Assembly (NCBI RefSeq): GCF_012562765.1
Contig: NZ_CP046226.1
Location: forward strand, 60,001 to 92,000
DNA: 32,000 bases
DNA from: Candidatus Saccharimonadota bacterium
GTDB lineage: Bacteria > Pseudomonadota > Gammaproteobacteria > Enterobacterales > Enterobacteriaceae
Direction of reading: 5' to 3'
Positions 1-32,000 of this stretch are shown in pieces. The notes beneath the pieces were generated by a model. That model made no database searches, was not told the origin of the DNA, and saw only the letters and a program-made list of their open reading frames with translations. The position numbers and the translations under genes were made by a program. How positions within the stretch are numbered: position 1 is the first letter of the stretch; every line of letters starts with the position of its first letter.

Positions 1-83
1 AATTTTTTTATATTAAAATAGATAATACTGATTGTATTTTAAATGTTAAAAAAAAAATTGAAAAGTTTTTAAAGAAAAAATAA
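1..83 (+). CDS. Possible 3' end of an unidentified upstream CDS (partial at the window edge)
   Basis: The frame starting at nt 3 stays open for 26 codons (FFYIKIDNTDCILNVKKKIEKFLKKK) to TAA at 81..83. The other two + frames hit stops within 7 codons. In DNA this A+T-rich, an open run of this length from the edge is mildly unlikely by chance. No homology is recognisable. Confidence 0.3.
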   Translation, partial: FFYIKIDNTDCILNVKKKIEKFLKKK

Positions 84-173
84 AATTTTAATTAGATGAA
101 TTAATTATTTCAGTTTATTTTTTAAAAATTTTTTAGTATAATAATATTATTTATTTTAAATGGATTATTTAAA

Positions 174-1052
174 ATGTTCACCGGAAGTATTGTAGCACTT
201 ATAACACCCATGGATATTAAAGGTAATATTTGTAAAATAAGTTTAAAAAAGATTATTGAGTACCATATCAATAATGGTACAAAAGCTATAGTTGTTATGG
301 GTACTACAGGTGAATCTGCCACATTAAATTATAATGAACATATAAAAATTATAATGTTAGCAATAGATTTTGCAAAAAATAGAATTCCCATTATAGCAGG
401 AACAGGTTTTAATTCAACATCAAAATGTATATCAATTACATCAAAATTAGAAAATTCAGGAATTATAGGATGTTTAAGTGTAACTCCATATTATAATCGT
501 CCTACACAAGAAGGTTTATATCAACATTTTAAAACTATTGCAAATAATACTAAATTACCACAAATATTATATAATGTTCCAATTAGAACTGGTTGTGATT
601 TATTACCAAAAACAATAGGACGTTTATCTAAAATAAAAAATATAATTGGTGTCAAAGAAGCAACTGGAAATTTATCACGTATATATCAAATTAAAAGATT
701 AGTTCATGATTCTTTTTATTTAATTAGTGGAGATGATTCAACTGCTTTAGAATTTATGAAATTAGGTGGTCATGGAATTATTTCTGTTACAGCTAATATT
801 GCTGCTTTAGAAATGAGTAAATTTTGTGATTATATAAAAAAAAATCAATGGAAAAAAGCAGAGATATTAAATGAACATTTAATAAATTTACATAATAAAT
901 TATTTATAGAACCTAATCCAATACCTATAAAGTGGGCTGCTAAAAGAATTGGATTAATATATAATGATACAATGAGATTACCTATGACTCCAATTTCCGA
1001 TAAAAATAAAATTATAATAGAAAAAATATTAAAACAACTAAAATTAATATAA
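174..1052 (+). CDS. dapA: 4-hydroxy-tetrahydrodipicolinate synthase
   Basis: 292-aa ORF, the same length as E. coli DapA. It has the N-terminus [13 protein letters not shown], the GTTGES block and GVKEATG (Schiff-base lysine context). Confidence 0.95.
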
Positions 1053-3113
1053 TTGCTCAATATTAATTATTTTTAATAAAAAATTATTAATTTTATTAAG
1101 TAGAGTAATTCTATTTGTTTTTATTTCTATATTATTAATATTTACTATTACATTTTTAAAAAAATTATTTATAGGATAATATAATTCTGATAATATTAAT
1201 AGAATATTATAATATTCATTATTTTTTATTTTTAATAAAAAAATTTTAGATAGTTTCAATAAATGATTATATAATATAATCTCTTCTTTTTCTTTTAAAA
1301 GAACAACATTTATTTTTTCATAAATAAAAGATTGATTTTTTAATAAAATTTTATTTATTCTTTTATAAGTATCAATTAAAAGTTTACTCTGTTTTTTTTC
1401 ATTTTTAAAAAATAGACTTAATGTTTTTATTTTTATATCTAATATTAATGGTTTATTAATAATATTTGTTAAAACAGCTTGAATAATATTTTTTTCATAT
1501 CCTAGTGATATATACCAATTTTTACATCTATTAATTATAAATTTCATTAAATCATTAATAATGTTACTATTAATAAAATTTATTTTATATAAAGAAATAG
1601 ATTTTTTGATTAATTTTAATAAATTTAAATTTAATTTATTATTAATAATAATTTTTATTATTACTAATGTAATTCTTTTTAATGCAAATGGATCCTTATT
1701 ACTTTTAGGAAATAAAGAAAGTCCAAAAATACCAACTAAAGTATCAATTTTATCTGATAAAAATAATACACAAGAAGTTAAATTATTAGGTATTTTATCA
1801 TTAAATTTATATTGATATTGTTCTTTTATAGAGATACAAACATCTATATTTTCTCCATTATATTTTGCATAATACATACCAATAATACCTTGTAATTCAG
1901 GAAACTCCTGAACCATTGTTGTAGCTAAATCACATTTAGATAGTTCACTAGCTCTAATACAATTATTTATATTAGCTTTTAATTTAATTGCTATATATTT
2001 AGATAATTTTTTTAAACGTATAGTTTTATCTAATAAATTACCTAAATTTTTTTGAAAAATAATGTTTTTTAAATCATTTAAATATTCTTCAAATTTTTTT
2101 TTACAATCAGTTTTAAAAAAAAATTGTGCATCTTCAAATCTTGATTTAATTACTTTTTCATTTCCTTTGATAATTAAATTATTATCATGAGATTCAACAT
2201 TCGATATAAAAATAAAATTTGGTAAAAGATTATGGTTTGTATCATATAAAGGAATATATTTTTGATATTTTATCATAATATATTCTAATATTTCATATGG
2301 TAAAAATAAAAATTTAGAATTAAATGAAGCTGATAATATAACTGGCCATTCTACCATAGACGTTAATTCATCTAAAAAATTAGAAGATAAATTTATTGAT
2401 CCATTTAAAGAATAAGCAATTTTTTTTATATTATTTAATATTTTATTTTTACGTTTAAAAAAATCAACAATAACATTTCCTTTATCTAAAAGATATTTTT
2501 CATATTGATTAGCATGATCTAAAATAATTTTAGATTTTCCCATAAAACGATGTCCATTTATGATTTTACTAGATTTTATATTTAAAATATTAATTTTTAT
2601 ATTTTTATTTCCTAAAAAAACTGTTATTTTTCTTATAGGTCTAATAAATTTTAGACTATATTTATTTTTAATATTCCAATACATTAAATTAGGCATAGAA
2701 AAATTAGTTAAAGAATTTATTATCATTTTTGTTAATAAATATTTAATATTTACTCCTTTAACTTGTTTATTATAAAATAAATAATTATTTTTTAATAGAA
2801 TTTTATTTGTATCTTCAATTTGATATTTTTTAATCCAGTATTTTACAATATCTATTGATAATAGATCTTTATTATAATTAGATATATTTGGTCCTTTTAT
2901 TTTAAATATATAATCTATTTGTATTATATTTAAATAATATACTTGAATTGTAATTCTTCTAGAAGTAGCAAACCATATAATTTTTTTATATAAAAAATGA
3001 TTTTTTTTTAATTCATTTTTAAAATTAATAAAAATTATTTTTACTGTTTTTAATAAATATTTAGAAGGAATATCTTCTATACTAATTTCTAATAATAAAG
3101 TTTCTTTTTTCAT
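1044..3113 (-). CDS. glyS: Glycine--tRNA ligase beta subunit
   Basis: 689-aa ORF, the same length as E. coli GlyS, lying 26 bp downstream of glyQ on the same strand. Conserved blocks WFATSRR, GHRFMG and VEWPV sit in an otherwise K/N/I-drifted sequence. Confidence 0.94.
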
Positions 3114-3139
3114 AATAAATAATATTTCCTATTTTAAGG

Positions 3140-4018
3140 TTATTTAATATAATTATAATATTTTTTAACTACTAATTTAGTCATATTTCTTAATTTCAAA
3201 ATATATCTTTGTCTTTCAGTATTAGATAAAAACCTACGAGATTCTAATAAATTAAAACAATGAGAAGCTTTTAAAACTTTATCATAAGCTGGAAAGATTA
3301 ATGGATTTTTTAAATTTAATAAAAATGTAACTTCTTTTTCATAATGTTGAAAACAATTTATAAGAAATTCAATATTAGCATAATTAAAATTATAATCAGA
3401 TTGTTCTAATTCATTCTGTTTTAAAATATCACCATAAGTTACTAAATTATTTTTATTTTGACTCCATACTAAATTAAAAATATCTTCTACTTGTTGTATA
3501 TGCATACCTAAACGTTCTAAACCATAAGTAATTTCTCCTGTAACTGGATTACATGATAAACCTCCAATTCGTTGAAAATATGTGAATTGACTTATTTCCA
3601 TTCCATTTATCCATATTTCCCATCCTACTCCACTAGCTCCTAATGTAGGATTTTCCCAATTATCTTCTACAAAACGAATATCATTTTCAATAAAATTTAA
3701 TCGTAATACTTTTAATGATTTTAAATATAATTCTTGAATATTACTTGGAGGTGGTTTCATTATAACTTGAAATTGATAATATTGTTGTAATCTATTAGGA
3801 TGTTGTCCATATCTGCCATCACAAGGTCTTCTAGATAATTGTATATATGCAATTTTTTTAATTTCAGGACCTATAGCATATAAACATGTCATTGGATGTG
3901 AAGTACCTGCACCAACTTCAGTATCAATTGGTTGTAGGATACAACATCCTTGTTTAGACCAATATTTTTGTAAAATAAATATCATTCCTTCAAAAGTTTT
4001 TTCATCAAATTTTTTCAT
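3140..4018 (-). CDS. glyQ: Glycine--tRNA ligase alpha subunit
   Basis: 292-aa ORF that aligns strongly to E. coli GlyQ ([45 protein letters not shown]). Confidence 0.97.
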
Positions 4019-4195
4019 TTTATTTTTATATTTTATAAGTTAATTTATATAATTAATTTTAAATTTTAATAATTTATTTAAACAAAATTTTTAATTTAAC
4101 ATATTTATTATAGAATAAATATTAATGTTAAAGTAAACTATAATTATAATAATATTTATTAATTTTAATCTATAAAACTTATAAAATTAATAAGG

Positions 4196-5137
4196 ATGAA
4201 AATAAACATGAATGTTAAAGTTAAAAAAATAATTAAAAAAAATCAATATACTAATTTAGTTACTAAAGCAACAAGTTTAGCTATTTTACTATCTTTAACA
4301 TTATTAATATTAAAAATATGGGCTTGGTGGTATACAAAATCTATTAGTATGTTAGCTGCTTGTATTGATTCTTTAGTAGATATTACTTCTTCAACAATTA
4401 ATTTATTTATTGTATTTTATTCTTTACAACCAGCGGATTCAGATCATACTTTTGGTCATGGTAAAGCTGAAGCATTATCAGCTTTAGCACAAAGTATGTT
4501 TATTTCAAGTACTACTTTATTTCTGTGTTTGAATAGTATTAAATATTTATCAAATCCTGAAAAACTGCATTATCCAGTAATTGGAATATTAGTAATAATA
4601 ATTTCATTTTTTTTAACTTTAATATTAGTTTTATTTCAAAGAAAGGTTATCCATAAAACAAATAGTCAAGCAACACATGCTGATATGATACATTATGAAT
4701 CAGATATATTAATTAATAGTGCTATTTTAATTGCTTTATTTTTAAATAATTATGGAATACATAGAGCAGATTCAATAATAGCATTAATAATAAGTTTATT
4801 TATTTTTTATAATGCATTTAAAGTTGGATATAAAGCTATTCAATCATTATTAGATCGAGCTTTACCTAATACAGAAAAAAATATAATAATTAATTTAATT
4901 AGTTCATGGCCAGGAGTAAAAGGTGCACATCAATTAAAAACCAGAAAATCAGGTCCAACACGTTTTATTCAATTACATTTAGTATTAGATGATTATTTAC
5001 CTCTATTAGAATCACATTATATTGCAGAACAAATAGAAATAGCTTTAAATAAAAAATTTCCTAATTCAGATATTATAATACATCAAGATCCATATTCTAT
5101 TGTTTCTAAAAAATATAAAGGATATTTTAAAAATTAA
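4196..5137 (+). CDS. fieF: Cation-diffusion-facilitator metal efflux protein (FieF/YiiP family)
   Basis: 313-aa ORF collinear with E. coli FieF (IKIFAWWYT-like LKIWAWWYT, YSLQPADSDHTFGHGKAEALSALAQSMFIS, RKSGPTRFIQLHL, IIHQDP). It is adjacent to pfkA, as in E. coli. The start is ambiguous: ATG 4196 directly abuts the AAGGA, and ATG 4208 is an alternative. Confidence 0.9.
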   Translation: MKINMNVKVKKIIKKNQYTNLVTKATSLAILLSLTLLILKIWAWWYTKSISMLAACIDSLVDITSSTINLFIVFYSLQPADSDHTFGHGKAEALSALAQSMFISSTTLFLCLNSIKYLSNPEKLHYPVIGILVIIISFFLTLILVLFQRKVIHKTNSQATHADMIHYESDILINSAILIALFLNNYGIHRADSIIALIISLFIFYNAFKVGYKAIQSLLDRALPNTEKNIIINLISSWPGVKGAHQLKTRKSGPTRFIQLHLVLDDYLPLLESHYIAEQIEIALNKKFPNSDIIIHQDPYSIVSKKYKGYFKN

Positions 5138-5172
5138 TAGATTAATTTTAAATTTAAAATAATGAGATTTAA

Positions 5173-6135
5173 ATGATTAATAAAATAGGTATTCTTACTA
5201 GTGGTGGTGATTCTCCAGGAATGAATGCTGCTATTCGTGGAGTTGTAAGAACAGCAATAGGTAATAATATTGAAGTATTTGGAATATATGACGGATATTT
5301 AGGTTTATATAAAAATAATATAAAAAAATTAAATAGACATAGTGTATCAGATATTATTAATAGAGGAGGAACTTTTTTGGGTTCAGCAAGATTTCCTCAA
5401 TTTAAAAATTTTAAAATACGTAAATTAGCAATTCAAAATATGGAATATTATGGTATTAATGCTTTAGTAGTTATTGGTGGTGATGGTTCTTATATGGGTG
5501 CAAAATCTTTGACAGAAATGGGATTTCCATGTATTGGAATACCAGGAACAATTGATAATGATGTAGCAGGAACAGATTATAGTATTGGATATTTTACAGC
5601 ATTAGAAACTATTGTTCAAGCTATTGATCGTTTAAGGGATACTTCTTCATCTCATCAACGTATATCAATAGTAGAAATAATGGGAAGATATTGTGGAGAT
5701 TTAACTTTAGCAGCTGCTATTGCTGGAGGATGCGAATTTATTGTTATACCTGAAATTATTTATAATCAAAATGATTTAGTTAACGAAATTAAATTAGGAA
5801 TAGACAAAGGTAAAAAGCATGCTATAGTGTTGATAACAGAATATATTTGTAATATTAATAAATTAGCAAAATTTATTGAAACAAAAATAAAACGAGAAAC
5901 AAGAACTACTGTTTTAGGTCATATTCAAAGAGGTGGATCTCCTGTTGCTTATGATCGTATTTTAGCTTCTCGTATGGGTGCTTATTCAGTAGAATTATTA
6001 TCTAAAGGATATGGTGGTAGATGCGTAGGAGTTATAAATGATAAAATGGTTCATCATGATATTATTTATGCAATAAAAAAAATGCAAAGAGTTTTTAAAA
6101 GTGATTTATTAGATACAGCAAAAAAATTATATTAA
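5173..6135 (+). CDS. pfkA: ATP-dependent 6-phosphofructokinase
   Basis: 320-aa ORF, the same length as E. coli PfkA, with the motifs [18 protein letters not shown]-like, [14 protein letters not shown] and MGRYCGDL. Confidence 0.97.
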
Positions 6136-6169
6136 ATTTAAGTTTTATAAATAATTATTTGAGAAAAAA

Positions 6170-6463
6170 ATGAATAAAATAAAAATTTTTAAAAGAAAAA
6201 TAACAGGAAAAAAATCAAATAAATTATTACGGATCAATGATAAAATACCAGCAATAATATATGGAAATAAAAAAAAAGAAATACCTATTTTTATTAATAG
6301 TAAAGATTTATTAAATATAAATAATGATTTATTAAATAATAAATATAAAATAATACAATTAATAAATGAAAAAAACGAACTAATTAGAGTTAAAATTTCA
6401 GATATTCAATATCATCCGTTTAAATTAACAAAAATTTATCATATAGATTTTTTACGATTATAA
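6170..6463 (+). CDS. rplY: 50S ribosomal protein L25
   Basis: 97-aa ORF with the short enterobacterial L25 architecture (KIPAIIYG..., IQYHPFK...HIDFLR matching E. coli ...FPAIIYG..., VQRHPYK..HIDFVR). Confidence 0.85.
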   Translation: MNKIKIFKRKITGKKSNKLLRINDKIPAIIYGNKKKEIPIFINSKDLLNINNDLLNNKYKIIQLINEKNELIRVKISDIQYHPFKLTKIYHIDFLRL

Positions 6464-6495
6464 ATAATTTTTAAAAACATAATAATATATATTTT

Positions 6496-7272
6496 TTATA
6501 ATCCTAATACATCACACATATCATATATTCCTTTTTTCTTAAAATGAGAAATCCATATAGCAGCTTGTATGGCTCCCGTTGCAAAAGGTATTCTATTAGA
6601 AGCTTTATGTATTAATTCAATTTGTTCTCCTATAGAAGAAAAAATTATCTGATGTTCTCCATAAATATCACCAGCTCTTATAGAATGACAATTAACTTTT
6701 TGAGAATTTTTGTGATTAAAAAATTTTTGAATAATATTTTTCATTGATATTGCTGTTCCTGAAGGACAATCTATTTTGTTTTTATGATGTTTTTCAATAA
6801 TATCAATATTTAAAGTATTGTTTTGTTTATTAAAAATTTTAGACATATATTTTAATATTTTAAATAATATATTAATTCCTGTACTAAAATTAGATGACAT
6901 AACAATTCCAATTTTATTAGATAATTTTTTTATTTCTATTTTTTCTTTTTCAGAAAAACCAGTTGTTCCAATTACGATATTTTTATTATATTGATTACAA
7001 ATATTAACATATTTTAATGTTGCTTTTGGATTTGTAAAATCAATTAACGTATCAAAATCATTAATTATATCCATAATATTATCTTTTATATTTAAATTAT
7101 ATAATATATTTTTAGATATATATTTAATATTAGTATTAATATTTAAAGATTTTTTAGATTCTAAAACTGCATTTAAAGTAAAATTATATTTATCTTGATT
7201 TATAATTTTTAATAAAGTTTTTCCCATACGTCCATTAATACCAGATATAGCTAAACGAATTTTATTATTCAT
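6496..7272 (-). CDS. dapB: 4-hydroxy-tetrahydrodipicolinate reductase
   Basis: 258-aa ORF with N-terminal GINGRMGK (NAD(P)-binding), GTTGF and the signature IEKHHKNKIDCPSGTA. Confidence 0.93.
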   Translation of the reverse strand: MNNKIRLAISGINGRMGKTLLKIINQDKYNFTLNAVLESKKSLNINTNIKYISKNILYNLNIKDNIMDIINDFDTLIDFTNPKATLKYVNICNQYNKNIVIGTTGFSEKEKIEIKKLSNKIGIVMSSNFSTGINILFKILKYMSKIFNKQNNTLNIDIIEKHHKNKIDCPSGTAISMKNIIQKFFNHKNSQKVNCHSIRAGDIYGEHQIIFSSIGEQIELIHKASNRIPFATGAIQAAIWISHFKKKGIYDMCDVLGL

Positions 7273-7326
7273 TTTATCACAACCTATTTATAAATATAAT
7301 TATTATTAAAATAATAATTTTAAAAT

Positions 7327-7788
7327 TTAAGTTCTATACAACATATATTTAATAATTAAAAATATTATACCAATAAATATTGATATATCTGCTAAATTAA
7401 AAATAGGATAATGTAAATTACCTATATGTACATCAATAAAATCTATAACAAAACCATTAATAACTCGATTAATAAAATTTCCTAATGATCCAGCAATAAT
7501 TAAACTATTAATAAAATTAATAGATTTTTTTCTTATATTTATATAATAAAATAAAATTAAAACTAAAATATTAATAAATAAAATAATTAAATTATATTTA
7601 TGATTACAAAACATTCCTAGTATTATACCATAATTATTGATATAATATAAATTTAAATAAGAATTAATATAATACGACTTATATAAATGTAAATATTTAA
7701 AAATAAAAAATTTACTAATTAAATCAATGGATAGGATTATCCATATAATTATTATATTTATAAAATTATTCATTTTAAATTGTTTCAT
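7327..7788 (-). CDS. lspA: Lipoprotein signal peptidase (signal peptidase II)
   Basis: 153-aa polytopic membrane ORF immediately downstream of ileS, as in E. coli. Conserved blocks are NYG, GSLGNFINR, VIDFID and FNLADISI (catalytic Asp contexts). Confidence 0.88.
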   Translation of the reverse strand: MKQFKMNNFINIIIIWIILSIDLISKFFIFKYLHLYKSYYINSYLNLYYINNYGIILGMFCNHKYNLIILFINILVLILFYYINIRKKSINFINSLIIAGSLGNFINRVINGFVIDFIDVHIGNLHYPIFNLADISIFIGIIFLIIKYMLYRT

Positions 7789-7814
7789 AAATTTTATTTA
7801 AACAATATTTAGTA

Positions 7815-10592
7815 TTAAATAAATAAACGTGTTTCACCATTACCTTTAATATTTTTTATACAACGGTAACAAATATTATTTGTAAGTTCTATATAATAAT
7901 ACCAACATCTTGAACATTTTTTTCCTATAGCTTTTGTAATTTTAAATTTACTTATTAATGTATTATTATAATTTTTTGTAGATTGTATAATAGTAATAGA
8001 AGAAACTAATAAAAAAAAACGTAATTCATTACTTAATAATAATAATTTTGTATAAATATTTTTATTTAAATATAAAATAATATTAGCTTCTAAAGAACTA
8101 CCTATAATATTTTTTTCTCTTGCTTGTTCAATAATTTTATTTACTTCTATTTTAAATTTAAATAAATCATTCCAATAATTATTATTCATAATTTCATATG
8201 AAGATAATTCAAATAATCCAGAATACCATTCTTCTGTAAATACATATTTTGATTTCGTACCAGGAATATAATTCCAAATTTCATCTGCTGTAAAAGATAA
8301 TATAGGAGCAATCCACCTTACTAAAGCTTCAATTATTAAATATAATGCAGTTTGACAACTTAATCTAGCTATACTATCTTTTTTAAAGGTGTATTGTCTA
8401 TCTTTAATAATTTCTAAATAAAAAGAACCCATATCTATGGAACAAAATTGTACTATTTCCTTTATTACATTTTTAATATTATATTTATTATAATTACTTA
8501 CTATATTATTTTGTATTAATTTAGCTTTATTTACAGCCCATTTGTCTAATATCAACATATTTTCTGCTTTTAATATATCTTTTTCAGGAATAAATCCATC
8601 TAAATTAGCTAATAAGAATCTTGCTGTATTACGAATTCTTCTATAAATTTCTGTAGTTTTATTTAAAATATTTTCAGAAATACAAATTTCATTAGAATAA
8701 TCAGTTGATGCTACCCATAATCTTAGTATATCACTACCTAATGAATTTACTATTTTTTGTGGATGAATAATATTTCCTAAAGATTTAGACATTTTTTTAC
8801 CTTGACTATCTACAGTAAATCCATGACTAATTACTGTTTTATAAGGAGATTGATTATTTATTGACGTAGAAATTATTAAGGAAGCAATAAACCAACCTCT
8901 ATATTGATCAGATCCTTCTAAATACATATCAATTTTTTTTTTATTTAAGTATTTTATATTTTCAATTACTGAATTATAAGTAGATCCAGAATCAAACCAA
9001 ACATCTAATACATCTAATACTTTTTCATAATTATTTGCATCTATACCTAAAAAATCTTTTTTATCTAAATCCCACCATGATTGTATACCTTTTTTTTCTA
9101 TAATTTTTGCTATTGATTCTATAAAATTAATAGAATTATCATGTATTTTTTGTGTTTTTTTATTTATAAATAATGGTATTGGTATACCCCAAAAACGTTG
9201 GCGAGATATACACCAATCTGGTCTATTAATTAACATAGTATGCATTCTATTAAATCCCCAATTAGGTATCCATGATACTTTCTTTATTGCATTTAACGCT
9301 AAATTTCTAAGATTATTTTTATCCATACTAATAAACCATTGAGGTGTAGCTTTAAAAATTACAGGTATTTTATGACGCCAACAATAAGGATAACTATGTA
9401 AGTAATTTTCTGATAAAAATAATGAATTATTTTTAAATAAAATTAATTGAATTATTTTTTCAGAATTAAATATATTAACATTATCTAAATTAGGATGAAT
9501 TCCTTTAATATAAAATCCTTTCTTATTAATTATATTTACTCCTTTAATATTATTTTTATTACATATATTATAATCATCTAAACCATGATTTGGAGCAATA
9601 TGAACAATTCCTGTACCTGAGTATTCTGAAATATAATTAGTAATAATTAATGATGAAACATTATTATTAATAGGATTATATAAAAAAATTTTTTTAAAAG
9701 AACTACCTTTTATTTCTCCTAATATATTCCAAAATATTATTTTGGCTTTTTGCATTATATTTTTAACTAGATTTTTAGCAATAATTATGATTTCATTATT
9801 AATTTTAACTAATTGATAAATAATATTAGGATGTATTGCTATAGCTTTATTAGCAGGTATTGTCCATGGTGTTGTTGTCCATATTAGTAGCGAAATATTA
9901 AGATTATTTTTTATATTACAATAATTTTTAATAAAATTAGTATCAATAATTTTAAATTTAATATATAAAGATAATGATTTTTTATTTATATAATCTACTT
10001 CAGCTTCGGCTAAAGAAGAACAACAAGAAATACACCAATGTACTGGTTTTTCTCCTTTATATATATGATTATTTTGTAATATTTTACTAAATGTTCTAAT
10101 AATATTAGCCTCTGTTTTAAAATCCATAGTTAAATATGGATTTTTCCAGTCAGCTAAAATTCCTAATCTAATAAAATCTTTTTTTTGTTTTTTTATTTGT
10201 TTTAATGCATATTTTCTACATTCTAATCTTAATTGAGATTTAGAAAAATTTTTATTTAATATTTTTAATTTTTGTTCTACCTTTTGTTCTATAGGTAAAC
10301 CATGACAATCCCATCCAGGAATAAATGGAGAATTATATCCATCCATATTTTTTGATTTAATAATAATATCTTTTAAAATTTTATTAAAAGCATGACCAAT
10401 ATGTATATCTCCATTAGCATATGGTGGACCATCATGTAAAATAAATATTTTATTTTCTTTTTTAGAATTAAGTATTCTTTGATATAAATTATCTTTTTTC
10501 CATTTTTCTAATATAATTAGTTCATTAATAGAAAGATTTGCTTTCATCGGAAATTTAGTTTTTGGTAAATTTAAATTAAATTTATTTTTCAT
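7815..10592 (-). CDS. ileS: Isoleucine--tRNA ligase
   Basis: 925-aa ORF with the class I signatures HIGHAFN and KMSKS, an editing-domain insert and a C-terminal Cys cluster (CSRCW...CYRC). Confidence 0.97.
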   Translation of the reverse strand: MKNKFNLNLPKTKFPMKANLSINELIILEKWKKDNLYQRILNSKKENKIFILHDGPPYANGDIHIGHAFNKILKDIIIKSKNMDGYNSPFIPGWDCHGLPIEQKVEQKLKILNKNFSKSQLRLECRKYALKQIKKQKKDFIRLGILADWKNPYLTMDFKTEANIIRTFSKILQNNHIYKGEKPVHWCISCCSSLAEAEVDYINKKSLSLYIKFKIIDTNFIKNYCNIKNNLNISLLIWTTTPWTIPANKAIAIHPNIIYQLVKINNEIIIIAKNLVKNIMQKAKIIFWNILGEIKGSSFKKIFLYNPINNNVSSLIITNYISEYSGTGIVHIAPNHGLDDYNICNKNNIKGVNIINKKGFYIKGIHPNLDNVNIFNSEKIIQLILFKNNSLFLSENYLHSYPYCWRHKIPVIFKATPQWFISMDKNNLRNLALNAIKKVSWIPNWGFNRMHTMLINRPDWCISRQRFWGIPIPLFINKKTQKIHDNSINFIESIAKIIEKKGIQSWWDLDKKDFLGIDANNYEKVLDVLDVWFDSGSTYNSVIENIKYLNKKKIDMYLEGSDQYRGWFIASLIISTSINNQSPYKTVISHGFTVDSQGKKMSKSLGNIIHPQKIVNSLGSDILRLWVASTDYSNEICISENILNKTTEIYRRIRNTARFLLANLDGFIPEKDILKAENMLILDKWAVNKAKLIQNNIVSNYNKYNIKNVIKEIVQFCSIDMGSFYLEIIKDRQYTFKKDSIARLSCQTALYLIIEALVRWIAPILSFTADEIWNYIPGTKSKYVFTEEWYSGLFELSSYEIMNNNYWNDLFKFKIEVNKIIEQAREKNIIGSSLEANIILYLNKNIYTKLLLLSNELRFFLLVSSITIIQSTKNYNNTLISKFKITKAIGKKCSRCWYYYIELTNNICYRCIKNIKGNGETRLFI

Positions 10593-10847
10593 ATTATAAA
10601 TATTTCCTTAAAAAATATATGTATATGTATAATTTATAAAAAATTACTTAATAATAAATATATTATTTATAAAAATTTTAATGAATATATAATATATATT
10701 AATATTGAAATTAAAATAAAAATATAATTAATAAAAATTAATTTTATTAAAATTAATTTTTTAGATATACTAAAATAAAATTTAGATTATTTTAAAAATT
10801 ATATTTGTTTTATAGTAAAAATCAAATTAATTATTAAAGGATATGAA

Positions 10848-11111
10848 ATGGCTAATATTAAATCATCTAAGAAAAGAATTATTAAATCTGAAAAACAAAG
10901 AAAACATAATATAAGTTATCGTTCAATGTTACGTACTTTTATAAAAAAAGTAAAAAATGCATTATTAACAAAAAATAAAAATTTAATACAAAAAGAATTT
11001 AAACAAATGCAATCTATTATTGATAAACAAGTAAATCGTGGTTTAATACATAAAAATAAAGCTTCACGTTATAAATCAAGATTATATTCTAAAATATGTA
11101 ATATTATTTAA
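10848..11111 (+). CDS. rpsT: 30S ribosomal protein S20
   Basis: 87-aa ORF starting [10 protein letters not shown], the same length as E. coli S20. It is divergent from ileS, as in E. coli. Confidence 0.93.
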
Positions 11112-11122
11112 TATATTATAAA

Positions 11123-11470
11123 ATGAAAAATAATTTAATAAATCCACCAATAAAAATTACAAAAATAGCTACTAATAAAATAAAAAGTTTTATTTCAAAA
11201 AAAAATAATAAAAAAATTAATTTTAGAATATTTATAGTTGGAGGGGGATGTAACGGATTTAAATATGAATTTATGTTAGATGAAATAATTAATAAAAAAG
11301 ATATAATAATTAACTTATTCGAATGTTCTATTATAATAGATCCAATTAGCATGCAATATTTATTTGGAAGTATAATTGATTATATTGAAAATATAGAAGG
11401 ATCAAAATTTATTATTCGTAATCCTCAAGCAAAAACAACTTGTAATTGTGGTTCTTCTTTTGACATTTAA
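11123..11470 (+). CDS. erpA: Iron-sulfur cluster insertion protein, A-type carrier (ErpA/YadR)
   Basis: 115-aa ORF collinear with E. coli ErpA (GGGCNGFKYEF, DPISMQYL, and the C-terminal CNCGSSF cluster-ligand motif). Confidence 0.9.
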   Translation: MKNNLINPPIKITKIATNKIKSFISKKNNKKINFRIFIVGGGCNGFKYEFMLDEIINKKDIIINLFECSIIIDPISMQYLFGSIIDYIENIEGSKFIIRNPQAKTTCNCGSSFDI

Positions 11471-11527
11471 TAATCATTATTTAAAATTTTATAAATTATT
11501 TGAATATTATTATAAAGGTAATAATGT

Positions 11528-12229
11528 ATGTCTACAATAAAATTAGTATTACTTCGTCATGGTCAAAGTCAATGGAATAAAGAAAATCTTTTTACTGGAT
11601 GGTATGATATTGGATTATCTGAAGAAGGAATAATTGAAGCTAAACAAGCAGGAAAAATATTAAAAAATTATAATTTTAAATTTGATTACGCTTATACTTC
11701 TGTTTTAAAAAGATCTATACATACTTTATGGTTAATTTTAACTGAATTAGATCAAATGTGGATACCTGTTAAAAAAACATGGAAATTAAATGAAAGACAT
11801 TATGGTGCATTACAAGGACTTAATAAAGATCAAATAACTGAAAAATATGGAAAAAAACAAGTATATAAATGGAGACGTAGTTTTGATATTAATCCACCAT
11901 CTTTAACTATAGAAGATCATCGATGTCCAAGATACGATTCTAAATATTCTAAATTAGAAGATTATGAATTACCATTAACAGAAAGTTTATCAGTTACATT
12001 AAAAAGAGTAATAGATATATGGGTTAATGATATTTTATATAAAATAAAAAATAGAGAACGAATTATTATAGTAGCACATGGAAACTCTTTACGTGCATTA
12101 ATTAAATATATTGAAAATATTAGTGATACTGATATAGTACATTTAAATATACCTACTGGTATTCCAATAATTTATGAGTTTAATGAAAACATAAAATTTT
12201 ATAAAAGATATTTTTTAAAAAATATATAA
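11528..12229 (+). CDS. gpmA: 2,3-bisphosphoglycerate-dependent phosphoglycerate mutase
   Basis: 233-aa ORF with the [12 protein letters not shown] histidine-phosphatase motif, ERHYGALQG and [10 protein letters not shown]. Confidence 0.95.
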
Positions 12230-12239
12230 AAAATTCTTA

Positions 12240-14372
12240 TTATTTATTTGATGATTGAATAGATGTTATAACTATAGTATAGATAATATCTTCAATAGAA
12301 GAACCTCTAGAAAGATCATTAACTGGTTGATTTATACCCTGTAATATTGGACCTATAGATATTATTTCAGAAGATCTTTGTACTGCTTTATAAGTAATAT
12401 TTCCTGCATTAAGATTTGGAAATATAATAACATTAGCTTGACCAGCAACTAAAGAATTAGGTGCTTTATATTTACCAATATCTTCTATTATAGCAGCATC
12501 ATATTGTAAAGGTCCGTCTATAATTAAATTAGGATATTGTTTTTGAACAATTTTAGTTGCTTGAAATACAAGATCAACATCCTTTCCAGTAGAAGAATTA
12601 CCTGTAGCATATGAAATCATTGCAATTTTAGGTTTAATATTAAATAATATAGCAGATTTAGCAGATTGTATTGCTATTTCCGCTAATTGTTCTGCATTAG
12701 GATTAGGATTAACAGCACAATCACCATATATTAATACTCCTTGTTTAAGTAACATAAAAAATATTGATGATATTAAAGAATATTGAGGTAAAGTTTTAAT
12801 TATTTGTAATGCTGGTCTAATTGTATCAGCAGTTGTATGATTTACACCAGATACTAAACCATCTACTTCACCTAATTTTAACATTATAGTTGCTAAAAAT
12901 ATATTATTTTTTAATAAATTTTGTGCTAAATGTATATCAATATTTTTATACTTCTGCATATTTATAACAAAATTAACATAATTATTTCTGATATGATCAG
13001 GATCAACAATATTAATTCTTTTATTTAAAATAATATTATTTATTTTTGCTAGATTTTCTATTTCATTAACTTTACCTAATAATATAAAATTAGCAATCTT
13101 CTTATTTGCACATATAGAAGCTGCTTTTATAATACGTAATTCATTTCCTTCTGGAAGAAGAATACATTTATTTAATTTTCTTGCTTGCTTGATTATATTA
13201 TATTTAAAAATATATGGTGAAATATAATTATTATGTTTTTTTTTATTAAAATTATCAAAAAAAATAATTTTATTTATATATTTTAACATATAATTTTTAA
13301 TTTTATTAATTAATAATTTATCTTTTAGTGGAAAATAATTTTTATTAAAATTTTGTAATTTATAATATATTTGCCAAATATTTAAATTTATATTTAAAAG
13401 TGTTATTTTATTTCTTATACTTAGATGGATTAAATCATCAATAATTTTTTTATTATCAATAAAAGTATTTTCTTTATATTCTGTAAATAAAATTGCTGTA
13501 ACTAAATTACCATTAATAATTAATTTATATAAATATTTTAAAAAATTTAGATTTTTAATAGAAACAATAATTAAATATTCAAAAAAACATTTTTTATTTA
13601 TAAAATTATTATCTATAAATATTGTAGATTTTATTTTACAATCATTAATAATATTAATTATATTACAATTTAAATATTGACATATTTCTATTATATTAAT
13701 TTTAAATATAGTAGATATTTTTCCCCATGGAATATATGTAAAAGATGTATTATTCTTTAATAAAGAAGAATTAATATTTTTTATTATTTTTTTTTCTATA
13801 TTATCTTTTTTTAATAAATTATAACAATAGAAAAAAGGATTATTATTTTTATGAAAAGATTTTTTAATAATATATAATGAATTACATAGTTGTTTTTTAC
13901 TTAAAAAATTATTAAAAATAGAATTAATTTTTAATTTTATTTCTTCAAAAGTATTTTTTTTTAACATTGATGTAACAAAAATTATATCTGCATTTAAAAT
14001 TGTTGCTATTTTACAATTAAAATTAAATAATAATTCTTGTTCTGTACAAGTAGGTATTAATCCTTCTATTAAGATAATATTATTTTTTATTTTACTAGAA
14101 TAAAAATTTTGAATAATATTATCTATAATGTCATTATATTTTAATATATTATCTAATTTTTCAATATTTAATGATTTTATACAATCTATAGTAGTAAATT
14201 TCATTAAAATCTTTTTTGTATAATCAAAAAAATTATTTTCTATTTTAGAAATAGGATTAAAAAATTTACATTTTAAATTTTGTGTTTGTAAATTATAAAT
14301 TAATCCTAAATTTACACTGGTCAAAAAATTTACATCAACATTAATAGGTATTGAAAAAATAATTTTTGACAT
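12240..14372 (-). CDS. pta: Phosphate acetyltransferase
   Basis: 710-aa ORF (E. coli Pta is about 714 aa) downstream of ackA. The C-terminal PTA_PTB catalytic domain is well conserved (ILLPEG..., GLVSG..HTTADTIRPALQIIKT, GDCAVNPNP). The N-terminal regulatory half is heavily drifted. Confidence 0.93.
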   Translation of the reverse strand: MSKIIFSIPINVDVNFLTSVNLGLIYNLQTQNLKCKFFNPISKIENNFFDYTKKILMKFTTIDCIKSLNIEKLDNILKYNDIIDNIIQNFYSSKIKNNIILIEGLIPTCTEQELLFNFNCKIATILNADIIFVTSMLKKNTFEEIKLKINSIFNNFLSKKQLCNSLYIIKKSFHKNNNPFFYCYNLLKKDNIEKKIIKNINSSLLKNNTSFTYIPWGKISTIFKINIIEICQYLNCNIINIINDCKIKSTIFIDNNFINKKCFFEYLIIVSIKNLNFLKYLYKLIINGNLVTAILFTEYKENTFIDNKKIIDDLIHLSIRNKITLLNINLNIWQIYYKLQNFNKNYFPLKDKLLINKIKNYMLKYINKIIFFDNFNKKKHNNYISPYIFKYNIIKQARKLNKCILLPEGNELRIIKAASICANKKIANFILLGKVNEIENLAKINNIILNKRINIVDPDHIRNNYVNFVINMQKYKNIDIHLAQNLLKNNIFLATIMLKLGEVDGLVSGVNHTTADTIRPALQIIKTLPQYSLISSIFFMLLKQGVLIYGDCAVNPNPNAEQLAEIAIQSAKSAILFNIKPKIAMISYATGNSSTGKDVDLVFQATKIVQKQYPNLIIDGPLQYDAAIIEDIGKYKAPNSLVAGQANVIIFPNLNAGNITYKAVQRSSEIISIGPILQGINQPVNDLSRGSSIEDIIYTIVITSIQSSNK

Positions 14373-14421
14373 AATTACATCTTTCCTTTATAAATATTTA
14401 TTTTTAACATATAAAATATTT

Positions 14422-15627
14422 TTAATTATTAATAATTATAAATGTATCTTTTGCAATTAATAATTCTTCATTAGTTGGTATTACTAATATTGGTATACTA
14501 TTATCATTATTAATAAATCCTGTTTTACCATGTATTATATAGTTATTTAATTTTTTATTAATATTTATACCTAATATTTTTAATTTTTTTATTGTTAATT
14601 CTCTAATTAAAATACTATTTTCTCCTATACCACCTGTAAAAATAATAGCATCTAATTTATTATTCATTAATACAGTATAAGAAGCTATATATTTTGATAA
14701 ACGATGTACAAATATTTTTACTGCATTTTTTATTTTTTTATTTTTTAAATAATTATTTTCAATATATCTAAAATCACTAGTTATATCTGTTAAACCTAAC
14801 ATACCTGATTTATTAGTTAAAATATTTTCAATTAAATTAATATTCATTTTTAATTCTTTATTCATATAAAAAATAATAGCTGGATCAATATCTCCACATC
14901 TTGTTCCCATAACTAATCCTTCTAATGGAGTTAATCCCATTGAAGTATCTACACTTTTACCATGATAAACAGCAGTTACTGATGATCCATTTCCCAAATG
15001 ACAAGAAATACAATTAAAATCATTAATTGATTTTTTTAATATTTTAGATCCTTCTTCAGAAACATATCTGTGACTTGTTCCATGGGCTCCATAACGACGT
15101 ATTTTATATTTTTTATAAAAATATAATGGTAAAGCATATAAATATGATTCTTTAAGTATAGTTTGATGAAAAGAAGTATCAAAAACTGCAACTTGTTTTT
15201 CTTTTAAATGAGGAAAAGATTTTAATGCTTCTTCTATACCAATTAATTGAATTGGATTATGTAATGGAGCAAATATACATGCTTCCTTTATTCCTTTTAG
15301 AACTTTATTATTAATTAATACAGATTGTGTAAATTTTTCTCCTCCATGAACAATACGATGTCCAATCGCAATAATATTATTAAATAATATTGGATACAAA
15401 ATTAAAATTTTATTTGCTAAAAAATTTAATGCTATTCCATGAGAACTTTTTTTAGTTAAAAAATATTTTTTTTCAGAATTATTAATTTTCCATTTAATAT
15501 ATGCTTTAATACTATTAAAATATTCTGCAATACCAGATAATAAAGTTTTTTTATTTATAGGATCAATTATAGCAAATTTTAAAGAAGAACTACCACAGTT
15601 AATTACAAGTATTAATTTAGATGACAT
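14422..15627 (-). CDS. ackA: Acetate kinase
   Basis: 401-aa ORF with LVINCGSSSLKF, HRIVHGG, RRYGAHGTSH, CHLGNGSS and FTGGIGEN. It shows ackA-pta operon order. Confidence 0.96.
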   Translation of the reverse strand: MSSKLILVINCGSSSLKFAIIDPINKKTLLSGIAEYFNSIKAYIKWKINNSEKKYFLTKKSSHGIALNFLANKILILYPILFNNIIAIGHRIVHGGEKFTQSVLINNKVLKGIKEACIFAPLHNPIQLIGIEEALKSFPHLKEKQVAVFDTSFHQTILKESYLYALPLYFYKKYKIRRYGAHGTSHRYVSEEGSKILKKSINDFNCISCHLGNGSSVTAVYHGKSVDTSMGLTPLEGLVMGTRCGDIDPAIIFYMNKELKMNINLIENILTNKSGMLGLTDITSDFRYIENNYLKNKKIKNAVKIFVHRLSKYIASYTVLMNNKLDAIIFTGGIGENSILIRELTIKKLKILGININKKLNNYIIHGKTGFINNDNSIPILVIPTNEELLIAKDTFIIINN

Positions 15628-15849
15628 AAATTATCCTAATATATATTTATAAAATATCATTTTTATAGTATATAAAATTATAAAAAATAAAAATATAATA
15701 TTTATTATTATATAAAATATAACTTTAAAATTTTTATATATAATTTTTTATTAAATTATAATAATATATTTATTGCAATATTTATAAATATCGTTTTATA
15801 ATATTTATAAATTATTAAAAAAAATTTTTATTTGTAAAAATAAATATAT

Positions 15850-15920
15850 GGCGCATTGGCAGAATGGTTATGCAGAGGATTGCAAATCCTTTTATTTCGG
15901 TTCAATTCCGGAATGCGCCT
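15850..15920 (+). tRNA. cysT: tRNA-Cys (anticodon GCA)
   Basis: Hand-folded cloverleaf with acceptor GGCGCAT/ATGCGCC, anticodon stem GAGGA/TCCTT, loop TTGCAAA, T arm TTCGG-TTCAATT-CCGGA and discriminator T. It closely resembles E. coli tRNA-Cys. No 3' CCA is encoded; the gene is followed by TTTTTT. Confidence 0.9.
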
Positions 15921-15947
15921 TTTTTTAAAATATTATTTTTTTAAAAA

Positions 15948-16037
15948 GCCCAGATGGTGGAATTGGTAGACACAAGGGACTTAAAATCCCTCGACATATA
16001 TATTGTTGTGCGGGTTCAAGTCCCGCTCTGGGTACCA
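15948..16037 (+). tRNA. leuZ: tRNA-Leu (anticodon UAA), class II with a long variable arm
   Basis: Acceptor GCCCAGA/TCTGGGT, D arm GTGGAATTGGTAGACAC, anticodon stem AGGGA/TCCCT with loop CTTAAAA and T arm GCGGG-TTCAAGT-CCCGC. The sequence is near-identical to E. coli leuZ outside the variable arm. The 3' ACCA is encoded (16034..16037). Confidence 0.9.
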
Positions 16038-16061
16038 AAATAATTAATAATATAAAATAAA

Positions 16062-16514
16062 TTACCGTATATTATTTAATAAATTATTAAAATAATAAAA
16101 TAATTGTGGTTTCTTTTTTAAGATATTTTTATAATATTCATTATTACAATAATTTAATAAATATAAAAATATTAAGATTATTACAATACTTCTAAATATA
16201 CCAAAAATTAAACCAAAAATTTTATTTATTTTATCTAAAGCAGATTTATTTATTTTTTTATTTAAATAATAATTTATTATATATCCAATAATTAATATTA
16301 TTACAAATAAAATAAACATAGAAATACTATTTCTAAATAATAAATTATCAATTCCATATATATTTTTAGATAAAAAATAATAGTATTTTTTAGATAAAAA
16401 ATATGCACAAAACCAAGTTAATATTGATAATGTTTCTTTTAAAAAACCTCTAAACCAACTTGTTAAAGTTGAAATAATAATAATTATTATTAGAATATAA
16501 TCAATCCAATACAT
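16062..16514 (-). CDS. cvpA: Colicin V production protein family membrane protein
   Basis: 150-aa, 4-TM ORF. The N-terminus MYWIDYILIIIII..RGFLKETLSILTWFCAYF aligns to E. coli CvpA MVWIDYAIIAVI..RGFVREALSLVTWGCAFF. Confidence 0.85.
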   Translation of the reverse strand: MYWIDYILIIIIIISTLTSWFRGFLKETLSILTWFCAYFLSKKYYYFLSKNIYGIDNLLFRNSISMFILFVIILIIGYIINYYLNKKINKSALDKINKIFGLIFGIFRSIVIILIFLYLLNYCNNEYYKNILKKKPQLFYYFNNLLNNIR

Positions 16515-16801
16515 ATTATTTTATGTATACCTCAATTTTTAATTATAAAAACTTTATTTTAAATATTTATAAAAAATTGTATTTTATAATTAATATATAA
16601 TTAATAACCATTATTTTTTTAATATATTTAATATAAATAAATAAAATAAAAAATTCATTATTTAATTTATATTTTAAATTTTAAATTTATTATTTTTAAT
16701 ATTTTATAAATTAATAATATATATTTTCATAAAATTTATAAATATATATTAAAAAAAACTTCATAAATTTTTTAATTTAAAAATATTAATAAAAAATTTT
16801 T

Positions 16802-17626
16802 TTATAAAAAATATGGAAAATTTAGATGATTATAATATGGTATATTAAATTTTTTTGGATATTCTATTTCTATTAAAAATAATCCATTAGGTTTTACTGT
16901 AGCTGATGCTTTAGTTCTATCTTTTATTTTCAATAATTCTAACAACCAAGTTTCTTTTTTTATATTTGATCCAATATCTAATAAACAACCTACTATAGTA
17001 CGTACCATATGATAAATAAAAGAATTAGCTTTAATATCTATTATTATATAATTATTATGTTTCATAATATTTAAATGTATTATTTTCCTACAAGGACTAT
17101 TAGATTGACATTTTACTGATCTAAAAGAAGTTAAATCTTTTTCTCCTATCAAATATTTTGCTGCTTTATTCATCTTTACTATATCTAAATTATATTGATA
17201 TTGAGTAACTAAATTATTTAATATTCCAGATCGATATTTACTATTATATATAATATAATAATATTTACGTGATATAGCACTAAATCTTGCATGAAAATCT
17301 TTTACTACTGGAATAATCCAATTAACTACTATATCTTTAGGTAATAAACTATTAATTCCTAATATCCAAGATTTAATTTTACGTATAGTATTAGTTTCAA
17401 AATGAATAACTTGTCCTATACTATGTACTCCTATATCTGTTCTACCAGCACAAAAAACTTCTACATTATGATCAGCAATTATGGATATTGCATTTTCTAT
17501 ATTTTGTTGTATAGTATTTGGATATTTTTTTTGTTTTTGCCATCCATGATAATTACTACCATTATATTCTATACCTAAAGCAAATTTATTTTTTTTTAAA
17601 TTAATTTGATGACTATTTACTAACAA
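16802..17626 (-). CDS. truA: tRNA pseudouridine(38-40) synthase
   Basis: 274-aa ORF with ALGIEYNGSNYHGWQ, the catalytic-Asp block FCAGRTDIGVH, FHARFSA and DIKANSFIYHMVR. Confidence 0.93.
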   Translation of the reverse strand: MLVNSHQINLKKNKFALGIEYNGSNYHGWQKQKKYPNTIQQNIENAISIIADHNVEVFCAGRTDIGVHSIGQVIHFETNTIRKIKSWILGINSLLPKDIVVNWIIPVVKDFHARFSAISRKYYYIIYNSKYRSGILNNLVTQYQYNLDIVKMNKAAKYLIGEKDLTSFRSVKCQSNSPCRKIIHLNIMKHNNYIIIDIKANSFIYHMVRTIVGCLLDIGSNIKKETWLLELLKIKDRTKASATVKPNGLFLIEIEYPKKFNIPYYNHLNFPYFL

Positions 17627-17776
17627 ATTTAATTCCTTTATTTATAATATTATAGAAATCTATTTCTATTTTATAAAAAATTATATAAAATAATATTTTA
17701 AGAAAATATTTTAATAATAAAAATTATATTTATTTTAAATTAAAAAAATTATTCTAAATATAGAGTTTAACATATA

Positions 17777-18997
17777 ATGAAATTAATAAATAATTGTATT
17801 AAATATTCTTATAAAATATTAATTAACTTAGTACTAATTATTACATGTGTAATGTATTCTTATCTAACTTATAGTTATGAAAATGTTTTTGAAACTGTAT
17901 CTAAACCTATAATAAAAGCTGAATCATATATTTTAATAGATTATTATACAGGTTTAGTATTAGCAGAAAAAAATGCTGATATACATTATAAACCTGCTAG
18001 TTTAGCAAAAGTAATGACTAGTTATGTAATAGAACAAGCTATTAAATTAGGTAAAATTCATCAAAATGATATAGTTACTATAGGTAAACATGCTCATTAT
18101 TTAGGTAATATATTATTTAATGGATCATCTTTAATGTTTTTAAAATATGGTGAACATGTATTTGTTAAAGATTTAATTAAAGGTATTATATTACAATCAG
18201 GTAATGATGCTTGTGTTGCAATGGCTGAATATATATCTGGTAATCAAAATAATTTTATTAATTTAATGAATTTTTATTCAAAAAAAATAGGATTAAAAGA
18301 TACAATTTTTAAAAATGTACATGGATTAGATGAATTAAATCAATATACATCTGCTAGAGATATGTCAATTTTAGGAACAGTATTAATAAGAGATTTTCCT
18401 AATGAATATTCTTTATATAAAGAAAAAGAATTTACTTTTAATAAAATTCATCAGATAAATCGTAATTCATTATTATGGGATAAATTTTTAAATGTAGATG
18501 GTATTAAAACTGGACATACTAATAATGCTGGTTATAATTTAATAGTTTCTGCTAAAAAATATAATATGAGACTTTTAGCTGTTATTTTAGGAGAAAAAAC
18601 AGAAAAAAATCGTACATTAGAAAGTAAAATATTGTTAAATTGGGGGTTTAAAAATTTTAAAACAATAAATCCAATAATAAAATATAAAAAATTTATTTCT
18701 ATTCCAATTTTTTTTGGAAAATATCATACAATACCTGTTGGTGTTAATAAAGATATATATTTAACTTTTATAAAAAATCAAGAAAAAAAATTAAAAGTAA
18801 TGTATTTTGTTAATTACAATAAAATGATAGCACCTATTCATAAATATGAAGTATTAGGAAGTGTTAGTTTTGTAATAAATAATCATATATTAAGAAAATA
18901 TCCATTAATATCTTTAAAAGAAATTCCTCGAGGAAATATTTTTATTTGTATTTTTGATTATATTAGATTATTATTAAGTAAATGGTTAGATCAATAA
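17777..18997 (+). CDS. dacA: D-alanyl-D-alanine carboxypeptidase (PBP5/6 family)
   Basis: 406-aa ORF with an N-terminal signal-like hydrophobic segment and the three penicillin-binding motifs SLAK (SxxK), SGND (SxN) and KTGHT (KTG). Confidence 0.92.
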   Translation: MKLINNCIKYSYKILINLVLIITCVMYSYLTYSYENVFETVSKPIIKAESYILIDYYTGLVLAEKNADIHYKPASLAKVMTSYVIEQAIKLGKIHQNDIVTIGKHAHYLGNILFNGSSLMFLKYGEHVFVKDLIKGIILQSGNDACVAMAEYISGNQNNFINLMNFYSKKIGLKDTIFKNVHGLDELNQYTSARDMSILGTVLIRDFPNEYSLYKEKEFTFNKIHQINRNSLLWDKFLNVDGIKTGHTNNAGYNLIVSAKKYNMRLLAVILGEKTEKNRTLESKILLNWGFKNFKTINPIIKYKKFISIPIFFGKYHTIPVGVNKDIYLTFIKNQEKKLKVMYFVNYNKMIAPIHKYEVLGSVSFVINNHILRKYPLISLKEIPRGNIFICIFDYIRLLLSKWLDQ

Positions 18998-19045
18998 TTT
19001 TATAAAATAATATATTTCATTGAAATTAATATTCATATTATAATT

Positions 19046-19690
19046 ATGTATGATTATGAAAATAACTTATTTATACGTTATTTAGGAATAGAACCTTGGA
19101 TTCTAACGTATAAAAAAATGAATAGTTTTACTCAACAACGAGATGATAATACATTAGATGAAATTTGGATGGTAGAACATACACCAGTATTTACACAAGG
19201 AAGAACATCTAAAAAAAAAGATATTTTATTTATTAATAGTAAAATACCTTTATTTAATAGTAATAGAGGTGGAAAAATTACATATCATGCTCCAGGACAG
19301 CAATTAATGTATACATTAATTAATTTAAAAAAACGTAAAATTAATATACGATCATTAATTTTAATGTTAGAAAAAACTGTAATAAATATTTTGTTTTATA
19401 TAGGTATTAAAACTGATAAATTATTACATAAATATAATACTGGTGTATATATTAATAATAAAAAAGTTGCTTCAATAGGATTAAAAATATCTAGAGGCTA
19501 TTCATTACATGGTATTGCTATAAATGTTGATATGAATTTATTACCTTTTTCTTATATTAATCCATGTGGTTTTAGTAAGTTAAAAATGATTCAAATAAAA
19601 GATTTAGTTCCTAATATTAAAATTTCTATAATAAAAAATTTGATGGTTAATGAATTCATTAAATTATTGAATAAATATAGTAAAATATAA
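19046..19690 (+). CDS. lipB: Octanoyltransferase (lipoyl(octanoyl) transferase)
   Basis: 214-aa ORF (E. coli LipB is 213 aa) with IWMVEHTPVFTQG, RGGKITYHAPGQ, KVASIGLKI and GIAINV..PCG. It sits between dacA and lipA, as in E. coli. Confidence 0.9.
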   Translation: MYDYENNLFIRYLGIEPWILTYKKMNSFTQQRDDNTLDEIWMVEHTPVFTQGRTSKKKDILFINSKIPLFNSNRGGKITYHAPGQQLMYTLINLKKRKINIRSLILMLEKTVINILFYIGIKTDKLLHKYNTGVYINNKKVASIGLKISRGYSLHGIAINVDMNLLPFSYINPCGFSKLKMIQIKDLVPNIKISIIKNLMVNEFIKLLNKYSKI

Positions 19691-19749
19691 AATTAATTTC
19701 ATATCTAAAATAATAAAATGTATTTATAAATAATTAGTAAATCACTAAT

Positions 19750-20616
19750 ATGAAACAAAATTTTTTAAAAAAACCTGATTGGATAAAAATAAAATTTTCA
19801 GAAAAAAATATTCATAAAGTAAAACAAATTAAATCTATTATAAAAAATAATAAATTACATTCTGTTTGTGAAGAAGCTTCTTGTCCTAATATTATGGAAT
19901 GTTTTGGTAAAGGACAAGTAACTTTTATGATTTTAGGTAATATATGTACTAGAAATTGTTTATATTGTAATGTTATTAATGGTAGACCATTATTAAATAT
20001 TAATAATGAAGCATTAAATTTAGCTAATACTATTTATCAAATGAAATTAAAATATGTAGTTATTACTTCTGTAAATAGAGATGATTTACATGATGGAGGA
20101 GCTAAACAATTTTCTACATGTATAAAATTAATACGTAAAAAAAATCCTGGTATTAAAATAGAAATTTTAGTTCCTGATTTTAAAAATTGTATTAATAAAG
20201 CTTTAAAAATCATTGAAAATACACTTCCTAATGTCTTTAATCATAATATAGAAACAGTAGAACGTTTATTTAAAATAATAAGACCTTCTGGAAATTATCA
20301 AAAATCGTTAATATTATTAAAAAAATTTAAAAAAAAATTTCCGAATATCATAACAAAATCGGGATTAATGTTAGGTTTTGGAGAAACTAATGAAGAATTA
20401 TTTAATACTTTATATGATTTAAAATCTAACGGAGTAGATATTATTACTATAGGACAATATTTACAACCAACTAAAAAACATATTCCTGTTAAAAAATATA
20501 TTAGTTTATTAGAATTTGATAAAATAAGAAAAAAAGCTACTAATATAGGTTTTAAAAAAGTAATATGTGGTCCTTTTATACGTTCTTCTTATAATGCACA
20601 AAATTATTCCTGTTAA
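19750..20616 (+). CDS. lipA: Lipoyl synthase
   Basis: 288-aa ORF with the auxiliary-cluster motif CEEASCPNIMEC, the radical-SAM motif CTRNCLYC and C-terminal RSSY. It is about 33 aa shorter at the N-terminus than E. coli LipA. Confidence 0.96.
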   Translation: MKQNFLKKPDWIKIKFSEKNIHKVKQIKSIIKNNKLHSVCEEASCPNIMECFGKGQVTFMILGNICTRNCLYCNVINGRPLLNINNEALNLANTIYQMKLKYVVITSVNRDDLHDGGAKQFSTCIKLIRKKNPGIKIEILVPDFKNCINKALKIIENTLPNVFNHNIETVERLFKIIRPSGNYQKSLILLKKFKKKFPNIITKSGLMLGFGETNEELFNTLYDLKSNGVDIITIGQYLQPTKKHIPVKKYISLLEFDKIRKKATNIGFKKVICGPFIRSSYNAQNYSC

Positions 20617-20785
20617 ATTTATGCCTCTGAATAGTTTAGATCTTTTTATAACATTTGTTCAAAACAAATTAATTATTAATTAAAAATTTTTCTAATACAT
20701 TTGTTTTATTTATAAATATTAAAAATAAAAAATTTAAACACTCAGAGGCAATAGAACTCATAGATCTTTCAAAATACTAATAATT

Positions 20786-20995
20786 TTAAATAGCAATTAC
20801 ATTAGCAGCAGAAGGACCTTTGGCTCCGTTAGTGATTTCAAATTCTACTTTTTGGCCTTCAGTTAATGTTTTGAATCCATTGCTTTGAATTGCAGAAAAA
20901 TGTACAAAAACATCTTTACTACCATCTTCAGGAGTAATGAAACCAAAGCCTTTAGATTCATTAAACCACTTAACGTTACCTTTAATCTTGGACAT
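20786..20995 (-). CDS. cspE: Cold-shock-domain protein CspE
   Basis: 69-aa protein [69 protein letters not shown]. By my recollection it differs from E. coli CspE at only about 4 positions. I place the start at ATG 20995; the ORF track's extra M comes from an upstream TTG codon. Confidence 0.95.
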
Positions 20996-21192
20996 CAATT
21001 ATTACCTTTAAATAAAAATAGACACTGAAGTGTGTCAATTAAAGTACAACAATTAATAATTCATTTGTCTAGTTAAACAGATCAAAAAAGTGAGAAATGT
21101 CGAATTTTTTAAATTTTATTTAAAATAATATTTTTCATATTTAATTTTTTTAAATTCAATATATAATTTTTTTAAAAAGGTATAATTTTTTT

Positions 21193-21981
21193 ATGAAATT
21201 ATTATTAGGAAAAAAAATATTAATTACAGGAATAATAAGTAAATTATCTATTGCATATGGAATAGCTAAAGCTATGTACAATAATAAAGCAGAATTAATT
21301 TTTACATATCATAAAGAAAAAAATAAAAAAAGAGTAGAAAAATTAGTAAAAAATATGACAAATTACCCAATAATAAAATGTAATGTTTCTAAAGATAATA
21401 ATATAAAATCTTTATTTATTAAATTATCTCAATTTTGGAGTAAATTTCATGGATTTATACATTCTATTGCTTTTGTTCCTAAAAATCAATTAAAAGGTAG
21501 TTTTATTGATAATACCTCAAGAAAAGGATTTCAAATAGCTCATGATATTAGTTCATATAGTTTAACAGCAATGGTTAAAGAATGTCGTAATATGTTATAT
21601 CCTCAATCTGCAATAGTTTCTTTATCATATTTAGGTTCTAATAGAGTTGTTCCAAATTATAATGTTATGGGATTAGCGAAAGCATCATTAGAAGCTAATA
21701 TTCGTTATATAGCATATGATATTGGTAAACAAAATATTAGGATTAATGGAATATCTTCTTCTCCAATAAAAACTTTATCTTCATCAGGAATTAATAATTT
21801 AAATAATATAATTAAATATTATAATAATATGACACCATTATCATATACAATTACAATTAATGATATTGGTAATGTTGCAGTATTTTTATGTTCTGATTTA
21901 TCATGTGGAATTACAGGAGAGATAATTCATGTAGATGGAGGATTCAATCTTATTACTATGAATGAAAATTTAAAATTTTAA
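21193..21981 (+). CDS. fabI: Enoyl-[acyl-carrier-protein] reductase (NADH)
   Basis: 262-aa ORF, the same length as E. coli FabI, with the catalytic block YNVMGLAKASLEANIRY and the C-terminal GEIIHVDGGF. Confidence 0.95.
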   Translation: MKLLLGKKILITGIISKLSIAYGIAKAMYNNKAELIFTYHKEKNKKRVEKLVKNMTNYPIIKCNVSKDNNIKSLFIKLSQFWSKFHGFIHSIAFVPKNQLKGSFIDNTSRKGFQIAHDISSYSLTAMVKECRNMLYPQSAIVSLSYLGSNRVVPNYNVMGLAKASLEANIRYIAYDIGKQNIRINGISSSPIKTLSSSGINNLNNIIKYYNNMTPLSYTITINDIGNVAVFLCSDLSCGITGEIIHVDGGFNLITMNENLKF

Positions 21982-22127
21982 TTTGATTAATTTATAAAAA
22001 AATATAAATTAATGATAATATCATTATATAAATGATAATTTTTATGTTTTAGGAATCTTTTTCGTTTTATTAAAAATAAGTATTTTAAAATATAGAACAT
22101 AAATTATATAAAAATAAGGAATAAATA

Positions 22128-23675
22128 ATGTTAATTGGAATACCTAAAGAAAAATTATTTAAAGAAAAAAGAGTAGCTATTACTCCTACATCAGTAAAAA
22201 AATTAATAAAATTAGGTTTTAAAATATTTATTGAAAATAATGCTGGAGAACATGCTTATTTTCAAAATCAAGATTTTATTAATGTAGGAGCTCAAGTTGT
22301 TAATAACAATAAAATCTGGACTGCTAATATAATAATTAAAATTAATCCTCCTGATATTGAAGAAGTAAAATTAATTAAAAAAAATAGTATATTAATTAGT
22401 TTTATTTGGCCTTCAAAAAATAAAACTTTATTAAAAGAATTAGCAATTAAAAATATTACAGCTATATCAATGGATTCTGTACCTAGAATTTCTAGAGCAC
22501 AATCTATAGATGCTTTAAGTTCTATGAGTAATTTAGCTGGATATAGAAGTGTTATAGAATCAACTTATTTATTTGGTAGATCACTTAATGGACAAATTAC
22601 AGCTGCAGGAAAAATTTCACCAGCTAAAATAATTGTAATAGGTGTTGGAGTTGCAGGTTTATCTGCTATTGCAACTGCAAGAAGTTTAGGAGCAATTGTT
22701 AAAGCATTTGATACTAGAGAAGAAGTTAAAGAACAAATTAATAGTATGGGTGCTACATTTTTACAATTTAAAAAAGAAAATAAAGATTTAAATAATAATA
22801 TACCTTCTTATTTAAATCAAATAGATTCAGAAATTAAACTTTTATCTAATTATATTAAAGAAACAGATATTATTATTACTACAGCATTAATACCTGATCA
22901 AAAAGCTCCTATTTTAATTAATAATGAAATGATAAATAATATGAAACCTGGAAGTATTATTTTTGATTTAGCAGTTGAAAATGGTGGTAATTGTATATTA
23001 ACTCAAAAAGATAAAATTATTATAACTAAAAATAATATTAAAATAGTAGGTTTTACTAATTTACCTAGTAAAATGGCTACACAAGCTTCTCAATTGTACA
23101 GTAATAATGTTATGAATTTAATTCAATTACTATTTTCTAAAAAAGATAAAAAAATAGATATTGATTTTAAAGATGAAATCATACGTAATATGACTGTTAC
23201 TTATGATAAAAAAATTATTTGGCCAGCACCATTAATTAAAGAAAAAATTTTTGAACAAAATTTAGAAAAATCATATAGTTTAAAATTAAAACAAAAAAAT
23301 ATAAATAACAAACAAAATAAATCTTATTTAAAATATATTAAAAAATATTTTTGTTTATTTTTAAGTTTATCTTTTATTTATATTTTAAAATTTCTTCCTA
23401 AAGAAACTATACCTCATTTTATAATATTTTTATTATCTTGTATAATAGGTTATTATGTTATATGGAATGTTAGTCATAAATTACATACTCCTTTAATGTC
23501 AGTAACTAATGCAATTTCAGGTATTATTATTATTGGTGTTATATTTCAAATTAATAATAATAATAATATATTAATAACTATATTATCATTTTTAGGAATA
23601 TTATTATCTAGTATAAATATTTTTGGTGGATTAACTATAACTCAACGTATGTTAAAAATGTTTAATAAAAATTAA
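22128..23675 (+). CDS. pntA: NAD(P) transhydrogenase subunit alpha
   Basis: 515-aa ORF with N-terminal dI domains (MLIGIPKE..., NAD-binding GVGVAGL) and C-terminal TM helices. pntB follows 13 bp downstream. Confidence 0.93.
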
Positions 23676-23688
23676 GAGGTATTAATAG

Positions 23689-25080
23689 ATGTTTGATGGA
23701 CTAGCAATAGTTACATATACTATATCTTCAATATTATTTATATTTAGTCTTGCAAGTCTTTCTCAAAAAGAAACCTCTAAAAGAGGTAATTTATTTGCTA
23801 TTATAGGAATGATAATTGCAATTATAGCTGCTATATTACAATCTAAATTTTATAATATTGGTTATATATTAATAGCTATTATTTTAGGAGGTATTATTGG
23901 TACAAATATATCTAAAAAAATAGATATGACTAAAATGCCTCAATTAATTGCTATATTACATAGTTTTGTAGGATTAACTGCAATTTTCGTAGGAATAAAT
24001 AGTTATTTATCAATATATTATAATGTAAATAAAATACATGATTCAATAAGGTTGATAGAAATATTTATTAGTATTTTTATAGGTTCTATAACTTTTATAG
24101 GTTCAATTATTGCATTTGGTAAATTATCAGGAATTATTACATCAAAAGCTTATAATTTTAAATTTAAAAAATTAATTAATATTCTTACATTTATTATTTC
24201 TGCTTTTTTAATGATAATATTTTTAAAAACAAAATATATTATTTTACAAATTTTATCATTAATATTTATGATACATATTTCATTAATTTTTGGTTTATAT
24301 TTAATAATTAGTATAGGTGGTGCTGATATGCCTATAGTAATTTCAATGTTAAATTCATATTCAGGTTGGGCTGCCTCAGCTTCTGGATTTATGTTAAATA
24401 ATGATCTCTTAATTATTACTGGAGCATTAGTTGGTTCTTCTGGAGCAATATTATCATATTTAATGTGTAAAGGTATGAATAGATCATTCATTAATGTAAT
24501 ATTTGGAGGATTACAAAATAAAAAAAGTAATAATATTATTGAAAATGATATTGAACAACAATATAGAAAAATTTCTATAAATGACACAGTAGAACTTTTG
24601 AAAGATTCTAGTAGCATTATTATTATTCCTGGATATGGAATGGCTGTAGCACAAGCTCAATATCCTATTTCAGAAATAGTAAAAAAATTAACTTTATATA
24701 ATATTAAAGTAAGATTTGCTATTCATCCGGTAGCTGGAAGATTACCAGGACATATGAATGTTTTATTAGCAGAAGCAAATATACCTTATGAAATAATATT
24801 AGAAATGGATGAAATTAATAAAGATTTTTCTAATACTGATACTGTATTAATTATAGGAGCTAATGATACAGTTAATCCATCAGCTCAGGATGATAAAAAT
24901 AGTCCAATTTCAGGTATGCCTGTATTAGAAGCTTGGAAAGCAAAAAATATTATTATTTTTAAAAGAAGTATGAATTATGGATATTCTGGTATTACTAATC
25001 CTCTATTTTATAAAGATAATAGTTATATGTTATTTGGAGATGCAAAAGAAACAATTAATAAAATTCTTAAAATACTTTAA
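23689..25080 (+). CDS. pntB: NAD(P) transhydrogenase subunit beta
   Basis: 463-aa ORF with a polytopic N-terminal half and the conserved dIII NADP(H) domain (PGYGMAVAQAQ, HPVAGRLPGHMNVLLAEA, GANDTVNP). Confidence 0.95.
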   Translation: MFDGLAIVTYTISSILFIFSLASLSQKETSKRGNLFAIIGMIIAIIAAILQSKFYNIGYILIAIILGGIIGTNISKKIDMTKMPQLIAILHSFVGLTAIFVGINSYLSIYYNVNKIHDSIRLIEIFISIFIGSITFIGSIIAFGKLSGIITSKAYNFKFKKLINILTFIISAFLMIIFLKTKYIILQILSLIFMIHISLIFGLYLIISIGGADMPIVISMLNSYSGWAASASGFMLNNDLLIITGALVGSSGAILSYLMCKGMNRSFINVIFGGLQNKKSNNIIENDIEQQYRKISINDTVELLKDSSSIIIIPGYGMAVAQAQYPISEIVKKLTLYNIKVRFAIHPVAGRLPGHMNVLLAEANIPYEIILEMDEINKDFSNTDTVLIIGANDTVNPSAQDDKNSPISGMPVLEAWKAKNIIIFKRSMNYGYSGITNPLFYKDNSYMLFGDAKETINKILKIL

Positions 25081-25131
25081 TAATATAATAATTATTATTG
25101 ATTCTAGATCATCATTAAATAAATTACTAGA

Positions 25132-25182
25132 ATTAACTAATAATTTAAATAAATTAAATTATTAGTTAATAATATATTTTTT
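25132..25182. terminator. Candidate terminator hairpin in the convergent pntB/rne spacer
   Basis: A 17-bp perfect stem (25132..25148 pairs with 25154..25170) with loop ATAAA. Only one pair is G:C (C25137-G25165). A T6 run lies at 25177..25182 on the + strand. A stem that is almost entirely A/T makes both stability and non-randomness uncertain. Confidence 0.3.
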
Positions 25183-25238
25183 ATTAAGTAAAAATAATAT
25201 TTATTTATATGAAATATTTCTATTTTATAAAAAAAAGA

Positions 25239-27848
25239 TTATGGTTTTTGTGCTGGAGCAGTAGCATATCTATTAGCAGCGTGTCCTCCTGCTCCTCTAT
25301 TTTTATTTTCTATATTAAATAGTGAATATATTAATTTACGATTTTTATAATAATATAATAATGTATGTTTATTATTTTTATTTAATTGTTTTTTTTTAAA
25401 TAAAAAAAATTTATTTGGTATTTTTTTTTCAATTATATTATTTTTTTTTATAATTTTATCTTTTTTATTTGTAATAATTTTTGTTAATAATATATTATTA
25501 AAAAATATATTATCTTTTATATAAAGATTTATTTTAGATAAAATTTTTTCATTATAATTTATAATATATTTATTATTTTTTTTATAAAAAATTTGAGAAA
25601 AAAATATAGGTGAATTAAATACAAAATTTTGTTGAGTATTTAAGTTATGTATAATATTTTTATTTAATTTTTTATGTTTTAAATTATTTATTTTTAAGTT
25701 TAATTGATTATATGTTTGTACTGTTTTTATAAAAAATAAATTAGGTCTTTTATTAAAAATAATTAAATTTTGATAATAAACATTATCATAATAAAAATTA
25801 TTATATTTTTTATATATTAAATAATTTTTATTAATATTTCTAAAGGGATATAATTTTTTTTTTAAATTAAGAATTTTAAATTGATTTTTTTGACTTTTCA
25901 ATAAATTATTTATTTTTAATATTAATTGATTTTTTATTTTAATTGTTTTATGTTTAGAAAACGTAGAAAAATTTTTTATTTTAGTTTTTATTTGAGATAT
26001 TTTAATATTAAAAATTAATTTAATTTTTTTAACATAATTAATATATCTATCATATTTTTTTTTAAAAAAAATAATTATTTTTTTATTTTTATTTAAAAAA
26101 AAATTTTTAATAATATTAATATTCTTTTTATTAAAATTATTAAACATAATATTATTAATTTTAAAAAAAAAATTAATTATTTTATTTTTTTTAACACTTT
26201 TATTTTGATTATTAATAAAAAATTTTTTATTTATAATAAAATTTTTCTTTTTTATTAAATTTTTTTTTAACAATTGATAAGAATAATTATCATTTTTTTT
26301 ATGATAAAATGCATAATTTAAATTATATATTTTTGTTATAGAATTATTAATATTTTTTTTATCTTCTCCATGTCTAATACGTAAAATAGAATAATTAGGA
26401 GTTTCTATTTGGTCATTTGGAATTATAAAAGTTCGTATACCATTTTTTCTATTTTCAATAGCATTAACAGATTTTCTTTTTTCATTTAATAAATATGATG
26501 CTATTTTTACTGGTACTATTGCATATACTTCTTTAGTATTTTCTTTAAATGATTCTTCTTCAATTAATCTTAAAATTGATAAAGATAATGATTTATAGTC
26601 TCTTATTGTTCCATTTCCTATACATCTAGGACACATATAATGACTTGATTCTCTTAGAGATGAACTAATTCTTTGACGAGACATTTCTAATAATCCAAAT
26701 TTTGATATTTGATTCATTTGTATTTTTGCTCTATCTTGACGTAATTTATCTCTTAAACGTTGTTCAACAGCTCTTTGATTTTCTAAAGAAGACATATCAA
26801 TAAAATCAATAACAATTAAACCACCTATATCACGTAATCTTAATTGTCTTGCAATTTCATCAGTAGCTTCTAAGTTAATATTAAAAGCTGTTTCTTCTAT
26901 ATCTATTCCTTTAGTTGCTTTAGCTGAATTAACATCAACTGATGTAAGTGCTTCAGTTGTATCAATAACTATTGATCCTCCAGATATTAAATTTACTTTT
27001 CTTTGAAATGCAGTTTCTATTTGTGATTCTATTTGATAATGACTAAATAATGGAATATTTCCAGAATATAATTTAATTTTTTTATTAAAATCAGATCTTC
27101 CTAATAAGCTAATATATTCTTTAGCTAATTTTAATATTTTAGGATTATCAATAAGTATTTCATTAATATCTGTATAAAGATAATCTCTAAAAGCCCTCAT
27201 AATTATATTACTTTCTTGATGTATTAAAAAAGGAGCTGGTTTACTATTAGCTATTTGATTAATTAATTTCCAATGTTTTAATCTAAATTGTAAATCATAT
27301 TCTAATTCTTTATTTTTTTTTCCTAAACCTGCAGTACGAATTATTAATCCCATTCCTTTAGGTAATTTTAAAGATAGTAAAACTTCTTTTAATTCATTTC
27401 TTTTTTCACCTTCAATTCTTTTTGAAATTCCTCCTACTTTAGGACTATTAGGCATTAAGACTAAATATGTACCTGCTAAACTTATGAAAGTAGTTAATGA
27501 AGCTCCTTTATTACCTCTTTCTTCTTTATTAATTTGTACAATTAATTCTTTACCTTTATATAAATATTCTTTAATATTTTTTTTTTTTAAAATAATATTA
27601 TTCGAGTCATCAGTAATATTTTTATAATTAATTTCTTTAAAAGGTAAAAATCCATGTTTTTTAGTACCATAATCTACAAAAACAGCTTCTAAACTTTGTT
27701 CAATATGAATAATTTTACCTTTATATATATTAGATTTTTTTTTCTGATAAGTATCATTAGCGATATCTAAATCATATAATCTTTGTCCATCAACCATAGC
27801 TACACGTAATTCCTCATGTTGTGTAGCATTTATTAACATTCTTTTCAT
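25239..27848 (-). CDS. rne: Ribonuclease E
   Basis: 869-aa ORF. Residues 1 to about 496 are collinear with the E. coli RNase E catalytic half (MKRMLINATQ.EELRVA, S1 domain, DVNS, LRDIGGLIVIDFIDM, Zn-link CPRCIGNG, SILRLIEEE). The rest is a K/N/I low-complexity tail ending in NRGAGGHAANRYATAPAQKP. It is divergent from rluC, as in E. coli. Confidence 0.95.
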   Translation of the reverse strand: MKRMLINATQHEELRVAMVDGQRLYDLDIANDTYQKKKSNIYKGKIIHIEQSLEAVFVDYGTKKHGFLPFKEINYKNITDDSNNIILKKKNIKEYLYKGKELIVQINKEERGNKGASLTTFISLAGTYLVLMPNSPKVGGISKRIEGEKRNELKEVLLSLKLPKGMGLIIRTAGLGKKNKELEYDLQFRLKHWKLINQIANSKPAPFLIHQESNIIMRAFRDYLYTDINEILIDNPKILKLAKEYISLLGRSDFNKKIKLYSGNIPLFSHYQIESQIETAFQRKVNLISGGSIVIDTTEALTSVDVNSAKATKGIDIEETAFNINLEATDEIARQLRLRDIGGLIVIDFIDMSSLENQRAVEQRLRDKLRQDRAKIQMNQISKFGLLEMSRQRISSSLRESSHYMCPRCIGNGTIRDYKSLSLSILRLIEEESFKENTKEVYAIVPVKIASYLLNEKRKSVNAIENRKNGIRTFIIPNDQIETPNYSILRIRHGEDKKNINNSITKIYNLNYAFYHKKNDNYSYQLLKKNLIKKKNFIINKKFFINNQNKSVKKNKIINFFFKINNIMFNNFNKKNINIIKNFFLNKNKKIIIFFKKKYDRYINYVKKIKLIFNIKISQIKTKIKNFSTFSKHKTIKIKNQLILKINNLLKSQKNQFKILNLKKKLYPFRNINKNYLIYKKYNNFYYDNVYYQNLIIFNKRPNLFFIKTVQTYNQLNLKINNLKHKKLNKNIIHNLNTQQNFVFNSPIFFSQIFYKKNNKYIINYNEKILSKINLYIKDNIFFNNILLTKIITNKKDKIIKKNNIIEKKIPNKFFLFKKKQLNKNNKHTLLYYYKNRKLIYSLFNIENKNRGAGGHAANRYATAPAQKP

Positions 27849-28188
27849 TATAACTTACTCATTACTTTTATATCAGATTTATCATTTTATAAAAATTATT
27901 TAATTTGTAAAATTTAGTATATTATTTTTTAAAAAAAATAATATTAAAATATTTTTCTAAAAATTAATAATAAAATATATTAAATATTATCTTTATATGT
28001 TATTTTTAATAAAATGGATGTTTGTATATTTTATTTATTAATATAAAAATTAAAATAAACAATCACAATATTTTATTCTAACATAAAAGTATATTTTCAA
28101 ATAATTATTTTCATTAATAATGTATATTAAATTTAAATATTATTTAAAATATAAATAATTATATTTTATATATGGATTTTAATATTTT

Positions 28189-29136
28189 ATGTATAAAAAA
28201 ATAGATTATAAACTTATAATTATACCTAATTACATAGATTCACAAAGAATTGATAATTTTTTAATTACAAAATTTAAAAATATTCCTAAAAGTTTCATTT
28301 ATAGAATTTTACGACAAGGAAAAATAAGAGTTAATAAAAAAAAAGTAAATCCAAAATATAAAATAAAATCACAAGATATTTTAAATATACCTTTAATATA
28401 TATAAAAAACATAAAAAAAAAGAATACATTAATTAATGAAAAAAAAATATTTTTTTTTAAAAAAATGATTTTATTTGAAGATAAATATATTATTGCTATA
28501 AATAAACCATCTGGTATTGCTGTTCATGGAGGTAGTGGTATAAATTTTGGTATAATTGAAAACTTTCGAGTTTTATTTAAAAAAATTAAATTTTTAGAAT
28601 TAGTACATAGGTTAGATAAAGAAACTTCAGGTATATTACTAATAGCAAAAAAAAGATCTGTATTAAAAATATTACATAAACAATTACGTGAAAATAAAAT
28701 AATAAAAAATTATATAGCATTAGTGAAGGGAACTTATACGAAAAATAATCATGGACATATTAAAGGTTTTTTATTAAAAAAAAATAATAATAATAAGATA
28801 AAAGTAATAACACATAATACACTTGGTAAGTATTCAGAAACAAAATTTAAAGTTATAAAATACTATAATTCTATGATGTTATTAAATATAATGCCTTTAA
28901 CAGGACGTACTCATCAAATTAGAGTACATATGTCCCATATTGGTCATCCCATTGCTTATGATCAACGTTATGGAGATAAAGATTTTAATTTAAATTTAAA
29001 AAAAATAGGATTAAATAGATTATTTTTACATGCACAAAAAATAAAATTTATACATCCAATAACAAATAAAAAAATTAATATTTGTGCTCCTTTAGATTAT
29101 AAATTAAATAATTATTTATTAAAATTAAATTCATAA
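28189..29136 (+). CDS. rluC: 23S rRNA pseudouridine(955/2504/2580) synthase
   Basis: 315-aa ORF with an S4-like N-terminus (QRIDNFL...IYRILRQGKIRVNKK), the catalytic block LVHRLDKETSG and GRTHQIRVH. It has the same divergent position relative to rne as in E. coli. Confidence 0.9.
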   Translation: MYKKIDYKLIIIPNYIDSQRIDNFLITKFKNIPKSFIYRILRQGKIRVNKKKVNPKYKIKSQDILNIPLIYIKNIKKKNTLINEKKIFFFKKMILFEDKYIIAINKPSGIAVHGGSGINFGIIENFRVLFKKIKFLELVHRLDKETSGILLIAKKRSVLKILHKQLRENKIIKNYIALVKGTYTKNNHGHIKGFLLKKNNNNKIKVITHNTLGKYSETKFKVIKYYNSMMLLNIMPLTGRTHQIRVHMSHIGHPIAYDQRYGDKDFNLNLKKIGLNRLFLHAQKIKFIHPITNKKINICAPLDYKLNNYLLKLNS

Positions 29137-29157
29137 ATTAAGAATATTATTTTTTTA

Positions 29158-29186
29158 TTGAACATCTGAATTTTTAAATATATAAT
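29158..29186 (+). promoter_or_regulatory. Candidate sigma-70 promoter for rpmF (TTGAAC-17 nt-TATAAT)
   Basis: TTGAAC at 29158..29163, an exactly 17-nt spacer and TATAAT at 29181..29186, lying 74 nt upstream of the rpmF ATG. TATAAT-like hexamers are common by chance in DNA this A+T-rich, so this is tentative. Confidence 0.35.
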
Positions 29187-29259
29187 TTAATTTAAATAAA
29201 ATAATATTTCTATAATATAGAATAAAATTATTATTAAAAAATAAATAAAAGGATTAAAT

Positions 29260-29433
29260 ATGGCTGTACAAAAAAGTAAAAAATCTAGATCTAAAAGAGG
29301 TATGCGTCGATCTCATGATAAATTATCTGAAAATAAAATTTTATTAATTGATAAAAAAACGGGAAAAAAATATTTATATCATAATATGACATCTGATGGT
29401 TTTTATAAAGGAAAAAAAATTATAAATAAATAA
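29260..29433 (+). CDS. rpmF: 50S ribosomal protein L32
   Basis: Not in the supplied ORF track (57 aa). My hand translation is [57 protein letters not shown]. It is collinear with E. coli L32 ([22 protein letters not shown]...ADGYYRGRKVIAK) and the same length. A GGA Shine-Dalgarno-like element sits at 29251..29253. Confidence 0.9.
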
Positions 29434-29618
29434 TTTTTATTTTTAATTATTTAAAAATTTATCTTAAATAATTATCTAAATTATTTATTTAAATTAAATT
29501 TATTTTTTATATGTTTTTTATAAAAGATAAATTTAATTATATTTATAATATAAATAAATTAAATAATTTAAATATTTAAAAATTTTTTATGTTTTAATAT
29601 AGGAATATTAATTTGAAT

Positions 29619-30615
29619 ATGAATAATAATTCATTATTAAATATACAAAAAAAAAAAAATAGCTGCTATTTTTCCAGGTCAAGGATGTCAGTTTATTGGA
29701 ATGTTATCAGATTTATTTAATAATAATTTAATTATTAAAAAAATTTTTCAAGAAGCATCTAATATTTTAAAATATGATTTATGGAATTTAATTCAAAAAG
29801 GTCCTCTAAAAACATTAAATATAACTTATTATACTCAACCTGCTATATTAATATCATCTTTTGCAATATATAAATTATGGTTACAAAAAAATAATATAAT
29901 ACCTAATATTATGGCTGGTCATAGTTTAGGTGAATATACTGCTATGTTATGTAGTAATGTTATTAATTTTTATGATGCTATACAATTAGTTAATTATAGA
30001 GGTAAATTAATGCAAGAAATATCTTATTCTTTAAAAGAAAATAATATGGATGGATATTTTATGCAAGTTATTTTAGGTTTAAACAAAAATTTAGTTCAAA
30101 AAATTTGTAAACAAGAAGCAAAAAATAATATAGTTAATATTTCTAATTATAATACATATAATCAAGTTACAATTAGTGGGAATAAAAAAGCTATATTAAG
30201 AGTTGTTAAAATATGTAAATTATTAGGTGCTCATAATATACCATTATATATTAATACACCTGCACATTGTTTATTAATGAAACCAATAGTAAATAAATTT
30301 AAAAAATTTTTAAAAAATATTAAATTTAATCATCCTAAAATTCCTATTATTAATACCCTTGATATAAAATGTGAAACATCTCCAAAAAAAATAAAATATA
30401 ATTTAATACGTCAATTATATAATCCAGTAAATTGGGTTAAATGTATAGAATATATATCAAATAAAAATATAAATAATTTATTAGAATTTGGTCCTAAAAA
30501 TATATTAGCAAAAATAACTAAACAAATTATTAATAATTTAGATGTTATTTCAATAAACAATTCTAAAACATTATCTATTGCATTAAAAAAATATAATAAT
30601 ATGAGAAAAATATGA
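29619..30615 (+). CDS. fabD: Malonyl-CoA:ACP transacylase, with the reading frame interrupted inside an A15 tract near the 5' end
   Basis: The intact ORF 29701..30615 carries GHSLGEY (active-site Ser) and is collinear with E. coli FabD. The conserved N-terminal IAAIFPGQGCQFIGM is encoded in the same frame at 29659..29700 but has no start codon. A start (TTG 29613 or ATG 29619, with AGGA at 29601) exists only in another frame that enters the A15 run. See findings. Confidence 0.85.
29645..29659 (+). repeat. Homopolymeric A15 tract at the fabD frameshift site
   Basis: Counted directly: ...atac + 15 A + tagctgct.... It is the longest homopolymer I found in the window. Confidence 0.95.
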
Positions 30616-31349
30616 ATTTAAAAGGAAAATTAGCTTTAGTTACAGGAGCTAATCGTGGTATAGGATATTATATTTCTAATACTTTAGCAAATTATGGTGC
30701 TAAAGTTATTGGAACATCTAAAAGTATTCATGGTGTAAAAATTATAAATAAATATTTAGGTCAAAAAGGTATTGGTTTAATATTAGATTTAATAAATAAT
30801 TCTGGATCTATTAAAAATTTCTTAAATAACATTCATCATAAATTTGGAAATATAGATATATTAGTAAATAATGCTGGTATTACTTCTGATAATCTTCTAA
30901 TAAAAATGAAGGAGAGTGAATGGAATAATGTTTTAATAACGAATTTAACTTCTGTTTTTATATTATCAAAAGAAGTTATTCGTTATATGTTAAAAAAATC
31001 ATTTGGACGTATTATTACTATAGGATCTATAATAGGATCTATAGGTAATATAGGACAAGTAAATTATGCAGCATCAAAATCAGGTTTAATAGGATTTAGT
31101 AAATCTTTAGCTTTAGAAGTAGCACATAAAGGAGTTACTGTTAATATTATATCTCCTGGATTTATTGAAACTGATATGACTAATAAACTTTCAAAACATA
31201 CAAAAAATAATATTTTATCTAAAATACCTTTTAAACGTTTTGGTAAACCACAAGAAATAGCTGATGCTGTAGCATTTTTAGCTTCTGATAAAGCATCGTA
31301 TATTACAGGAGAAACAATACATGTTAATGGTGGCTTGTATATGCCTTAA
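30612..31349 (+). CDS. fabG: 3-oxoacyl-[acyl-carrier-protein] reductase
   Basis: 245-aa ORF with TGANRGIG, NNAG, the catalytic YAASKSG (YxxxK) and C-terminal GETIHVNGGLYM. Its ATG overlaps the fabD TGA (ATGA). Confidence 0.96.
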   Translation: MNLKGKLALVTGANRGIGYYISNTLANYGAKVIGTSKSIHGVKIINKYLGQKGIGLILDLINNSGSIKNFLNNIHHKFGNIDILVNNAGITSDNLLIKMKESEWNNVLITNLTSVFILSKEVIRYMLKKSFGRIITIGSIIGSIGNIGQVNYAASKSGLIGFSKSLALEVAHKGVTVNIISPGFIETDMTNKLSKHTKNNILSKIPFKRFGKPQEIADAVAFLASDKASYITGETIHVNGGLYMP

Positions 31350-31453
31350 ATGAGTATAATTTTATTATATAAATTATATTAGATCTTTGAAATAAATTTT
31401 TTATTTTTAATAAAGATACTAATAAGTAATAAATCTTTTTCAGAATTTGATAA

Positions 31454-31738
<285 letters not shown>

Positions 31739-31743
31739 ATAAC

Positions 31744-31790
31744 ATCAAAGGATGAATCAAAATATTAAATTCATCCTTTGATTATTATTA
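31744..31790 (+). terminator. Rho-independent terminator or attenuator hairpin downstream of acpP
   Basis: A perfect 14-bp inverted repeat, ATCAAAGGATGAAT (31744..31757) and ATTCATCCTTTGAT (31769..31782), with 4 G:C pairs and an 11-nt loop. It is followed by the T-rich TATTATTA. It starts 6 nt after the acpP stop and precedes fabF. Confidence 0.6.
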
Positions 31791-31815
31791 AAAATAATTT
31801 TATATTATAAAAAAT

Positions 31816-32000
31816 ATGTTAAAACGTAGAGTAGTTATTACTGGTATAGGTCTTATTACTCCTATAGGAAATACAGTAAAAATTAGTTGGAATAATGTTA
31901 TAAATGGAAATAGTGGTATTAATTTGATTAAAGATTTTGATACAAGCAAATATACTACTAAATTTGCAGGACTAATAAAAAATTTTTCTTGTAAAGATTT
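31816..32000 (+). CDS. fabF: 3-oxoacyl-[acyl-carrier-protein] synthase II (5' partial, runs off the window)
   Basis: My hand translation MLKRRVVITGIGLITPIGNTVKISWNNVINGNSGINLIKDFDTSKYTTKFAGLIKNFSCKD aligns with E. coli FabF [61 protein letters not shown]. It follows acpP, as in E. coli. Confidence 0.9.
   Translation, partial: MLKRRVVITGIGLITPIGNTVKISWNNVINGNSGINLIKDFDTSKYTTKFAGLIKNFSCKD

Follow-up and report, generated by a model that had tools for sequence, protein, structure and literature searches.

The window (the whole 32,000-nt stretch of DNA analysed here) belongs to the Enterobacteriaceae endosymbiont of a reed beetle, Plateumaris pusilla (19% GC). It includes fabD within the gene order rluC-rpmF-fabD-fabG-acpP-fabF, which is identical at all related loci; plsX and fabH are already missing from the rpmF-fabD interval, and fabI, fabG, acpP and fabF are kept alongside fabD. 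FabD is shortened from the upstream side in the sister-genome records as well, with 304 or 305 aa in GenBank versus 315 or 316 aa in RefSeq, and the RefSeq start is ATT in four of the Plateumaris-symbiont fabD genes. The features at the 5' end of the P. pusilla symbiont gene are as follows.

29601..29604, forward strand: AGGA, a Shine-Dalgarno-like motif 8 nt before TTG 29613 (spacing AGGA-N8-TTG)
29613..29621, forward strand: TTG 29613 and ATG 29619, canonical starts in one shared frame (window coordinate mod 3 = 0)
29613..29720, forward strand: upstream ORF, 35 codons as genome-encoded, running through the tract and overlapping the fabD 5' end out of frame
29638..29640, forward strand: upstream TAA stop in the fabD frame, setting the 5' limit for any in-frame start
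29647..29659, forward strand: A13 tract, the frame break, occupying the place of the ancestral start and of the second and third codons (ATG AAA AAA)
29659..29661, forward strand: ATA, a weak (near-cognate) start candidate and the first fabD-frame codon past the tract
29662..29700, forward strand: conserved FabD N-terminal codons, AAIFPGQGCQFIG, in which CAA 29680..29682 is the Gln of GQG, matching E. coli Gln11
29668..29670, forward strand: ATT, the RefSeq-annotated start (WP_281348857.1, 315 aa, MFPGQG...)
29701..30615, forward strand: fabD as annotated in GenBank (QJC29390.1, 304 aa), without the N-terminal strand and the GQG loop
30612..31349, forward strand: fabG, overlapping the fabD stop codon (ATGA), with acpP next

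The usual initiation pattern in the window is AAGGA, about 7 nt and then the start codon (e.g. rpsT, rpmF, truA and pntA), and a Shine-Dalgarno-like motif is absent from about half of the genes. All 27 other genes in the window have canonical starts and complete N-termini. A promoter and terminator scan of 29200..29760 returned fewer promoter-like sites than in shuffled sequences, and zero terminators.

An earlier, sequence-only reading of this DNA had described most of this arrangement correctly. ATG 29701 is indeed where the fabD ORF has its first canonical start, and the same frame read from 29659 is ATA GCT GCT ATT TTT CCA GGT CAA GGA TGT CAG TTT ATT GGA (I-A-A-I-F-P-G-Q-G-C-Q-F-I-G); it is closed by TAA 29638..29640, with no ATG, GTG or TTG between that stop and the FPGQG motif. 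AGGA 29601..29604, TTG 29613 and ATG 29619 belong, as had been said, to another frame, which ends at TAA 29718..29720. Two details needed correction. The tract had been given as A15 (29645..29659) and is A13 (29647..29659), positions 29645-29646 being 'AC', and the upstream peptide, given as ...NTKKKKN, is (L)NMNNNSLLNIQKKKNSCYFS.... The A13 tract lies between the frame that TTG 29613 opens and that of fabD, and the claim that one A fewer or two more would fuse them stands, but with lengths of A12 or A15 in place of A14 or A17. The tract is, as had been noted, the longest homopolymer in the window, the runner-up being T12 at 27577..27588, and it lies exactly at the frame break.

A run of at least 13 is nevertheless not surprising in 32 kb of this composition (P ~0.25, mononucleotide shuffles), and we reject tract length per se as a statistical anomaly. 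What goes beyond chance is the placement of the tract exactly at the frame break, together with its uninterrupted persistence at A9-A13 in all five Plateumaris-symbiont genomes compared (those of P. pusilla, P. sericea, P. rustica, P. consimilis and P. braccata). Among A/T runs of at least 9 in the window, 30 of 32 lie within intact ORFs, including an A12 in rne. Of the in-frame control runs of A8 or longer in genes nearby, most have an interruption in one or more sister genomes; the fabD tract, unlike most of these controls, is intact in five of five, an observation that speaks for recoding. Metagenome contigs, searched for exact matches to the fabD 5' end as an independent check of tract length, gave none. 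The 81 nt downstream of the tract fold no better than shuffles (z = -0.52), and RNA structure there was rejected as a frameshift stimulator.

By the cut-off of TIGR00128 (FabD, ACP S-malonyltransferase, NCBIfam; 260.9 bits) and near-full profile coverage, the product is predicted to be FabD. Read from ATA 29659 it scores 295.6 bits over profile positions 3-289 of 290, against 266.1 bits for the 304-aa ORF, whose match enters the profile at position 17. All FabD proteins compared have an N-terminus homologous to the AAIFPGQGCQFIG segment, which makes up the GQG loop and the first strand of the core, with ATA 29659 aligning to residue 4 of solved FabD proteins. FPGQGCQ lies at 29671..29691, and its Gln falls before the annotated Met 29701; in FabD, the oxyanion hole is formed by the Gln11 backbone amide (bioRxiv 10.1101/2020.05.15.098798). 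The catalytic motifs GHSLGE (Ser92), NYRGKLMQ (Arg117) and PAHCLLM (His201) are all present in the ORF. A scan of genome-collection contigs for FabD returned a single match, an unrelated Bacillota locus.

We found that between the tract and Met 29701 there are 13 codons whose differences across the five genomes are almost only synonymous (1-4 synonymous and 0-1 non-synonymous differences per pair). Because change in them is so nearly confined to synonymous sites, these codons must be translated, and therefore both public starts (ATG 29701 and ATT 29668) are too short. The two Ala codons before ATT 29668 vary at the third position alone, which suggests that translation probably begins upstream of that codon. 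Over the whole gene, dN/dS is 0.25-0.39 for all pairs of Plateumaris symbionts, and all five genes are free of internal stops and frameshifts. In the P. pusilla symbiont, fabD lacks a canonical start before an N-terminal segment that is still under selection.

The sequence-only reading had pointed to related strains as informative on tract length and frame, and in the five genomes the length varies from A9 to A13 with the frame break present throughout. The uninterrupted tract is A13 in the P. pusilla symbiont and A11, A11, A12 and A9 in its sisters, the A9 being that of consimilis. In none of the five is the upstream start in register, and in every species exactly one phase with a canonical start is open into the tract. 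A Shine-Dalgarno-like motif (AGGA, AAGGAG or AAGGAT) is kept in four of the five and gone in consimilis; the equivalent of TTG 29613 is shared by pusilla, sericea, rustica and braccata, and ATG 29619 is unique to pusilla, with ATC or ATT in the others. The consimilis symbiont, which has lost both motif and TTG, carries a new ATG 12 nt ahead of its A9 run. That the upstream site fits the genome's own ribosome-binding pattern and is found in four of five sister genomes counts in favour of recoding; that consimilis needs a start and has yet lost motif and TTG counts against it.

The upstream side of the tract comprises only 11-12 codons with no homolog, and a 1-nt indel shifts the frame of homologous upstream-ORF nucleotides between clades, so that the leader peptide is not conserved. 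Nor is the end of the upstream ORF: in sericea, rustica and consimilis the tract runs straight into TAG, and pusilla is without this A(n)-TAG stop. As neither frame nor stop position is conserved, we reject the idea that the upstream ORF encodes a conserved small protein of its own. The absence of A(n)-TAG in pusilla, the unconserved leader peptide and the lack of a stimulatory structure downstream are observations against recoding. The correction that would join the two frames also differs among species, which likewise counts against it: the mRNA would have to lose one A or gain two in pusilla and braccata, and to gain one A in sericea, rustica and consimilis.

At codon 29659, four of the five genomes have ATA. 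The braccata symbiont has TTG, which lies directly past the tract, is annotated as the start (MAAIFPGQG, 318 aa) and is the only canonical fabD-frame start in the group; on the tree (rustica,((sericea,pusilla),(consimilis,braccata))) ATA is ancestral, and the TTG derived, towards a canonical start. That braccata owns this start yet keeps the upstream motif and TTG is the opposite of the simplest prediction of recoding. In rustica, consimilis and braccata, TAA stands two or three AAA codons before the ATA or TTG, which is the sole in-frame candidate there.

Donacia symbionts retain the ancestral start (ATG AAA AAA TTT GCT GCT ATT). This start is lost in the Plateumaris symbionts, in whose lineage the ancestral ATG eroded into the poly(A) tract. 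In all five Donacia symbionts examined, fabD has instead a conserved mid-gene frameshift at an A9-A13 tract that splits it into two ORFs, both of which are open and under purifying selection (dN/dS 0.18-0.53); since selection acts on both halves, poly(A) recoding appears to sustain fabD in this sister clade. The tract there is followed by a stop in the incoming frame (UAG, but UAA in cincticornis, with one G between in tomentosa). The -1 frame carries on the protein at the Donacia mid-gene sites and at the A(n)TAG Plateumaris sites, with AUA in most. An architecture common to most sites is therefore a tract, then an incoming-frame stop (UAG in most), with the -1 frame continuing (AUA in most).

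With roughly even confidence, we propose that fabD is expressed from the upstream TTG start with a register correction in the tract, by RNA polymerase slippage, ribosome sliding or both. Ribosomes would initiate at AGGA 29601, TTG 29613 and ATG 29619 and read MNMNNNSLLNIQKKK into the tract, where a one-base register change would join the upstream frame to IAAIFPGQG.... This could come about through RNA polymerase slippage, giving A12 or A15 transcripts, or through a ribosome sliding +1 or -2 on the A-run, as ribosomes do on such runs (Koutmou et al. 2015, PMC4363877); from sequence, the ribosomal and transcriptional contributions are inseparable here. FabD made in this way would have about 15 extra N-terminal residues and would be produced at some fraction of the rate of initiation. 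It would be expected to carry the leader peptide MNMNNNSLLNIQK and to yield the peptide (M)NMNNNSLLNIQK and the tryptic peptide IAAIFPGQGCQFIGMLSDLFNNNLIIK. Transcription and use of the upstream site, and slippage at the tract, are what we infer from this anatomy. The slippage rescue proposed in the sequence-only reading accordingly survives as the most plausible route, with comparative support from the tract in five of five genomes, the ribosome-binding site with its start and the Donacia frameshift; that reading had missed ATA 29659 as an alternative and had left ribosome sliding on the A-run out of account.

Expected yield can be set against published values. Passages in two sources put the frame-corrected share of transcripts from such tracts in Buchnera and Blochmannia at 12-50% (PMC5009743) and that of frame-corrected transcripts at about 30% (PMC3017870). 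AUA initiation in E. coli reaches about 0.02-3% of the AUG level (Hecht et al., bioRxiv 10.1101/063800). From 0.02-3% against 12-50%, the yield of slippage is expected to be roughly ten times higher.

Initiation directly at the near-cognate ATA 29659, or less likely at ATT 29668, with the tract as 5' UTR, is the alternative that survives best, although we think it less probable than register correction. The A-rich leader would serve as an unstructured loading site needing no Shine-Dalgarno motif, and the upstream ORF would be irrelevant or would merely recruit ribosomes. The FabD N-terminus would be (f)MAAIFPGQG... with no leader peptide from ATA, and MFPGQG... from ATT. Much of the comparative evidence suits this explanation: the annotated TTG of braccata at exactly codon 29659, the ATA kept in the other four genomes and ancestral on the tree, the TAA just upstream that leaves a single in-frame candidate in three species, and a consimilis fabD that is equally constrained despite its loss of the upstream motif and TTG. 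In sericea, rustica and consimilis the TAG of the upstream ORF overlaps ATA (ATAG), resembling termination-reinitiation coupling. About half of the window genes do without a Shine-Dalgarno-like motif in any case, Table 11 permits ATA and ATT, RefSeq already picks ATT in four genomes, and ATT starts are occasionally curated in Buchnera (PMC3890641). Against it stand the low efficiency of both AUA and AUU in E. coli (only ~0.02-3% of AUG), where there is no confirmed natural AUA start but AUU only (bioRxiv 10.1101/063800), and the lack of a suitably spaced Shine-Dalgarno-like motif for ATA; this codon is preceded by poly(A) only, and the closest AGGA lies 54 nt before it and belongs to TTG 29613. 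In pusilla, ribosomes from the good upstream site would cross ATA in another frame, and the canonical starts of the 27 other window genes indicate that non-canonical initiation is no habit of this genome. ATT 29668 is further disfavoured by the third-position-only change in the preceding Ala codons.

An error in the assembled tract length, with a true A12 or A15 and an ordinary intact fabD from TTG 29613, had been raised in the sequence-only reading and appears unlikely. The genomes were assembled with SPAdes from Illumina NextSeq 150-bp reads, and homopolymer validation is not stated (PMC7289800, Reis et al. 2020); frameshifts, pseudogenes, homopolymers and slippage are not mentioned in that paper. 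A miscount is somewhat more plausible in pusilla than elsewhere, as it is the sole ATA-bearing genome needing the loss of one A. However, the upstream canonical start is out of frame or blocked in five independent assemblies, which would need errors in different directions, and nearly all A/T runs of at least 9 in the window, the A12 in rne included, lie in intact ORFs. The Donacia fabD frameshifts occur at tracts down to A9-A10, a range in which Illumina consensus is reliable, and the braccata start past the tract shows that no coding role is required of the tract. We considered separately whether homopolymers are systematically under-called by one base, as 8 of 9 recoding sites need one extra A, and rejected this on the 30 other runs of at least 9, an A12 among them, that are in frame in intact genes.

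Less probable again is a start at ATG 29701, perhaps by reinitiation after the upstream ORF stop at 29718..29720, giving a FabD minus its first ~17 residues (E. coli count). ATG 29701 is the first canonical in-frame start, with the upstream ORF stop 17 nt downstream of it, and the 304-aa product lies just above the TIGR00128 cut-off (266.1 vs 260.9 bits). A protein so shortened would probably be inactive, without the first core strand and GQG loop, and a start here leaves the conservation of the 13 upstream codons, with their near-only synonymous change in five genomes, unexplained; selection on these codons effectively excludes the 5' decay with a functional FabD from Met 29701 that had been suggested before. 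Equally improbable is a young pseudogene making no functional FabD: the canonical start is gone, fabD is broken in Donacia symbionts too and plsX and fabH are lost, but against this stand the dN/dS of 0.25-0.39, the absence of internal stops and frameshifts, the intact catalytic motifs, the retained fabI, fabG, acpP and fabF, and the scoring of fatty-acid synthesis as retained in PMC7289800.

Both public annotations (304 aa and 315 aa) cut residues that are under selection. How such split or short fabD genes are read matters for any metabolic reconstruction in which fatty-acid synthesis counts as present. The absorption of a start codon into a homopolymer is an unusual loss and replacement of a gene start site. 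A clean discrimination is possible from the first residue of the conserved segment, which would be Ile after the leader peptide under slippage and Met under a weak start. If register correction at the tract is true, slippage-dependent expression, known from aphid and ant symbionts, would extend to a clade of beetle symbionts; with 26 genomes sequenced, this clade would be well suited to comparisons of whether selection maintains such tracts or only tolerates them. More speculatively, poly(A) recoding may be an obligatory and evolutionarily stable step of FabD expression in the whole reed-beetle symbiont clade, with two independent origins (at the 5' end in Plateumaris and at codon ~148 in Donacia), the tract being selected, possibly holding FabD low, as opposed to tolerated damage.

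The loss of a start into poly(A), with probable slippage or a weak ATA start, is of a kind already described in other insect symbionts. In Buchnera and Blochmannia, frameshifts at poly(A) tracts are reportedly rescued by transcriptional slippage, a finding ascribed to Tamas et al. 2008 (PNAS 105:14934) and recounted in PMC5009743 and PMC3017870. The Plateumaris case resembles these in coming from an AT-rich obligate insect symbiont, in the position of the frame break at a long uninterrupted A-run, and in a gene that is otherwise intact and under purifying selection, its state conserved while tract length drifts. It differs in where the break falls, at the very 5' end, with a short leader ORF of no homology on one side and the gene on the other in place of two halves of a conserved gene, and in that the tract absorbed the ancestral start, with a weak start past it offering a slippage-free route. 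The mid-gene fabD break of Donacia is the textbook form of the phenomenon.

At the level of the ribosome, 'shifty stops' beside slippery runs are said to have been described by Weiss et al. in 1987. The stop of the incoming frame adjoins the tract in this manner in sericea, rustica, consimilis and at the Donacia mid-gene sites; in pusilla, unlike 'shifty stops', the incoming frame has no stop just past the tract, and the ribosomal shift needed is +1 or -2. As in ribosome sliding (Koutmou et al. 2015, PMC4363877), an A-run of at least 11 is read as AAA codons, on which the tRNA can re-pair in any register. The ATA candidate is comparable to AUU and AUA starts (infC and pcnB of E. coli, ATT in Buchnera) in being a near-AUG codon where the ortholog starts, with no canonical in-frame alternative, and differs from known AUU starts in its strong competing upstream start in another frame and in a Shine-Dalgarno-like motif that is not at the right distance. 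The protein itself is like E. coli-type FabD (PDB 1MLA, 2G2Z and 6U0J), with full-length alignment (E = 2.5e-82 to 1MLA) and the GQG, GHSLGE, Arg and His motifs all found; it is unlike it in its identity of about 44%, in having Cys for Ser in GQG(S/C)Q, in a locus without plsX and fabH, and in the uncertain start of the protein.

The window derives from the Enterobacteriaceae endosymbiont of Plateumaris pusilla, a reed-beetle symbiont with a genome published in Reis et al. 2020 (PMC7289800), and its annotated ACP S-malonyltransferase (QJC29390.1) is identical to the 304-aa ORF at 29701..30615 of the window, which has a GC content of 19.2%. The genes around fabD are arranged in the order rne (minus strand), rluC, rpmF, fabD, fabG and acpP, with fabF next after acpP in the sister genomes; fabI is also present in the window. 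plsX and fabH, which in E. coli both sit between rpmF and fabD, are absent from all ten symbiont loci. The rpmF-fabD spacer (29434-29612 in the window, and its orthologs in four other Plateumaris symbionts) varies several-fold in length, the aligned stretches ranging from 155 to 353 nt; alignment holds up only over the final ~80 nt ahead of fabD, and constraint looks to be confined to this block. Compared with the family profile and with 79-aa orthologs, the longest acpP ORF (31469-31738, plus strand) carries about 10-12 surplus codons at its N-terminus, and the true start is probably an internal ATG. Rfam matches comprise a cspA thermoregulator at 20782-21082 (minus strand) in the lipA-fabI spacer, scoring 78.8 bits against a gathering score of 78, and two tRNA genes (RF00005) at 15850-15920 and 15948-16034 (plus strand), between ackA and cvpA.

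Comparison with the symbionts of P. braccata, P. sericea, P. rustica and P. consimilis (loci L002 to L005, respectively) indicates that the segment preceding Met 29701 is translated. Across the five genomes, the 13 codons AAIFPGQGCQF(I/V)G show 1-4 synonymous and 0-1 non-synonymous differences per pair, the first Ala codon varying between GCT, GCG and GCA, and whole-gene fabD dN/dS is 0.25-0.39 for every pair. Against TIGR00128, the ORF from Met 29701 scores 266.1 bits, barely over the cut-off of 260.9 bits; once this segment is included the score is 295.6 bits, and the profile start shifts from position 17 to position 3. The segment aligns with residues 5-17 of solved FabD proteins and includes a Gln matching E. 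coli Gln11, the backbone amide of which forms the oxyanion hole (bioRxiv 10.1101/2020.05.15.098798). Because these codons are conserved, match the FabD profile and carry the Gln11 equivalent, the GenBank start at Met 29701 is not credible for a functional FabD. The RefSeq start at ATT 29668 (WP_281348857.1, MFPGQG...) would leave out two Ala codons that, by the same comparison, behave as coding sequence.

In the fabD frame, TAA at 29638..29640 is followed by ATA TAC AAA AAA AAA AAA ATA(29659) GCT GCT ATT TTT CCA GGT and then CAA GGA TGT CAG TTT ATT GGA ATG(29701). The features at the frame break are as follows.

29601..29604, plus strand: AGGA, preceding TTG 29613 and ATG 29619
29613 and 29619, plus strand: upstream starts TTG and ATG, in an open frame other than that of fabD, running through the tract to a stop at 29718..29720
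29647..29659, plus strand: A13 tract by direct count, positions 29645-29646 being 'AC'

The sequence-only reading had given the tract as A15 (29645..29659) and the frame-fusing lengths as A14 or A17; as the tract is A13, the leader peptide, encoded from the upstream starts, reads ...SLLNIQKKKN and the fusing lengths become A12 or A15. Its frame-break logic nevertheless holds, as the upstream start frame and the fabD frame differ and meet at the tract; no ATG, GTG or TTG lies in the fabD frame between TAA 29638..29640 and the FabD motif, or on to ATG 29701, and the tract, at A13, is the longest homopolymer in the window, both as claimed. A homopolymer of at least 13 is expected from window composition alone with P of about 0.25 (shuffles), and the length of the run by itself is not improbable given base composition.

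In the five Donacia symbionts examined (loci L006 to L010), fabD begins ATG AAA AAA TTT G(C/T)T GC(T/A) (A/G)T(T/A) TT(T/C) CC, giving the N-terminus MKKF(A/V)A(I/V)FPGQG. With the conserved Ala codons as anchor, the ancestral ATG maps three codons upstream of ATA 29659, within the present tract; thus, the start codon and two Lys codons were swallowed by the homopolymer in Plateumaris symbionts. The tract is uninterrupted in all five of these (A13 in pusilla, A11 in sericea, A12 in rustica, A11 in braccata and A9 in consimilis). A neighbour-joining tree built on RluC plus FabG has the topology (rustica,((sericea,pusilla),(consimilis,braccata))), on which the post-tract ATA is the ancestral state of the clade and the braccata TTG, found at the equivalent codon and annotated as the start (MAAIFPGQG, 318 aa), is derived. 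Three lineage-specific G-gaining substitutions each make a canonical start near the tract, which by inspection seems notable in a 19% GC genome.

Window 29619-29621, pusilla: ATC to ATG, in the leader frame
L005 ~2982-2984, consimilis: ATG, 12 nt before the tract
L002 3001-3003, braccata: TTG, in the fabD frame

Roughly 40% of window genes, including rpsT, rpmF, truA, pntA and ackA, have AAGGA or AGGA some 7-12 nt upstream of the start codon, a pattern matched by TAGGAATATTAAT-TTG at 29600..29615. The SD-like motif and TTG are kept in pusilla, sericea, rustica and braccata and both lost in consimilis, which instead has its lineage-specific ATG 5' of the A9 tract. In each of the five species a canonical start is open into the tract in exactly one phase, never that of fabD; in shuffled sequence, an open start of this kind turns up with a frequency of 20-54%, depending on the species. 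To correct the frame, the mRNA must lose one A or gain two in pusilla and braccata, and gain one A in sericea, rustica and consimilis, where the upstream frame stops at a TAG overlapping the ATA (A(n)-TAG). A 1-nt indel separates the clades, so that the leader lacks homology at the peptide level, and as frame and stop position are also unconserved, the leader is ruled out as a conserved protein; it would be at most a disposable N-terminal extension or a ribosome-loading vehicle.

Bacterial RNA polymerases in general slip on A-runs of at least 9. Sliding on A-runs is also known for ribosomes (PMC4363877). Our preferred route to FabD, held at even odds, is recoding from the upstream start: ribosomes would enter at a genome-typical initiation site whose frame feeds into the A13 tract, and a register change there, by slippage and/or ribosome sliding, would fuse the leader to FabD, an outcome expected for roughly 10-30% of initiations. 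Folding of the downstream sequence found no stimulatory RNA structure 3' of the tract, and a promoter scan of the fabD upstream region did not place the transcript start.

Translation starting directly at ATA 29659 is a rather unlikely but serious alternative. This is the codon at which braccata has its TTG, three genomes have an in-frame stop 2-3 codons before it, and the SD-like motif and upstream TTG are distributed opposite to expectation: consimilis, although in need of them, has lost both, and braccata retains them without needing them. Against this, AUA initiation in E. coli reaches only 0.02-3% of the AUG level (bioRxiv 10.1101/063800), ATA 29659 has no SD-like motif, and a start there would be hampered by ribosomes passing over it in another frame; it is because of these handicaps, set against a good initiation site and a slippery A13, that recoding is preferred. 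Both routes could operate side by side. Assembly error, with a true tract length in frame with the upstream start, is very improbable for these Illumina NextSeq/SPAdes assemblies (PMC7289800), even if the correction needed in pusilla runs in another direction than in its ATA-bearing relatives, because 30 of 32 A/T runs of at least 9 in the window are in frame within intact ORFs (the A12 of rne included), each of the 27 other window genes starts canonically with its N-terminus complete, five independent assemblies concur in lacking a canonical in-frame start upstream of the tract, and errors would need different directions from genome to genome.

As a control for tract persistence we used the nine in-frame A-runs of at least 8 that pusilla has in rluC, fabD and the 5' part of rne. 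Substitutions break most of these in one or more of the sister genomes, and only one or two of the nine are kept as runs in all five; compared with these, the uninterrupted fabD tract is suggestive, but not decisive, evidence of selection on it. The in-frame A12 near the 5' end of rne (mRNA sense; 27577-27588, minus strand) is A12 in rustica, A7-G-A4 in sericea and A5 in braccata, and is interrupted or shortened in consimilis; slippage there would give a fraction of out-of-frame RNase E transcripts. The sericea rluC (L003) carries an in-frame A14, longer than the window fabD tract, at codon-alignment column ~242 (ortholog of window ~28413-28421).

The Donacia-symbiont fabD is called as two ORFs in all five genomes examined, split at codon ~148.

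L006:2027-2991, L007:2015-2964, L008:2035-2996: Donacia-symbiont fabD
L009:524-1479, L010:535-1490: Donacia-symbiont fabD

The break falls at a poly(A) tract (A10, A9, A13, A13 and A10 in L006 to L010), where the first ORF ends GL/GI-KKK-stop. One extra A would restore the frame of the downstream part, which runs on without a stop for 171-175 codons up to the usual terminus and has the catalytic His motif within it; dN/dS is 0.18-0.53 for both halves. Plateumaris symbionts have no tract at this site, the sequence being GGT TTA AAC AAA AAT TTA. These features make Donacia fabD a candidate for slippage rescue of a conserved frameshift, one that is not mentioned in the source paper (PMC7289800) and appears unreported; it strengthens the slippage reading for Plateumaris fabD. 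At codon ~91, Donacia FabD has GYSLGE in place of the GHSLGE of Plateumaris symbionts and E. coli, a His to Tyr change beside the catalytic Ser. The practical consequence of the fabD finding is annotation: GenBank and RefSeq both place the start too far downstream, truncating the gene, and the two Donacia fabD ORFs ought to be merged over the tract.

Poly(A)-tract reading-frame problems in AT-rich insect symbionts were reportedly described by Tamas et al. (2008), and Plateumaris fabD resembles those cases in being such a problem in such a symbiont. In Buchnera and Blochmannia, 12-50% of transcripts are frame-corrected (PMC5009743), or about 30% in a second account (PMC3017870), and slippage-type frameshifted genes are routinely curated as functional (PMC3890641). 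The Donacia mid-gene break bears the classical signature of these systems and is the standard form of the phenomenon. In Plateumaris fabD, by contrast, the start codon itself has been lost into the tract; the discontinuity therefore separates the gene from a non-homologous leader, and a weak start codon gives an escape route. The phenomenon itself is already known, and what is unusual here is the location of the tract.
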